From contig CBDCJO010000002.1 in the NCBI GenBank assembly GCA_965217865.1, forward strand, positions 3,520,001 through 3,584,000: a DNA stretch of 64,000 bases, read 5' to 3'. The position numbers were made by a program, and so were the translations under genes. Positions within the stretch are counted from its first letter, which is position 1, and the number at the start of each line of letters is the position of its first letter. The notes under the pieces are model-generated. The model was not told the DNA's origin and searched no databases. It worked only from the letters and a program-made list of their open reading frames with translations. Below are positions 1-64,000 of this stretch, one piece after another. The stretch comes from Candidatus Latescibacterota bacterium (lineage in GTDB: Bacteria; Latescibacterota; UBA2968; SICM01).

Positions 1-37
1 TTTTTCCCGTTTATATATCACAAGCCCACTGAAACTA

Positions 38-465
38 TCATGGCCCTCTTATTTCTACTTTGGGATCTTTCACGCAGAAGTATGGATATAGCAGCTTCCT
101 GGTGAAGCGTATCAACGGCTTGATCCCGGAGTCAAGGGCTCTTTGACACCAGGCGTCGAGCCATCTGGCTGCCCAGGCTTTGCGTTTGTAGATCCAGACT
201 CGTTTCAGGTCCTCTTTGAGGATGTAGGCGGTGTTCAAACGTTGATTGATGGCCAGGAGATCGCGGAGTCGGGCTGGCTCATCGCGGTCGGTTAGCAAGT
301 TCTTTCTGTTTTTGAGAAGTAGGTATTTGGTTCCTCGGATGATAGCCTTGTTGTCCTTGGAGGCTTTTCCACATTCATCGATCCGAACCCGATCGATTAC
401 TTTCTGGGCATAGATCTGGAGCAGGTGGAAGGGATCATAGACCGTGGCAGCGTCAGGACAATGCT
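38..465 (-). pseudogene. ISL3-family transposase internal fragment, fused in frame to the IS110 C-terminus
   Basis: Translation has YDPFHLLQ...IRGTKYLLLKNRKNL...LNTAYILKEDLKRVW...WLDAWCQRALDSGIKPLIRF, typical ISL3 motifs; no own start. Confidence 0.8.
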
Positions 466-1408
466 TGCGCTTCGCCTTGGCATCGTAGTATCTATTGATC
501 GGTTCTGACCATCTCTGAGCGACGAGGATGATTTCTGAGAAGGCCCACTTTAGGTGTGGGTTGCCGATTTTGTTATTCCCGTCCTTTGTCTTCTTCCCAG
601 CGGACTCTCTCTCAACTTTGATCAGCCTGCTGTAGGAGGAGAAGGCTGAAGCGGATTTGAACCGTTCAATCGTGTGGATTTCATACAGGATGGTCATGGC
701 CAGCATCTCCCCCAAGTCCGGGAACCGTCATCAGGATAGACAGGGCATTCCGATCGTGATGTTTGGCCTGTGCCAAGACTTGCTTTTCGACTTTGTAGAT
801 CATTTTGTCCAGGGAGTCAACCAGGTCCAGATCGCAGTCTACAGACATACCCAAATCTGGGTCGGGCAGACGTTCGCACAGCTTTCTCCTGCTGCTCTTC
901 TTTTTGACCTGATCGCTGAGAGGATCCAGGATAGCCTGCTGAGAGAAGGTGTTCTGGATGTGGGTGTAACACTCAGCCCGTAGGGCCACAAACCGGTGTC
1001 TTCGCCGGAGCAGGTCCCGGGTTGCCCGCATCTCTTGCGGATAGGCAAGGCATAGGCCATCGGGAACAGGTTGCAGCGCATCAGCTCTGCCAGCATTCTG
1101 GAATCGAGACGGTCGTTCTTCTTCTTGCCCCCGTGGATCGCCTTCATATACAGGGCGTGTCCCAGGTAGAATGGAATCCCGGCCTTGTGACACCCGTCAG
1201 CCAGCCAGTACCAGTTGAAGGTTGACTCAACCCCGACGGCGATGCTACTGAGGTGAGTTTCCAGCACTTGGAGCAAGAGTTTGAAGTCGTTTTTCAGGTT
1301 GCGCTGGAACACAATCTCTCCCATCTTGTCCATGATGCAGACAAACATCGTTCTGGCGTGGAGATCGATGCCACAAAAATAGTTCGAGTCGATCCTTGCG
1401 TATTGCAT
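466..1408 (-). pseudogene. IS110-family transposase, frameshifted twice and truncated
   Basis: N-terminal CGIDLH...VGVESTFNWYWL...KKKNDRLDS (839-1408) continues in 681-1193 (RATRDLLRRR...TVPGLG) and 38-715 (ERFKSASAFSSY...GNPHLKWAF); AGGAGG RBS before ATG 1408. Confidence 0.85.
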
Positions 1409-1599
1409 AAGGCCCTCCTGTGGGAGAAAGTTGATTGAGATGTCCGAATCCCAATTATAACCTCTCCTGACAACGAGGGCCTTTATATTAATATCACGGC
1501 GTGTGCGAGCTTCGGGGCATACGCCCCTTCGCCAAAACCCTGTTCCAGGGTTCGCACATGGGCGTTTTGTACAAGCCTAAGCTGGTTACGACCGATCCG

Positions 1600-1875
1600 A
1601 ATCTTTGAGAAGATGGCCACTACTTTGTTTAGGATGTCCCGTTCTTCCCGCGCGATGTCAAGATCTCGACGTAAACAGCGGTTCTCCTCCTCCAAAGGCT
1701 TCTGGTGACCTGTACCCGGGAACGCATCGATCGGGTCTGCCTCCAGCTCATCACGCCAGCGCCGGATCGCCCCCTGGTATAATCCCAGGTCCCGTTCTAT
1801 CTGCCGGTCCGTCTTTCCACTGGTGTCAGCCAGACGCACCGACTCTCTCTTGAACTCAGAATCAGTCCTCCGGCG
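1600..1875 (-). pseudogene. IS3-family OrfA fragment
   Basis: RRTDSEFKRESVRLA...IERDLGL...RRWR...AFPGTG...EENRCLRRDLDIAREERDILNK, an HTH_Tnp_1-like OrfA; OrfB absent. Confidence 0.8.
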
Positions 1876-2013
1876 TGGCGGCGTTTTGGATGGTTCAGAT
1901 ACCCGGGAAAGGGAGGGGAAAGGAGCATCGGTAATGCGACGAAAAATCCCGGTCCTTGTCTCATTGACCTTCCCTGATGATGTCCCGCGGCCTTGATAAT
2001 CCTTTTAAATCAG
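1869..2013 (+). repeat. Degenerate ~145-bp copy of the leader and 5' end of the lipoprotein gene at 50860-51003
   Basis: Near-identical sequence (ccggcgtggcggcgttttggatggttcagatacc...atgcgacgaaaaatcccggtccttgtctcattg); this copy has an extra C and the lipobox Cys codon changed to CGC. Confidence 0.9.
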
Positions 2014-2112
2014 ATAAATCGGACCCTTTACTTCTCCCGGCAAACGAATGTTGATGCCTTCTGTGGAAGCGATTGGACCCTGACGTTTTTTTCAATCTGC
2101 AATCTTCGATCT

Positions 2113-3453
2113 TCATTCCCCTGGCCCCTGATCTTTCGCAATTTTTCCAAAGTCATCAGCAAAGATAAAAAAATCGTCGAAGTCGACGAGACCGCTCTTG
2201 TCCAGATCAAAAACCGGATCCGTTCCCCCGAAGGCCTCCGCGAACATAAAGAAATCGTCGAAGTCGATCCTCCCGTCCCCATCGAAATCAGTATCCGAAA
2301 CCGCAACCTGGATGTCCAGCGGGGGCAGACCCGATCCCGTTAAGGACACCCCGAACACTTCCCGTTCGGGATCGTTCGTCAAGAACGTCAACTCGTGGGT
2401 AGACATGACTTCGTCGATCGGCCGGTACACGATCGAGATCTCCCGGGATTCTCCCGCCGGAACCGTCACGGACGAATCCCCGATACTGAAAGACTGATTC
2501 CCGGAGGAGGCTCGAATCTCCAGGTCCTCCCCACCCGGACCGGCCCCATTCGATACGATCAAATTCAGAGTCCGGGAGGAACCTACGAAAACGTTTCCGA
2601 AGTTAAGCTTATCCGTCATTACGGACAGTACCGCAGGCAGAGGTGTCCACCGAAGGATGATCGACTGCTCCGCGGTATCCCCCTTGGTGTCCGATATGAT
2701 CAACAGAACCCGAATATCTTGGCCCAGCACCTCTGGCTTGGGTGTGAAACTCAGAGCCCCTCCTTCGGTTCCTTTTTCCCTGACCCCGATCAACTCCGGA
2801 TCGAAACCCTCGGCGCGCCATACCAGATCTTGAGGGTCGTCCTCTTCGTCGGAGCCGTATGAGGCCAGGTCGATCTCGATGGGTTCTGTCCCGGAGCCGG
2901 ACTGGTCAGGAATCAATGAGGTGATGGTTGGAGGGGTATTCGGAGGGGGAAGCAAAGACTGGATGGTGGAGACGATGGCACTCTCATTGAAGCGACTTCC
3001 AGGACTTCCTGAAGACACCCATCGGACGACTCCCCCCTGATCGATAACGATGAAGTTGTTGTTGCCCAATCTGTACTGGCTCCCCACCCGGCCGCCTTTG
3101 GTTAGAACCGGATAGGTCGTCTTGGTCAACCCGACGAAAATTTTCCTTACGTCATCCGGATTCCCGTCCCACACATCAATGCCGATGGCTTGAAACTCCT
3201 GATCCTTAAACCGCTGCCAGATTTTGTTCTCAACGGACGAACCGTCCGAGATGCAATCCGGTCATCTCCACCCGAAGAAGTTGACGAACACCACCTTTCC
3301 ACGGTAGTCGGACAGAGAATAATTCCTGTTATCCAACCCCTTCAACGTGAAATCCAGAGCGTTGTCCCCAACCCTCACCGCGGAGACGGCAGGCGCGTTC
3401 GGTCCAGCATACCAGAGGACCAGTCCTAAGAATAACCAAATGACCCTTTTCAT
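2113..3453 (-). CDS. Secreted selenoprotein: AhpC/TlpA-like redoxin (UxxC) + Ig-like domains + C-terminal double EF-hand/dockerin-like tail
   Basis: ORFs 3262-3486 and 2113-3174 share a frame; reading through TGA gives GKVVFVNFFGWR-U-PDCISDG; signal peptide MKRVIWLFLGLVLWY...; GAGGA RBS; DFDGDGRIDFDDFF and DLDKSGLVDFDDFF repeats. Confidence 0.85.
3216..3261 (-). promoter_or_regulatory. Bacterial SECIS-like hairpin directly 3' of the Sec UGA
   Basis: CCGGAUU-GCA-UCUC-GGACG-GUU-CGUCC-GUU-GAGA-ACAA-AAUCUGG forms nested stems with a G/U-containing apical loop. Confidence 0.7.
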
Positions 3454-3613
3454 ATCGAACCATCTTCCTCTCATCGGTTCCGACACTGGACATGCTAGGC
3501 ATGGGCGACATCGCGCAGGGCCAATAACAGCCCTTCGGTCTCATCACTTGCTTCACTGAAGGATACTCGGATTTCTTCTCTTTACTTTCGTTTCGCCGCT
3601 TATTGAGACCCGA

Positions 3614-4243
3614 TCACGGATCACGCTTTGCCTCGTGCTCAAATGCTCTGATCCGGCCAACGCAAGGCTCGATGATTGTGTCGATATCCGGCACTAAGCC
3701 CATTGTGCGCACCATAGCGAATGCCTTGATCTTCGCATGCGGAAATATGTCGTGAACGCGAGACGCACAAGCGAGCAACGTGCACCCCTTGGTGACGATG
3801 TCATCAACCAAAAGGATACGTGTCGGCTTCAGCAACTCGTCCGCCACCGAGATTGAATCGTAATGCGTTTTGACATTGGGGCGGGAGCCCTGCGCTTGAA
3901 ACGCCGACTTCTGTACCTGGTGATCACGTCGAACGTTGCACATTACGTTGTTCGCAAGTCCTTCCTCCAGCAACACATTGCAGATCTGCTCGCTAACCCA
4001 CAATACCAATTCGTTCTTGCGCGGGGCGCTCCCCGGAACTGGCATCAGCACCACATCGTTCCCAAAAAAGTTCCCAAACTTGTTATCGGCAAGGTGCCGG
4101 CGAACTTGTGCCGCCATCTTTAACAGAGCCGGCTTGTGCGCGCACTTTACCCAATCGCGTATACATCTTGATTGCTTCGCTGTCTCCGATTTGCCCCTTG
4201 GGGAATAGATGTAGCAGGACGCGAAATGGAGTTCAGAAAGCAA
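3614..4243 (-). CDS. ComF-like phosphoribosyltransferase (PRTase)
   Basis: VVLMPVPGS and ILLVDDIVTKGCTL (PRPP-binding) motifs; TTG start at 4243 with GGAGG RBS overlapping the DprA 3' end. Confidence 0.8.
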   Translation of the reverse strand: MLSELHFASCYIYSPRGKSETAKQSRCIRDWVKCAHKPALLKMAAQVRRHLADNKFGNFFGNDVVLMPVPGSAPRKNELVLWVSEQICNVLLEEGLANNVMCNVRRDHQVQKSAFQAQGSRPNVKTHYDSISVADELLKPTRILLVDDIVTKGCTLLACASRVHDIFPHAKIKAFAMVRTMGLVPDIDTIIEPCVGRIRAFEHEAKRDP

Positions 4244-4970
4244 ACGCTTCGACCTCCTTGCGATCAGTGTAGGCCGGCAGATTGTCGAGAACAAACGTTA
4301 GGTTCTCTCTGGCCAACTTCTGTGCGCCGTAGGATATCATTTCTTGTGGCCATGACAAGCGCTTATCTTCGGCGACGTTATCCATTATGAAAACGTCTCT
4401 GCCGAGCCTGAGTGCTTCCCAGCCTTGATGCTGAGTGCCACTCTTTTTACTCGCCTCAACGATCACCGTTGCATCGGTAAGCAAAGCCATGGTGCGATTC
4501 CGCATTGGGAAGTTTTTAGGCGTCGCTGGATAGCCAGTCGGAAACTGCGAAACCGCCGCGTGCTCCGACATAATTTTTAGCTGCAAAGCTTTGTTCTCGG
4601 CCGGATAGAACGTGTCCAATGGTGTGCCGAGCACAGCAATGGTGTGCCCGCCGAGCTTCATTGCCGTTTCGTGCGCAACAGCATCGACACCAGCGGCCAA
4701 TCCGCTGACGACAATTATATCCTGACCAATAAGTTCCTTAACGAGATTTCGCGCACGCTTGACGCCAGCGTCGCTGACCTTCCTCGATCCGACCACGGAT
4801 ACACGCCGACCAGCACGAAGCAGGTCGACATCGCCAGCAACGTAGAGCTGATTCGGCGCGTTCTTCTCCTCGATATTATTAAGCTGGCCGAGCAATTCAT
4901 TGAGTCTATAGCTTCGTTGGTTCATAGCTGGATGGGAAGCGCGCTGAGCACCTGATTTGAGATTCGCCAC
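4233..4970 (-). CDS. Short DprA/SMF-like (SLOG) protein
   Basis: VSVVGSR, IVVSGLAAGVDAVAH, TIAVLGT, NFPMRNRTMA, VIVEASKKSGT motifs; lacks the SAM and C-terminal domains of housekeeping DprA. Confidence 0.9.
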   Translation of the reverse strand: MANLKSGAQRASHPAMNQRSYRLNELLGQLNNIEEKNAPNQLYVAGDVDLLRAGRRVSVVGSRKVSDAGVKRARNLVKELIGQDIIVVSGLAAGVDAVAHETAMKLGGHTIAVLGTPLDTFYPAENKALQLKIMSEHAAVSQFPTGYPATPKNFPMRNRTMALLTDATVIVEASKKSGTQHQGWEALRLGRDVFIMDNVAEDKRLSWPQEMISYGAQKLARENLTFVLDNLPAYTDRKEVEAFAF

Positions 4971-5619
4971 TGGGGGCCTCCTATTTCAATGTATAGCGTC
5001 CCAACACCAACGCTAAGTGCATAATCCTCGGATGTTTACGGCCAAGGCTGTCCGAGAGTGGTTGGTTCGAAGATGTAGCAGGCTTCAATTACGTTGTATA
5101 CCGCTTCATTCCAGGTGGTTGGCATTTCTTCGACTCCTTTTGCGTGATTGTGATTTACTTTCCACCGACTTTTTGAAACAGGAGGAATGATGTCGGCTTG
5201 GTTATATCTTTTTTCTGAGATCGCCCGAAAAGACGGGGGCAAGGTCGAAGCAGGATCCTGGTTGCCTATAGGTTGAAGGGCCTATATGTGGGGAGCTACT
5301 GGCGACCAAATTGAGGGTTTTTTTGTTGGTACAAAAGACGATCTAGAATGGTATAGGGACAGAGGGGGGGTATACCAAGAATCCGAGATGCTTTGTACCA
5401 CGCCTCGACTCGACCGCCAGGGGGTCGCTCTCGTCCGATTTATCCCTGCGGACTGCTTTGGAAAATTCCTTAACTCGTTTACTATAAATGATTTACTAAT
5501 TCATCGAAGATGCTCGTCCCCCCATTATGTCCACCGGGACGAAACGGATTTCCCCAGACCCTATTGGCCGTTGACGGAGGTGCGTCGGCTCCGGAACGCC
5601 TCGCGCCCGAGGCGGACCG

Positions 5620-5830
5620 GCTGACGATGCATGGCTTCCGGGCCATGGCGCGAACGATTCTGGACGAGGTGCTGGGGTTTCGGTTCGACTTCATCGAGCA
5701 CCGGCTGGCCCACGCGGTCACGGATCCCAACGACGGGGCTTACAACCGGTCGTCGTTCCTACAGGAACGACGACGGATGATGCAGGTTTTGGCCGACTAC
5801 CTGGACCGGCTCAAGGCTGGCGAAGACGCC
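5620..5830 (+). pseudogene. P4-like tyrosine integrase C-terminal fragment
   Basis: HGFRAMARTILDE...IEHRLAH...AYNRSSFLQERRRMMQ..ADYLD (HxxR, H and catalytic Y). Confidence 0.85.
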
Positions 5831-5879
5831 GAAGCAAAGACGTTGGCATTGGGGTCTTCTGACACTCTTGCGCCTTTCC

Positions 5880-6440
5880 CTCGACCCTGGTCGGCCACGC
5901 AGTTTGACAGAAGAAGAGGAGTCCCTGATCGCAGAAATCGCGACAGCGCCTCCCCAGGCCTTTGGCCGTCCTTTCAACCAGTGGTCTCTGAGGAAGCTGA
6001 GGGATTTTCTGGTTGAAAAGAGACTGATTCAGCCGGTCAGTCACAACGTCATCCGTCGCGTCCTGAAGAATCGAAAGATTACTTATCAGCGAACCCGGAC
6101 CTGGAAGCGATCCAACGACCCGGCATACGACGCTAAAAAAAACGCATCAAAGCGCTCTACAAGAAGGCCCCACAAAGGTGCTCGGTAATCTGCTTCGACG
6201 AATTCGGACCCATCCAGGTCAAACCACAACACGGTAACGCTTGGGCGCCACAGAAAAGCCCTGTCAGACTCCGTGCCACCTACCGCCGGTTTCAAAGGCG
6301 TGAGCCACTTTTTAGCGGCGTATGATGTTCATCAAGACCGCCTGTGGATGCATCAGAAAAAGCGCAAACGATGGCAGGAGGTCCTCCGTTTTCTCAAATC
6401 GATTCGACGGCGATACCCGAAGGACAGACGCCTATACATT
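5880..6440 (+). pseudogene. IS630-family transposase fragment
   Basis: PGRP...WSLRKL...RTRTWKRSNDP, an A8 tract at ~6135, then CFDEFGP and FLAAYDVHQDRLW...FLKSIRRRYP; truncated at both ends. Confidence 0.85.
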
Positions 6441-6787
6441 GTCCCACCCTTTGGGTGTCAATTCCCAATAACCTCGACCAGATTCTGGTGGCGGTTTCAC
6501 AAGGCCTTGGGTTTTTGCGCTCTGGTTTGCCCAAGCAATGTTGTGCCGCCATCTCGGTACCCCATGAGAAACTGACTCATTGTAATAGGGGTGCTCGAAT
6601 ATTTCAGCAAACTCCTCATATATTGCTTCTTCAACCTGCTTTTTTGCCGCCCTTCCGCCAAGGTTCCGAAGGGTCCTCAGGATATGTACGACGAGCTCTT
6701 GCTGGGAAACCCGAGTTTGTTCCTGACCATCATCGGGAGATTGGTTAATTTCAATGGGACGGGTAACTGGCTCGTAGGTAGTAAAAT
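6432..6787 (-). pseudogene. C-terminal Mrr-N-like winged-helix domain; 5' part removed by an IS end
   Basis: ILRTLRNLGG...RWRHNIAWA...GLVK...RGYWELTPKG; the upstream sequence is the IS3 end. Confidence 0.75.
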
Positions 6788-6914
6788 TGTATCTATTCTG
6801 AGATAACAAGAGAAAAGTAGATAAAGGTCCAAGCAAGATTCAGGCAGCCTTGTGGATGGTCTGGGATGTTCTTTGCCGATTGATTTCTATGCGGCGCTGC
6901 CGAGCCTCCTCCTT
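6788..6914 (-). mobile_element. Solo right end of the IS3-family element at 37511-39013
   Basis: 127 bp almost identical to 37511-37637, including the last transposase codons EEARQRRIEINRQRTSQTIHKAA. Confidence 0.92.
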
Positions 6915-8381
6915 GGCACTGCCCCAGGGGGGATTGCCGACAATGACATGGGCCTTTATGGGTAAAGCCGCGGCTTCCGTGAAGAAATCAGCCCAACGGA
7001 TTGTCCCTACTGGTAGATTCGTAGTGGTCTCGCCAGGGATGGAAACTAAGTGAGGAAGATTCCACTTTCCGAGCAGTTTCTGGATGTCAGGAGGCGACAA
7101 CTGATCCAGGAAAGCAAGGTAAAGGCTGAATGCCGTGATCTGACAGGCACTTCGGTTGCTGTCCACGCCGTAAAGGTTGGTGCGGAGAACGTCCATGAGG
7201 CCGTTAGCCCGGCGGTCGTAACGTGCTCCGGGATTCTTCAACTTCCATTCTTCGGCAAGCCGGTTGAACAGTCCGACGAGGAAAATGCCTGAGCCGCAAG
7301 CAGGATCGAGGAATCTCTTGTCGAGAAGTGAAGTTTCACCCTCCAAGGCCACGTCCAAAACAAATTCTGCCAGAAACCTGGGGGTGTAAAAGGCTCCGGC
7401 TTCCTTCTTCTGCTCCTCTCCGGCAGCCTTAAGGAAGTGTTCGTAAATCGCACTGATGGTTTCAATCGGGATGAAACCGAAATCGTAGGGCCAGAAGGCT
7501 TGCTGTCCTGATTGAACATTGGTGCCGTGGAAGAAGCGATCAAGGATTTCAAGATGCTCAACCTTGATCTGCCTACTTTCTTCCTTCAGGTCGGCACTGA
7601 AAAGATCGCCGTTTAAGTCGTTGGCAAGTCGGCTGAACAGCTTGTAGAGATCGGCCTTGGCATCCGTCCGGGGCTTCTTGGCAAGAATGTCCTTCAAGTG
7701 ATCCGCGCCGTGGATACGAAACGTCTTGAGGTAGGCCCTGTCGATAATGCCACGATCGAACAGGTAGCAGGCGAAAACCAAGCGGCAAAGAAGTGCATCG
7801 AGTGTCTGCGGCTCAAGCCGTGCGGCTTGGACCCGGCTAAGCTCCTGCCGTGTGGCCTGAAGGTTGCGGAGCAATTCTCGGTCAACCCGTTTACGTGGAT
7901 CAAAGGAACGCCGGTAGACGTAAAAATACTCACCGGATTCAACTGACAGCAGGAAAGACTGAAGCTGATCCTGAACGCGATTAAGCATCTCGACAAATCC
8001 AGGTGCCCGTCCAGCTTCGGTCAGAGTATCCGCCGGGGGAATTAGCCCTGAATAGACGTGAACATCGTCTGGAGCAACGATGACCAAGATCGGAGCGATC
8101 CCTTGGTTCCAGAAGGAACGATGAAGACGAAGGATGCCTTCCGGGTCAATTTTCTCGACTTGACAGAAGTAGATAATCGGCTGGAGGCCCCCATCAGGAC
8201 CAGCTCGATCTTGGCAGAGGACTCCGTTGATTCCAAGTTGTTCAAAGGCTCGCCGAAGGGCATGCAGCTGCGGCACCTTTCCCGCCGCGTATTCAAGTTG
8301 GTCCACGCTTGAAAAGAAATGCGGCGGCTTTCGGCCATCAAGGCCAAAATCTTTCTTCCAGTCTTTTTTGGTAGTGGTCAT
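6915..8381 (-). pseudogene. N6-adenine DNA methyltransferase (type IIG/HsdM-like RM), truncated after motif IV
   Basis: ISAIYE...GAFYTP...FLDPACGSGIFL...LYGVD...IVGNPPW, then fusion to the IS tail; no target-recognition domain. Confidence 0.85.
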
Positions 8382-8530
8382 TTTCGTGCTAACATCTTAC
8401 AGTTTGATCCGTTATGGGTTCTGCAAGGAACTTGCACGCCCAGCTCATCATGAGGGACGATAAAGCGTTCAGAAATACGAAAAGCGGATATGGTAGAATT
8501 CATGAATCATGATGCATTTAACCCAACTTC

Positions 8531-8594
8531 GCCTAACGTTTGCCGCTCAGCCGCGGCCGCGAAGCGGCCGTCGGCCTGCAGCGGCGCGTTAGAC
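8531..8594 (+). other. Integron attC site (solitary)
   Basis: GCCTAAC inverse core...GTTAGAC core, 64 bp, imperfect palindrome gccgctcagccgcggccgc-gaa-gcggccgtcggcctgcagcggc. Confidence 0.8.
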
Positions 8595-8844
8595 AGCGTA
8601 CGTCCCTGGAACCGCGAGTTCGTTGCAAGTCGTCTCCGCACTAGCCCGACCCCGGAATGCAGTAATATAGCCGTTTGGCCGGAAGCTGTCAACCAGGGAG
8701 GCTTCAGATCCGAGCGATCAGAAGCGGTCGCGACCCGTTGGATGACGGCGAGGTTCGAGACATTGAACTTCGCCCCGGCCTTTTCAGGATCTCCAAAAAC
8801 TCCAGGGCCGTCACGCCGACCTGAAGCCAGTGACAAAAAGTCGG

Positions 8845-8937
8845 CTGATTCCCGCACCCTCCAGGCGTCCATGTTCCACAACTTTCTCAAATACAAGAGG
8901 TTTCTCTCTCTGGCGTGAGGGTGAGCGGTCAGGAAAA
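8845..8937. repeat. ~90-bp dispersed repeat (second copy 50762-50856)
   Basis: caccctccaggcgtcc.tgttccacaa...ctcaaatacaag...tttctctctctgg.gtga.ggtgag shared. Confidence 0.8.
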
Positions 8938-9090
8938 GGGTGCAGTTGGGGAGCCGGTCCCAATGTGGAAGAAACGACTGATATGACTGGAAAAACGGGA
9001 ATCGGTCTTGACGTCTTGACATGGTTTCCGCCTCGACGGTGCGGGCGTAATTACGATATATCCTTTCAATACAGCATGTTACGTCTCACA

Positions 9091-9538
9091 AACAGAGAAT
9101 GGTTCCGGGGAAAGGATCATATGGGGAGCCATATTCCAATCCGCCAACTTCGGCGGTCGTCCGTTAACGCAAGACCCCGTGGGGCAACCCTTCGGGGTCT
9201 TGCCGTTTCTGCCGTATTCACAAACGCTTGTGCCACCTCTCCCCCTCTCTGCCGGGTCTCTGTCTCGAAGCGTTTTCCCCGGTGTCCGAGCACAACCGTG
9301 GGGACTGCGTCCGTTGAGCAGAGATATCTCTTCCGGATTCTCTGATTCTCTGTTTTTCGCGTTGGCCTTGTTTAACAGCCCGGTTGCGTCCTTTCGACGT
9401 TTCGGAAGATCCTCCGGCAAGTATTCACAGGAAGCCGGACCCGATGGGTCCGGTCACCGGCTTACGACAGATCACCGGACAGCGGAAGCGGCCGTGCGCC
9501 CGGAGTCCGAAACCGTAGTTGGTGCAGCCCCCAGTCCC
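9091..9538 (+). repeat. ~450-bp structured non-coding repeat, copy 1 (candidate ncRNA)
   Basis: Colinear with 55708-56160; AACAGAGAAT/ATTCTCTGTT closing stem and several internal hairpins; indels between copies break any shared ORF. Confidence 0.85.
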
Positions 9539-9878
9539 AGCCCGAGCGACGCCTTCTCCGGCAATTTTAGCAAGGCTTATCAAAGGCGCGCGCGGTTCTC
9601 CCAAGGCGTGCGGGGAGATCCGGAAGGTCCGGTTCGTGGCCGCCTCTACGAGGGCTCTCCAGCATGGAATCCACACCTGGCGATCGTGTTCAGGGATGAG
9701 CGGCCGGGGAAACGATAGGAGGGGAACGCCATGCCGCAGAACCCAACGCTGGAGGAGTGGTGTCTGCTGACGTTGCGCCTGCGCATCGCGGGCTGGAGCT
9801 GGTCCCGGTCGTGGATGCCGGCGTCGATCATGCTGTCGCCCGTTAACCGACCCTTACGCTTGCCATCAGAGACAAGGG

Positions 9879-11258
9879 GAGCTACATTCGAAAGGTGTGG
9901 AAAAAGAGAGAAGGCGACCCTAAACTTCCCGTGAGATAGAAATATCCGCAAGATGCCGGGTGATTGGCCCGGTGGGAAGGAGGATCGCCGTGAAGAAACA
10001 TACGTCAGACACACCGTGTTTGTCCATCCCTACCTGGGAGACCCTGGAAGGGTGGATTCGAGATGAGATCGAGGTGCGCATCCAGTCCATTGCCGAGGAG
10101 GAAGTGACCCAGTTCCTGGGACGGGGGTGGTATGAGCGTAAGGGAACTGTCGATGCGGCCCCCGGTTATCGCAACGGCTACGGGAAGCTGCGCCGATTGT
10201 CGACCTCTTGTGGCACGATAAAGATCAAGCGGCCCCGTGTTCGTGGATTGAAGGAGCGCTTCGAGAGCCGGATCCTGCCCTTGTTCGCGCGTCGCACAAA
10301 AGAGGTGGGAGAACTGCTCCCAGAACTTTATTCTGCACGGTCTGGCTCAAGGCGACTTCGAGCTGGCCTTGCGGGGTCTGCCCGGAGATGGAGCGCCGCT
10401 GTCTTCATCGTCGATTGCCCGACTCCGCGGCCAATGGGAAACCGACTACCAGACCTGGCAGGAACGACGCCTGGATGATCGCGAGCTGGTCTACGCCTGG
10501 GCAGACGGCATCTATGTCAAAGCCGGCCTGGAGAAGGATAAGGCGTGCCTGCTGGTCATCATCGGCGCAATGAGCGATGGCCGCAAAGAGGTTCTCGCCC
10601 TGGTGTCCGGCTACCGAGAGTCCACCGAGTCCTGGCTGGAGGTCCTCAGAGACCTGCGCGATCGTGGCCTGAGCCCCCCTGTCCTCGTCGTCGCCGACGG
10701 CAATATGGGCATCTGGTTCGCAGTCAATCAGGTCTGGCCACACACCCGGCAAAAGCGGTGCTGGAACCACAAAATCCTCAACGTAGTCAACCAGATCCAT
10801 AAACGCCAACAGGCCCAGGCTCGGGCGTTGCTCGTTCAGATCCCCTACGCCTACACCCTTCGGGATGCCGGGAAGATCCGCAGGCAGTTCATCGCACGAT
10901 ATCAAGACCCGTTCCCGAAGGCAGTCAAGACCCTTGATCGAGACTGGGATCGTATGCTTACCCTCTTCGACTTCCCAAAACCACACTGGAGGCACCTGAG
11001 AACGACCAATGTCGTCGAAAGCCCGTTTGCCTCCGTCCGCCTCAGAACCAACGCGGCCAAGCGATACAAGAAGGTCGCTGCGGCAAGTGCTCTGATCTGG
11101 CGCACGCTGATGGTCGCTGAGAAACGCTTCCGACGACTTGATGCACCCCATCTGATGCCGGATGTCTACGCACAGCACCACCGTAAAAACAAGATCACTA
11201 TCGACTCGGGAGAGAAGCTGGCCGCCTGACCTTTTTACACACCTCTTGACGAGAGCTC
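9879..11258 (+). mobile_element. IS256-family element; transposase (~9990-11229) frameshifted near 10330
   Basis: GYRNGY...RPRVR...YAWADGIY...LVVADG...RCWNHK...HLRTTNVVES motifs; imperfect IRs gagctacattcgaaaggtgtggaaaaag / ctttttacacacctcttgacgagagctc. Confidence 0.9.
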
Positions 11259-11295
11259 ACATGTAGCAGTTTTATGACCACTATATTGGAAGCTC

Positions 11296-13215
11296 ATGTG
11301 TATGGGACGGACCCCGGAATTGACGCCTGACCGGATGCAAGCGATTCGCGAAGGCCTTGGTCTCACGCAGGAGGAAGCTGGCAGGCTCTTGGGAGGCGGT
11401 CCACGGGCCTTCACCAAGTACGAAGCCGGGAGCCTGAAACCGAGGGCCGCTGCGATCAATCTGCTGCGCGTACTGGAGCTATATCCCGACGCGCTTGGGG
11501 TTCTTCGAGGAGGCGAGCTTCATCCCGCGAGTTCTCGGGTCCCCGCCCCGTTCGAGGTGGAATCCGACGACATTGCTTCGCTTGGGCCTCCTGCTTTTCC
11601 CAATCTCCTGCGACAACTCCTCTCTGCTGAGGCCCGAGAGTACGGCCTTCCCCAAGACGGCATCCGCGTCGCCAGCAACATCCATGTCCCCGATGGAGGG
11701 GAGGACGGGCGAATCTCATGGCGGGGCCGTCCCGAGCGCACTCCATTCCTGCCGTCCCGGCTATGTCAGTTTCAGTTGAAGGTCGGCAAGATAGAGCCCG
11801 CTCGGGCGGGCAACGATGTCCTGACGAACGGAACCGAAGTGAAGGCAATGGTCCGCTCGGTCCTTGAGCGGGGCGGACACTACATCATGCTCTGCGCGCA
11901 GCCCTATAACCAACGGCAGGTAGAGGCGCGGCAGCGTGGCATCTGTGACGCTCTGAGGAAGGCCGGATTGTCGGTTCCGGATCACCTGGTCAGCTTTTGG
12001 GAAGCCGATCAAATCGCCGCGTGGGTGAATACCCACCAATCGGTTGCCCTCTGGGTCAGGGAAGAGGTGGGGCTTGGGACGCTCGGCGGCTTTACTTCGT
12101 GGAACCATTGGAAGGGCCGGAGCGAGCACTCTGTGCGATGGGTAGACGATCCCCGACTGGCCGACCTGCGCCGCACGATTCGGGACAAGGTGACGGAGTC
12201 CGGCGCGGTTCTCCGGGTGGTCGGGTTGTCGGGTATCGGCAAGTCGCGGCTCTGTCTCGAGGCACCGAAGAGAGTCGGCGAAGACGAAATTGTCGGCGCT
12301 CGCTTCGGGACTTCGTCATGTACGCAGTACAGTCTGAAGTGGGTGCGGAAGCGATTCATCCCATCGTCGAAAACTGGCCGTCTCCGGCGGACGCGCCGTC
12401 GTGGTCGTGGACGACTGCGATGCGCGAGGACATGCCATCTTGGCCGGGATAGTGTCGCGCCCGGGCAGCCGCCTATCACTGGTCGCATCGATATGAGATT
12501 CCCTCTCATATCGATGCGACTACCATCAAGATTGACGAGGCCCCGGCGACTGTCATCGAACCCATCGTCGACCATGTCGCTGCAACACTGGATCGTCACC
12601 CCCTTGCACGCCTCTCACGGGGATTCCCGGAAGTTGCAATCCGAATCGCCAACGAATCTGATACGAGGGGACACCTCACCTATCCGGCCGACGACCACCT
12701 TATTGACGAATTCGTCTGCGGTCGTAGGCCCACGGACAGGCGCTGTTGCTCCAATCGGCCAACTGCTCGCGGCGTTCGGACCGGTAAGAGTAGAGCCTGC
12801 GGAAGAGGCATACCTCGGCACGTTTCAAACGGTCGGAACGGAATCCTCAACCGAAGAACATCTCGCGAGGATTGCCGACCTCGGTCGCCAACCCGCCCGC
12901 GATGACCTGTACACAGGAATCCAACGACTCGTCCAACGAGGCGTAGTCAAGCGTAGAGGAGGGCTCGGGACGATTCAACCGCGTCCAATCGCCGTCAGGC
13001 TCGCGGAACGACAGTGGAGGAAATGGGATAAGAGGAAGTGGGACCGGGTGCTATCGGGCGACATCGGCTCGGACCTAAGTGTCTCGGCGGCCCGGCGCCT
13101 CGCTGAACTGAATGCTTCGGAGATAGCCAACAAAGTGGTGGATCACGTCTGCCGGGAGGGCGGGGACTTCGACCGAGTCGATGGGATTGTCCTTCAAAGT
13201 CGTGTGAAGGTGCTT
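11296..13215 (+). pseudogene. MqsA-like HTH + REase-like domain + P-loop ATPase (STAND/Avs-like), multiply frameshifted and truncated
   Basis: IREGLGLTQEEAGRLLGGGPRAFTKYEAG; DGGEDG...FQLK; VLRVVGLSGIGKSRL; the frame is lost between ~12290 and 12760, with a Walker-B-like VVVVDDC in another frame. Confidence 0.7.
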
Positions 13216-13473
13216 TCAGGCGATGATCCACCACCACACGCCCTACAATGTGGAGTACGTCAACATCTTCCCGTTCGACGCAACGACCGTTTCGATTAGC
13301 GGCAAGAACGCGAACCTCGACAGCAACTCTACCATTGCACACGACGCTCAGGACAGGCGGGCTGGGTCGCGCGACCCTGCTCGGTAGCACGAAGCGCAGT
13401 TAAGGTCGACTGTCAATGCGGACAAGAAGGATCAAGGGAGGCTGAGCGATTGGGCCAGGGGATTCACAGGCAA

Positions 13474-14826
13474 ATGGTACGTAGTATTGCGGTCGTCGAA
13501 GATCACGATGCGTTTCAGCATGAGCACCACTTCCGCTCCGCAACCTCCCTTCTCGACCCGTTGTCGGCACCGATGCTGTCGCAATTCCGCCGCGTGGTGC
13601 GCACTCGATACGAGGATGGAAAACCTCGCCTGCTCTGCGCCAAATGCAGCAAGCCGGTCTATGTCTCCCTGTCCGGAGCCGGTCACGCGGATCAGCGAGA
13701 CGGGCGGGACGCCTTCTTCGCCCACCACGCCGGCACGGCGGACGAGTGCGCATGGGGCAGTGGAGGTGAGAATCCCCGAGACATTGACCGCCTGAAATAC
13801 GGCGGCGCACCCGAGGGCGTTCAGCATCAACGGCTCAAGACAATGCTGGCTTCCATGCTGGATGCGGACGCAGCCTTCAGTAACATCGTGGTTGAACAGG
13901 TCATCAGCCGTCCGCCGCAATGGCGAAAGCCGGACGTGATGGCGTCGTTTCTCGATGGTCTAATTGCCTTCGATCTTCAACTGGCAACAACACAGCTCCC
14001 GACGATTGTAGGCCGCGAGACATTCTATGAAAGGAACGGTATCCGGTATGTGTGGGTGACGAGTACGGACGACCCGCACAGCTTGGCACGGCAGACATTC
14101 CAGGACATCTACTGGAACAACGACGCACAGATTTTCAAGGTCGATGCGCATGCCGAAGCCGTCACCCTGGAATGGCGTGAGTTGCACCTATGGGCAATGT
14201 CGGTCGCCCCGAGACTCGATGATAATGGGCTTCGGTCCGTGTGGGAGCGTCGGTTGGTGGCCAGAAGCGAGATCGACTGGGGCACCACATCACGGCGCCC
14301 GCGTTTTTCAGACGCGAATTTCGACACTGCCTTCCGCAAGCTCGTGACCGAACGGTTCGCAGCCCCGAGTCAGCGGCTGATCAACGCGGCGAGTCAGCTG
14401 GAGCATATCGTGAACCGAGAAGCAGGACATGCGTGGGATGAAATCGCGGGCGCGGTAGGCGCACCACGGTGGATCGAAACCGACACAGACAGGGTCTTCA
14501 AGGCGATTGGAGTGCTGGCCTCGGCCGCCACCGGCAAAAAGATGGATGCTTCCAGATACGCACCCGAGGCGCTGACGGCAATGTTCAACCAGTTTCTGGA
14601 GACAACTCCCTGCCGTGGCTGGACGGCTATGCTTCAGCAAGTCGCCACCGCGTACGGCAACGCGGCGCTACTCTCGGCAGCTTCGACACAGGCGAAGATC
14701 ACGCGCAACTTGGGAGAAGACCATCCCGACCTTCAACGCCGGTATGCCGCCATGCTGGACATCATTTTCCCGAAAACCGCCCTCGCCCGTCTTAGCGGTC
14801 CGCCGAGCGAGATTGTCGATGTATAA
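13474..14826 (+). CDS. DUF6035/CoiA-like protein with Zn-binding N-terminus and PD-(D/E)xK-like domain
   Basis: LLCAKCSKPV...FFAHH...C; WRKPDV...IAFDLQLATT...RETFY...YVWV. Confidence 0.65.
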   Translation: MVRSIAVVEDHDAFQHEHHFRSATSLLDPLSAPMLSQFRRVVRTRYEDGKPRLLCAKCSKPVYVSLSGAGHADQRDGRDAFFAHHAGTADECAWGSGGENPRDIDRLKYGGAPEGVQHQRLKTMLASMLDADAAFSNIVVEQVISRPPQWRKPDVMASFLDGLIAFDLQLATTQLPTIVGRETFYERNGIRYVWVTSTDDPHSLARQTFQDIYWNNDAQIFKVDAHAEAVTLEWRELHLWAMSVAPRLDDNGLRSVWERRLVARSEIDWGTTSRRPRFSDANFDTAFRKLVTERFAAPSQRLINAASQLEHIVNREAGHAWDEIAGAVGAPRWIETDTDRVFKAIGVLASAATGKKMDASRYAPEALTAMFNQFLETTPCRGWTAMLQQVATAYGNAALLSAASTQAKITRNLGEDHPDLQRRYAAMLDIIFPKTALARLSGPPSEIVDV

Positions 14827-14841
14827 ATCTCTGTCGGCCAG

Positions 14842-15034
14842 TATCGTGTCCCAAAGATTCCTTCAATAATTCCTCGGATAAAGCGGTCTATAAACCCTGA
14901 ACGGAGCGAAGGATCTCTATGTCCCGAACTATCAGACAGTTGGTGCGATCTTCGCTCGCTGGCTCTCGATCAAAATGACTGCCACCGCTACGTTTTTGGA
15001 GACTTTCTTTGTAAGGAACTTCCGGGATACGACA
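14842..15034. mobile_element. MITE, degenerate copy (see 32040-32231)
   Basis: About 190 bp highly similar to 32040-32231, with terminal IR tatcgtgtccc...gggatacgaca. Confidence 0.88.
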
Positions 15035-15439
15035 CTGATCTTTGGCGGGCGATTTTAACCTGCCTCTTTGAACTGAAGAGCCAAGAAATACCGACCATCA
15101 TCGACAAATCCGGCTTGACAGTTGACTGGAATCTTACCGAAAGAGAAAATTATTTGCACACTTACCACAAAATGGCTTTTCGACCACGGATCAACCGCGC
15201 GTACGATGCTTTGACCAATGACAACAAGTTGCGGGTTTCCTTCATCGTCTGCGAGGAACTCGTCCAAAAAGGTTTAGAGGAAAAACTCAACGTAGCCTTG
15301 GCCCAAGTAGGTTGGTAAACTGATGAAGGCCACCTTTCGACGAAAAGCGAAACGGTGCGGGAGCTATTTTTTCCTCCGAGCACCCAGCACGATGCTTATT
15401 CTGTTGCCACGTGTAACCTCTTTTCGTTAACTACCGAAA

Positions 15440-16030
15440 GTAATCCCCCGGCTTTTCCGGGGAGACTCCCAGAGTTTGACAGTTCCGCGGAAATGAGAGA
15501 GAGCCTTTCCTCTGTGAACCGCCCAAAGTTCATAGAAAGGAAGGCTCTCGATAGACGACTTCCAAAGCCTACGTCACACGGTCTGGGCGTGCAAGTATCA
15601 CGTTGTATGGATTCCGAAATATCGTAGGAAAACGCTCTACGGGGAGCTTCGACGGTACCTGGGAGAAGTGATTCGGGACCTTGCCCGACAGAGAGCGAGT
15701 AGCGTCGAGAAGGGCCACATGAGACCAGATCACGTCCACACGTTGATCTCGATTCCACCCAAGTATGCGGTTTCGCAAGTCGTTGGGTACATCAAAGGGA
15801 AGAGTGCCATCCACATCGCCCGGCACTATCTCGGTCGTCGGTTGAACTTCACCGGACAGCATTTCTGGGCAAGGGGCTATTGGCTCTCAACGGTTGGCAA
15901 AGATGAGGAGGCGATCCGGAAATACATCCGCGATCAGGAGAAAGAGGACCGTCGCCTCGAGCAACTCAACATCTTCAGGTAGAAGCCACCTTCAGGTGGC
16001 GCCAAGGTTTTCAACTGCTTTGAGCGGTTT
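15440..16030 (+). mobile_element. tnpA: IS200-type element; HUH/Y1 TnpA at 15551-15982 with start codon mutated to ATA
   Basis: (I)DDFQSLRHTVWACKYHVVWIPKYRRK...PDHVH...IKGKS...FWARGY...YIRDQ; end hairpins cccccggcttttccgggg and gccaccttcaggtggc. Confidence 0.9.
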
Positions 16031-16033
16031 ACT

Positions 16034-16660
16034 ATGGATGAATCAAGCAGCCGGAATCCAGATAGAGAGATCGTTCAAGGCCTAAGGGAGAGCTCGCATT
16101 ATGCCTTGTCCAGATTTGAAAGGAGATATCGAGATCGGCTATACGACTATGCTTTAGCTAGACTAATGGATAGAGATGAGGCTGCTTCGATTGTCAGCGA
16201 CACACTTTTGCAGATAGTCAACTCTCTCGATAGCTTTGATTTTAAGAACTCTGATAATGACTTCCGAAGCTGGGTTTTCCAGATCTGTAATCGAAAAATT
16301 ATCGATGCAGCAAGACGCAGAAAGCGAGAGCATGGGCAAGCCACCCTGATCAGTCTTGATCTGGAGACTGAGGATGAAAAAGGAGAATCCCATAATCCTG
16401 TCCAATTAGAAGTTGATCGTCAGATAACAGAGGAATACTATCGTGAGTCCGTTGAAAATTCAGATACTCTCAAGAAAGAGACAAAGCAGTTTATTCAGAG
16501 CCTAAACCCGAAGGATAGAATAATCCTTTCTTCATGCTTGGATGAAGTTCCTCACAAGGAAGTTGCTGAATATGTTGAGATGACACCCAACAATGTCAAA
16601 GTACGTTTCCACCGAATCAAAGAACGCTTTATTCAGCGCTTACATCAAAAGGAGGCCTGA
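16034..16660 (+). CDS. ECF-type sigma-70 factor
   Basis: Region 2 (RYRDRLYDYA...FRSWVFQICNRKIID) and region 4 (SLNPKDRIIL...HKEVAEYVEMTPNNVKVRFHR). Confidence 0.9.
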   Translation: MDESSSRNPDREIVQGLRESSHYALSRFERRYRDRLYDYALARLMDRDEAASIVSDTLLQIVNSLDSFDFKNSDNDFRSWVFQICNRKIIDAARRRKREHGQATLISLDLETEDEKGESHNPVQLEVDRQITEEYYRESVENSDTLKKETKQFIQSLNPKDRIILSSCLDEVPHKEVAEYVEMTPNNVKVRFHRIKERFIQRLHQKEA

Positions 16661-16663
16661 GCA

Positions 16664-17284
16664 ATGGATGAAAAGAAAATCAATATAGATGAATTTCTCA
16701 GATCTATAAACTCTGAGCTTCCTGTTGATGAGGATTACTTGGACTTCTTCATGTCTCGTGAGCCCAAAGAGAAAATGCCAGAACATCATGTTGAGAAACT
16801 ATCCAGTGATCTGAGAGAATCTCAAGAGAAACGTCATAGACTAAACCAAAGGATGTCATTTCCTGAAAAGTTAGTATCACTTGGAGAATACCTGCAGCTC
16901 CTGAAGGAGAAACTCGACCTGGAAAGAAAGGGAAAGGCTCTCGCGTCTTTCCTAGGTGTTGAATCTGATTTGATTCCAAAGTTAGAGACAAATACGGTCT
17001 CAATAGTGTCAATACCATTGCGTGAATTATATTCCATGGGTCGTAGCATAGGACTGAATACTGGCACCTACCTTGAACTTCTTAGGAAGTCACATAGGCT
17101 TCACAACATCGGACCTAGATATAAAGGAGCTGCCAGGTATGATTCTAGGGAGGGAACCAAAGGGAAGGAGCAATCAATGAAAATCGCCTATGAGGAGCTG
17201 CTTCTCAAAGGTAAAGCAGAAGAAAGAGATAATGATCTGGAATCGCATCTGCACGCTCTGAGAGAGATGTTGGAAAAGAGCTAA
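16664..17284 (+). CDS. Hypothetical cytoplasmic protein with XRE-like HTH; putative anti-sigma factor
   Basis: 3 bp after the sigma stop, GGAGG RBS; SLGEYLQLLKE...ALASFLGVESDLIPKLE; no transmembrane segment. Confidence 0.6.
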   Translation: MDEKKINIDEFLRSINSELPVDEDYLDFFMSREPKEKMPEHHVEKLSSDLRESQEKRHRLNQRMSFPEKLVSLGEYLQLLKEKLDLERKGKALASFLGVESDLIPKLETNTVSIVSIPLRELYSMGRSIGLNTGTYLELLRKSHRLHNIGPRYKGAARYDSREGTKGKEQSMKIAYEELLLKGKAEERDNDLESHLHALREMLEKS

Positions 17285-17775
17285 TGGAAGAACTCCCAAG
17301 GAAAAGAACAGGCTACTGCAGGATGGCAGCGCGGAGTCTGCTTTCGAGATACAGCAAAGGAGCAGGTGATATCAGACCGCCAATTCCTGTCTGTGATATA
17401 GCTAAGTTTAATGGCTATAAGGTGGTGCTCCTTGAAACACTGACGGACAAACACTCGGCCATTGTGGACTTGCATGAGAAACTTATTGGAGTGAATAAGA
17501 AGCATCACTCACACAGGAGAAGGTTCTCCATAGGCCACGAACTCGGCCACATCTATCTTGAACATCCTTCGGAAGACGAGCAATCTGAAGAGGAAGTGAA
17601 GTATTTTAACCTCGAAGCGAACGAATTCGCCGGTGAGCTACTTGTACCTCTACATTATCTGAAACTCGAATTAAAGCAATGCAAGAATATGGATCAGCTT
17701 GCGAATCATTTCAACGTGAGTCCCGAAGTGGTATTCAGGAGGATCTCTTCCCAAGGGCTGTTGTCATACATATAG
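17284..17775 (+). CDS. ImmA/IrrE-family Zn metallopeptidase
   Basis: RRRFSIGHELGH (HExxH)...EANEFAGELLVP...LANHFNVS; TAATG translational coupling. Confidence 0.92.
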   Translation: MEELPRKRTGYCRMAARSLLSRYSKGAGDIRPPIPVCDIAKFNGYKVVLLETLTDKHSAIVDLHEKLIGVNKKHHSHRRRFSIGHELGHIYLEHPSEDEQSEEEVKYFNLEANEFAGELLVPLHYLKLELKQCKNMDQLANHFNVSPEVVFRRISSQGLLSYI

Positions 17776-17804
17776 TCTTGTAAATTAGTTAGTTAATGGG
17801 ATAA

Positions 17805-17839
17805 GGCCGCGTTCTCTCGGGAGCGCGGCCGTTCCTTTT
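17805..17839 (+). terminator. Putative intrinsic terminator
   Basis: GGCCGCGTTC/GAGCGCGGCC stem followed by gttcctttt. Confidence 0.55.
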
Positions 17840-18330
17840 GTCCGGGGTGTAACCCGGTTTCGTTTATATAAGTATAAGGTTCGGAAACCGCCGCGACAAG
17901 AACAACACCATGCTGGCCGAAATTGCATCCGGAAGATTTCCGGCAAAAGTGGATAAGGTAGACAGCGTCACTTCCGCGCTGCCCTCATTTCTTCATCTGC
18001 GCGGCGACTCCCGAAGGCAGGCTGAGCCTTCGCTAAAGGACATCCATCGTCCGTTTCCGGGTTCCGCTCTCGCAATCGATTAACTGAATGTCGGGACGGA
18101 TCCAGCAATAGAGCTTCGAAAGGGCGGCCGCGGTTCGTACGGCCGAGGGGTACTGCCACTATACGGAGATCATGCCGGACGAGCCGGGGTTCAGGCCGGA
18201 TTTCGTGGTGGCCGGCAGCACGGAGCGCGGGAATTCACCGCCGCCTCGGCGAACATCGGATCGCTATGATGCGCAATAGGATCGAGTTGTTCGAATTCCC
18301 CTTAACTTTCCACAACCGGAGAAACAACCT

Positions 18331-18579
18331 ATGAATGGTGACACGCAAATTATCGTGAGTGGTCGTGAGTACAAGGTCTCTGGCAATGTTGTGACCTACG
18401 AGCAGGTCGTGAAGATCTGGAACGAGCTCCATGATGCAGAGAACAAGCACATCATCGGCACGCCCGGCATCGACTACGAAGACAGCCTGAAAGGCGAGGA
18501 CGGTGTCCTCCTGCCGGGCAAGGACGTTGAAGTCAAGGACGGCACGAGCTTCTCGGTAGACCCCGAGCATGTCTCGTGA
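18331..18579 (+). CDS. Multi-ubiquitin-type (beta-grasp) ubiquitin-like protein
   Basis: QIIVSGRE...VTYEQVV...G.LLPGKDVEVKDGTSFSV pattern; GGAG RBS; GTGA overlap with the E1 gene. Confidence 0.75.
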   Translation: MNGDTQIIVSGREYKVSGNVVTYEQVVKIWNELHDAENKHIIGTPGIDYEDSLKGEDGVLLPGKDVEVKDGTSFSVDPEHVS

Positions 18580-19757
18580 GGGACCGTCTCTTCACGTTCG
18601 CTGAGCAGGCCGGGTTTGCCGTCAGGGTCGATTCCGACGTCGTCCTGGCCGTCCGGGTTCCTTGTCTGCTTGCAGACGGGGTTGTTGGCACTTGTACCAT
18701 TGAGAAGTCCTACGACCCTATGAACGGGAAACCGAATGACCGGATAGGTGGCGCAGTCCATGCGGTGCGGATCACCGCTGACGAAGAGCACGACGGGCGC
18801 GTGTACCACGCGGACGGGAACCCGATTGAGAGCTACATCGCCGGCGACGGCAAGACCTGGTCGAACATCTCCATCCGGAAAGGTAGCCAAAACAGCCCGG
18901 AGGAGGACGTGTCGGCGAGCGACTTGATCCACCGCTATGCGAAGCAGATCGTCGGGGCCGTGTCGGCGGACGGCTACTCCGAAACCGCTTCTCTCGGGAG
19001 GCGGGGTCCGTTCAAGATCCCGAACACTTTCGAGGCACGAGCGGCGATAGGCTCGGTTCAGGATCGCATCCGTGATCAGAGCATTGCGATCATCGGCTTG
19101 GGCGGAACGGGCGCCTACGTCCTAGACCTTATTGCGAAGACGCCAGTGGCGGAAATCCATCTTTTGGATTCCGACGACGTTGACTGGCACAACTTCATGC
19201 GCTCACCGGGCGCACCTACTGCCGAGGAGATTGAGTCGCGTCCCAAGGGGCGCCTGCGCAAAGTGGACTACTACCATTCCAAGTATGCCTCCCTCCGGGA
19301 AGGCATCCACCCGCACGCTGTTCGAGTGGACAGCCCGTCCATATTCGCCGAGTTTCTGTCGGCGCATCCCGTCGACTATGTCTTCGTGTGTATCGACCAA
19401 CTGACCGACGGCGATTCGCCGCGTCAGAACGTCGTCTACTGCGCGCTCTCAGCGGCGGAGGTCCCGTTCATAGACTCGGGTGTGAGCATTACGCTGGAAG
19501 ACCACGCCATCAGAGGGGCTGTGACGACGAGCGCCTATGCCGCAGGCTCTCGCGCGTGGAAGGATGCCATTCCGAATGCCAGAGTCGAGGGCAATGTCCC
19601 CGGCTACCGCAACGTCCAGCTGCCGGAAGTGAACGCGTTGGCGGCGTCGCTTGCCGTGATGGAGTGGCGGCGTCGCACGGAACAGTATGTTTCGGGGTCG
19701 GCTTCGTTCCTCCACAAGTTCCGGCTCGAGACGCCGTGCATTGTCACAGCAGACTGA
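18576..19757 (+). CDS. ThiF/E1-like adenylyltransferase with N-terminal E2-like (DUF6791-like) domain
   Basis: IAIIGLGGTGAYVLD, HLLDSD...HNFMRSPG, DYVFVCID, PFIDSG, NVQLPEVNALAASLAV. Confidence 0.88.
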   Translation: MRDRLFTFAEQAGFAVRVDSDVVLAVRVPCLLADGVVGTCTIEKSYDPMNGKPNDRIGGAVHAVRITADEEHDGRVYHADGNPIESYIAGDGKTWSNISIRKGSQNSPEEDVSASDLIHRYAKQIVGAVSADGYSETASLGRRGPFKIPNTFEARAAIGSVQDRIRDQSIAIIGLGGTGAYVLDLIAKTPVAEIHLLDSDDVDWHNFMRSPGAPTAEEIESRPKGRLRKVDYYHSKYASLREGIHPHAVRVDSPSIFAEFLSAHPVDYVFVCIDQLTDGDSPRQNVVYCALSAAEVPFIDSGVSITLEDHAIRGAVTTSAYAAGSRAWKDAIPNARVEGNVPGYRNVQLPEVNALAASLAVMEWRRRTEQYVSGSASFLHKFRLETPCIVTAD

Positions 19758-19766
19758 CTCGCAGGA

Positions 19767-20192
19767 ATGACGCCCGTGAAACTCCGCCCCGTCTTCGTAG
19801 ACGTATTGCCCGATTTTGACGCAATCAAAGCCGGTGAGCTCTGGATTAGCCACAAGTACCGGACTGTCAACCTGCGCTGCCCCTGCGGTTGCGGCGATCT
19901 GACAGTGCTGTCTCTCCACCCAAGCCGCTGGCACGTTCATTTCGATGGCAAGTCGGCCTCTCTGGACGGTCCTAGGGGTGGGTCCGTGTGGGCCAATTCC
20001 GGCTGCGGCAGCCACTACTTCATAAGGAACAACGCCGTCATTTGGGCGCGTAGAATCGATCCAGGCCGTCATTCGGAGTATGCCCAAGTCGAACGGACGC
20101 GGCTGATTGTGTCTCAACGGAGCCGTCTGGCTTGGCGCTCCTGGCTCAAAGGTGTTTTCCGCTGTCTGTCGCTAGGGAGTTGGCGTAAGTAG
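19767..20192 (+). CDS. DUF6527-family Cys/His metal-binding protein
   Basis: GELWISHKY...LRCPCGCG...W...SVW...GCGSHYFIRN. Confidence 0.8.
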   Translation: MTPVKLRPVFVDVLPDFDAIKAGELWISHKYRTVNLRCPCGCGDLTVLSLHPSRWHVHFDGKSASLDGPRGGSVWANSGCGSHYFIRNNAVIWARRIDPGRHSEYAQVERTRLIVSQRSRLAWRSWLKGVFRCLSLGSWRK

Positions 20193-20281
20193 AGCGCCGC
20201 ATTTCTTCTGGGTTGACCAGACGCGTGACCCGCGAGTGTGTGCTTGATTGCGTTCTAATCGGTACGTACATTGGGGTGATA

Positions 20282-20580
20282 TGACCCGGGAAAAGTGAAC
20301 AGTGGTTTAAGCCGCTTTCTGCAGCGATAGGCGTTCAAAAAGGGCCGGGGACACATAGTCCAGGTAAGCGTGCAGCCGCTGATTGTTGTAAAACATTTCG
20401 ATGTACTCGAAGAGTTCGCGCTCTGCATGATCGAGGTCGATCAAGTCGGCGTGATACAGCCATTCGGTCTTCAAGGTTTTGAAGAATGACTCGGAGACGG
20501 CATTGTCCCAGCAATCGGCCTTCTTGCTCATGCTTTGAACAAACTGATGCGCGTCGACGGCCTTTCGGAAGCCATCGCTA
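20282..20580 (-). pseudogene. IS3-family transposase C-terminus plus right end
   Basis: QSMSKKADCWDNAVSESFFKTLKTE...YIEMFYNNQRLHAYLDYVSP. Confidence 0.9.
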
Positions 20581-21014
20581 CAGCCGATTGGCCGGAGGAC
20601 TTCGCGAATGGCACCGCTCGACAGATATCAATTGGCGGACGACAGGTTTCGGTTATATTTGAGAAGGTTGGTGACATCCCCTGATCTCAGGGCATCACTC
20701 TTGAGAAGTTCGGGCTAGTTACGCCCCACCCTCCGGGAGCAAATGGCGCAATTACTCCCAAGCGTCACGTCACCGGCTCCGGGTTCGCATTCGGAAGGCG
20801 ATGCGGAACGCGCTCACGATCGCAGACCCGTCGTCTCGCTCAATCGCCGCGACGGCTCCAAACGCTTGCGGCGACGGCCTTCCCGGCCAGTGTCGGTGTG
20901 TCGGGCGCAAATGCCCATCCGACTCCATTCGGAGTTATTTTAATCACACCCCCACGCAGCAAACTGCGGGTCTCGCCATGGAGAATAAGACTTCAAAAGA
21001 AGGAGACGGTAGCA

Positions 21015-21635
21015 ATGATCGACAGACGCGCCCTTACTGCATTGATGGTGGGATGGCTATTGCCGAGCGCCGTTCAGGCGGAGCCACGGCCCGGTGACCT
21101 CGCCGGCGTATATCCGTCGGCGGGGCCCGGCGACGACCGTACGTTCTACGCGATAGCGCGTGTGATCCCGGGAGCCAGTCCCTCGACGACGAGGTCCGGG
21201 GAATCGATTATTCAGGTCTTCGTCACCGGCAGGGACCGCTGTTCAACCCGCCTTGTCGAAGGGACCGCCAGTCACTACTTTGCGGTACCGCGGAAGGTGT
21301 CCACGCGTGTGCGACTCGACGCGCTCCACTCGGCACCGGGCCCCAATCACTTCATCCGCATTAACGGCCGGGAGTACGCGCTTTACCGGATTATGATCGG
21401 GGTACGGGAGGGCCGCCTGCGTCTTGAAGAGACAGTTCTGGTACGCACCGGCTTCTTACCAAAGATAATGCGCGGACGAATCGAGCTTCGGCTGGACTCG
21501 GTCTTGAAACCCGGCGACCTGGCGGACGAGATGATGGCCAAGGCGTTGGAAGAGATGACAAGGGCCGACACTATCGAGCGTGAAGGTTACGAGAAGGCGC
21601 TACAAAACTACCAAACGAGAAAAACGCGAGAGTGA
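21015..21635 (+). CDS. Hypothetical exported protein
   Basis: AAGGAG RBS; MIDRRALTALMVGWLLPSAVQA signal peptide (twin-Arg-like). Confidence 0.55.
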   Translation: MIDRRALTALMVGWLLPSAVQAEPRPGDLAGVYPSAGPGDDRTFYAIARVIPGASPSTTRSGESIIQVFVTGRDRCSTRLVEGTASHYFAVPRKVSTRVRLDALHSAPGPNHFIRINGREYALYRIMIGVREGRLRLEETVLVRTGFLPKIMRGRIELRLDSVLKPGDLADEMMAKALEEMTRADTIEREGYEKALQNYQTRKTRE

Positions 21636-21786
21636 ATGGGAATGGATTGGCTTCACGACCGGCGATTGGGGCGATATCGAGAGCTCGCGTTAAGTGGGTT
21701 AAGGCCAATTCCACATGTCTCCAACAGATTGTCGGATTCGTGCCGGATCCGACTCGCATCGATGACAGGCTTGTAACCAATACACA

Positions 21787-21828
21787 TGTATACCTTTGAG
21801 GTACCTGTGTATACTTTTGAGGTACCTG
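21787..21828. repeat. 21-bp tandem repeat x2
   Basis: tgtatacctttgaggtacctg / tgtatacttttgaggtacctg. Confidence 0.9.
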
Positions 21829-22061
21829 GAATCGTTGCCGATCAAGACTGATAAGATAGGTCCATTTATTCTTCAGTCCCTCGGTGTTTATGTACCGGTC
21901 TGAACGTATGCTTTATCGGAAAATTTCTGCCACCTATCATAATTCTCGGCTCCTTCAGGTTACGCCGTTGGGGAACACTGATGTCCACGATAATGCAAGC
22001 CACGGCAACGAGTCCGAGATTTGAGGACTGAAGCCATCGCTCACAAGAAGGCAATGAAACC

Positions 22062-23204
22062 TTGAATCACACCTTATGGATCGCCTCGCTGTTCTCGTTG
22101 ATCCTGGCAGCGACAGGCTGTGACAAACCCCAGGAGCCGGATGCACAGGGAACGGTCAACATCGGTTTTCTGGGTGCGGGCGACCGAGTGACCTATCCCA
22201 ATGCTGCGGCGGTCGCCGTAGATGAGATCAACGAACGCGGTGGGTTGCTCGACAGACCGGTTGATCTGGTCGTGAGAGCTGAAATAGAGGAAGCGGCTGT
22301 CTCTGTTCAGGCGGCCGAATCGATGATTCGCACAGACGAAGTCATCGCGATCATTGGTCCCAATCGCTCCACACACGCTATCGAAGTCGGGGTAGTGGCA
22401 CAACGGCATGGCTTGCCGATGATTACCACGGCTGCGACCAATCCGGATGTGACAAGGGCCGGTGACTTCGTCTTCATGGCGTCGTTCACCGATCTGTTTC
22501 AAGGGCGTGTCATGGCGCAGTTTGCCAGGGAGGAACTCGACCTGAGCAGGGTAGCGACCCTGACCCGGAGAGGCGATGTTTATACGGATGGGATTTCCCG
22601 GTTCTTTGGATCCGAGTTCAGCAGGCGTGGCGGGGCGATCGTCGCCAATGAGTTTTACGACGGAGATGCGGCTGACTTCACCGGTCAATTGACCCGCATT
22701 GCCGGGATGAAGCCGGAGGCGATTTTCATATCCGGTTTTGCCAAAGAAGTCGCCCTAGCGACCCGGCAGGCGAGGGCAATTCCGGTGCAGAGCCTCACGG
22801 GAAGGCCTGCGCTCTTCCTCGGAGCGGATTCATGGGACAATCCGGATCTGTTGAGCGACGAAAGGGCTGAAATAGAAGGCAGCTTTTTCAGCAGCCACTT
22901 TTCGCCGGATACGGACGACCCGAGTGCACGCGCATTCATCGACAAATACCAGGCTCTGTACGGGGTCGCCCCCAGCGGTGGAGATGCGGTGAGCTACGAT
23001 GCGGTCAAGCTGCTTTTCGAAGCGGTGGAGCGCGCCGGCAGCCTGGATCCCGATGCCGTACGGAAGCAGTTGGCGGCAACCCGGAACTATGTTGGCGCAA
23101 CGCGTATTGCCCGTTACGATGACAACCGCCATCCAACAAAAAGCGCGGTGATAATGACCATCGAGAACGGGGCAAAGCGATTCCATAAGCAGATAGCACC
23201 GTAA
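22062..23204 (+). CDS. LivJ/LivK-like ABC substrate-binding lipoprotein (orphan)
   Basis: Lipobox LAATGC; AVDEINERGGLL; FTDLFQGRVMAQFA; DFTGQLTRI; YDAVKLLFEA. Confidence 0.9.
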   Translation: MNHTLWIASLFSLILAATGCDKPQEPDAQGTVNIGFLGAGDRVTYPNAAAVAVDEINERGGLLDRPVDLVVRAEIEEAAVSVQAAESMIRTDEVIAIIGPNRSTHAIEVGVVAQRHGLPMITTAATNPDVTRAGDFVFMASFTDLFQGRVMAQFAREELDLSRVATLTRRGDVYTDGISRFFGSEFSRRGGAIVANEFYDGDAADFTGQLTRIAGMKPEAIFISGFAKEVALATRQARAIPVQSLTGRPALFLGADSWDNPDLLSDERAEIEGSFFSSHFSPDTDDPSARAFIDKYQALYGVAPSGGDAVSYDAVKLLFEAVERAGSLDPDAVRKQLAATRNYVGATRIARYDDNRHPTKSAVIMTIENGAKRFHKQIAP

Positions 23205-23394
23205 AGCCTGGGCAGAGCACGCGATTAGTTAGACCCTATACGAGCTTGATTTCTTTGGTTTTAGCCTCAATTCGCAATTATTTTTCCTTTCGAATGGCCT
23301 GCGAACTCTGCCTGGGCGGCTCCCATGCTGTCTGGACACAGGGTCTAGCAAGGACTTTCAGCAACTCGGATTCGTGATTAATTTCGAATTGAGG

Positions 23395-23481
23395 TTAGTA
23401 GAAAACACTTGAAATGCCCCAGTTTTCAGGACCGGACCCATCGGGTCCGGTTTCCAGTGAATACGTCTGGAGGACGCTTCC
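23395..23481. repeat. IS1380 left-end remnant joined to an inverted partial copy of the 450-bp element
   Basis: ttagtagaaaa...ttgaaatgccccagttttcagg matches 26166 and 51618; gaccggacccatcgggtccgg.ttcc.gtgaatac is the reverse complement of ~9420-9455. Confidence 0.8.
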
Positions 23482-23801
23482 TGCCACGACATTGAAAATG
23501 AGAACGAGGCAAAGTAACCAGTCCTTATGCGGGTGGCAAAGGAGTGCCATCAATTGTTCTCGCGTATGATGGTTGAAGCTGGGGCAACGAGTGATTGCGC
23601 AATATGCAGCACGACTATCATCCAGCCTTTCTCGTTCGCGGAGTCCGCGGTGCAACACTATGAAGTCTCCGAGGCAGATGCTGACGATGCACACGAGCGG
23701 ATCGAGACCGCCATCCGGTCCTCTGAATTAGAGATTGGCGGCTGGGGAGATGAGTCGCTGTGTGCATACCATAACGACCAAGCGGCGAAGAAGGATTAGG
23801 A

Positions 23802-24257
23802 TTGGAGTATGCTGAAAACGATAGGTGTCGCCTTTGCTCTTCCGGGCGTCTGTCTATCCAGATTGAATTTGGAGCGGCGACCAGTTCGAGCAGCCCATGT
23901 CTCAGGTGGCGGGGGAATCGGGTTGTTTGGTTCGGCTTTAGTGGATTCGATGGGGTCTGTCGTACTGGCCGCGGCGTGACGGGCTACGGGGTCGCGAGTG
24001 AGACATTGCTGGACGGCTTCACTGGGCTCGCACTTTCCACGGGTTCTGCATGCGAGTCTACAAAGACCGAGACTTCGCACGTATTGCGAGCAATGCGCCG
24101 CACTGCAGCCGAGATAGGTAGCACATTTCGGTTCGGATTGGGCCGTGGGACCAAAACACAAGATATCGACCGTGCAACTCACATTATCAAGAAATATTTC
24201 GAGGCCCGATCACTGGCATGTGGATGCCCCGACCCACCCGGCTGGCGTGAGCAATAG
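23802..24257 (+). CDS. Hypothetical Cys-containing protein
   Basis: 151-aa ORF following a small ORF (23527-23799); no recognised family. Confidence 0.35.
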   Translation: MEYAENDRCRLCSSGRLSIQIEFGAATSSSSPCLRWRGNRVVWFGFSGFDGVCRTGRGVTGYGVASETLLDGFTGLALSTGSACESTKTETSHVLRAMRRTAAEIGSTFRFGLGRGTKTQDIDRATHIIKKYFEARSLACGCPDPPGWREQ

Positions 24258-24734
24258 GCGCCACGGCCAGACTTCGACCCGATAACCGTCGGCCCAGGCG
24301 ATCCGGAACCGGATGTGGCAGGTCGATCCGGATAAGGGAGCTTTCAATAGGATTCGAGCGGATATTCGAGTTGGTCTTCATAGCCGACATGGATATCGGC
24401 TAAGCGTTGACCCGCTTGGGTAAAGCCCAGAAGTCCGGCGTATAAGGAAGGCGTGGAAACTCCCGCGCGGTATTCCGGGTGGTGGAGCAGACTGTAGGTA
24501 TAATGGAAAAATGGCCCACTTGTCAATCGTATCGTCTCGGTAATGCGAGCGGAATTGATCCAGCACCCACAGTTGGGCTGCTCAAGAAACCTATGAAATT
24601 CCCAACCCGTCTTGGCAAGAACGGTCATAGAGCACTTCACACAGAGAAACAACAGAGGGTAATGAGGTCTGCCTCGCCCGAGGCGCTTTCGTCCGCAACC
24701 GTACAACCCCGACAATATCCCCGAGCATCTGTTG

Positions 24735-24925
24735 CCCCGTTTCGATGAACTGCGTCGCATGGACCTGCAGGTGAGCCGTGCCTGGGCGATCAAGGAGACG
24801 CTGCGCCAGCTGTGGAATTACCGACGTCAAGGATGGGCTCGTCGTTTCTTCCAACGCTGGTATTTCTGGGCGACCCACAGTCGTCTACCGCCCGTCATCG
24901 AGGTAGCGCGGACGCTGAAGCGAGA
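24735..24925 (+). pseudogene. ISL3-family transposase fragment
   Basis: RAWAIKETLRQLWNY...ARRFFQRWYFWATHSRLPPVIEVARTLKR. Confidence 0.85.
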
Positions 24926-24982
24926 TATTGTCAAATGTTGTGGATGAGGGCGAGCGCCGCTGAGTAGGTTGTAAATCTTCAA

Positions 24983-26122
24983 TCAATTGATCTTCGGGTC
25001 AACCGGATAGTCGTGGAGGATCACGCCGCCCCCTTCCGTTACCCGGTAGACGTCCTCAAAGCGCACACCGCCAATCTCTGGAATCGCCAGTATCGTGTGA
25101 CCGATCGTCATTGTCATATCTGCCCGTATCTGCGTTTTTCGATGAGCCGGAATAATCGTCGACGCCGGATTTTCTTCGAAACGCAGGCCGATACCGTGAG
25201 AAACCCCGTTGATGTGATATTGCTCCAGGTCATGCCGAACACATACTTCTGCGCCTACAGCGTCCAGATCGGAGACCGTCACTCCCGGCTTCAGTATCTT
25301 CCACGTCGCTTCGCGAATCTCGTTGTAGGTATCGAGCAGCAGTTGTTCCTGCTCACCCGCATCACCCATGACAAATGTGCGAGCCAGATTTGCGCAGTAG
25401 CCTTCGAACAGCGGGGTCAAGTCTACGACGACGAGGTCCCCCGCCTCAATCGGTGTCCGGTCAACTTTCCCGTGAATCCAGGAGCTGCGAAGCCCCGAGT
25501 TTATATAGATCGGCGTGCTCGTTCCGTCAGCCCCCGCTTTCATCATGGTGTAGAGCGCTTCGGTTGCGATTTCATGACCGGTAGCCCCTGGTTTCAAGAG
25601 TTCCCGAACACGATCCATCCCGATTGCGGCAATGGCCTGCGCACGCTTCATCAGTTCGATCTCGTCCGGCTCTTTGACCATGCGTAGTTCGTCCATCACG
25701 GGATCAGAGGAAACCAGATCGACCTGAGGGTTGACCTTTCTAAACAGGTCGACAAGAAACGCGGGCGTGTGAAACCACAGTTGCATTCCAACCCGTGGCC
25801 TGCCGCTCGCCGGCAACTTAATTCCAGGCGGTGGGCCGCCATAGAGTTCACGAAACGTTTCTCTGACGTTAGAAATCTGCTCGCCCACATGACTAAATAC
25901 TTTGAACGATTCATCACCGAGTTCACGGCGTAAATCGGCTTCCTCGCCCGCAAATCCAACAAAGACCGGTGAACCGCTAGCCGGTATTATGGCGCGGGGC
26001 TGAGAGCGGACTTCGCTGAAGAAGTATCTGTAGTCATCGGGATTCATGATCATGATGCCAATCATTTTGTGTTGGGCCATCAGTTCTTGGGCCCGACGAA
26101 TTCGATCATGCCTCAATTGCAC
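24983..26122 (-). CDS. Xaa-Pro aminopeptidase, M24 family
   Basis: LRMVKEPDEIELM; VVVDL...GYCANLARTF; SHGIGL..EE.P; GGVRFEDVY. Confidence 0.9.
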   Translation of the reverse strand: MQLRHDRIRRAQELMAQHKMIGIMIMNPDDYRYFFSEVRSQPRAIIPASGSPVFVGFAGEEADLRRELGDESFKVFSHVGEQISNVRETFRELYGGPPPGIKLPASGRPRVGMQLWFHTPAFLVDLFRKVNPQVDLVSSDPVMDELRMVKEPDEIELMKRAQAIAAIGMDRVRELLKPGATGHEIATEALYTMMKAGADGTSTPIYINSGLRSSWIHGKVDRTPIEAGDLVVVDLTPLFEGYCANLARTFVMGDAGEQEQLLLDTYNEIREATWKILKPGVTVSDLDAVGAEVCVRHDLEQYHINGVSHGIGLRFEENPASTIIPAHRKTQIRADMTMTIGHTILAIPEIGGVRFEDVYRVTEGGGVILHDYPVDPKIN

Positions 26123-26134
26123 GCTAGCCCCCTA

Positions 26135-26632
26135 ATCCCTATACAAGCGTGAATTTTTCTTGGTTTTAGTAGAAAAAAGTTGAAATGCCCCAGTTTTCAG
26201 GCCTATAGTTGTAGTGTGAAAGACAAAAAGAGGCCATCAAAAAGGGGCATTTCAGATGAGAGAATATAGGAAGATTCTTCGGAATAGGGAAGCACGAATT
26301 GTCCGTCGTTTGCGTCGGAAGCAGTGGTGCAGTCAGGTCAAGCCTATGATGTCTGGGGGAAACATCCACTACGAGATGAGTGGGAAGGCCGAGGCGATCA
26401 CGTGTGGGGGGACCGGCGCGTTTCACCACCTGGTCCGCAGGGTTGGGCTGGTGAAAGAGATTGACCGTCATCTTCATCTTTTGAAAGTGCATTTGCCCTA
26501 TCACGAATCAGACCACGTTCTGAACATCGCCTGCAATGCGCTGGTTGGTGGTCAACGCCTTGAAGACATTGAGCTGCGCCGGCAGGATGCCACGTTCCTG
26601 AACGCTTTGGGCGCTCAGCGTCTCCCGGATCC
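26135..26632 (+). mobile_element. Truncated IS1380-family copy (left end + transposase N-terminus)
   Basis: Nearly identical to 51588-52085. Confidence 0.92.
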
Positions 26633-26644
26633 CTTGCCAACAAT

Positions 26645-26880
26645 CACGCCGAAGAGCGGGAGGAGATCAGACGCCTACGCCGCGAGAATAGGCAGTTGCG
26701 ACAGGAGCGGGAGATCCTTGCAAAAGCCGCGGCCTGGTTCGCTCGGGAGAAAAACTCGGTGTCAGGGGAATTTACGAGTTCGTGAAAGCCAATCAGGCCT
26801 TCTATAAAGTAGCCCCGGATGTGCCGGGTCCTGGAAGTCTCCACCAGTGGGTACTACGCGTGGCTCAAGCGGCCCGTGTA
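26645..26880 (+). pseudogene. IS3-family fragment spanning the OrfA/OrfB junction
   Basis: EEREEIRRLRRENRQLRQEREILAKAAAWFARE, then YEFVKANQA and VLEVSTSGYYAWLKR. Confidence 0.85.
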
Positions 26881-26909
26881 CGGGGAACTCCTCACCTTCG
26901 AGAGATTGA

Positions 26910-27752
26910 CTATTTGTGACAAGCGAGGCAGACCTTCGCCTTGCCGTAGAGGTCGTCAATATCGATCGGCTCCATATCAGGTCGAAGAGGGTTAGGCTGG
27001 TGCTTGGCTCGCATTCTCTCCAAACGGCGTTGGTGGTCCTCTCTGATCTGTGCCATCCTGTCAGGCTTGGAAAGGTCGTCGAGCGATTCCCCCTGACTCC
27101 AGGTGAAAGGAGAGCCGCCATCAACAGCGAGCTTCTCGTAAGCCTTGGCCTCCTCGAAGGCGTCTGGATGCTGCTCCATCAGTCGCACCCACTCGATTTT
27201 CTGCTGGAAAAAGCAAAAGGTGCATCCGCTACGAGTACGCCACTCGTAGTACCTCGGCAGACCCAGTCCGGAGCCTTCGAGGAGCTCCAAGACACCCGCT
27301 TTGTCGATACCGGCGTCCTTGAACGGGAGCTGTACTACCAGATTGTCCCGTTTGGAGGCATAGCCTTCGCGGTATTCTTCGTCAGCCCGGATTGCGACGT
27401 AGCTGTAGACGGTTGAGCCGCTATCGAGAATTGGCCTGACCCACTCCTCGAACGGCCTGAGCTTCAGCTGCCGCGTACACCAGCGTGCCTGCGGCGACGG
27501 CAGAAAATTGTTGTACTGCTTCAGCCAAAAATCAAAGTCGCGGTCAGGATTTAGCCTCACTATGGGCTTACCCAAAAACCCTTCGAGCTTGACCAAAAAC
27601 TCGTAGACCTCCGGCAGTTCCTTGCCGGTATCTGTAAAGAAGTAGTCAACTTCAAGCTCAGGATAGTTCTGCCGCATGTAAACAGCTAACGCCGCGCTAT
27701 CACGACCACCCGACAGGCCTAATACGTGCACTGTTCTAATAGTCTGATTCAC
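26910..27752 (-). CDS. PAPS-reductase-family protein (SspD/BrxP-like), copy 1
   Basis: HVLGLSGGRDS, FFTDTGKE, RWCTRQLK, RSGCTFCFFQ, C-terminal CLACHK. Confidence 0.9.
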   Translation of the reverse strand: MNQTIRTVHVLGLSGGRDSAALAVYMRQNYPELEVDYFFTDTGKELPEVYEFLVKLEGFLGKPIVRLNPDRDFDFWLKQYNNFLPSPQARWCTRQLKLRPFEEWVRPILDSGSTVYSYVAIRADEEYREGYASKRDNLVVQLPFKDAGIDKAGVLELLEGSGLGLPRYYEWRTRSGCTFCFFQQKIEWVRLMEQHPDAFEEAKAYEKLAVDGGSPFTWSQGESLDDLSKPDRMAQIREDHQRRLERMRAKHQPNPLRPDMEPIDIDDLYGKAKVCLACHK

Positions 27753-27763
27753 GTGTCCGCCCG

Positions 27764-29311
27764 TTACCTTCTCGAAATCGGCTTCGTTTTCGTTGTGGCG
27801 CCAGAATCCAGATGCCGAGCACTCAACTCGGCTAGGGCGGCGAGGATAATTTCTCGTCGCTCTTGACCGTTATCTCGGAGTGTCGCGTCTAAGCGTTCAA
27901 TAAGTGCTCCCACTACAGGCTGATCCAAGTCAGTGATCTCAAATTCGTCGTGGACTAGCCTCGGCTGCTCGCCCATTCCAACAACCACTGCCATGGCATG
28001 CCTCTTGTCTGGTCGGCCCTTAACGCGAGCGAACGCTTCGGCGCGTAAGAACTGCTGAGCCAACTCGGCGAGCTCGACCGATGCACGGTCGAGGTCTAGA
28101 TCGACCCAATCCCGTGGAGGTTTATTGACCGCCAAACTTGCCAAACCTTCTATGTCTTCGTCCCGTCCTTCGAACTGCGCGAGATGAATGATGAAAGCCT
28201 CCAGGCGATGATCACCGCCAAGTTCGCGGATATTGGTTGAACGGGCGCGCAGCTCGGCTAGCATAGATGCGGAGGCGTTAGGCACTTGAAGTTCCGCAAG
28301 TAGCGTCTCCCGCATACGGTTGAGCATCGTAGGATATGCTTGGCGCAACTCAGTCAAGCCCTCGCGAACTTGGCTTGTAATGTGGCTTGTGTCTACTTCC
28401 TCAAGAGTGCCTGGACAGTTTTTTTGCACCTTGGGTATATCGTCAAAGATCAACCTATTGGGGTCGTTGGCCTGCTTGAACAGATGTCGAATGCGCTTGG
28501 CATTACTCGAAAGTTGCTGTGTCCGACTAACCCACGGCGGCAGGCGGTCGTAGATGGCCACCAGACCTTTGGCTACATCTATCGGCTCCAGGTTAGCGAG
28601 CGTATTCGCTTCGTCCAGCTCGCGCACGATATCGGCCATATCGGACAAGAGCCGGCGTGACATGTCGGAGAGATCCATCCAGCGTAACTGAACGTCCGCT
28701 GGGTCCTTTGCGAGATAGTCAATGTCCAAGTCGGATACGCGCGCTTGAAAAATGCCCAGACGGTATAAGGCCAGGGTCGTGCGCTGCGATAGGAAGAACG
28801 CTACGGCGAGCACCGGCAGAAGGCCGTCTTTTATCCCAAACGGGGTCCGACGCCAGATATCGTAAACCTCGGCAATCGCAACTGCACGGTGTGTGTTGGC
28901 CTTGAGTAAGTTCTTAGCTGCCTTCCATGTAGGTGCTAAATTGTTGGGATCACTGGCCTTGACGACAGGGTCAACAAACCGCCAACCGCTCGCAGTCTCT
29001 GAATAGAGCCCAGTTGCCTCTAGCAACGAAACAAAGAGCCCACCTTCTGCGGGAAACCCTTTGATTCCTAAGCGCGCCTTGCCTTCGTTGAGCACCATAC
29101 GCCGAAGAAGGACTTTTTGGGCAGCAACTGCGCTACTAGATGGCTTCGCACGACCCAATAGCTCATTGTGGAGTAGCGGCGCGCTTCCAAACCGAGCATC
29201 GGCAAGATCGGAGGCTAGGCTGTTGAGTTTTCCGTGTTGAAGGGACTTCGCACTAAGGTGTTTTCGGTACCAGAAAGCGCCGTTAAACGCTCGACCGAAC
29301 TCACCCTCTAG
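27764..29311 (-). pseudogene. C-terminal half of an SspC/BrxC-like ATP-binding protein (N-terminal ATPase deleted)
   Basis: Long frame ending 11 bp before the PAPS gene; PFGIKDGLLPVL; no Walker A; begins at the junction with truncated DUF4007. Confidence 0.75.
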
Positions 29312-29829
29312 GTAAGCACGAAGCACGCCACGTCGTTCTTGATCGTGGCAGTGGACGCGCGCGGCCATTCACGATCCTTCGCGAGTTTCTCCAGGCTCTT
29401 AACGAGCATGTCGCGCTCAAAAGAGGGTGCAGGGAAATAGCTAAATGCCCAAAACCATGTGGTCTTGCTTGGGTTGCCGCTTAGCTGCCAGTGAATTAGC
29501 CATGCGGTGGCCGGGTTTTCCATGTACGGGTCGAGGCCATCTGCAGCAAACAAACGCTGACCAAGTGATGTGGTTAGTGTCTGCCCCGATGCGTCCTTGA
29601 TGATACCCGCCACAGTTGCCCAATGCCGGATAGAGGCCACCATGTTCTTGCCGACCCCGAACCGCGCGATGGCATCGTCTGCCAAGAACACCGATCTACT
29701 GTTTCCGTCGCCCTCGGTTTCTCGGACGGCATCGAAGGCTTTCTTTAGCCACCCGTATCGGAGCGGAAACGTCTCATGCCCCGATAGCTGTGGTTGGTAG
29801 TTCTCTGTATAGAGGGGACCTCGAAGCAT
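29308..29829 (-). pseudogene. DUF4007-family protein (SspB-like), C-terminally truncated
   Basis: SGHETFPLRYGWLKK...FGVGKNMVASIRHW...DPYME..ATAWLIHWQL...TIKNDVACF, then a stop at the junction. Confidence 0.85.
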
Positions 29830-29930
29830 TTTTCTCGCTGCCTGGATAAAACGTCCAGGTTGACAATACGAACAATTTTCCGTATTGTCAATGGAAAACT
29901 GGTGGCAGGCTCCAGGCAACCGAGCTCTAC

Positions 29931-31130
29931 ATGGACAATCTAGAGACCATCTACGCGGACTATCAGGCGACTACGCCGGTTGATCCACGTGTCTTGACAA
30001 AGATGGCCCCCTGTTGGGGCAGCTCATTCGGCAACCCTCACTCAAGCGACCACGTAATCGGCTGGCGAGCAGACAAAGCTGTTCAGGAATCGGCCGCATC
30101 CGTAGCGGCGTTGATAGGAGCCGACGCCGATGAAGTGATCTTCACGTCCGGCGCCACCGAAGCTAACAATCTTGCCTTGCTCGGTCTTGCGCGGGGGGCG
30201 GGGGGCGGCCGTCGGCGGGTTCTAGTCAGCGCAATAGAACACAAGTGCGTCTTAGGTGCCGCACGGGCTCTGTCCGCAGTTGAAGGATTCACTGTCGAGA
30301 CCATTTCAGTGGACGGGGAGGGATTTATCGACTTCGATGAGTTGGAACAACGCTTAGACGGAGATATTCTCCTTCTTTCCGTAATGGCAGTGAACAACGA
30401 AGTTGGGACGATTCAGGACATTCCGAGGATCGCCAAACTGCTCGCACCCCACGGTGTATTGTTTCATTGTGATGCTGCGCAAGCACCCTGCGCCATGGAC
30501 GTGAGTGAGTTTGCCACGCATACCGATCTGATGAGTCTTTCGGGGCACAAGATGTACGGCCCACAAGGGATCGGGGCATTGTACATTCGCCGTGATCTCA
30601 AAGTGTTGATGGAGCCATTGTTCTACGGTGGTGGGCAGCAGGAAGGCTTGCGTTCTGGGACCGTTCCGATGCCACTCTGCGTCGGAATGGCTGAAGCATC
30701 CGAGATCATTGCCGACGACGACGCGGAAAAGGAGCGCACAAGGATCGGTCGGCAGCGCGATTCATTCATTAGCCTGCTCCAAGGCGGGAATTCATCGGCC
30801 ACAGTAAATGGACCGATTGGCGAGCGGCGTCATCCGGGCAACGCCAACATTTGCTTTGACGGCTTCGATGCGCGAGACATACTTGGCGTCCTTCAGCCTC
30901 GGCTCGCCGCATCCGCCGGTGCTGCATGCGCTTCTGGCATTCCCAAGCCGTCGCACGTACTACGTGCACTTGGTCTGACTACAGTGCAGAGCGATGCTTC
31001 CATCCGCTTCAGCTTTGGCCGGTTCACGTCCTTCGAAGATATCGAAGATGCTGCACACTTAGTTGAAGGCGCTCTTGCCACGCTTTCTTCCACTCGGGGC
31101 TTGTGTCCTTGTCCCGCACCGCCTGCATGA
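29931..31130 (+). CDS. Cysteine desulfurase (IscS/SspA/DndA-like)
   Basis: YADYQATTP, GNPHS, FTSGATEANN, HCDAAQ, SGHKMYGPQGIG (PLP Lys), AGAACAS (catalytic Cys). Confidence 0.95.
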   Translation: MDNLETIYADYQATTPVDPRVLTKMAPCWGSSFGNPHSSDHVIGWRADKAVQESAASVAALIGADADEVIFTSGATEANNLALLGLARGAGGGRRRVLVSAIEHKCVLGAARALSAVEGFTVETISVDGEGFIDFDELEQRLDGDILLLSVMAVNNEVGTIQDIPRIAKLLAPHGVLFHCDAAQAPCAMDVSEFATHTDLMSLSGHKMYGPQGIGALYIRRDLKVLMEPLFYGGGQQEGLRSGTVPMPLCVGMAEASEIIADDDAEKERTRIGRQRDSFISLLQGGNSSATVNGPIGERRHPGNANICFDGFDARDILGVLQPRLAASAGAACASGIPKPSHVLRALGLTTVQSDASIRFSFGRFTSFEDIEDAAHLVEGALATLSSTRGLCPCPAPPA

Positions 31131-31139
31131 TGCGGCGGC

Positions 31140-32441
31140 GCTGGGCGCCGTTTGGTATCAAAGACGGCCTTCTGCCGGTGCTGGCCGTGGCGTTCCTCCT
31201 ATCGCAGTGTGGGACACTGGCCTTCTACCGTCTGGGCGTTTTCCAAGCGCGCGTGTCTGATCTGGACATTGACTATCTTGCCAAGGACCCGGCCGATATT
31301 CAGCTGCGATGGATGGATCTCTCAGACATGTCGCGTCGGATCTTGTCCGAAATGGCCGATATCGTGCGCGAATTGGACGAGGAAAATTCACTCGCACACC
31401 TCGAGCCGATAGATGTAGCCAAGGGTCTAGTGGCAATCTATGACCGATTGCCGCCCTGGGTGGGACGGACGCAACGGCTTTCGGGCAATGCCAAGCGCAT
31501 ACGGCAGCTGTTCAAGCAAGCCAACGACCCCAATAAATTGATCTTCGACGACATACCTAAGGTGCTAAACGGCTGTCCAGTCGCACGTGAGGAGACAGCC
31601 ACCCGCCAAATTGCAGACCAAGTTCGGGATGGTTTGACGGAGTTGCGGCAAGCATATCCAACATTACTCAACCGAATGAGGGAAACGCTGCTTGCGGAAT
31701 TGCAAGTACCTAATGCCTCGGCATCGATGCTAGCTGAATTGCGCGCCCGCGCGACGAACATCCGAGAGCTCGGCGGTGATCATCGTCTGGAGGCTTTTAT
31801 CATTCGTCTTGCGCAGTTCCAAGGACGAGACGAGGACATGGAGGGTTTGGCCAGCATGGCTGTCAATAAACCTCCACGGGATTGGGTTGATCCCGACGTG
31901 GATCGTGCTGCGGTCGAGCTTGCCGAACTGGCGCAAAGGTTCATTCGCGCCGAGGCGTTCGCCCGCGTCAAAGGCCGCCAGGACAAGCGACACGCTATGG
32001 CCGTGGTTGTAGGCATGGACGGCGGCCAGCCGATGCTAGTGTCGTGTCCCGGAAATTCCTTCAATAATTTCTCGGATAGCGGTCTGTTCGTCCTGAGCGG
32101 AGCGAAGGATCTCTATGTCCCGAACTATCAGACAGTTGGTGCGATCTTCGCTCGCTGGCTCTCGATCAAAATGACAGCCACCGCTACGTTTTTGGAGACT
32201 TTCTTTTGTAAGGAATTACTGGGACACGACACTAGTTCACGACGAGTTCGAAATCACTGACCTGGATCGGCCCGCGGTGCGTGCAATGATTCAATGCGTC
32301 GACGCATCAATACGAGACAACGGTCAAGAGCGACGGAATATCATTCTTGCTGCACTTGCCGAGTTAAGTGCTCAGTATCTGAATTCTGGCACCGAGACGA
32401 AATCGGACACGCCTACGAGACGGAACCGGACGATCTCATGA
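31140..32441 (+). pseudogene. Second SspC-like C-terminal fragment, interrupted by a MITE
   Basis: Paralogue of 27764-28850; the frame resumes after the MITE as LVHDEFEITDLD...IILAALAELSA and ends at an ATGA overlap with the next gene. Confidence 0.85.
32040..32231. mobile_element. 192-bp MITE with CTAG target-site duplication
   Basis: TIR tgtcgtgtcccggaaattcctt / aaggaattactgggacacgaca; CTAG on both sides; empty site inferred from the paralogue. Confidence 0.93.
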
Positions 32442-33280
32442 GCCAGACGAATAAGACAAGACACGTCTTAGGTCTGTCGGGTGGTCGGGACAGCGCGGCA
32501 TTGGCCGTATACATGCGGCAGAACCATCCGGAACTTGATATTGACTACTTCTTTACAGATACCGGCAAGGAACTACCGGAGGTCTACGAGTTCCTTGTCA
32601 AGCTCGAAGGATTCCTGGGCAAGCCCATCGTGCGGCTGAATCCCGACCGGAACTTTGACTTCTGGCTGAAGCAGTACAACAACTTTCTCCCGTCGCCACA
32701 GACACGCTGGTGCACGCGGCAGCTCAAACTTCGGCCTTTCGAGCAGTGGATCAGGCCGATGCTTGGGAACGGAAACAAAGTCTACAGCTACGTCGCCATA
32801 CGCGCGGACGAGGAATACCGCGAAGGATACGCTTCAAAGTACGAAACCCTCGTGGTGAAGCTTCCGTTCAAGGATGCCGGCATCGACAAAGCGGGCGTCT
32901 TGGAACTTCTCGAAGGGTCCAGACTGGGTCTGCCGAGATATTACGAGTGGCGCACTCGTAGTGGCTGCACATTCTGTTTCTTCCAGCAGGAAATCGAGCG
33001 GGTGCGGCTAATGGAGCAGCATCCAGACGCCTTTGAGGAAGCTAAGGTTTACGAAAAACTCGCCGTTGATGGGGGCTCTCCTTTCACCTGGAGTCAGGGC
33101 GAATCGCTGGACGACCTTTCCAAACCAGTCAGAGTGGAACAGATCCGACAAGACCACCAACGCCGCTTAGAGCGAATGCAAGCCAAGCACCTACCTAACC
33201 CTCTCCGGCCTGATATGGAGCCCATCGATGTTGACGACCTTTACAGTAAAGCCAAGGTCTGTCTTGGATGTCACAAATAA
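32438..33280 (+). CDS. PAPS-reductase-family protein (SspD/BrxP-like), copy 2
   Basis: Same motifs as 26910-27752; highly similar paralogue. Confidence 0.9.
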   Translation: MSQTNKTRHVLGLSGGRDSAALAVYMRQNHPELDIDYFFTDTGKELPEVYEFLVKLEGFLGKPIVRLNPDRNFDFWLKQYNNFLPSPQTRWCTRQLKLRPFEQWIRPMLGNGNKVYSYVAIRADEEYREGYASKYETLVVKLPFKDAGIDKAGVLELLEGSRLGLPRYYEWRTRSGCTFCFFQQEIERVRLMEQHPDAFEEAKVYEKLAVDGGSPFTWSQGESLDDLSKPVRVEQIRQDHQRRLERMQAKHLPNPLRPDMEPIDVDDLYSKAKVCLGCHK

Positions 33281-33375
33281 TAAGTCGATAGGCGAACGGT
33301 ATTTCTATTGAAAGCAGTGGATACAGCCCAAAGCTAACGCCACTCCCATCGCATGCTAGTGAAGCAAGATAGCTT

Positions 33376-34572
33376 TCATTGTTTTTGTTCGACCAACTTG
33401 AATGCGTAAATTTGACCGTGTCGGTCAATAGCCAACCTTACCCTTGATGATGACGACTTTGACTCTTCCCACAATCGCTTCTTAACTCCCTCGACCTCCC
33501 AAATCGGCTCATCAATTCCCCCAGAATTCAGGAACTGTGATACACATAGCGACGAAGCGGTTTCGAAAATTGGGAAATAGCCAACGGATGTTTTCAGTCC
33601 GGGAGCAACCGTCGCCAACTTTTTCTCAATGGCCTCCCATTCAATACATTTCGTGACTGGGCGATCCTCATCATCGCGACAGAAGAAGTAATTATGTAAT
33701 AGGACCTCTCCGCTTTCATTCGAATCGCAAACAGACCGAAATTTACGGCCCGCAGAGGTCAGGCTGTATCCCGTGAGGCCATGCCGCTCCCTTTTTTGGA
33801 GGATTCCGGCATCGACCAATAGCTCAAGTCGAGGAACCAAGAACCATGACCACGGTTGTCCTAGGTTCAGCTTCTCACGAACATTGCGCTCAGTGATCTT
33901 CACCAGCTCATTAAGCCGGGTTCGTATCTTGGCGTTCTCAGGGTGTCCGGAGCGAATCTGCCGCGCGGACAAAACATGCTTCCAGCTTTTCAGCAGAAAT
34001 CCGACGCGATTCTCGGCGGTTATCTCAAAGCTTGGATTGTCGGGAAGCTGCCTAAGAAATGCCCAGAGCCAGTCGCAGTCAATATCCAGTAACCAGAGAC
34101 CCAGATAAAGAGCGCCCACATTACCAAGCTGAAATGGGTCATCCGCGTTCCAATCGGTGGATAAACTTAGACGCCCCCTTGTCAACAGGAGATTCTGATC
34201 TTTCTTGACGAGTTTCAGTGTGTGCGCGAGTGATAGCGCGTCATCAAAATAGTCCTGGGTCAGGGCACCTACAGAGGACTGCAAACTCGAATCTGCCAAC
34301 AGCAGGTCTTGGCGTTCTGCCTTGATGGATTTGCCTTTTTCTAACGCTTTTCGAAGCGGCGTGTATCTCGGTGAGCCCGGCTTATGGTACAGGTACTCCT
34401 TGAAATGTCCTAAGTTGTCTTCTGGTACGACGCGCTTCTCGGTAAGGAATGTAGACACTCCCTTGCAAATGTCCTCTGAAAAGGCGCTCCGACCCTGATT
34501 CGTGTGCGATGATGCCAGGAGTGCCGTCCCATATCGCATCATGTAAAGGCGGAATGTGAGGGCTACTCTCAA
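33376..34572 (-). CDS. Hypothetical protein (possible tandem winged-helix), last gene of the PLD/ATPase/HerA operon
   Basis: Intact 398-aa ORF 4 bp after the HerA stop; PRLELLVDAGIL...YSLTSAG is a wHTH-like ending. Confidence 0.65.
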   Translation of the reverse strand: MRVALTFRLYMMRYGTALLASSHTNQGRSAFSEDICKGVSTFLTEKRVVPEDNLGHFKEYLYHKPGSPRYTPLRKALEKGKSIKAERQDLLLADSSLQSSVGALTQDYFDDALSLAHTLKLVKKDQNLLLTRGRLSLSTDWNADDPFQLGNVGALYLGLWLLDIDCDWLWAFLRQLPDNPSFEITAENRVGFLLKSWKHVLSARQIRSGHPENAKIRTRLNELVKITERNVREKLNLGQPWSWFLVPRLELLVDAGILQKRERHGLTGYSLTSAGRKFRSVCDSNESGEVLLHNYFFCRDDEDRPVTKCIEWEAIEKKLATVAPGLKTSVGYFPIFETASSLCVSQFLNSGGIDEPIWEVEGVKKRLWEESKSSSSRVRLAIDRHGQIYAFKLVEQKQ

Positions 34573-34576
34573 TGAT

Positions 34577-35971
34577 CTACCCCTCTATCCCGCCGTGAGC
34601 TGTCACTCTCGGTCGGATTTCCATAATGAACGATCGTGTTGCATCGCCGTGGCTGATATAGGCCTGACCCTGAACGAGTTCTCTGAGTAAGTCGTGAAGG
34701 GAGAGCACCTGCGTTCTGCTCGAGATCTTGTCGGGAGATCGTCCTTTGGCGCTACGTATCACTGCATCAATATCAGATTGGACCGTTAGTCGGTGAGCAA
34801 CTACACAATCCACCTGCGACAAGAGTTCCGGATGGATTGCACTGGGTTGTTGTGAAGTAATCATGAGCGACAATCCGTGATTCCTCCCTTCCTTCACATA
34901 CTGAATCAATATGGACGTGCACGGATTTGCCTTGGAAGGCGGAGCGTATCCTTGTGCTTCGTCAATGCAAAGCAGTGTTCGCGGCGGAGAAGACTCAATC
35001 GTTTTTAGCGCTTCGGCGCGTTCACTCTCGGAGATACTGCTGTCCAAGCGAAGGGTCTTGTTCGCTTCTGACGCAGCAGATCGCAAATTGAACAACTGCC
35101 GAACGAGAATCGCTGCTATCAGACTTCGCATCGGGGGCGCTAAGTGCCCCAAGAGGAGAATTGTAACCTCTCCCGCCCTGACCATCGAAGACACCGGCGT
35201 TGGGGTGGATGAAAACAATTCATCTCGGGCAAGAGTTTGAAGACGGCTACGAAGCGCCCTGACCGTTGTGCGTTCGAAACTACCAGCTGTATTTGTCTCG
35301 TCAGAGAGATATTCGATTAGTTCCGAAAGGCCAGCTTCTTCCTTTCCTGCACGAGTTACCGATTTGTAGGTGTACCCAGAGTTCTTTGCGGCATCGTATG
35401 CGGCCAATAAGAGATGCCCAGTCGGATCTTTGAAGAGATCGATCTCGAATATATGGGAATAATCTTCCGGACGAATTAGAGAGGTGTCTAATGCGAAGGG
35501 CTCGTACCTTGACGTATAGAAACCTTGGCGATGCCCATCGGGGTAGTAAGTTCTAATTGAGATGTCCGCTTCCCTTAACCCAAAACTCACAATTTTTGCA
35601 GAAAGTATCTTTCGCAACGAATTGTCCGGGATCTTTGACACTGAAACTGCCGCGTACTGGTATATGTTGAGGGTATCAAGCAGCAGCACAGCGCGGTCAT
35701 TTACGTTAAGGCCGATATTCGCCTCTGCGTCATTTGTGCCCAAGGCTTCTATGATGGTTCCGAGCGTGTATGATTTTCCAGACCCGCGCTGTCCAAAGAT
35801 GCCTGTTACGACTTCTCGCGCGAATCCCAAAATGACCTTCGGCCGCGAACCTTGCTCGGTCAACCTTCCGAGATTGACGTGAGTGATCTTCTCTATGCCC
35901 GCACGGTCGAAACCGAGACAGATTGTTCCGTCGTCATCTTGCAGCCCGGGTGAAACCTTGTAGCGAAGCAT
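34577..35971 (-). CDS. HerA/FtsK-superfamily (DUF87) ATPase
   Basis: GIFGQRGSGKSY, LLCIDEAQ, KEGRNHGLSLMITSQQPS; GGGAGG RBS. Confidence 0.9.
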   Translation of the reverse strand: MLRYKVSPGLQDDDGTICLGFDRAGIEKITHVNLGRLTEQGSRPKVILGFAREVVTGIFGQRGSGKSYTLGTIIEALGTNDAEANIGLNVNDRAVLLLDTLNIYQYAAVSVSKIPDNSLRKILSAKIVSFGLREADISIRTYYPDGHRQGFYTSRYEPFALDTSLIRPEDYSHIFEIDLFKDPTGHLLLAAYDAAKNSGYTYKSVTRAGKEEAGLSELIEYLSDETNTAGSFERTTVRALRSRLQTLARDELFSSTPTPVSSMVRAGEVTILLLGHLAPPMRSLIAAILVRQLFNLRSAASEANKTLRLDSSISESERAEALKTIESSPPRTLLCIDEAQGYAPPSKANPCTSILIQYVKEGRNHGLSLMITSQQPSAIHPELLSQVDCVVAHRLTVQSDIDAVIRSAKGRSPDKISSRTQVLSLHDLLRELVQGQAYISHGDATRSFIMEIRPRVTAHGGIEG

Positions 35972-35994
35972 TTAACCCTCCCAGCAATCGCCCC

Positions 35995-37152
35995 TCATAT
36001 TCCTTCGGTGAAAATCGCACGCGCTGGTTCCAGGTCGTCTGTATCTATGACGTAGGAGTCCCGACGCGCAGCATGAACCGCTCCTTCGTTGAGGGCAGAA
36101 ATGAAGTTTCTGGGTAGGCTCGCGGTTGGCGCGCTGGTAGCCATCTCCACGAACCCATTCATTGCTTCGTCAGTCAACGGGTAATAGTCAAGTCCGCTTG
36201 GTATCTGCCCTAGTCCTTCCTTTTCCTTCTTCTTGTCATCGTCGATAACAAGCGCAAAAAGGTCTTTTAAGAATTGTCGCACGTCGTCGTCATGAGCCAA
36301 ATACCCAAGATGGTGAATATTTGCTTTGTTTAGACGAGTCTTAATATCCTCCCGAAACACGAAGTCTGGGATTTCCTCCTCCTGCATTGCATAAATGGAT
36401 ACGATGAAACCGATGACACTATTGTCATCGTCCGCGAGTCGTCGGAAAGCATCGGCAGTCTTGGTTGCGGATATTGGTCAAACCTTCCATCTCGTCCAGG
36501 AGAAATAGGTAGTAAACTCCCTTATTCACGAAAAGCCGCATGATACCAACTAGGACACGATACATTTCAGATACGGTGTCCATGTTCTTTGTGAGGTTGT
36601 ACGAGGTGAGTTCGGCTGCGGTTAGCGATCCGCCGCATAGCCATCTCCACAATGTGATCGGTTCTCCTGCATATCCCAGCGCCCGAATCGCTCGCGCTAT
36701 GTTGGCGTCGTCAAAGTCATTTCTCAGTTTGCCCTCAAGATTGGGCCCCGCATGATTCGCCAGGTATTCCTGCACGATTTCCTTAATCTTCTCCAGGGTA
36801 AGCGCCTCCATCATCTGCGCATGGAGGTAGTTATAGTTCGTCTTTTCCTTGAACTCGGCATCTATGGAGCAGCATTTGACCTTATAGCAGATATCCTCCG
36901 CCTCCGGACTTTCCTGAAGCTTGTACTTTATATTGAACAGTGTATGCGTCTTCCCGACACCATACTGTCCATAGAGATATTTTTTCGGCTGATTTCCCAT
37001 CATATAGCGCTCGCGGATATCTTCGACGATCTCTTCATTTATTTTTTTTTCCCGAAGTACGCTGCGCGATCTTCCTTATTAAGGCGGAAATTTATAGTGA
37101 AGTTGCTTCTGTTACATTTTAGACAGAATCTTTGGTTTAGTGGAGCGATCAT
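35995..37152 (-). pseudogene. P-loop (AAA-like) ATPase with two frameshifts
   Basis: MIAPLNQRF...YFGKKK / A9 tract / INEEIVED...YLYGQYGVGKTH...FLLDEMEGL / shift at ~36455 / DAFRRLADDDNSVIGFIVSI... Confidence 0.8.
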
Positions 37153-37163
37153 TTCCTTGCCTC

Positions 37164-37510
37164 CTATGCTCTGGCTGTGTGTCGTGTTACTCGAAGCTCG
37201 ATTGCGAGTTGTTCGAGCTTGTCTACCAACACCTCTCCTTCACCACGTGCCTCAATAACAAGTCCGAGTTCGTATGAGCGGTTTGACCATTCATACATGT
37301 TCGCCGATCCAAGCAAGGCATAGCGCCGTTCTCTTGTTGTTGCGACATAGAATTTTGCGTGAAGCAAAGGCATGTAGAATATTGAAGCCGTTGGTAGCTC
37401 CTTAGCGTCTCTGACGAATTCCTCGTGTGGACTTCCAGGCTCAGGTTCACGAGTGATGACAACGAGATTAGCTCTTTGGAACTGGAGTTTTTGCAGGAGC
37501 TTCTTAGTAT
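37164..37510 (-). pseudogene. Single-HKD PLD-family nuclease, 5' end removed by IS3
   Basis: LVVITR...LHAKFY...ALLGSANM...ELGL. Confidence 0.85.
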
Positions 37511-39013
37511 TGTATCTATTCTGAGATAACAAGAGAAAAGCAGATAAAGGTCCAAGCAAGATTCAGGCAGCCTTGTGGATGGTCTGGGATGTTCTTTGCC
37601 GATTGATTTCTATGCGGCGCTGCCGAGCCTCCTCCTTTCGACCTTGTCGGTGGTGAAGAATCTTTTGATGCTGGCCTTTATGCCTCTGAAGAGGCGTGAC
37701 ATACTGTATTGCCCCGTGATAGCGTTCGGCGTTGTAGCTGTGAATGAAGGAAGCAATCAGGCTTTCCAGTTGATGGAATGTGAAGATGTCCTGGAAGCGC
37801 AGCCAGTCGTATTTGAATGTCCGGAAAAAGGCTTCGATCCAGGCGTTGTCCGTGGGTGTTTGATATCGGGCAAACAGCTGCGAGATGCCCAGGTCCTTGA
37901 AGAATTGGGCCATCGATTTGGCCTTCATCTGAGATCCGTGATCTGAGAGGGCTGTCAAGCTTATGGGCCCAGTGTCCAGGTCCAGCAGTCCTTCGTTGGC
38001 AAGGGCTTGATCCCAGGCCTGTTTGACCTGCTCCACGGTCGCGTTGAAGGAGAGCTTCCATCCTACGATCTTCCTGGAATACACGTCGAGAATGGCGGTA
38101 AAATACAGGAACAAACCGAAAAATGGGATGTAGGTCAGGTCCCAGCTCCAGACCTGATTAGGACCTTCAGGTTTGACCTGGGGCTTGCTCTGCTTGACCG
38201 GCGTCCTCACCTGTTTCCTGCGTGCCAGACGTTCTTTCCTGGCCTGTCGGTAGAAGCTGGAGGCCGAGGCCTGCACTACCCCCTTCTCTGAGGCTACCAC
38301 CGCCAGCTGATGGGGAGGCAGATCGGCATAGGTCTCATCCCTTAAGAGGGCCGAGATTTGCTCTTTCTCCTCCCTCAGCAATCCGTGTGGGGCCTCATCA
38401 GGGGCGGGCCCGGGCTTCCCATCCAAAAGCGGGTCCGACACCCCATCCAGCTTCTCTTCTCGATCTCGCCGGCTCCAGGCACAATACCGCTGGAGGGGAA
38501 GCTGTAGGATCTCGCAAGAACGGGTGAGTTTCACCCCTTTCTCCTTGGCCCGATGGACCATTAAGAGGATCTCGCGTTTGACCTCAGCTTGCACCCGGTG
38601 GCCCTTGATCGGGCCTGTCAGATCCCATTCACACTTTTTTTTAGCAGGGAAAGTTCCACAGATTGCTCAATGATCGTTTGCTCCAGGCGTGCCCGCTCTT
38701 TGCGCAGCTGCTCCACCTCCTCAGCCGATACCATCGGCTTGCGGCTCCGGCGACCCTTGAACTCCTTGAGGGCCCCGGACTTGACCGACTCACGAATACG
38801 CTTTAGATCCGAGGAATGAATGCCCCATTTCCGCAGCACCTGTGCAATGGGAACATCTCCCCGGCTGGCTTCAAGGAAAATCTCATACTTCTGTTCCGGG
38901 GACAAGCTCCTGCGCTTCTTGACCGGGTCACTGTTTGAGGACAGTTGCTCCATCTTTACTCCTCCTGTGAGGTCAGGGATATCCCAAAATATGTATCCCT
39001 TCTCAACCCTACA
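37511..39013 (-). mobile_element. IS3-family element (OrfA 38618-38953, OrfB 37563-38594)
   Basis: PNQVWSWDLTY...DVYSRKIVGW...SDHGSQM...DNAWIE...YNAERYH; A8G slippery site at 38634-38642; TGTA termini. Confidence 0.9.
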
Positions 39014-39019
39014 GGCAAC

Positions 39020-39480
39020 CAGGATCTTGCTTCGACCTTGCCCCCGTTTTTTCGGGCGATCTCAGACAAAAGATAGTGCTCTGTGCGCTTGGGGTTCTCG
39101 TAAGACCAGAGTATCGACGACGAGGACTCAGCCAAAAGATTTTACTCGAAATGCGCAACCTGTCAGAGACATATGGATTGCAGGGTGTCCTTGCCCCTGT
39201 GAGGCCAAATCGAAAACACGAGTGTTCAGAGGAGTCCATCGAGTCCTATGCTGATCGGCGGGATGAGCTAGGGCGCCTGTGGGATCCATGGCTTCGAGTC
39301 CATGAAGAGCTGGGTGGCGAGAGGCTGGGTATTACGCTGAAAACAGTTTCCGTCATCGGGTCAATCAAGGATTGGGAAAGCTGGACTGGTATGCAGTTCC
39401 CGGTGGCAGGATCCTATAGCATTCCGGATGGGCTGGTTCCGATCACGATAGAAATCAAGGAACGTACTATGAGCCCAATA
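39020..39480 (+). pseudogene. GNAT-like acetyltransferase C-terminal fragment
   Basis: LCALGVLVRPEYRRRGLS...LAPVRP..K...DPWLRVH..LGG...WESWTG; 5' end cut by the IS. Confidence 0.7.
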
Positions 39481-39721
39481 TCTGGTACTTTCATCAGATA
39501 TAATCTTCCTACGGTAGATTGGCAACCGGCGGAAACAATATATGACATGAGATGTGAAAATCCAGAATCTATTCGGCATCTCTCCAGAATAATCGAAGAC
39601 ATATCGCATCTTCCCTGATCAATTATTAGACAGAGCGACTCGAAGGCAAGATGAAAAATGACAGGAGATCGATGGTTTCTTTGAAGGACTCATCAACAGA
39701 TACATAGAGGCCATTCCAAAG

Positions 39722-40738
39722 GTGGAACTACATGTCCATCTCGAAGGTGCTGTCCAACCTTCTTCACTGCTCAAGTTGGCACGTCGCAACGACGTGGATC
39801 TGCCTGTGTCCACCATTGAGGAAGCTCGTGACTGGTTCGCATTCAGGAACTTCGGAGACTTCAGTGAGATCTACAATGCGATCACGAAGTGCTTAAGAAA
39901 GTCAGAAGACTTCGAATTCATAGTCCATGAACTGGGATCCGAATTTGCACGCCAGCACGTCATGTACGCCGAGGTAACGTTCTCGCCATCGGCGCAGAAG
40001 TGGCAAGGCAACGTAGATCAAGACACCTATCTGGAGGGATTGTCGCGGGGTCGCAAACGCGTTATGGAGGATTTCGGTGTCAGATTGAACTGGATCTTTG
40101 ATCTGCTTAGAGATTCATCGAGATGGCAGCCGATGGCCGAATACACTACGCGCGTCGCCATCGAGTCGGCGTCAGACGGTGTCGTTGCTCTCGGTCTCGG
40201 CGGATGGGAGAAGTACGGTCCTCCAGAGGAATTTGAACGGTGGTTTGACTTGGCACTCAGTTCCGGACTACGAAGCAGTCCGCACGCAGGAGAGTTTGCT
40301 GGACCTGAAAACATCTGGGGGGCTATCCGAGCACTAAAGGCAGAGCGCATCAGTCATGGAGTGAAGGCTATCCAGGATCCTGCGCTAATGGATTACCTCA
40401 TCGACAACGAGATACCCCTGGATCTCTGCCCGACAAGTAATCGGAGACTAGGCGTAGTAACCAGTTACTCCGATCATCCGTTGAGAACATTCTACAACGC
40501 TGGTATCATCATCACAGTAAACACGGACGATCCGCCGATGTTCAACACAACGCTTACGGACGAATTGAAGCTCCTGGTTGATCCATTTGGTCTCGATATC
40601 GATGACATCGATACGGTTCTGATGAATGCAATCAACTCCAGTTTTCTGTCTGCCTCGGACAAAGACGAACTAAGGACAAAGTTTCGCTGCGCAAGTGAGT
40701 CTATCAAGAGGGATCTAAGGCTATCGCGCCAGTTGTGA
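39722..40738 (+). CDS. add: Adenosine/adenine deaminase
   Basis: PKVELHVHLEG, HAGE, RISHG, CPTSN, VNTDDP; the probable true start (ATG 39672 with AGGAG) is out of frame. Confidence 0.9.
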   Translation: MELHVHLEGAVQPSSLLKLARRNDVDLPVSTIEEARDWFAFRNFGDFSEIYNAITKCLRKSEDFEFIVHELGSEFARQHVMYAEVTFSPSAQKWQGNVDQDTYLEGLSRGRKRVMEDFGVRLNWIFDLLRDSSRWQPMAEYTTRVAIESASDGVVALGLGGWEKYGPPEEFERWFDLALSSGLRSSPHAGEFAGPENIWGAIRALKAERISHGVKAIQDPALMDYLIDNEIPLDLCPTSNRRLGVVTSYSDHPLRTFYNAGIIITVNTDDPPMFNTTLTDELKLLVDPFGLDIDDIDTVLMNAINSSFLSASDKDELRTKFRCASESIKRDLRLSRQL

Positions 40739-40850
40739 GTCGCCATTTCCTGCTGCGCGCCTTACGGCGCTGCCTTCGGCACTCCACGTGCGCGAGGTCG
40801 TGAAGTGCGAAATCAATGTGCAATGGACAAACACTCAACCTCTGGCTAGC

Positions 40851-41928
40851 ATGAGCAATCTTTTCACCGGTAACGCAATATTCTCACTGCGTGGTATTGT
40901 TGTATTGGCGTGTATTGTGGTGTCATCTGTCTCTGCATCTGCCGGATCCGATAGGATGCGCCGAGGCGTCTGTTGGGTCGCGGCAACCGAACCGCTCGAG
41001 TTGGATGACTTCAAACCACTATTACGAAATCATGTCAACTGGATCTCCCAAATGACGTTCGCCTGGCATCGCGATGCTCATTCACCTGAAATCATACTTA
41101 ACGTGGATTCAAATTGGTGGGGAGAAAGTGATATCGGAATCGTGCAAACGGCAAAGCTGGCCAGGCAGGTGGGCATCAAGACCCTACTGAAACCCCATGT
41201 TTGGGGCCGCCATTGGAGCGGTGACATCGAAATGGCCAGCGAAGCAGAATGGCGTCAATGGTTCGACAATTACCAACGTTTCATTTTGCACTACGCTCAA
41301 TTGGCTGATAAGGCGGATATTGAAGCATTGTGCATTGGTTCGGAACTGCAGGGAACGACGACGCGGGAGAGTGACTGGAGGGAGATCATCGCTGCTGTCA
41401 GAAAAGTATACAAAGGCTCATTGGTTCTCGCGGCAAATTGGGACAGCGAGTTTGAGCAAATCAGGTTTTGGGATGCCCTCGATTTTATCGGTATTCAGGC
41501 ATACTTTCCGGTAGCCGAGCAAGATAACCCATCGATTCCACAGCTTCTTAAGGGGTGGGCTAGTCATCTGGAACGCATACAGACTGTACACCGAGCATAT
41601 GGAAAACCAATACTGTTCACAGAAGTTGGATATCGAAGCGAGTCCAATGCAGCGATCCGCCCGTGGTATTGGGAGATGCCAAAACAGGAATCGACGGCAA
41701 ATACAAGCGGGTTCACAAAAGAGGGCTTACAGACGCAGGCCAACTGCTACGAGGCATTCTTCCAAGCCGTTTCACATGCCGAATGGCTTTCGGGTATATA
41801 TATCTGGAAGTGGTATCCACCCGACCATTGAATCAAACCGTCGATATCCCAAGCCGTTTACTCCACAGGGTAAACCTGCAGAGGAAGTTTTGAGACAATG
41901 GTATGGAACGGCCGAAATGTCAGACTGA
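40851..41928 (+). CDS. Glycoside hydrolase family 113-like, frameshift near the 3' end (~41825)
   Basis: LLKPHVW, CIGSEL, AANWD, FWDALDFIGIQAYFP, ILFTEVGYRS; terminal FTPQGKPAEEVLRQWY is in another frame. Confidence 0.8.
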
Positions 41929-41999
41929 TCGTCCACCGCACATAACAAGAGCATTTGTTCTGCGCGCTGAAATATACAATAATTCGAGGTTGATTAATC

Positions 42000-42407
42000 A
42001 TGATTACGGAGATCAATAAAACCATCGTCCGTCGTTACATTGACGAACTCAACCAACGCAATCTCTCTGTAATTGACGAACTGGTCGCCGAAGAACATCG
42101 TGATTTGGTGGTCCAGAGTTATACACGTAACGTGACCGCTTTTCCGGACTACGTTGTGGAAGTCGAAGAGCTGATTGCTGAAGGCGATAAAGTGGTCCTG
42201 GTATGGAACCATAAAGGAACCCATCGCGGCGATCATGATGGCATTCCCCCAACAGAGAAAGTGATTGTTGGGAGAGCCATCAGTATTTATCGGATTGTTG
42301 ATGGCAAGATTTCCAGTTCAGACGGCGTTTGGGATCAATCCGCTATTTGGCAACAATTGGGTTTGATCCCAGACACCCAGACTATCCTGAGTGCCGTCCA
42401 AAGGTAA
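42000..42407 (+). CDS. SnoaL-like ester cyclase
   Basis: NKTIVRRY...AFPD....EELIAEGDKV...GTHRG..GIPPT...IYRIVDGKI. Confidence 0.9.
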   Translation: MITEINKTIVRRYIDELNQRNLSVIDELVAEEHRDLVVQSYTRNVTAFPDYVVEVEELIAEGDKVVLVWNHKGTHRGDHDGIPPTEKVIVGRAISIYRIVDGKISSSDGVWDQSAIWQQLGLIPDTQTILSAVQR

Positions 42408-42721
42408 TGGACCAGATTCATTTCGGAGATTAGAGTGGTTCCACGATGTTAACTGCCATTCACGTCTCCTGAAGCGATTAGATTCTGAGAATGGTCCTGC
42501 TTACCCTATCGCCCAACCCTTTCATCCCTCCATTCACCCATCCCCAACTGTTCGATATCGGACACCACTGTATCATAACCGGATACTTAACGCCCCATCA
42601 AAAATTTCAACTTAAACTAACTTATTGTAAACATTACAGAAATAATTATGGCACGCTCGTTGCATCTTTCTTGCTCTTGTTAGACCTCCATGCCCTGAAC
42701 CTTCAATTTGCGGGGGTTGCC

Positions 42722-45109
42722 ATGATCAAAAACTACATTATTGTCGCCATCCGCAACTTGCTGCGACAAAAACTGTACACTTTTATTCATATTTTTGGCC
42801 TGGCACTGGGCATTGCTTGTTGTCTTCTAATGGCGCTGTTCGTGAAGCACGAGTGGTCGTTCGATCAGTTTCATATAAACAAAAATCTTCTGTTTCGGGT
42901 TGTGACCCAAGAGGTCAAGCCCAACGGTGAAATAAAACAAAGCACTCTGTTTCCTCATACGATTGTAGAAACACTAAAAGACGTCTTGCCGCGGGCAAGT
43001 GCGTATATGCGCACTGAGGGTAGCTTCGATTATGGCGATCAGGAATATGGAGCATTGATTGGCCTTGTAAGTCCTGGCTTCTTGACCCTTTTCACGTTTC
43101 CACTTTTGACAGGTGACTCAGCGACGGCCTTGGATCGACCTAATGCAATGGTAATCAGTGAAACCCTTGCGCTAAAGATTTTCGGCGATGATCCATCCGA
43201 TTATAGCCACGTGTTGGGGCAGACGCTCACATCAGGAGGATTGGCATTCGAAATCACAGGCGTTGCTGTTGACGTTCCTGACGTATCCAGTCTGAGATTC
43301 GATGTGTTAACATCGGCTGACCATCACAGGCATTTTGGAGGGAATTATTCAGACGGCGGGTATGCTTCGATCTATGTACAGCTCGCAGGAAGAGAGATAC
43401 CAGGGGGAATGGATGCATCGCTCAAATCCTTTGCACATACGCACTTGAGCACGCGAATTCAGAATTTGATAGAATGGAATGTCATTCCAGACGAACAAGC
43501 TTTTACGCTCACGCTACAACCCCTGATGGATGTGTATTGGAATGCACAGATCCCGAATTCTTATGAAGCATCGGGTAACTTGGATGCTGTCTATATTCTA
43601 TGGGGACTTGCAGGGCTTGTATTGCTGATTGCGTGCAGCAATTTTACAACCCTATCGATCGCGAGCTCGGGGGACCGGGCACTCGAGGTCGGCCTACGGA
43701 AAGTATTGGGTGGAGGCCGTCATCAATTGATGACACAATTCTGGAGTGAGGCGCTGTTGTTGAGTCTTTTGGGCGTTTTGCTGGGTGTTGCCCTGGCCGA
43801 GATGTTTTTGCCCATCTTTAATGGGCTGATCCAGCGCGATCTCAATATTACGTATTTTGGATATGGATCTATCTTCCTTATTTTACTGATCATCGTGATC
43901 GCGGTCGGCCTGCTGGCCGGTAGTTATCCGGCTGCTGTACTGTCGCGCTTTCAGCCGGTGTCTGCGCTGAAAGGTGGGAAACTTATTGGAGGCCGCAGCA
44001 GGCTGACGCGCACCATCGTGATATTGCAATATACCGCGTCGATTGCGCTGATGATCTGTACGGGCGTGATGTTTGAGCAACAACACTATGTGCGCAACAA
44101 AAATCTAGGTTATGATCGGGACCAAGTCGTTGTTGTGTACGCAAAGAACAAGAAGCTTGCAGACCGTTTCAAGCATGAAATATTAAAAGATCCCCGTGTT
44201 TTAAATGCTACGATCGCTGACCGCGCTTTTACGAGCGGCTGGAACAAGACCGGCTTAAAACTGCCCGATGGAACACGTTTCTCGGTACGCGTGCTCGGGG
44301 TTGATCCCGACTATCTGTCCACGCTGAGAATTCCCCTGCTTGCAGGCCGCAACTTTTCCGAGGCACATCCATCAGATCGTGAACAAGCTGTGTTGATCAA
44401 CGAAAGCCTGGCACAAAAACTTAAAATGGATAATCCCATAGGCCGCTTGCTGCCGGGGTTTGACTGGAACGGTTTGAACCCGATCGTTATCGGGATTATA
44501 GACGATTTTCACATCGACTCGTTGCACAAAAGTATTCAGCCGCTGGTTTTGCAGATGAAACAGTTTAACAGCGGCCCGTATCTGCTCATCCGCATTCGCC
44601 CTGAAGATGTACTCGGTACGCTAGCGTTTTTAAAAACCATCTGGCAGGATGAGGACCCCAACGGGTTATTATCCCATTGGTTTCTGGATACCGCACTTGA
44701 TCGGCAATATCGCGATGAACAACGCTGGGAGCGGGTGCTCATTTATTCGGCGCTGTTTGCGATTACGATTTCTTGCCTCGGTTTGTTGGGGCTGGCGTCT
44801 CTGGCTGTGGCACGACGAACAAAGGAAGTCGGGATACGGAAGGTGCTTGGCGCATCGGTGGGACATCTGGTAGGATTACTGTCGAGGGATTTCGTAAAGC
44901 TGTTGGTTGCGGCGAATGTGATCGCGTGGCCAGTAGCATATTGGGCAATGGACAAATGGCTGACGAATTTTGCCTACCGCATCGAGCTTAAGGTTGACGT
45001 CTTTATATTAGCTGGCATGTTAGCGATTTGCATCGCTCTGTTGGCGGTGGTTCTTCAGACACTCAAGGCTGCGCGGAGAAATCCTATAGATGTCCTTCGA
45101 TATGAATGA
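42722..45109 (+). CDS. MacB/FtsX-type ABC transporter permease
   Basis: MIKNYIIVAIRNLLR...EVGLRKVLG...RRTKEVGIRKVLGAS...NPIDVLRYE. Confidence 0.93.
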   Translation: MIKNYIIVAIRNLLRQKLYTFIHIFGLALGIACCLLMALFVKHEWSFDQFHINKNLLFRVVTQEVKPNGEIKQSTLFPHTIVETLKDVLPRASAYMRTEGSFDYGDQEYGALIGLVSPGFLTLFTFPLLTGDSATALDRPNAMVISETLALKIFGDDPSDYSHVLGQTLTSGGLAFEITGVAVDVPDVSSLRFDVLTSADHHRHFGGNYSDGGYASIYVQLAGREIPGGMDASLKSFAHTHLSTRIQNLIEWNVIPDEQAFTLTLQPLMDVYWNAQIPNSYEASGNLDAVYILWGLAGLVLLIACSNFTTLSIASSGDRALEVGLRKVLGGGRHQLMTQFWSEALLLSLLGVLLGVALAEMFLPIFNGLIQRDLNITYFGYGSIFLILLIIVIAVGLLAGSYPAAVLSRFQPVSALKGGKLIGGRSRLTRTIVILQYTASIALMICTGVMFEQQHYVRNKNLGYDRDQVVVVYAKNKKLADRFKHEILKDPRVLNATIADRAFTSGWNKTGLKLPDGTRFSVRVLGVDPDYLSTLRIPLLAGRNFSEAHPSDREQAVLINESLAQKLKMDNPIGRLLPGFDWNGLNPIVIGIIDDFHIDSLHKSIQPLVLQMKQFNSGPYLLIRIRPEDVLGTLAFLKTIWQDEDPNGLLSHWFLDTALDRQYRDEQRWERVLIYSALFAITISCLGLLGLASLAVARRTKEVGIRKVLGASVGHLVGLLSRDFVKLLVAANVIAWPVAYWAMDKWLTNFAYRIELKVDVFILAGMLAICIALLAVVLQTLKAARRNPIDVLRYE

Positions 45110-45152
45110 AAGACCAGACAAGGTGATGCCGCGTACCTGATTGAGGTGTTAA

Positions 45153-47570
45153 TCACTCATACCGCAGCGCTTCCACAGGATTGACCATCGCGGCGTTGAT
45201 GGTTCGAAAACTGACGGTTATCAAGGCGATTACCACCGTTAGAAGCCCACCTAAAACAAAGGTCCACAAACTGATATTTATCCGATAGTTGAAGTCCTGC
45301 AACCACTGATCCATTGCTAAATACCCTACAGGCCAGGCGACCAAATTGGCCATAATTGCCAGCTTCACGATATCTTTTGAAAGCAGTATAACCACGTTTG
45401 AAACCGTTGCTCCCAGCACTTTCCTGATGCCGATCTCTTTCGTGCGTTGCTGTGCCGTATAAGAGATCAGGCCGAATAAGCCGAGACATGCGACCATGAT
45501 GGCAAGGATGGAGAAGATACTGAATATGCGGCTTAGCCGTACCTCAGAACGGTATTGCCGTTCATAATCTTCATCCAAAAAGAAATAATCGAATGGCCGA
45601 TCGGGAACAAGTTGCTGCCAAATATTCTCTAACGCTGCAAGAGTCCCGGGTATATCTTCCGCGTTGATCTTGATTGCAAGATATGAAAACCAATGTGGAT
45701 TTATATGCATTAGAAAAGGCTCTACGCCGTGTTGCAAAGAGGCATGATGAAAATCTTTCACAACCCCGATGAGATGCCCTTCTTTAAAATCGCTGCCCAT
45801 ATTGGCTTGTCTGCCAATCGCTGACTCGGGTTTTCCCCATCCCAAATATTTGACGGCTGTTTCGTTCAGAATGAATGCTTCTGTTTCGTCAGTGGGAATC
45901 TCCCTTGAAAAATCCCTGCCTGCAACCAAACTTAATCCAAATGTCTCTATGTATTCATGGTCGTTGGTTTGATAAAGTAACCTTTTCGGTTCTTTGCCGG
46001 ATGGTCCTTCTATTTCGAGTTTGATGTCATCATATAAGCGCCCCGGGATGTAGGAACAAGCCGAAGCATTAAGTACATTTGCTTGTTTCAGTAATTCTGT
46101 TTTTATGGGTTCTAATCGCGCCTTGATAATTCTATTTCCTTTGAACTTGACGATAACCAACTCCTCCTTATCGAACCCAAGTTGTTGATTTCTCATATAC
46201 TCAAGTTGGTCGTAGACAACGGCAGTACTGATGATCAACACAATCGAGATGACAAACTGAAAAATGACCAATCCTTGTCGTATCCATGCTCCTTTCGACC
46301 GGGGATGTGAGGAAGCTTTCAACACCTCAACAGGTTTAAAGCGTGAAAGTGCAAACGCCGGATAACTTCCGGAAATTAAACCCACAAAGAGTGTGATAAC
46401 GATCAGACCTATAGAAATAGATCTATCGTGGAAGAGGTTTAAGTTCAGTTTTTTCTCAGCCAATTCATTAAAAGTGGGCAATGCAAGTTCGATCAGAAAA
46501 ACGGCTAAAAGCAAAGCAACAACAGTGATAAAAACTGCTTCCCCTAAAAACTGATAAATGAGCTGTCTGCGAAATGCGCCTAAAACTTTTCGAGTTCCCA
46601 CCTCTTTAACACGGTTTGCAGATCTGGCTGTCGCCAAATTCATGAAGTTAACGCACGCAATCAATATGATGAGAACGGCAATGGTAAAAAACATATAAAC
46701 ACTAACCACACTGCTGAGGGGACCCACTTCATAGGACAGATTAGAATGCAGGTAGATATCGGTTAAAGGTTGGAGAAAATGCTTAAATTTATGTCCCGTC
46801 TGGCTTTCCCACTCCCTGTTGTATTTCCCGGTTACGTCATAAATCTCTTGTCTTATGGTAGATTCAGATGCAGATTCGCCCAGCAATATATAAGTATACC
46901 CCACGAGATAAAGCCATTGATCTTGCTTTACCTTCGGGAACAGGCTTGGGAGGGTCTCAAGGGAGATGAGGAAGTCAAAAGAAAAGTGAGAATTAGATGG
47001 GATAGGATAGAGCAGACCCGTGACTTTGAGATGCAATGAGTCTTGTACGGTAAGAAATTCACCGATCGGATTCCTGCTTCCGAAGTACCTGCGAGCAAGG
47101 GGCTCCGTAAGCACAATCGATAAGGGTTCTGCAAGGGCCGTTTCAGGATCTCCTTTGAGGAGCGGAAAGGAAAATATCTTGAAAACCGATCCACCCGCAG
47201 CGTATCCCCCGTCTTCGTAAAACCGAACATTCCCGCGTTCGATATATATCCGGCCATAATCGTCAAGAGACAGAAAGCGAACCGCCTCCTCAATATCCGG
47301 AAATTCATTTAAAAGGGTTGAGGCGAGAAGCCCTGATGTCCGCGGAATATATTGGATGGGTTCATTGTTTGGGAATTGCCACTCGAGGCCAACACGGTAA
47401 ATCCGGTCAGCATTTTCATGATAGCGATCATAACTAAGCTCATCTTTCACAAACAGGAGAATGAGGACACTGGACGCTAGACCAACCGCCAATCCGAAAA
47501 TATTGATAAAAGAATACACCTTTTGTCTGAGTAAATTTCTGACAGCTATAGTCAGGAAGTTCTGGAACAT
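45153..47570 (-). CDS. MacB/FtsX-type ABC transporter permease
   Basis: MFQNFLTIAVRNLLR...QRTKEIGIRKVLGA...NPVEALRYE; GGAGGT RBS. Confidence 0.93.
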   Translation of the reverse strand: MFQNFLTIAVRNLLRQKVYSFINIFGLAVGLASSVLILLFVKDELSYDRYHENADRIYRVGLEWQFPNNEPIQYIPRTSGLLASTLLNEFPDIEEAVRFLSLDDYGRIYIERGNVRFYEDGGYAAGGSVFKIFSFPLLKGDPETALAEPLSIVLTEPLARRYFGSRNPIGEFLTVQDSLHLKVTGLLYPIPSNSHFSFDFLISLETLPSLFPKVKQDQWLYLVGYTYILLGESASESTIRQEIYDVTGKYNREWESQTGHKFKHFLQPLTDIYLHSNLSYEVGPLSSVVSVYMFFTIAVLIILIACVNFMNLATARSANRVKEVGTRKVLGAFRRQLIYQFLGEAVFITVVALLLAVFLIELALPTFNELAEKKLNLNLFHDRSISIGLIVITLFVGLISGSYPAFALSRFKPVEVLKASSHPRSKGAWIRQGLVIFQFVISIVLIISTAVVYDQLEYMRNQQLGFDKEELVIVKFKGNRIIKARLEPIKTELLKQANVLNASACSYIPGRLYDDIKLEIEGPSGKEPKRLLYQTNDHEYIETFGLSLVAGRDFSREIPTDETEAFILNETAVKYLGWGKPESAIGRQANMGSDFKEGHLIGVVKDFHHASLQHGVEPFLMHINPHWFSYLAIKINAEDIPGTLAALENIWQQLVPDRPFDYFFLDEDYERQYRSEVRLSRIFSIFSILAIMVACLGLFGLISYTAQQRTKEIGIRKVLGATVSNVVILLSKDIVKLAIMANLVAWPVGYLAMDQWLQDFNYRINISLWTFVLGGLLTVVIALITVSFRTINAAMVNPVEALRYE

Positions 47571-47612
47571 ATCACCTCCCGGAACCAGGAACACTTAATC
47601 CATAAAGCTCCT

Positions 47613-48290
47613 TTAGGCAGCGGCTTCATCTTTTTCGACCCAACCATCCAAAAGGTGAATCGTCCGGCGCCCATATGAGACGTTCTTCTCCGAATGTGTG
47701 GCCTGGATAATCGTCGTCCCCTCCTGGTTCAACCTGACGAACAGTTCCATGATCTCTTCCCCTTGAGAAGAATTCAGGTTGCCCGTCGGTTCATCCGCCA
47801 GGATCAGCTTTGGGCTTGCAACCAAGGCTCGCGCTACTGCAACAAGCTGTTGCTGGCCACCGGAAAGCTGGTTGGGGAAGAGTTTCTTCTTCGCAACGAT
47901 GTTGAATCGATCCAGCATTTCTGAAACCAAACCCTTACGCTCCGATCCCTTTACCCCTTTGTACAGCAGGGGCAACTCTATATTTTCGTAGACAGTCATC
48001 TCGTCAATCAGGTGATAAGCCTGGAATACAAATCCAATGTGATGCTTGTGGAAATCCGTTCTTTGCCTCTCTTTCATCTTGTGGACGGGCTGGTCGTGAA
48101 AATGATATTCCCCTTTTGAGGGGGTATCTATCATTCCCAGAATATGGAGCAGAGTTGACTTGCCCGCCCCAGAGGGACCCATAATCGAGACAAACTCTCC
48201 CCCTTCGATTTCGAGGTCAATCCCCCTCAGGACAAAAGTCTTTACGAAACCGGACGAGTAGTATTTTTCGATCTCTTCCAGCCGGATCAT
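47613..48290 (-). CDS. ABC transporter ATP-binding protein (LolD/MacB-like)
   Basis: [26 protein letters not shown]. Confidence 0.95.
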
Positions 48291-48328
48291 ATCCTGTCTC
48301 CTATTTCAAGTACTCTAGGCCTAAAATA

Positions 48329-49185
48329 GGGAATTATATATTATTTTACCCTTGACATGCCGCCTGAAATTGCTTATATTTATATGTAAATAAAGGAGGT
48401 TATGTTATGGGAAAAGGGCCTGGAAAGTATTACAGGAAGGGGATTTCGTTATTGGACCTGACAAAACGTTTTCCGAACGACGGCATGGCGGAAGATTGGT
48501 TCGTTCGAATCCGTTGGCCTAATGGTGTTCGATGTCCGGCATGCAAGTCCAGCGACGTTCAATCACGTCCAAAAAGAAAGCCTCAACCTTACCGATGCCG
48601 GAAATGCCGCAAGGATTTCTCCATGAAAACGGGAACGTTGATGCAAGGATCAAATCTCGGGTATCAGAAATGGGCCATAGCAATTTATCTTTTTGCAACT
48701 GGAATGAAGGGTACGTCAAGCATGAAGTTGCATCGGGATCTCGGAATAACACAGAAAAGCGCATGGTACCTGGCCCATCGTATACGGGCGGCATGGACGG
48801 AAGGAAACGGAATGTTCTCCGGTCCTGTCGAAGTGGATGAAACCTATATCGGAGGGAAGGAGAAAAACAAACATTCCGGCAAGAAACTACACGCCGGTCG
48901 AGGTCCGGTTGGAAAGGCTGCCGTGGTCCCTCCCTGTGGGGGTGACGTGACCTCCTTTGACACCCTAAGATGGGGATGCCGGGCCATGTCACCATCACGC
49001 AAGAGAAATGCGGGAAAGTTCTACCTATTCGCCTGGATACGGGGAATGACCCCATACCGGGTAAAAAACGGCTATTGTATTCAGCAGAGGACCCGACATG
49101 GCGGGCTCTTGCATATATGATGGTGACAAGGGTAAGATACTACAATGGATATGCGCTGTCAAGGGTAAAATAATATATAATTCCC
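48329..49185 (+). mobile_element. IS1595-family element with perfect IRs and an internally truncated transposase (48407-~48930)
   Basis: IR gggaattatatattattttacccttgaca at both ends; RWPNGVRCPAC...YRCRKC...KSAWYLAHRIR...VEVDETYIGG. Confidence 0.92.
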
Positions 49186-50389
49186 TAAAGAAACTTGTGA
49201 ATGTGTTATTGATGAGACATAGGGTTCTGCGGCTCTCGTGGCCGCTGCTCTACCACCACACGGTCACATGGGCGCCCGTGCTCTTGCCCTCACCGCCGCG
49301 TATCGCACCGTCGCAGCTGCGCCTCGTCGAACAGCACGAGGTCCAGGTCGCGCCGTAGAGTCCACACATTGCCGACACCGGACTGGCCAGCTCGCGCGAC
49401 CTGGATCGCCCTCTTCTCGGCAGGTATTGCAGTCCTTTCGTTTTGGAACGCGTTCATGGCGAGGCGAATCGCGAAGAGCGCCTACCTGTTGGCGGCGGAA
49501 GCTCGAGACAGAACGGCCCCGTCGCTTGAGCTTTATATTGATTTCGGCCACGTTCGGCGGCTCGCTGCCCTCGCCAGGAAATTGTTCGTCTTCCGTGTTG
49601 TGGTGACGAACTGCTCCGACGCGCAAAACTCCCTGAAGACGATTCGTCTGCTCATCGAACATCGGCGTGCCGATGGGCCACCGTCGCACCTTGAGCTGGT
49701 GTCCGACGCAACATGCGCCAAAGCCCTCGGCTTCGATGAGGGTGACGTTCTGACGGTTCCGAGCGCGATTGCGCAACGTGATGTCGTCGCGGGCACGGTG
49801 ATTCTTTCCGGCTGCTCAGGAACTCTTCGCAGAGACTCGAATTGAGGCGTATACGGTCTCGCTCATCGACACGTTTGATAGGGAGTCCCTAAAGGAAGTT
49901 CTCCTCCTTCCGGAGCGACCAGTTGAAAAATAAATGGCATAGGGTGGCAGTCTCGATTCAGCATCCGGTCGAGGCCGAACCCGTCCCGGTCGTGGCTGAC
50001 GGGAGTATCGCCACAGTGGCCGTTGGGGACAGGCGGATGATCCCGCTCCTTATTCTCGACACGTCCAAACGCCCCGATATTGAGGACATGGTCAAAGCTC
50101 ACCACCACATGGGGAGTATTTCACTGGATCTGAAATATTTTTTTTAACAGCTATAGCCAAGAGCTGTAGAGTTTTCCCCCACACTTGGAACGTCTGCTGA
50201 TTAGGAGCGCTGAGGACTGACGTGTTCAAGATAGAATCTCACAATGTGGGAGGGTCGTTGTCATCTTTCGACAGGTGCACTCGTTTCACAAACCTCGGCA
50301 ATAGGCTTGCCACATAAACCGACTGCCTGAATCGCCAAATTACATTCCCCCAATTCATATTCGGATAGTTCGTCCATAGGCGCCGTGGT

Positions 50390-50710
50390 ATGAAAATTTT
50401 GGAATTGGTACTTGCTCTTGTTCTTTTCCTTCGTGTTCTGATTTTTAGGATTGTTTGTCTTCTTCTGTTCATGCTTTTCCCGGTCGCGTTATTTGGACTC
50501 GCAGCAGTCTCTTGTCTTTTTCAGGTTACTGAAACCGGATGGCATGCTCCTGAACTAGGTGTAATATACCTTGAACCACGGATTAATACGGGTTTAAAAA
50601 TCTTCTGCGCTATAATGGGTATTGGGTCTTTTGCAGTGACCGTGTTTTGTATTCATGAAAATTGGAAATTTTGGTTGGATATTTTAGAAGGTAAATTTGA
50701 TCCCGGTTAA
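50390..50710 (+). CDS. Small hypothetical membrane protein
   Basis: Hydrophobic 106-aa ORF with two to three transmembrane stretches. Confidence 0.4.
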   Translation: MKILELVLALVLFLRVLIFRIVCLLLFMLFPVALFGLAAVSCLFQVTETGWHAPELGVIYLEPRINTGLKIFCAIMGIGSFAVTVFCIHENWKFWLDILEGKFDPG

Positions 50711-50924
50711 TTTGCCTACAAGCCCCAAGCCCAAGATTTTTTATCCCCAAAAACCGTCTCACTGATTCCAAGCCACCCTCCAGGCGTCCTTGTTCCACAA
50801 GTCCCTCAAATACAAGGGATTTCTCTCTCTGGTGTGACGGTGAGTGGTTAGGAAAGATTTCCGGCGTGGCGGCGTTTTGGATGGTTCAGATACCCAGGAA
50901 AGGGAGGGATAAGGAGCATCGGTA

Positions 50925-51347
50925 ATGCGACGAAAAATCCCGGTCCTTGTCTCATTGGCCTTCCTGATGATGTCCTGCGGCCTTGATAACCCTTTTAAAT
51001 CGGACCGTTATCGGACTTATCAAATCAAGGTTGACAGCATGACGGTTGCATCCCCTTTGGCGGTCTCCGATATCATGCGCGTAGGATTTCATGCCTGGAC
51101 TGGCAATGGGGGGAGATGTTCCGGGTTTTCTCATATTGACACGACGAGAATTGATCTGGTCGGGTACAAAGTGAGCGTATGGGGAAAACAAGATCTCCGT
51201 CGAGATATATTCTGTCCAAGTGGCGTGCCCAGAATGGATAATCTCATCTTATTAGAGTTTTATCCTCCTCTGAGGGTTGGTACGTGGATCTTTTTAGTGT
51301 CTCAGCCTGACGGTTCCGTTCTGAGAAAGGAGGCCGTAGTCCGATGA
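50925..51347 (+). CDS. Hypothetical lipoprotein
   Basis: AAGGAG RBS; MRRKIPVLVSLAFLMMSC lipobox. Confidence 0.7.
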   Translation: MRRKIPVLVSLAFLMMSCGLDNPFKSDRYRTYQIKVDSMTVASPLAVSDIMRVGFHAWTGNGGRCSGFSHIDTTRIDLVGYKVSVWGKQDLRRDIFCPSGVPRMDNLILLEFYPPLRVGTWIFLVSQPDGSVLRKEAVVR

Positions 51348-51587
51348 TGAATGCCAAGAACTCCCTTAGTATCTCAAGGATCTTTCGATCCCTATTATGC
51401 TTTGCCGTGATTTATTTCATGCCGGCATGGTGTTCGGACATCGCTGCCTCTGACAACGCCCGACGTCCCTATGTCCCCTCACGCGAACTGCCTGCCGTTC
51501 TTCAATCGACACCCGAAGAAGTAGCCCGGGAGATACTGATGGGCGTAGCACCCGGATTCATGGACTTTCCGGAAGGCAAGATACTAG

Positions 51588-53421
51588 CCCCTATACAAGC
51601 GTGAATTTTTCTTGGTTTTAGTAGAGAAAAGTTGAAATGCCCCAGTTTTCAGGCCTATAGTTGTAGTATGAAAGACAAAAAGAGGCCATCAAAAAGGGGC
51701 ATTTCAGATGAGAGAATACAGGAAGATTCTTCGGAACAGGGAAGCACGAATTGTCCGTCGTTTGCGTCGGAAGCAGTGGTGCAGTCAGGTCAAGCCTATG
51801 ATGTCTGGGGGAAACATCCACTACGAGATGAGTGGGAAGGCCGAGGCGATCACGTGTGGGGGGATCGGCGCGTTTCACCACATGGTCCGCAGGGTTGGGC
51901 TGGTGAAAGAGATTGACCGTCATCTTCATCTTTTGAAAGTGCATTTGCCCTATCACGAATCAGACCACGTTCTGAACATCGCCTACAATGCGCTGGTTGG
52001 TGGTCAACGCCTTGAAGACATTGAGCTGCGCCGGCAGGATGCCACGTTCCTGAACGCTTTGGGCGCTCAGCGTCTCCCGGATCCGACCACAGCAGGCGAC
52101 TTTACACGTCGTTTCCGGCCATCGGATATCGAGACGTTGATGGATTGCATCAACCGGGTGCGCACCCGGATCTGGAAAAAGCGCGCCAGGGGCGAACTCA
52201 AAGAAGCCCTCATCGACATCGACGGCACCCTGGCCACCACTCTCGGAGAACGCAAGCAGGGCATGGCCCTGTCATACAACGGTATCTGGGGATACCATCC
52301 TCTCGTGGTCTCTCTGGCGAACACCAGGGAGGTGTTGTTTCTTGTGAATCGACCCGGCCATGTGCCCAGCCACGACGGTGCCGTAAAGTGGATCGATCGC
52401 GCCATCGCGCTGGTCGCCCCTTTCGCCAAACGCATCTGCCTGCGCGGAGACACCGGCTTCTCACTCACCCGGCACTTCGATCGTTGGTCGGAAAAGGTCG
52501 ACTTCGTCTTCGGCATGGATGCTTACAGAGGATTGGTCAAGATCGCCAAATCCCTGTCACAGAGCGATTGGGAGCCCTTTGAACGACAACCCAAATACCA
52601 GGTCAAAACCTCCCAGAGACAGAAACGCGAGAACGTGAAAGCCCGGATCATCCGGGAGCGCGGCTTCAAAAACATCCGACTTGCCAGTGAACGTGTTGCC
52701 GGGGTTTCGTATCGTCCTGCTCGATGCAAGAAGACCTGTCGACTCGTGATCCTCGAAAAAAACCTGAGCGTCGAACGCGGCGAAAACGCCCTGTTCGATG
52801 ACAAGCGCTGTTTCTTCTACATTACCACCCGAAAAGATCTTACGGCCGCGGAAATCGTGAGGCTGGCCAATCGACGGTGCGATCAGGAAAACGTGATTGA
52901 ACAACTCAAGAACGGGGTCAACGCCATGCGGATGCCCGTCGACAACCTGATGAGCAACTGGGCTTACATGGTCATGACCGCCCTGGCGTGGAACCTCAAA
53001 GCCTGGTTCGCGTTGATGATCCGAAAGCGTGAGCGTCGCGATCAACTTCTGAGAATGGAGTTTCGCGCCTTCCTCCAGAATCTGATCTGGATCCCTTGCC
53101 AGATCGTGACCCGGGGAAGACAGATCATCTATCGTGTCTTGGGCTACAACCGGTGGATGACTGACTTCTTCCCGGCCTGGAACAGAATCAGATGGCTCAA
53201 ACCGGCCTGACTGCCATGTCAGCACCTGTCGTCGTAACATCACAGGGACAAGTCCGTCCACCCCGGCTAAAACACGTCCGCAAACTCAGTTAATTAGACA
53301 ATCGCATGCCGAAACAATCACAAAAACAGCCCAGACATCATCTCCACCAAGTCACAAGTCTGAAATGCTCCGAAATCTTGTATAACACACCGCTCAACAA
53401 GCCTATTCGCTTATTTTAGGA
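51588..53421 (+). mobile_element. Full-length IS1380-family element (transposase 51708-53210)
   Basis: Intact 500-aa DDE ORF (IDIDGT...GYHPL...LRGD...ENVIEQLK); imperfect IRs; CTAG on both flanks; truncates ORF 51344. Confidence 0.92.
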
Positions 53422-53823
53422 CTAGCGGAGTGGCATGAATTTCAGAACAGCGAGAAAGTCGAGCCGGCCTATAAGCAGTTGCTGACCCGGCATTCCCCCG
53501 AGCGCCTGAGCAAGTCATTCCCGAACTTTGACCCTGTTTTCGATTGGTGGCTAGGATGAAGTGAAACAGTGATTTTCTATGACATCTCCTCCCTTGACGG
53601 AGAAATCACTTCCTCATTACTCACTTTTTCAATCATCAAAAATTCCCCAATTTATTTCCCAAACTTGATGCCACTATGGCTCTGGATATTCGAATAGATG
53701 ACCAGTTTCGTCTTGTCTCATCGGTGCTACTTTTAACGAAGTTTGTTGACGAAAACATGGCTGGAAGAAAACCTCACAAGCTGCGAATCCAGACATTGAA
53801 ACATCTGGGTAGACCGTCTGTGC

Positions 53824-54095
53824 CGTGCCGCCCGTTTTGTGGAGGTCGCGTCCCCCCCTTTTCCCGGATTCAGAAAGAAAGTCGCACACGGGCCGGATCT
53901 GTGCCCTCAACGCTGTCTCGAGGTGTCTCGAGCCACTGTCTCGCCACTGACCCACGCCAGAAATCTCCCAACGGAATCAAATTCCACAAGTTTTCATCCC
54001 TCAATCGCCATGAGCCACCTTGCGCCCTCAAAACCTGGCGATCTGTTTCCCGGAGAAGGACTTGAAAGGTCGGAGGCGGTCGCCACTGTCTCACG
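53824..54095. repeat. ~270-bp direct repeat A containing TGTCTC motifs
   Basis: Near-identical to 55260-55512. Confidence 0.92.
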
Positions 54096-54269
54096 GCCAG
54101 CAGGTGATCCCTTTGCCGGGAGCGTTTTGGAAAGATTCTGGAGAACTGCGCGTTCGAAGGACACGCATGTGCGACGGAGGGCTATCCACCTAATATCCCT
54201 GTGGCTCGGAAGCGCCTGGAACCCAGCGGCGCTTTTCGACCTTGGAGGACTTCTCCGTCGTCGCTACTC

Positions 54270-54307
54270 TTGACACTCGTTGCGATTACCGTTATGTTTA
54301 ACGTAAC
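54270..54307 (+). promoter_or_regulatory. Sigma70 promoter and probable operator of higBA
   Basis: TTGACA-17 bp-TATGTT, overlapped by the imperfect palindrome gttatgtttaacgtaac. Confidence 0.7.
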
Positions 54308-54329
54308 GCATATTCCGGGCATATTGGCA

Positions 54330-54614
54330 ATGATCGTCAGCTATCGCGACAAGCGAACTACAGACTTCGCCGCCGGAAAACGGGTCAAGGCCTTTTCCGG
54401 TATCGAACAAGCTTCACTGCTAAAGATTGACCGGCTTGAAGCGGCAACAGCGCTTCAGGATCTTGCCGCTTTGCCCGGCAACCGTTTCGAAGCACTCAAA
54501 GGTGATCGCAAAGGCCAGTACAGCATCCGCATCAACGACCAGTGGCGGATTTGCTTCGAATGGCCTAAAGGATCCCCCGGACCCGAGAATGTAGAGATTT
54601 TTGATTATCACTAG
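54330..54614 (+). CDS. higB: HigB (RelE/ParE-family) toxin
   Basis: MIVSYRDK...PGNRFEALKGDRKGQYSIRINDQWRICFEW. Confidence 0.93.
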   Translation: MIVSYRDKRTTDFAAGKRVKAFSGIEQASLLKIDRLEAATALQDLAALPGNRFEALKGDRKGQYSIRINDQWRICFEWPKGSPGPENVEIFDYH

Positions 54615-54624
54615 GAGAACCGCT

Positions 54625-54924
54625 ATGACCGTGCTCGCAATCCATCCCGGTGAACATCTCGCCGAAGAACTGAAAGAACTCAATATGAGCGCAGCAGCGC
54701 TTGCGCGCAAGCTTAAAATCCCTACGAACCGCATCACCGAGATTCTGAACAGCAGTCGAGCCATCACCGGCGATACGGCCCTGCGCCTGGCCCACTTCTT
54801 CGGCACCAGTGCGGAATTCTGGCTCAACCTGCAAAAACTCTACGAGCTGCGCCTTGCGGAGAAGAAAGCCAGCAAGACGATCAAGGCCCTGCCGACCCTT
54901 AAAAGTGAACACGCCCATGCCTGA
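54625..54924 (+). CDS. higA: HigA antitoxin
   Basis: IHPGEHLAEEL...RITEILN..RAITGDTALRLAHFFGTSAEFWLNLQ. Confidence 0.95.
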   Translation: MTVLAIHPGEHLAEELKELNMSAAALARKLKIPTNRITEILNSSRAITGDTALRLAHFFGTSAEFWLNLQKLYELRLAEKKASKTIKALPTLKSEHAHA

Positions 54925-54985
54925 AACCTCGCTGCGGAACGCCTCGAACACTGAAAGGCAGGCTTATCATGAGCGGATACGAAAT

Positions 54986-55200
54986 TGGAGTTGCCCCGGT
55001 TTAGCGGACGGTTTATCAGTTGCGATTCAGTCGGCTGCAAGGGCGACATCGCTGGAGGTCTTCTCGAAGTTCATTGGAGAGAGATATCCGAGTGCTGAGT
55101 GTCGCCGATGGAGGTTGTACCAGCCCTCGATGTATTGAAATACGGACATCCGGGCTTCGGCCTGTGTGCGGTAGTTTCGGCGACCCAGGCGTTCGCCCCG
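54986..55200 (-). pseudogene. IS3-family transposase C-terminus plus right IR
   Basis: VFQYIEGWYNLHRRHSALGYLSP; end ccgtccgctaaaccggggcaactcca. Confidence 0.88.
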
Positions 55201-55259
55201 ATCACGAGTGAGGTCCCGGGCCGCAAATCCACGGGACCGGGACCTTCTCACTTCGCCCA

Positions 55260-55512
55260 CGTGCCGCCCGTTTTGTGGAGGTCGCGTCCCCCTTTTCCCG
55301 GATTCAGAAAGAAAGTCGCACACGGGCCGGATCTGTGCCCTCAACGCTGTCTCGAGCTCGCCACTGACCCACGCCAGAAATCTCCCAACGGAATCAAATT
55401 CCACAAGTTGTCATCCCTCAATCGCCATGAGCCACCCTGCGCCCTCAAAACCTGGCGATCTGTTTCCTGGAGAAGGACTTGAAAGGTCGGAGGCGGTCGC
55501 CACTGTCTCACG
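55260..55512. repeat. Direct repeat B (17-bp internal deletion relative to A)
   Basis: Matches 53824-54095 but lacks gtgtctcgagccactgt. Confidence 0.92.
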
Positions 55513-55707
55513 CCATAGTCCCACACGGACAGACGGCAAATTGGGGGCGACAGCCGAGCCCCCACTGGAGTTCGGGGTTCCATGCCCAGGCGCATATCTT
55601 GAACTGCTGCGCGTTCACAACCCCGCGCCGCCACCGATGATTTCATCAAGCAACCCTCCCTCTCCCGCTCCAGGGCCAGGACATCGGCGCGGAAGTTATG
55701 ACTGACG

Positions 55708-56160
55708 AACAGAGAATGGTTCCGGGGAGAGGATCATATGGGGAGCCATATTCCCATCCGCCAACTTAGGCGGTCGTCCGTTAACGCCAGACCCCGTGGG
55801 GCAACCCCTTCGGGGTCTTGTCGTTTCTGCCGTATTCACAAACGCTTATGCCATCTTTCCCCCTCTTTGCAAATTCTCTGTTTCGAAGCGCTCCACCCGA
55901 GATTGCAAGCGCAACCGTGGGGGCTGCGTCCGTTGAGCAGAGATATCTCCTCCGGATTCTCCGATTCTCTGTTTTTTCAGTCGGCCTTGTTTAACAGCCC
56001 GGTTGCATCCGGGCGGCCGGTTTCGACGTTTTGGAAGGTCCTCCGGTACATATCTGCTGGAAGTCGGGCCCGGTGGGTCCGGTCACAGCTTACGGCAACT
56101 CACCGGACAGCGTAGCGGCCCTTGCGCCCGGAATCGTAGCCGGCGCAAGCCCCCCAGTCC
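55708..56160 (+). repeat. ~450-bp structured non-coding repeat, copy 2
   Basis: Colinear with 9091-9538. Confidence 0.85.
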
Positions 56161-56164
56161 GAAC

Positions 56165-56662
56165 CGTTATCAGCAAGAAAGTTTTCAAACCTTGCTGAAT
56201 GAATTCGACTTCCAGTTAGCGCAGATCGAAAAGCAGACGAACCTGCTGAAGGAACTTTCAAAAAGCGATGGATATGGGGATCGCGTGGAGATCCTGACCT
56301 CTACACCAGGTATCGGTTGGATCAGTGCCCTGGAGCTCCTGTTGGAGCTCCAGGACGTCGCACGATTTCGAAATGCCGATCAGTTGGCCGCTTATGTCGG
56401 CTTAACGCCTTCACAATATTCGTCTGGGGAAAATCTCCGGTTTGGACACATCACGCGTCAGGGCAAATCCAGCTTGCGGGGCCTGTTGGTTGAGGCTGCT
56501 TGGCGAGTCATCAAAAAAGATGGTGGGATGAGAGAAAAGTATGACCGGATCAAAACTCGGGCCGGCGCCAAACGAGCTATTGTCGCGATTGCCAGGATGC
56601 TCATCATCCGGCTTCGACGGATCCTGATTCACAAAGAACCCTATGTTCTGGGACTGATTTAA
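56165..56662 (+). pseudogene. IS110-family transposase C-terminal half
   Basis: STPGIGWISA...RFRNADQLAAYVGLTPSQYSSG...GHITRQG...LLVEAAW...KRAIVAIAR. Confidence 0.9.
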
Positions 56663-57357
56663 GCCTAACAACTGCCCGCACCCTTTTTAACCCCCTCTCT
56701 CGGTCCGGAGGGAGGAACGGCGTTGTCATCCTTGAAGAGCTTTAGTTTACTCCGTCGCTCAGTGTGCCGAATCCTCTCCCAAATCCTCCGGATCGATAAC
56801 TTGGGGCGCTTCGTGTGACCTCGAATAGTAGGCTGGTTGGGTTTGAAAGCGGTGAGGCAATGTGGGGCGTTTTGGGCTCAAGATCATCGACCTCGGAGCC
56901 GGACATTCCAGCGCGAGCGAGACGCTCTGCTGGAAACGGTTCAGAAGATATTTAAATTTGCTTTTGCAGATACAAAGGAAGATATTGCCTGGAACTGAAA
57001 AGACAATTGAAATTGAATTAGGCATATCTGTTGTGGAAGTTGTTGCGATAAAAGGAAAATCAAAGTCCAAGATAACCCTTGGTCAAAAGTGATTTTGACC
57101 TATGATGATGTGAAGCTGATTTTCAAAGAGGACAAGTTAGTGGATGCTCAGTAGAGGCACCTACGATTTCCCGATTTGGTGCTGGTTTTCGTCCAAAGTG
57201 CTGGATGCCGTCAAGAGCAATATTAATAAATACTGCCGGGTGTGCCCAGGTTTCTGGAAGGCAGGATCGGTTGAGAGCAACTGCCTCAAGGAACGCCTGT
57301 TGGGAACCGGGTGGCCGCGATCCTGAAGCGAAAACGATGCAACACGTGAAACAGGCC

Positions 57358-59412
57358 ATGGACTACCTGACCTGGAATGAGATCATAGCACGGCATTTTT
57401 TCACGCCCGAGAAGGCAGGAAAGGAAGTGCTGCTCTATGTGAATGAGCCGCTCATTGCGCGGTTAGGTGTGCCCTTCCATGCCGGGCTCGCCGAATTTGT
57501 ACAGGCTGTAAAACAAGGACCGGTTTGGACAACACGTTCAGGATTCTGCCAAAAGGCTCTACAGGCTTTCGAGGGCTGGCGAAGCAGGGGATTCGATTTC
57601 CCTCCTTATGTCGCCTACCTGGCATTTTTCGTGCTGGCAGCGGGCCGGGAAAGCGACTTTGCGGCCCACGCGTATTACCCGAGGCTGCGGGAATTGCTCG
57701 GCGAACCGGGTGAAACCAGGGCTCCAGCTTCGTTCGACCGGATGATCGATCTATGGGATGACCTGGAGAAATGGAGTAGGGAAGACAAGCATGAAACCCT
57801 GGGCCGGTTTGAGGCCAGGATCCGGGGGGGATGGTGGAAGGTCGGATTGCCTCTTTCGCAAACTCTCATCTCTGAAGATGAACGGAAGCATCTTCCGGTG
57901 CTATTCAGCAGGGAAAGTCTCGATCCCTCCGACATCCCTTCCCCTGAAGTCATATTGCGTATTCTCCGGAGGTCAGGCAGCACACTTCTGGAAAGGCGCA
58001 CATTCAGACTGCTGAATAGCGATCACATGGATGACACTGTGCTTCGCTCTGCGCTTGCGAACATGGTCACTGAGGAACTCGAGGAATGGGACGGCACGGT
58101 CACCGGAGCCGGGGAAACAGAGGATCAAACGGAGACCCGCCAGATACGCACGGGTCTCCGTATATGCCTGGCATTTGACCCATTCGCGAATACCGTCAGC
58201 TGCCGGGTGCGGACCAAGTCGGCAAGAATTTTTCCGGAAGATGGCCTGAATTTTGTCCGTGACGGCGATCCGCACTGTTGGTCCTGCACGGAGATATCCC
58301 AGGGCTGGTCAAAGGTTCTAAGGGACCACAATTCAGAACCGCGTGCTACTTTGGACGGAGCCGCCCTCGATTGGGCAGCGGGTGAGCGGTTTGCCGATGT
58401 GGAGAACCAGTGGCAAGCGGCACTCCGGAAAGCCACAACGAGGGTTTTTATCCCCGGAAGGTATGAAGTTTTGCCTGATTGGATTGAAAAGCAGCGGCTT
58501 GAGCACAATAGGGGGTTTTTGATTGCAAGCTGCGGTGGGGATCTCGAAAAGGTCAGGGCATGGGGGAGTTCAAGCTGTGCGGAGTTCGAAGAACACCATG
58601 TCTCAGGATTGCCGGAAGGATGGGTTCTCTTCTCTGGAAAGAATGCCCAGGCGCCATGCCCAGGCATCGACGTATTGGCAGTGTCCTCCTCAATCCGGTT
58701 GCTAATCAGGGGAGGGATCAAATCCGGTACTGGTAATGCATATTTGAAATTCGCCCCGCCTTACGTTGTTGTTGATAACAGCCGTGGTGACGAGAAGGTA
58801 ACAGTTAACGGCGGAGAACTGGATGGAGAGGGCGAAGTTGGCCATGTGTGGTATCTGCCAGATGATGCCCCGGTAGGTGAATCACTCCGCATCGAGGTCC
58901 GTTCTAACGGCGAGGTTTTCAGGCGCGTGTTGAGGTTAGAAGAGCCTGAACTGCCGCCCCGGTCAAGCTACAGCCAATGCGGAAGAAATGCGTATGGTGA
59001 GCTGTGCCATGGCGAATCACCTCAGCAGGCTTCCGGGGGAACCGTCCACTTTCCTGCCGGGACAAGTGCTCCTGCCTATCCCGGTGAACTGCCGCTCCAT
59101 TTATCTTCGCGGATTGTATTCGTTGGTGAGAGGCCAGGTGAAATATGCGACTGGCCGGGGGAGGCACTGCCTTCGTGGTCTCCGGTTTGGGCGATAGCCA
59201 GGATATCGCGGAAGCAGGCGAGGTTGACCTTCTGCGGAACTGCTGACCAGGCAAAGTGGAACTATTCCCGGCCGGTTCCTTTGCCTGACCGGAGACTCGT
59301 GAAGAGATGGAAACAGGCAACCTGGTACCGGAGAAGAAACATCATTCAGCCGGATCTTGGCCGGCTCAAGGATCTGTGGTGTGAATACCTGGAGGTGGCT
59401 AGAAATGTCTGA
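57358..59412 (+). CDS. Hypothetical protein, Druantia-like accessory subunit (DruF/DruH-like)
   Basis: Intact ~684-aa ORF overlapping the next gene; assignment is from context with the helicase. Confidence 0.55.
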   Translation: MDYLTWNEIIARHFFTPEKAGKEVLLYVNEPLIARLGVPFHAGLAEFVQAVKQGPVWTTRSGFCQKALQAFEGWRSRGFDFPPYVAYLAFFVLAAGRESDFAAHAYYPRLRELLGEPGETRAPASFDRMIDLWDDLEKWSREDKHETLGRFEARIRGGWWKVGLPLSQTLISEDERKHLPVLFSRESLDPSDIPSPEVILRILRRSGSTLLERRTFRLLNSDHMDDTVLRSALANMVTEELEEWDGTVTGAGETEDQTETRQIRTGLRICLAFDPFANTVSCRVRTKSARIFPEDGLNFVRDGDPHCWSCTEISQGWSKVLRDHNSEPRATLDGAALDWAAGERFADVENQWQAALRKATTRVFIPGRYEVLPDWIEKQRLEHNRGFLIASCGGDLEKVRAWGSSSCAEFEEHHVSGLPEGWVLFSGKNAQAPCPGIDVLAVSSSIRLLIRGGIKSGTGNAYLKFAPPYVVVDNSRGDEKVTVNGGELDGEGEVGHVWYLPDDAPVGESLRIEVRSNGEVFRRVLRLEEPELPPRSSYSQCGRNAYGELCHGESPQQASGGTVHFPAGTSAPAYPGELPLHLSSRIVFVGERPGEICDWPGEALPSWSPVWAIARISRKQARLTFCGTADQAKWNYSRPVPLPDRRLVKRWKQATWYRRRNIIQPDLGRLKDLWCEYLEVARNV

Positions 59413-60421
59413 CCAGCTGGTCTATGCCATGAGCACGAGAACCAGCGTGAGCCTGGTACAGTTCAACGACATCTTTAAGAAGGTATATACGCATGGACAG
59501 ATTTACGAGGATGAACTGGTTGACATTGACCTACGCAGGCAAACTATCCGTTCCCTCGACTCCCTCGGCTACTGCGAGTTCGACTTTCCCCGTCGCACAG
59601 TTCACATGTGCCCGCCGTGCCTGCTCCTCCTCCCCGGACGGGGGACCCCCAGAGCGGTGTTTGCCGGGGCGAGGACACCGTCGCTGATAAGCAGACTCAA
59701 AGAAGCGGTCCGCACGCGGGGAAAGCAAGCCCTGATATCCCAGATGCCGCAAAGCAATGGAAACATTAATATCCCTGCAACGATTATAATTGAGGCAATA
59801 GACAAGGAAACACTCGCAGAGATTGGAAGTGATGCGGCCATAGAAACTGACCTTGACCAGCCAGCAGCGTGGAAGCTTACGCACATTACTGTATCCGTCG
59901 ATGACGTGATGGAATCACTGCGGTTTGACGAAATGCAAGAGCCTAACTGGCCCCGAAGGGTTTTCCGGAAAGACCGATTGGTATTCAGCAGAACCACAGA
60001 ATCGCACCAGGATAGAATTGAGCTCGCAGAATATACGAGTCCGGTTGATCAGCAGCGTAGACACTGGCTGTGGGATGGCGAAAGAGCTGCCGGGGTGGAA
60101 CGGGATTGGGGAAGGTACATTGCCCTCTCAAGCGAAGAACGCAACGTCATGCTTTACCACGAGCGATGCCGGAGGCTCGCGGTTCCGGTGACGGTCCCGT
60201 TGCCTTGCCTTCTCTCCCGGGCTCTTGCTCTGTGTTCCGGAAACATTCCCGTCTCTTCAAAAGCTGGTGAAGCGCCTGTTGCTTCGATACCCGCAGGTCA
60301 TCCTCTGCACATCTACACGGATATCCCCGCCGGAATTGCTGAGCTTGCGGCTGCAAAGCTTCAACAGCGGCTCGTTCCAGTTGATTTGGAGAACATCAAC
60401 AATGGGGTGAGCAATGGTTGA
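59405..60421 (+). CDS. Hypothetical protein, Druantia-like accessory subunit (DruG-like)
   Basis: GGAGG RBS; LDSLGYCE...LPCLLSRALALCSG; overlaps the helicase start. Confidence 0.55.
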   Translation: MSDQLVYAMSTRTSVSLVQFNDIFKKVYTHGQIYEDELVDIDLRRQTIRSLDSLGYCEFDFPRRTVHMCPPCLLLLPGRGTPRAVFAGARTPSLISRLKEAVRTRGKQALISQMPQSNGNINIPATIIIEAIDKETLAEIGSDAAIETDLDQPAAWKLTHITVSVDDVMESLRFDEMQEPNWPRRVFRKDRLVFSRTTESHQDRIELAEYTSPVDQQRRHWLWDGERAAGVERDWGRYIALSSEERNVMLYHERCRRLAVPVTVPLPCLLSRALALCSGNIPVSSKAGEAPVASIPAGHPLHIYTDIPAGIAELAAAKLQQRLVPVDLENINNGVSNG

Positions 60422-61639
60422 TCCAGTAGACGCATTCGAAAAGATACGGGACAATTTTATCCTGTACGTAAAGACGGCTTTTGGAACGCGGTTTCCCACT
60501 TTAGAGGCAAAACGGGAACAGCTCTTGAGGCAATTGCGGGTCCTGAACCAGGAACCGTGGCTTGAACCCTTGCCAAGTTACGAGAGTTCGGGAAGGACGA
60601 TCAGCACGCTTTCAAACGATGATCTTCCCGGGATGAAGACCCGCCAGATAGAACTCTTCAAAGGATTGGTTCAGTGCGGGCTGTTCGGAACCCAAGAGTT
60701 GTATCTTCATCAAACAGAGATGATGAGACGGGCGTTGAGCGGCCGTAATTGCGTTGTGACCGCCGGAACAGGATCCGGCAAAACGGAGGCATTCCTGCTG
60801 CCACTGTTCGCGCAACTTGCCAAGGAAATCCCCGGGTGGAGCCGGCCTGACGATCCACACCCGAACGCAAATGACTGGTGGAGAAACCGGGACTGGAAGA
60901 ACCAATGCAAACCCGGATCGACGCTTCAGCGTTCATACAGGATCCCGCAGAGGGGCTACGAAACGAGATCCGCAGCAGTGCGCGCGCTTATCCTCTATCC
61001 AATGAATGCATTGGTGGAAGACCAGCTGACCCGTTTGAGAAAGGCTCTTGATTCAGATGACGCAAGAGAGTGGTTTGAACGACAAAGCCCTGGAAACCGG
61101 ATTTACTTTGGAAGATACAACAGCACAACACCGGTTGCGGGTCATGAACTGCTGCAAAGCGGGCGGCCGGACAGGGACAAAATTGATAAGCTTCTGGACC
61201 GAATGAAAGAGGCTGATCAAGCTGCGGAAGCTGCCCGGGAGCGCACAAACGGGAATGGAGATGGAGAAGAGGTTATTCATTTTTTCCCCAGGATAGATGG
61301 TTCGGAGATGAGGAGCCGGTGGGACATGCAGGACAGCCCGCCTGATATTCTCATCACCAACTATTCCATGCTTAGCATAATGATGATGCGCGAAGGCGAT
61401 GACCGGATATTCGAGCGGACCAGGGCTTGGCTTGCTTGTGAAGACATCCCGGAGGAACGCCGCGAAGAGAAAAAGCAGTACAGGGTCTTTCATCTCATTG
61501 TCGATGAACTCCACCTATACAGGGGCACCGCGGGTGCTGAAGTGGCCTATCTTCTGCGGTTACTCCTATACCGGCTGGGTTTGCAACCTGACCATCCACA
61601 GTTGCGGATCCTGGGATCCAGCGCGTCCCTTGAGGCTAT
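60414..61639 (+). pseudogene. DEAD/DEAH helicase (DruE/DUF1998-type), truncated by an IS
   Basis: LYLHQ, VVTAGTGSGKTEAF, LYPMNALVEDQ, PDILITNYSML, IVDELH, SSAS, then the IS IR. Confidence 0.85.
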
Positions 61640-63165
61640 CAGCCCGTTGAAGAACTACCTTTCAACGCACATAAACGGAAAAGACGCCTGGAGTGCGGGT
61701 CGGATAAATCAAGGTAAGGAGATTGAGCAGGAGACGCTGATAAGAGGTTAAAAAGGTGACCGAGGGCAGCAAACGTGATTGTAGGACGAGCAGTAGACGC
61801 TGCAAGGCCTTGGCCAGGTCCTGGAGGGCCTTCGGAGTACCTACGCCCATCACTTTGCGCATGAGCAGAGCCAGGTTGCAGCCCCCGATGTGGATCAGCA
61901 AACGCTTGAGGATATTGCCGCGGTCTCTCAAGTGCAACCTGCGCATGCCACCGGTATCATATGTGTGAGCGATGGTTCTTTCCACCCGTTCTGCACGACT
62001 TCGGCGCAAGGCCTTGCCGCGATCTCCCTTGATCCGGCGTCGATTCGCATATACCGCGGCCTGCTCATCTCGTCGGCCGTTCCACTTGCGGCGTCCCCGA
62101 TCCGGTTCTGAAATGTAACTCCGGATGCCGCCTTGCTTCAGACTGGTCAATACATCGTTGCTATGATATCCTTTGTCCGCAACCACCTCCCGTATACGCT
62201 GTCTGTGCAAACGTTTGGCAGCTTTTTCGTCCTTCGCGACCTGCTTGAGATTGAGCTGCGCCTCGAGCAGCGTCCAGGGCAACGACTCGGTATCTCCTTC
62301 ATCTGCTCCCGACAACGCCACTGCCACAATGGCATTGGTGTCCAGATCCACCGCGTGCTCCACCTTGTGCGCCATGTGCGTGCGACCGTCCTTCATCTTA
62401 GCGATCTTGGCATCCGGGTCGTGCGGGTGCTCCCAGTCCTGGTTCGATCCCTTCTTCGGTCGCTTCTTATCGATCTTGGACAAGTCCTCGCGGGTAGGCG
62501 TTTCAATGCCCGAGGCCTTGGCCAGATTCTCAAGGAATGCCTGGTAGCCTTCACCCGTGTCACGGCGTACAATGCTGCGCATCGCGGCGTTGGCCTCCAG
62601 TGTCGTAGCATCCACGCCCAACGTCTTCCCCTTCACCAGACCCGCTTTGCACAAGACCCTCAGGATCCACTTGAAAACCGCTTCGTGAACTTCCAAGGGA
62701 AGCCGATGCCGGATGCGAGACAGGCTGGAATGATCCGGGGTCTGTTCGTCAAGGGCATACCCCAAAAACCGGCGCAACGTCAGCGAGTCAGATACACGCC
62801 ATTCGATCCCACGTTCCGAATCAAGTCCCTCGAAATACCCAATCAAAAGCATCCGAAAATAAACCCCGGGCGGAATGCCCTTGCGACCCATATGAGGAGC
62901 GTAATACCGCTGGCAAAGCCCCTCGACGAACTCGTCGAAGCCGTTCGCCCCCAATACCTGATTCAGCTTCTCGTAGAACGGATGACCCGGAGATTTCACC
63001 AAAGTGTTCGATGCGATGAACAGGTTTTCCTGTCTCTGTCGTCCTCGTTTTCCCATTGCCATTTGCTCGTCCTCCCTTCTCAGTTTGAACCTGATATATC
63101 ATAGGACCAAACCACAAGGAAAGACAACAGTCATCTTGGCATAAACGCACTTTTTCAACAGGCTG
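61640..63165 (-). mobile_element. IS1182/IS5-like element (transposase 61662-63062)
   Basis: GRKGIPP...SERGIEW...PDHSSLSRIR...GVDAT...ANA...VADKGY...VER; IRs CAGCCCGTTGAAGAA / CAGCCTGTTGAAAAA; flanks CTAT and CTAG. Confidence 0.88.
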
Positions 63166-63471
63166 CTAGCCCCAGAAGCTTGTACGAGCATCACCTTGGC
63201 AGTTCACATTGGAAATTCAAGAAAGATATTACATATTGGGCTGGCCTGCACTTCAAAGAGAATATAAGTAACATCAAAAAGAAGTGGGTGGTCTCTGTTG
63301 TTGTCACTGGCCTTATTTGTCTGGAGTCGATTTTTGTGGTTCTTTGGATTCTCTACCATCCGAGCCCGAGTCCTTGACTAAATCTCTTGTATCTGTCTCT
63401 GGCGGTGGTGGCGATTCATTCTGTTTTTGTTCGTTGTCTTTTTCGTATGCCATTTGAGTTCTCCTTTCGAT

Positions 63472-64000
63472 TTACAGGATACCATCCGCCTTCAGTTTGG
63501 CCACAAGATATTCATGGGTATTGCTTCCCTTGACGCTATTACAGGCTCCGCAGAGCAGTTGCAGGTTTTCCGGATGGTCGGTTCCTCCTTTGACGTCGGG
63601 TACGATATGATCCACCGTGAAGTTCCTGAATTGAAACAGCGACCGGCATCCGCCGCATTTTCCTTCCTGCTTGCCGAACAGGACGTGTTTATGTGTTCGA
63701 TAGTTGGGAATCTCGCCCATGTCCGTTCGCTACGGAACGTCGGTCCGGACCGTAACCAGGCGGGAATGATAAAGGTCTCCCAATTCTGATTGAAGTCTTA
63801 TGTTGACAAGCTCGGAAGCTTTATGCGAGATGTCTATTCCGACCCATTGGCGGTTCATTTTGTCCGCCGACACGAGAGCTGTTGCGCATCCGCAGAATGG
63901 ATCCAGGACCATATCGTTGGTATTGCTGCTTGCCTGGATAATGCGGTCAAGCAATGCCAACGGCTTCTGCGTAGGGTAGCCGACTCTTTCTTTCGCATTG
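63472..64000 (-). CDS. DNA methyltransferase (N6/N4) C-terminus in frame with an HNH endonuclease, separated by a TAG; partial at the window edge
   Basis: GYPTQKPLALL...VLDPFCGCAT...GID; DVP*RTDM; CGGC...VDHIVP..KGG....NLQLLC..CN. Confidence 0.85.

What the first reader, a model, noticed from the sequence alone, without database searches (positions are those of the whole stretch)
2113..3453. Hidden secreted selenoprotein: UxxC redoxin fused to Ig-like and EF-hand/dockerin-like anchor domains
Seen: two ORFs in the track are one frame broken only by TGA at 3262-3264, exactly at the first Cys position of the thioredoxin-fold motif (FFGWR-TGA-PDC). A nested hairpin follows immediately. Known: bacterial Sec insertion uses an in-frame UGA plus an adjacent SECIS, and UxxC redoxins exist. 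Inference: a 446-aa exported, surface-tethered Sec oxidoreductase with an unusual architecture that standard annotation would split.
Basis: partly seen in the sequence, partly recalled or inferred. Interest (0 to 1): 0.72.

Follow-up and report, generated by a model that had tools for sequence, protein, structure and literature searches.

The report
Exported selenocysteine redoxin with dockerin tail
Two apparent genes are one reading frame broken only by a TGA codon that is very likely read as selenocysteine, giving a thioredoxin-fold protein with a predicted export signal and a dockerin-like tail that would let it work as a selenium redox enzyme in the cell envelope; public gene calls keep only its rear part.

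Summary
Confirmed. Window 3453-2113 (minus strand) is one 446-codon frame with one internal TGA (3264-3262) at the first position of a UxxC motif. The genome has selA, selB, selD and tRNA-Sec. In relatives, 146 of the 150 best listed matches carry a TGA and 4 carry Cys; 33 of 34 TGA copies have a SECIS-like hairpin (background 8%). Architecture: predicted signal peptide, ResA/TlpA-fold redoxin, two Ig-like domains, and a dockerin-like tail (best solved matches: cellulosomal dockerins). Relatives swap that tail for a type IX secretion (T9SS)/FlgD-like or SWGxK tail. The redoxin lacks the usual cis-proline (0 of 35) and groups with Cys-form T9SS-tailed redoxins. Surface tethering is not shown: this protein has no T9SS tail. 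UxxC redoxin selenoproteins are known, so this is a new variant. The scan already reported T9SS-tailed forms on other DNA (8 notes); the dockerin form, the missing proline and tandem Sec/Cys pairs were not in the notes I saw.

The parts
2113..3453 (-). Whole gene, 446 codons plus terminal TGA, one internal TGA read as Sec64 (inferred)
   Evidence: 89% identical paralogue has the same start, TGA and end. An in-frame ATG at 3474 is absent from the paralogue.
3379..3453 (-). Predicted Sec-pathway signal peptide, residues 1-25 (MKR, hydrophobic core, V-S-A before the mature start)
   Evidence: sequence; the only stretch with 11-residue hydropathy above 1.8 is residues 3-17; similar N-termini in relatives by inspection. 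No signal-peptide predictor was available.
2944..3378 (-). Thioredoxin-fold redoxin domain (AhpC-TSA/Redoxin, ResA/TlpA-like), residues 26-170
   Evidence: PF00578 45.7 bits and PF08534 32.4 bits, both over cut-off; model pLDDT 85-96 over mature residues 1-120, 80-92 over 121-150; VIA Z 20.4, rmsd 1.9, 138 aligned to 3gl3
3262..3264 (-). In-frame TGA, Sec64 of G-W-R-U-P-D-C; Cys67 is at 3255-3253
   Evidence: TGA in 34 of 35 aligned copies, TGC in 1
3229..3251 (-). SECIS-like hairpin; upper stem 3248-3234, GGU at +21 to +23 from the U of UGA (3243-3241)
   Evidence: E. coli fdhF has GGT at the same +21 to +23; 17 of 18 Gly codons at this place in the family are GGT against 0.18 genome-wide
3058..3060 (-). 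Asn132, at the position of the thioredoxin-fold cis-proline
   Evidence: HMM alignment: Pro in 0 of 35 family rows, 3 of 123 GxxCxxC Cys domains, 20 of 26 WCxxC domains; Pro in 3kcm, 3hdc, 4nmu but not 2ls5
2641..2931 (-). First Ig-like beta domain, about residues 175-271
   Evidence: all-beta domain in the model; Big_9 only E 0.0068, below cut-off
2329..2631 (-). Second Ig-like domain (ASH / HYDIN-VesB / choice-of-anchor D-like), about residues 275-375
   Evidence: PF15780 39.4 bits and PF22544 34.5 bits, over cut-off; NF012200 30.3 bits, under its cut-off of 45
2137..2307 (-). Dockerin-like module: two Ca-loop/helix repeats, residues 382-438
   Evidence: profile A3 best PDB matches 2y3n_B (E 1.8e-9, whole module), 4wi0_B, 4u3s_B, cellulosomal chains, ahead of calcineurin B and calmodulin; two helices, pLDDT 86-96; Dockerin_1 hit by 15 of 23 and dockerin_GC by 22 of 23 members at E<=0.01, this protein under the GC cut-off

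Best explanation
This is one gene whose internal TGA is very likely decoded as selenocysteine, encoding a predicted exported thioredoxin-fold oxidoreductase that likely uses its Sec64/Cys67 pair to reduce disulfides of envelope or surface proteins and is likely held in place by its dockerin-like tail. Steps: (1) SelB binds the hairpin after the UGA and inserts Sec (strongly inferred). (2) The signal peptide takes the protein across the inner membrane (predicted). (3) The selenolate attacks an oxidised substrate, Cys67 resolves it, and the selenenyl-sulfide is re-reduced, possibly by the genome's DsbD-type protein (inferred from family chemistry; no substrate known). (4) Two Ig-like domains act as a stalk, and the Ca-binding dockerin-like module binds a partner, most plausibly one of the cohesin-like domains in this genome, several of which sit just before a T9SS tail (hypothesis).
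For: Sec: selA 578 bits, selB 356 bits, selD 386 bits with its own in-frame TGA, all over cut-off; tRNA-Sec(TCA). TGA inside 146 of the 150 listed best matches in the phylum search, none in 4, and those 4 are Cys codons. Hairpin rule 33 of 34 vs 8.2%. Mean z -1.36 against synonymous recoding over 31 distinct windows, vs 0.0 and +0.5 for flanking windows. After the TGA, this gene and its paralogue differ at 48 synonymous and 40 non-synonymous of 377 codons, which indicates selection on the protein. selB is in 120 of 130 other class genomes, the family in 108 of 130. Fold: ResA/DsbE/TlpA-like. Export: nearest Cys relatives are signal + GxxCxxC redoxin + T9SS type A tail, over cut-off in 9 of 15 scanned proteins (I chose the 15), 67 of 150 by motif. 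In the class the same redoxin carries a dockerin-like, FlgD/T9SS-like or SWGxK tail. The genome has SprA, five PorV-family genes, a C25 peptidase, 20 T9SS-tail matches, 6 cohesin matches over cut-off and one DsbD-type protein.
Against: No protein or 75Se evidence, and no usable RNA evidence. In this single copy the hairpin is only p 0.059 against synonymous recoding, and only 6 of 31 family windows reach p<0.05. My hairpin rule misses the genome's own selD, so it is only a rough SECIS test. The cis-proline that classical disulfide exchangers keep is absent, which weakens the disulfide-reductase reading. The protein has no T9SS tail, so how it would cross the outer membrane is unexplained. The dockerin-like module is not always C-terminal: its last motif is within 40 residues of the end in 38 of 57 ORFs, so it is not a strict sorting signal. 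Four TGA-bearing genomes had no selB match (G074, G095, G024, G037; 75-91% complete, 430-820 contigs). Kin are not independent, so the counts overstate the number of events.
Confidence: 0.6

Rival explanations
1. Same selenoprotein, but an exported peroxide or oxidant scavenger (Prx/GPx-like chemistry) rather than a protein disulfide exchanger.
For: No cis-proline; Cys relatives have Asp-Arg there (Asp 111, next Arg 92 of 123), and peroxiredoxins have Arg at this site (PMC2757866 passage). AhpE and Bcp are near ties in the fold search (Z 19.3 and 18.6 vs 20.4).
Against: No PxxxTxxU/C peroxidatic motif. Arg follows that position in only 2 of 35 rows of the class family. Prx and GPx models score far under cut-off. 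Best sequence matches are ResA/TlpA-like.
Confidence: 0.2
2. Same selenoprotein, but the U-x-x-C site binds a metal or metalloid (for example Cu, Hg or an Fe-S cluster) in the envelope.
For: [quoted passage not shown] 2007). The family has Glu 15, Asp 9, His 5 of 35 at that position, all possible ligands.
Against: This protein has Asn there. The position varies across seven residues, unlike a fixed ligand. No metal-handling genes are among the neighbours scanned.
Confidence: 0.12
3. A real exported selenoprotein that stays soluble or loosely bound in the periplasm; the tail is a Ca-binding or self-association module with no cohesin partner. This concerns location only and overlaps with the other readings.
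For: No T9SS tail. The module also occurs far from the C-terminus, in some ORFs ahead of a T9SS tail. A DsbD-type reductant source would act in the periplasm.
Against: In relatives the tail takes the place of a T9SS/FlgD tail on the same redoxin. Ig stalks of up to several repeats occur in family f3, which suits display at a distance.
Confidence: 0.4
4. The TGA is a nonsense mutation and the gene is a pseudogene.
For: This copy sits alone among IS fragments and defence genes, and a third paralogue has lost its 5' end.
Against: The same TGA is in all three copies in the genome and across four families. Sec machinery is complete. The SECIS position is conserved. Changes after the TGA are mostly synonymous.
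Confidence: 0.02

Closest known systems
[quoted passage not shown]
   Same: Same Pfam domains, same UxxC motif, one Sec.
   Different: No entry name in the 119-entry table mentions a T9SS, FlgD, dockerin or Ig fusion; 'secret' occurs 0 times in the main text. I did not fetch the table's representative sequences, so overlap with them is not excluded. For this protein no NCBIfam selenoprotein model comes near its cut-off.
ResA / TlpA / DsbE(CcmG) extracytoplasmic thiol-disulfide reductases (PDB 3gl3, 2f9s, 4nmu, 3kcm)
   Same: Same fold (Z about 20, rmsd 1.7-1.9), exported, two-residue redox motif.
   Different: Sec for the first Cys; G-x-x-U instead of A-x-W-C; no cis-proline; cleavable signal with Ig and dockerin-like domains instead of a membrane anchor; ResA model 50 bits vs cut-off 170.
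Uncharacterised GxxCxxC redoxins with a T9SS type A tail (e.g. P0058, named 'T9SS C-terminal target domain-containing protein', Calditrichota)
   Same: Same G-x-x-C/U-x-x-C motif, same loss of the proline, signal peptide; grouped in trees (FastTree 0.983; IQ-TREE SH-aLRT only 82).
   Different: Cys not Sec; T9SS tail not dockerin; Asp-Arg at the proline site. I found no functional study of them.
Cellulosomal dockerins (2y3n_B, 4wi0_B, 4u3s_B) and NCBIfam GC-type dockerin NF041540
   Same: Two Ca-loop plus helix repeats, whole-module alignment.
   Different: Here in a T9SS-bearing bacterium, on a redox enzyme; under curated cut-offs; cohesin partner not shown.
SAO-system selenoproteins exposed outside the cytoplasm (SaoB, SaoC, SaoX; bioRxiv 10.1101/2022.07.06.499078)
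   Same: Show that exported bacterial selenoproteins are already known (passages).
   Different: Different folds and motifs; part of an ABC-transport operon; mostly lipoprotein signals.

Membership tests
Bacterial selenoprotein | In-frame UGA at a catalytic Cys position, with Cys homologues | tested here: met
Bacterial selenoprotein | selA, selB, selC, selD in the genome | tested here: met
Bacterial selenoprotein | SECIS hairpin just 3' of the UGA with G in the apical loop | tested here: met
   weak alone (p 0.059), strong across the family
Bacterial selenoprotein | Selenium shown in the protein | not testable with these tools
   needs 75Se or MS
UxxC redoxin selenoproteins (PF00578/PF08534) | Pfam domain over cut-off plus UxxC | tested here: met
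   table
ResA/TlpA/CcmG disulfide reductases | TlpA-type thioredoxin fold | tested here: met
ResA/TlpA/CcmG disulfide reductases | cis-proline before the third core strand and Trp before the first Cys | tested here: not met
   Asn132 and Arg63; Pro in 0 of 35. Judged from alignments, not from model geometry.
ResA/TlpA/CcmG disulfide reductases | NCBIfam model over cut-off | tested here: not met
   50.4 vs 170 and 18.7 vs 230 bits
Peroxiredoxins | PxxxTxxC/U motif and Arg at the cis-proline site | tested here: not met
   sequence; motifs as given
Dockerin | Duplicated Ca-loop plus helix, best solved relatives cellulosomal dockerins | tested here: met
Dockerin | Curated family score | tested here: inconclusive
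   NF041540 23.5 vs 29 bits for this module; PF00404 not hit by this protein at E<=0.01 but by 15 of 23 members
Dockerin | Ca-dependent binding to a cohesin | not testable with these tools
   needs a binding assay; cohesin-like domains exist in the genome
T9SS cargo | T9SS type A C-terminal domain | tested here: not met
   no TIGR04183 or PF18962 hit in this protein; its place is not among the 20 genome matches

The most novel reading that the evidence does not exclude
A class-wide family of proline-less selenoenzymes is displayed on the cell surface, and in this lineage a dockerin-like tag has replaced the T9SS tail, so the enzyme reaches or stays at the surface by docking on cohesin-bearing T9SS cargo. 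That would be a cellulosome-style assembly system built on type IX secretion, serving dozens of dockerin-tagged proteins in this genome and carrying a selenium redox catalyst.
Probability: 0.25. Interest if true: 0.8.

Novelty: new variant of a known kind. Interest (0 to 1): 0.55.

Why it matters
It adds an exported, modular form to the bacterial selenoproteome that gene callers cut in two, in 108 of 130 other genomes of one uncultured class (profile matches; some weak ones may be ordinary redoxins). Natural Sec/Cys pairs lying side by side in one genome (3 cases) allow a direct test of what selenium adds outside the cytoplasm. The family is also a natural test of what a thioredoxin-fold enzyme does without its cis-proline. 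The interchange of dockerin-like, T9SS-like and SWGxK tails on one enzyme gives a handle on what these tails do in uncultured bacteria.

Tried and rejected
Single-sequence fold failed (pLDDT 37); the alignment-based fold was used. Complex prediction of one cohesin-like domain (A4) with the dockerin-like tail (A3) gave no answer (0.03, mark 0.32): evidence neither way, and only one of at least six cohesin-like domains was tried. The fold searches were filled by the redoxin and Ig domains, so the tail was not tested by fold. One RNA run (X15) held a 144-base piece over 3131-3274 at share 0.07: too small to show expression or habitat. The search for related loci found nothing with this protein; with a relative it gave 5 loci, three titled 'Gemmatimonadota bacterium', which does not fix the window's taxon. 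My recollection that this lineage is Latescibacterota comes from no call, and my recollection that PMC4454575 describes dockerins was wrong (0 hits for dockerin, cohesin, scaffold, selen). The first motif-plus-hairpin genome scan was too noisy (286 candidates) and served only as background. The promoter/terminator scan was near chance. Neighbouring genes (IS pieces, ShosTA-like pair, restriction-modification remnant) were rejected as partners: similarity to the paralogue covers only 2134-3478. Paper searches found no description of this family in their listings: selenoprotein+Latescibacter, selenoprotein+UxxC+bacteria+signal peptide (25), Latescibacter+dockerin (26), selenoprotein families+TlpA etc. 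(29), selenocysteine+type IX secretion (61), Latescibacter+cohesin (88), dockerin/cohesin/non-cellulosomal/type IX secretion (92), selenoprotein+sorting domain (121). The library lacks most subscription papers, and I opened no supplements; supplementary lists of selenoprotein surveys may hold members.

Full report
Observation. The feature lies on the minus strand. Window 3453-2113 translates to 446 residues with one internal TGA at codon 64, in FFGWR-U-PDC, the first position of a thioredoxin CxxC. Gene callers keep only the rear: a 353-aa ORF from GTG 3174, and 9 of 9 members of its database cluster are 324-353 aa. Contigs of two public runs from different studies span the TGA unchanged.

Selenocysteine. 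The genome has selA, selB and selD over their cut-offs, selD with its own TGA, and tRNA-Sec. Two paralogues in the genome (89% and 62%) carry the same TGA. Among 35 aligned matches from this genome and relatives, 34 have TGA and 1 has TGC at this position. A profile search of 161 genomes of the phylum matched 122; of the 150 best matches listed (90 more were not listed), 146 contain a TGA and 4 do not. All 4 are Cys codons, and 3 of them lie next to a TGA copy. selB is found in 120 of 130 other class genomes. After the TGA this gene and its paralogue differ at 48 synonymous and 40 non-synonymous of 377 codons. I put Sec read-through at about 0.97.

SECIS. The 50 nt from the UGA fold with z -2.8, other window lengths less well. 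A fixed rule (stem of at least 5 pairs, loop starting 16-27 nt from the UGA, G in its first two places) is met by 33 of 34 TGA copies and by 1970 of 24167 background TGA codons. It misses selD, so it is rough. Against synonymous recoding the family mean is z -1.36 over 31 windows (6 at p<0.05; this copy p 0.059), with flanking controls at 0.0 and +0.5. GGT stands at +21 to +23 here and in E. coli fdhF; 17 of 18 Gly codons at that place are GGT against 0.18 genome-wide. The sequences are related, so this is not a formal probability.

Anatomy. Residues 1-25 look like a cleavable signal peptide. Residues 26-170 match AhpC-TSA and Redoxin over cut-off. A model from a 79-row alignment has mean pLDDT 85.6 and four domains; the redoxin matches DsbE/ResA-type chains at Z about 20, with AhpE and Bcp close behind. 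Two Ig-like domains follow. The last module is dockerin-like: its profile finds three cellulosomal chains first (2y3n_B over the whole module, E 1.8e-9), then calcineurin B; it stays under curated cut-offs. A motif scan finds it in 57 ORFs of the genome, near the C-terminus in 38.

The family. In one search, 59 distinct copies were recovered from loci L017-L086 by a motif that requires U or C, so it cannot count other residues. Of the 44 complete TGA copies, 27 end in a FlgD/T9SS-like tail, 12 in the dockerin-like tail, 3 in SWGxK, and 2 were unassigned (one is dockerin-like by eye, one runs into a gap); 11 TGA copies run off their locus. All 4 Cys copies have the dockerin-like tail. The nearest proteins among 1.8 billion representatives are mostly signal + GxxCxxC redoxin, many with a T9SS type A tail. 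The cis-proline position holds Pro in 0 of 35 family rows, 3 of 123 GxxC domains and 20 of 26 WCxxC domains; rows with more than 35 gaps were dropped. That proline is described as more conserved than the CxxC itself, with Arg in its place in peroxiredoxins (PMC2757866, passages). Trees group the Gxx(U/C) proteins apart from WCxxC proteins with support 0.983 in FastTree (213 rows) but only 82 in IQ-TREE (80 sampled rows), so the subfamily is likely but not firmly resolved. 2ls5, a solved WCxxC protein, also lacks the proline, so its loss is not unique to this family.

Mechanism. Best reading: an exported Sec/Cys oxidoreductase acting on envelope or surface disulfides, held by its tail (0.6 overall; export about 0.9). 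The genome has SprA, PorV-family genes, a C25 peptidase, T9SS-tailed proteins, cohesin-like domains, several directly before a T9SS tail, and a DsbD-type protein. This protein has no T9SS tail, so surface display would need docking on a partner; that is a hypothesis. Peroxidase and metal-binding readings stay open because the proline is missing.

Context. This copy shares only 2134-3478 with its paralogue and lies among IS fragments, a ShosTA-like pair and a restriction-modification remnant. It looks like a relocated duplicate, and the neighbours are not part of the system.

Known and new. UxxC redoxin selenoproteins with these Pfam domains are listed in PMC13188914 (I read parts 1-2 of 3 of section 7, with Table 1, and keyword passages), and exported selenoproteins are known from the SAO system (passages only). 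The paper searches listed under Tried and rejected showed no description of this family; other papers were seen as listings only. Earlier notes of this scan report T9SS-tailed versions on other DNA (8 shown); a search with dockerin, cohesin and cis-proline showed none, nor did a search by sequence. These notes are not independent support. Verdict: real, a new variant of a known kind, interest 0.55.

Noticed in passing
window 3614-4294 (-) and 4233-4970 (-): Phosphoribosyltransferase plus DprA pair matching ShosT (E 1e-19) and ShosA (E 5e-73): a ShosTA-type defence toxin-antitoxin pair.
   Followed up: partly
window 38-1864, 6432-6836 (-), 6840-8381 (-): Nested IS110, ISL3 and small transposase fragments with many copies in the genome; an Mrr N-terminal domain protein; a 513-aa type IIG restriction-modification-like ORF, about half the model length.
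   Followed up: partly
G000:C2:5187289-5190182 (L008, L009): Tandem paralogues: the first has lost its signal peptide and 5' end but keeps TGA and hairpin; the second is intact, 89% identical to the window gene.
   Followed up: yes
L018, L077, L078: Cys and Sec copies of the redoxin lie side by side in three genomes; the Cys copy in L018 still has the hairpin.
   Followed up: partly
G000:C2:4474866 (-), 4319422 (+), 3955119 (-), 4110522 (+): Other likely selenoproteins with coding-like sequence on both sides of a TGA and a hairpin: ATWUPLC, CDYU, GHUSTC, LGTUT. They resemble DUF3179, AhpD-like, UGSC-like and OsmC-like families; labels are recalled, not scanned.
   Followed up: no
G000 genome-wide: 57 ORFs with a dockerin-like motif, 9 cohesin matches (6 over cut-off) and 20 T9SS-tail matches; combinations include cohesin+T9SS tail, dockerin+cohesin+T9SS tail and cohesin+dockerin. 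This may be an undescribed surface assembly system.
   Followed up: partly
L023, L050, L058; P0022, P0076, P0153, P0161: A short C-terminal (S/T)WGx(V/I)K motif ends several family members in place of the larger tails.
   Followed up: no
window 5200-5276: A roughly 75-base element with dozens of 91-93% identical copies in the genome.
   Followed up: no
window 11296-13299 (+): MqsA-type antitoxin helix-turn-helix fused to an ATPase-like region.
   Followed up: no

Follow-up and report, generated by a model that had tools for sequence, protein, structure and literature searches.

A sigma factor–HTH protein–IrrE peptidase cassette as a candidate portable switch in front of a Type II Bub operon

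In a 64,000-nucleotide stretch of a Candidatus Latescibacterota genome (contig CBDCJO010000002.1; hereafter, the window), genes for a sigma factor, an HTH-like partner protein (X) and an IrrE-family peptidase lie 555 nt ahead of a ubiquitin-like operon. This raises the question of whether such a triad might serve as a switch for the genes behind it, or whether two unrelated gene sets have come to lie side by side. The ORF list confirmed six real and intact genes in 16034..20192, all co-oriented on the + strand and without internal stops, and the identities given in the preliminary description, along with its estimate of a ∼550-bp spacer, were borne out by Pfam, fold and family profile (Table 1), with X being an HTH protein by fold. 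Gene junctions are short: 3 nt separate the sigma and HTH genes, the stop and start of the HTH and IrrE genes overlap by 1 nt, and the Ubl and E1 genes overlap by 4 nt. That description did not include the terminator-like hairpin (17805-17840), the motifs at 15412 and 17848, the IS200 element before the sigma gene, or a step in GC content. Repeats within the region are at chance level.

Table 1. Position of genes and other features in and around the triad and the Bub operon.
Feature	Coordinates	Strand	Evidence or description
Cassette motif copy 1, TGTAAC-N7-CGTT	15412..15428	+	exact match, PWM 25.0
IS200-family element (ends approximate)	15440..16029	+	Pfam Y1_Tnp E 4.8e-24
ECF sigma factor	16034..16660	+	Pfam Sigma70_r2 E 6.5e-9, r4_2 E 1e-7; NCBIfam; AF2; Foldseek
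Partner protein X, HTH-like	16664..17284	+	fold and family profile
IrrE/ImmA-family HExxH metallopeptidase	17284..17775	+	Peptidase_M78 E 1.7e-17
Intrinsic-terminator-like hairpin, end of triad	17805..17840	+	11-pair stem, T-rich tail; -26.3 kcal/mol for 17795-17845
Cassette motif copy 2, TGTAAC-N7-CGTT	17848..17864	+	exact match, PWM 29.9
57-codon ORF in spacer	17910..18083	+	ORF list
Beheaded small leader ORF of Bub module	18118..18279	+	similarity to L001, L006, L017, L031
BubA, single beta-grasp Ubl	18331..18579	+	Multi_ubiq E 5.7e-7
BubBD, E2-E1 fusion	18576..19757	+	ThiF E 3.8e-13
BubE, DUF6527 Ser-His peptidase	19767..20192	+	Pfam E 2.3e-15

The last three genes, described earlier as a "minimal" Ubl system, read instead as an ordinary Type II Bub operon, a family already described, and retain its catalytic residues; the gene content is a Ubl, an E2-E1 fusion and a DUF6527 protein, without a JAB protein. 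BubA ends in Ser, and its C-terminal end is identical in all 30 close homologues matching the pattern. We considered this ending as a novelty and rejected the idea, since BubA of the E. coli Type II system is likewise Ser-ended (PMC11601596, Table S2). In BubBD, the E2 site (H62 and S99) was assigned by alignment; the N-terminal E2-like part has diverged too far for a Pfam DUF6791 match. S99 occurs in 35 of 37 close homologues, and the two exceptions are devoid of the N-terminal part; H62 is conserved, and the E2 Lys position varies between Arg and Lys. The adenylation Arg R209 and the crossover-loop Tyr Y344 line up with the R219 and Y342 motifs of E. coli in the canonical Type II alignment. 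PRK06153 models also match BubBD (E 5.7e-54), with a score under the model cut-off. BubE carries a C4 zinc site (C38, C40, C42, C80) and a Ser-His dyad (S73, H83) with the spacing of Citrobacter BubE.

For the triad, an exhaustive search gave 30 X homologues including the window's own; a word-index search returned two proteins each for X and sigma and four for profile A1, and 2 of the 13 matches of one X search were left out as HTH-only. Gene order is conserved, with sigma upstream of the HTH-like gene in 31/31 fetched genomic homologue loci and IrrE downstream in 30/31; three further full triads were seen among 80 metagenome loci, and one in another phylum. Note that 26 of the 31 loci come from a single order, form one group by vertical inheritance and are not independent; in this group, the triad is followed by DUF3276, thioredoxin, Bax1-I, HSP20 or RmuC, not by defence genes. 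The seven mobile-type relatives are co-oriented with their cargo as in the window, and this cargo is Type II Bub in L093 and L123, Type I Bub in L122, CBASS with NucC and E2 in L091, and 6A-MBL in L224; the other cargo consists of a UG36 RT ∼2.3 kb downstream and of DUF2188 plus unknowns. Since five of seven, in distant bacteria, lead directly into Bub, CBASS or 6A-MBL, the link is not accidental at the family level, and the scenario under which the preliminary description would have had to be abandoned, namely that such triads never occur with Ubl or defence genes, does not apply. The pairing of triad and Bub is thus present in three other genomes. In addition, two pairs of near-identical triads carry unlike cargo (L091/L092, X 87% identical; L142/L224), indicating that cargo swapping is normal. 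No cas genes were present among the annotated neighbours of the window triad and its relatives.

In trees of sigma, X and IrrE (20 rows each, from a subset of loci), the window copy sits on a long branch that falls outside the two supported groups. Full-length X was found neither in 40 relatives nor in 167 further genomes from the window's phylum, which gave HTH-part matches only, nor in 251 genomes of the phylum of genome G169, five Bub-homologue genomes, plasmids (query P0011) or 80 viral loci fetched through IrrE. In the phylum of G171, 2 of 251 genomes matched the X search. An MqsA-like HTH gene adjoining IrrE in G1264, without a sigma gene, was dropped.

Inspection of the loci revealed a bipartite motif, TGTNAC-N7-CGTT, upstream of sigma in 34/34 and behind IrrE in 24/34. 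Six loci had served to spot it; among the 28 held out, it occurs upstream in 28/28 and downstream in 18/28, against a background of 150 hits in 6800 random windows. Never appearing on the opposite strand, the motif is strand-fixed as well as non-palindromic, and its spacer is specific (58 matches at 7 nt versus 1 at all other spacers within 3-22). In homologues, it begins ∼24-111 nt ahead of where sigma is assumed to start, some of these starts being approximate, and at 0 in one locus. L224 has it at both sites; the related triad of L147 has no exact copy. A PWM scan of the 6.4-Mb genome found only four strong sites, all in the cassette or its partial copies, and two shuffled 2-Mb controls had zero sites reaching that score. 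Copy 2 is the genome's top site and occupies the same place behind IrrE as in the 24 homologous loci. We predict copy 1, which at present lies 622 nt away from the start of sigma, to be the autoregulatory promoter of the triad, and copy 2 to be a cargo promoter aimed into the Bub operon.

The motif looks like the -35 and -10 boxes of an ECF promoter set about one helical turn too close. On RNA polymerase, sigma region 4 calls for 16-17 nt, which is also the usual spacing of ECF promoters, against 7 nt in the window motif, so that it is uncertain which protein reads the motif; an ECF autoregulatory promoter of canonical spacing is absent. The boxes gave no match at spacers 14-22 and no conserved element was found further upstream; a weak TAG 16-17 nt past the first box could act as the -10 element instead. 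The spacing also led us to consider sigma-54, whose promoters are marked by GG/GC pairs; these pairs being absent, this reading was rejected.

In the window, triad and Bub are modules of unlike origin that have been grafted together recently: GC content differs between the two halves (42-46% versus 56-62%) and the triad is present in 0/39 Bub homologue loci. The earlier caveat that the linkage could be accidental fails for the family, with its Bub, CBASS and 6A-MBL cargo and a motif leading into Bub; for the window, the recent graft weakens the preliminary interpretation. Similarity to L001, L006, L017 and L031 begins at 18117-18118, which places the junction at 18117/18118; many other contigs diverge at 18116-18123, and L001 carries the complete 57-aa leader ORF with its start codon. 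The loss at 18117 took away Bub's native regulators, a divergently oriented HTH/IrrE pair, together with its sigma-70-like promoter, so that what now faces the operon is the motif at 17848. The junction is bridged by contigs of 4/4 runs from two studies, one of which may equal the window's source, and recurs in X5, a strain that differs a little, by 5 letters in 684. Between motif copy 2 and bubA lie 483 nt of debris, where a consensus scan listed no terminator. The 57-codon ORF, which starts 62 nt past the motif, is possibly a remnant of earlier cargo; it matches only the genome's own copies and nothing outside, and no spacer ORF has a Pfam match.

On the other side of the triad, an IS200 element with a TnpA reading frame and an apparently truncated right end splits motif copy 1 from the sigma start codon. 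Its ends form hairpins, and similarity to other IS copies ends near 15440-15445 and at 16029. A low-depth contig joins 15459 to 16031, which may represent either an IS-free allele or the right-end hairpin placed on the left-end hairpin; this contig was left out of account. The insertion probably interrupts or attenuates the positive feedback loop, such that the switch may be impaired in this strain, and it may have silenced the triad. Could this genome's copy be a dead by-product of rearrangement, with a silenced triad and Bub either promoterless or read by chance? The genome is IS-rich and contains incomplete, broken copies of the block (one begins inside X, one also lacks 17948-18456), and the insertion just past copy 1, the GC mismatch, the beheaded leader and the debris all fit. 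Nevertheless, we think this rather unlikely, given that the six ORFs and catalytic residues are all intact, that the best motif in the genome faces bubA with no listed terminator between them, and that the pairing recurs in three other genomes and the junction in X5. Such a fate would be compatible with a switch at the family level. RNA run X21 contains diverged Bub pieces only and thus has no bearing on expression.

What might such a switch look like? The 208-aa sigma factor has regions 2 and 4 only according to Pfam, NCBIfam, AF2 and Foldseek, as befits an ECF (group 4) factor; between them lie a long linker of acidic character and one additional helix. Foldseek places its AF2 model (pLDDT 77.7) closest to ECF sigmas, among them SigW, SigH, AlgU and RpoE; similarity to the CASP-sigma model is weak (E 2.6e-9, 37 bits, cut-off 100). 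X (206 aa; pLDDT 86.6) comprises an N-terminal helical extension of ∼65 aa, a degenerate XRE-type HTH (residues 70-142) recognized by fold and, as an HTH, by family profile, a flexible loop with residues 158-161 below 50, and two C-terminal helices. Structurally, it is akin to HigA, CapH-NTD, DdrO and ImmR (VIA Z 5-6.8), and profile and fold searches returned HTH proteins only, with no anti-sigma among the matches. Arg158, in the loop that AF2 renders as disordered, is invariant in 46/46 alignment rows. The peptidase (163 aa; HExxH at 85-89) has H85, E86, H89 and E111 invariant in 14/14 sequences; the PADLOC capP model matches (E 1.4e-18) over its positions 6-150 of 242 only. Its length leaves no room for the C-terminal GAF domain of CapP, so triggering by ssDNA, as floated in the preliminary description, cannot be assumed and is weakened as an idea.

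On balance, we lean slightly toward the cassette being a portable switch in which IrrE would cut X, a predicted anti-sigma and protease substrate, and the freed sigma would transcribe from the motif. We infer both the anti-sigma binding and the cleavage of X. X would hold sigma through its N-terminal helices until stress or DNA damage, relayed by an activator, prompts IrrE to cut the flexible loop at or near Arg158; sigma would then transcribe from TGTNAC-N7-CGTT before its own gene and before the cargo, with CGTT as the -10 box and a start ∼10 nt later. Conserved gene order, the strand-fixed motif, defence cargo, the Arg158 loop and the Csx29-Csx30-CASP-sigma precedent support this reading. 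Arguing against it are the 7-nt spacer, the region-4 recognition helix, which varies strongly across loci with an identical upstream hexamer, the real XRE fold of X, the lack of any anti-sigma among the profile and fold matches of X, the missing GAF domain and L147 with no exact motif, as well as the 483-nt debris, the 39 Bub loci without a triad, the vertical group without defence cargo, and the fact that phage protection by Bub has not been demonstrated so far.

Because its XRE fold is real, X could instead be a DNA-binding repressor of the CapH type, with the motif, or part of it, as an operator overlapping a sigma-dependent promoter; IrrE cleavage would then derepress and sigma only amplify. 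The fold is that of CapH, DdrO and ImmR, the invariant Arg ahead of the C-terminal helices is shared with CapH, CapS too binds at two places, within its cassette and ahead of the cargo (PMC13373217), and the genes adjoining a sigma-70-family gene in 24 CBASS systems, mentioned without study, were named capH and capP (Lau 2022, bioRxiv 10.1101/2022.04.27.489752). We nonetheless give this a low probability: the motif is non-palindromic, always on the coding strand and exact, whereas X's HTH recognition helix shows little conservation across homologues, the window X has zero Pfam matches and no PADLOC capH match, and its 65-aa extension is absent from CapH (107 aa). Improbable to us is a role of X as a required co-factor, with sigma region 2 reading CGTT, X or an X-repositioned region 4 putatively reading TGTNAC at about -26 to -21, and IrrE ending or remodelling the response, which would account for a spacer one helical turn short, exactly 7 nt long and without a conserved element further upstream, for the variable region-4 helix and for the constant coupling of X to sigma, but is at odds with the activating nature of known ImmA/IrrE/CapP cleavages and with an HTH that is itself not conserved.

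A target motif predicted with precision and a candidate cut site make the predicted sigma-release switch directly testable with a reporter and three small proteins. If true, a bipartite promoter with a 7-bp spacer would be out of the ordinary for any factor of the sigma-70 family and a potential orthogonal part. The cargo that follows the motif offers a route to stress or defence genes, and knowing the inducing signal could show under which circumstances Bub operons are needed.

Compared with known systems, the window's operon corresponds to BubA-BubBD-BubE of E. coli ZDHYS365 (Ye et al., PMC11601596) in its three genes, their order, the Ser-ended Ubl, the E2 Ser, adenylation Arg and crossover Tyr, and the C4 zinc site and Ser-His dyad of BubE; it differs in that the Ubl is single-domain and the E2 domain shorter. 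Its putative regulator is a co-oriented sigma triad, as opposed to the usual CapH+CapP (168/544), CapW (43/544) or CapK+CapS (59/544; PMC13373217). With CapH+CapP, with DdrO/IrrE and with ImmR/ImmA, the triad shares an XRE-fold protein next to an HExxH M78 peptidase by a defence operon, and an invariant Arg as candidate P1' residue; CapP cleaves CapH before Arg83 (Lau 2022). Unlike CapH+CapP, however, the genes are not divergent around a shared cargo promoter, the peptidase is without GAF, and the HTH protein has double the length, with its N-terminal extension; the dedicated ECF sigma and the strand-fixed, non-palindromic motif suggest activation, not derepression. The words of the motif have counterparts in ECF41, ECF120 and ECF231 promoters (-35 TGTCAC and TGTAAC, -10 CGTC and TCGT; Casas-Pastor et al., PMC7826278), and the examined part of that supplement has no IrrE, DUF955 or XRE context. 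In the literature covered, we found no description of the triad or motif; Table S1 of Lau and the rest of the ECF supplement may bear on novelty. The logic of protease, soluble anti-sigma and ECF sigma in defence, with sigma motifs inside the own locus, is established for Csx29-Csx30-CASP-sigma (PMC10028731) and shared by CalpL/CalpT/CalpS. In contrast to these Type III CRISPR systems with CHAT (caspase-like) or Lon proteases, the window combines a zinc metallopeptidase of the M78 family with an XRE-fold partner and exchangeable cargo, in the absence of CRISPR. We tentatively propose, as plausible rather than probable, a fourth "Cap" regulator family in which an IrrE-type protease frees a private ECF sigma at a 7-bp-spaced promoter preceding ubiquitin-like operons (Bub I/II, E2-bearing CBASS, 6A-MBL), and which here has displaced a CapH/CapP-type pair. 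The three published Bub/CBASS regulators, CapW, CapH+CapP as well as CapK+CapS, are repressors; the cassette would be their activating, sigma-based alternative.

All six open reading frames of the preliminary description were recovered between 16034 and 20192, in the same orientation and without internal stops.

Genes of the sigma/X/IrrE triad and of the Bub operon in the window
Feature	Coordinates	Strand	Support
ECF sigma	16034-16660	+	Pfam
X (HTH-like partner)	16664-17284	+	Pfam search, no match
IrrE peptidase	17284-17775	+	Pfam Peptidase_M78
Ubl (BubA)	18331-18579	+	Pfam Multi_ubiq
E2-E1 fusion (BubBD)	18576-19757	+	Pfam ThiF
BubE	19767-20192	+	Pfam DUF6527

By sequence comparison, the 3′ half belongs to a known family, the Type II Bub operons, of which it is a new member. 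Such operons are defined as BubA, BubBD, and BubE, with a machinery of E1 tyrosine, E2 serine, and Ser-His peptidase (Ye et al., PMC11601596). Alignment and motif comparison placed the Type II counterparts in BubBD at Y344, R209, and S99/H62, while BubE carries S73/H83 plus four cysteines, matching Type II Bub, and the Ubl has a C-terminal Ser, as does E. coli BubA (sequence from PMC11601596). The Bub-type identity proposed earlier thus stands, but the epithet “minimal” does not, this being an ordinary Type II operon. A genome scan yielded 39 homologue loci, 37 of them 55 to 90% identical and spread, according to record titles, over many phyla, which argues for horizontal movement of this subfamily; sigma or X was found near none of the 39. 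Another Type II Bub operon, canonical in appearance, lies elsewhere in this genome (G000:C1:579642-577761), with an E1 part 36% identical and a Ubl ending in Ser.

The triad has a GC content of 0.42 to 0.46 and a GC3 of 0.41 to 0.51, unlike the Bub half with 0.56 to 0.62 and 0.67 to 0.76. This upstream half is, as judged from its homologues, a conserved cassette. An exhaustive search returned 30 homologues of X, and a profile of X found members in 13/401 genomes around G168 (11 full-length), 12/301 around G257, and 34/201 around G541, these samples being overlapping and successively narrower groups; a single true member was seen among 251 genomes of the phylum of G171. Across 31 genomic X loci, sigma lies upstream in all and IrrE downstream in 30, and 80 metagenome loci added three more full triads. 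In a diverged metagenomic variant (L147:13-1994), sigma and X share a strand, and the peptidase gene runs toward them from the other.

Comparing the flanks of seven loci by eye, we spotted TGTNAC-N7-CGTT on either side of the triad. Among 34 loci, including six used for discovery, the motif lies upstream of sigma in every case and follows IrrE in 24; no copy is on the opposite strand, and the background was 150 in 6,800 random windows. The held-out loci, which are mostly relatives and therefore not independent events, gave 28/28 and 18/28, respectively. Its spacing is strict: a spacer of 7 gave 58 matches, and the remaining lengths between 3 and 22 gave one in total. The motif is also kept in L224, a locus from another phylum; an exact copy was not found in the diverged L147. 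One locus has a third good copy (L130:8934), in front of a 518-aa ORF and separated from IrrE by ∼1.7 kb that include a long ORF. The window contains exactly two copies, motif 1 (15412) and motif 2 (17848), and the four strong sites genome-wide all fall in the cassette or its partial duplicates.

We read the motif as the putative promoter of the cassette's sigma, and its halves resemble published ECF −35 and −10 words. CGTT is followed by an AT-rich run and then a T-A step at ∼9 to 10 nt. ECF −35 and −10 elements are usually spaced by 16 to 17 nt, and the two boxes here lie about one helical turn closer; possible alternatives are a promoter assisted by X or an operator of X. A comparison among loci of the sequence upstream of the motif found no conservation.

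In the window, motif 2 sits just 3′ of a strong terminator-like hairpin behind IrrE and is directed into bubA across 483 nt. This spacer does hold unrelated debris, as had been cautioned, namely a 57-codon orphan ORF and a beheaded leader ORF; a terminator scan listed none between motif 2 and bubA. Of 34 Bub loci, 17 have a sigma-70-like site no more than 450 nt from bubA, but the window's own spacer has none. Motif 2 is the only promoter candidate found for this Bub operon.

Most of the 39 Bub loci have regulators of their own. An HExxH ORF is divergent and upstream of Bub in 25 (L019 left out as a false motif match, L009 re-tagged) and co-oriented in three further loci, with one more doubtful; Pfam identified M78 in 11/11 and HTH in 10/10 of those neighbors checked. 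In the closest relative (L001, 94%), similarity to the window starts abruptly at 18118, among the opening codons of a short leader ORF and ∼95 nt downstream of the L001 sigma-70-like promoter; the Bub module of the window has thus lost its native regulators and promoter. In four of four sequencing runs compared, drawn from two studies of which one may be the window's source, contigs bridge this junction, which is therefore not an assembly artefact. The conserved leader ORF (∼57 aa, no Pfam match) precedes bubA in four of the 39 loci (L001:7528-7701, L006, L017, and L031).

An IS200 element separates motif 1 from sigma, beginning near the predicted transcription start, so this triad copy may no longer autoregulate. 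The block also occurs as two partial duplicates (G000:C2:181709-185576 and C2:2457639-2460209; 99.7% and 97.5 to 99%), both of which keep IrrE and motif 2 and miss sigma; one begins inside X, and the other, next to a many-copy IS, also lacks window positions 17948-18456. A further piece of 334 nt is found at C2:525824-526157. Insertion sequences are very numerous in this genome, and the stretches 14837-15041, 20274-20578, and 23395-23481, which are short repeats and a remnant of an IS3-type integrase, recur in many copies across it. Upstream of the cassette are an intact-looking gene for a 458-aa DUF7830/DUF6035/CoiA-like nuclease (13450-14826) and an apparently frameshifted MqsA-like HTH fused to an NTPase resembling PD-Lambda-4_A (11296-13299; E 6.8e-26), with a 91% copy at C2:584088.

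The triad loci fall into a vertically inherited group (26/31) and a mobile-type group (5/31 plus L142 and L224). In the former, the triad is followed by DUF3276, thioredoxin, Bax1-I, HSP20, or RmuC, cargo that suggests a general stress role. In three such loci (L094, L096, and L099), a small DUF3276/PurA-like protein preceded by motif 2 lies just behind IrrE and may serve the GAF-less peptidase as a nucleic-acid-binding partner or sensor. In the mobile-type group, our neighborhood survey bore out the suspected co-occurrence with Ubl and defense genes: Type II Bub (L123, and L093 adjoining integrase and RadC), Type I Bub (L122), CBASS with NucC, CD-NTase, and E2 (L091), 6A-MBL over NCBIfam cut-offs (L224), a UG36 reverse transcriptase ∼2.3 kb downstream (L142), and, in L092, DUF2188 along with unknowns. 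Conjugation enzymes of E1 or E2 type occur in five of these seven cargos, and nearly identical triads carry unlike cargo (L091 versus L092; L142 versus L224). In L091:10601-13688, a 4-HFC-P synthase-like gene directly follows motif 2, ahead of CBASS.

In the structure model of X, which is confident (pLDDT 86.6), helices at the N terminus lead into an XRE-type HTH, followed by a disordered loop and a final pair of helices. The HTH fold matches HigA, CapH-NTD, DdrO, and ImmR (Z 4.9 to 6.8); a Foldseek search with X returned nothing at E 0.001 or better. The sigma model resembles ECF sigmas, with a long linker and an extra helix. Arg158 in the disordered loop of X is invariant (46/46 alignment rows), and since CapP cleaves CapH before Arg83 (Lau 2022), this loop is a plausible cut site for the peptidase. 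We propose that X would sequester sigma until some signal activates IrrE; cleavage of X near Arg158 would then free sigma to transcribe its own gene and the cargo.

The regulator in front of this Bub operon is uncharacterized and portable, and probably activating; we found no account in the literature of the mechanism or motif of the sigma/X/IrrE triad. Protease/anti-sigma/ECF triads are already known in type III CRISPR, and the passage of Lau et al. on 24 CBASS systems in which a sigma-70-family gene adjoins capH/capP mentions them without further study. CapP has a GAF domain, whereas the cassette peptidase has none. In sum, an ordinary Bub operon lies behind a portable, probably activating regulator whose motif is odd and sharply delimited.
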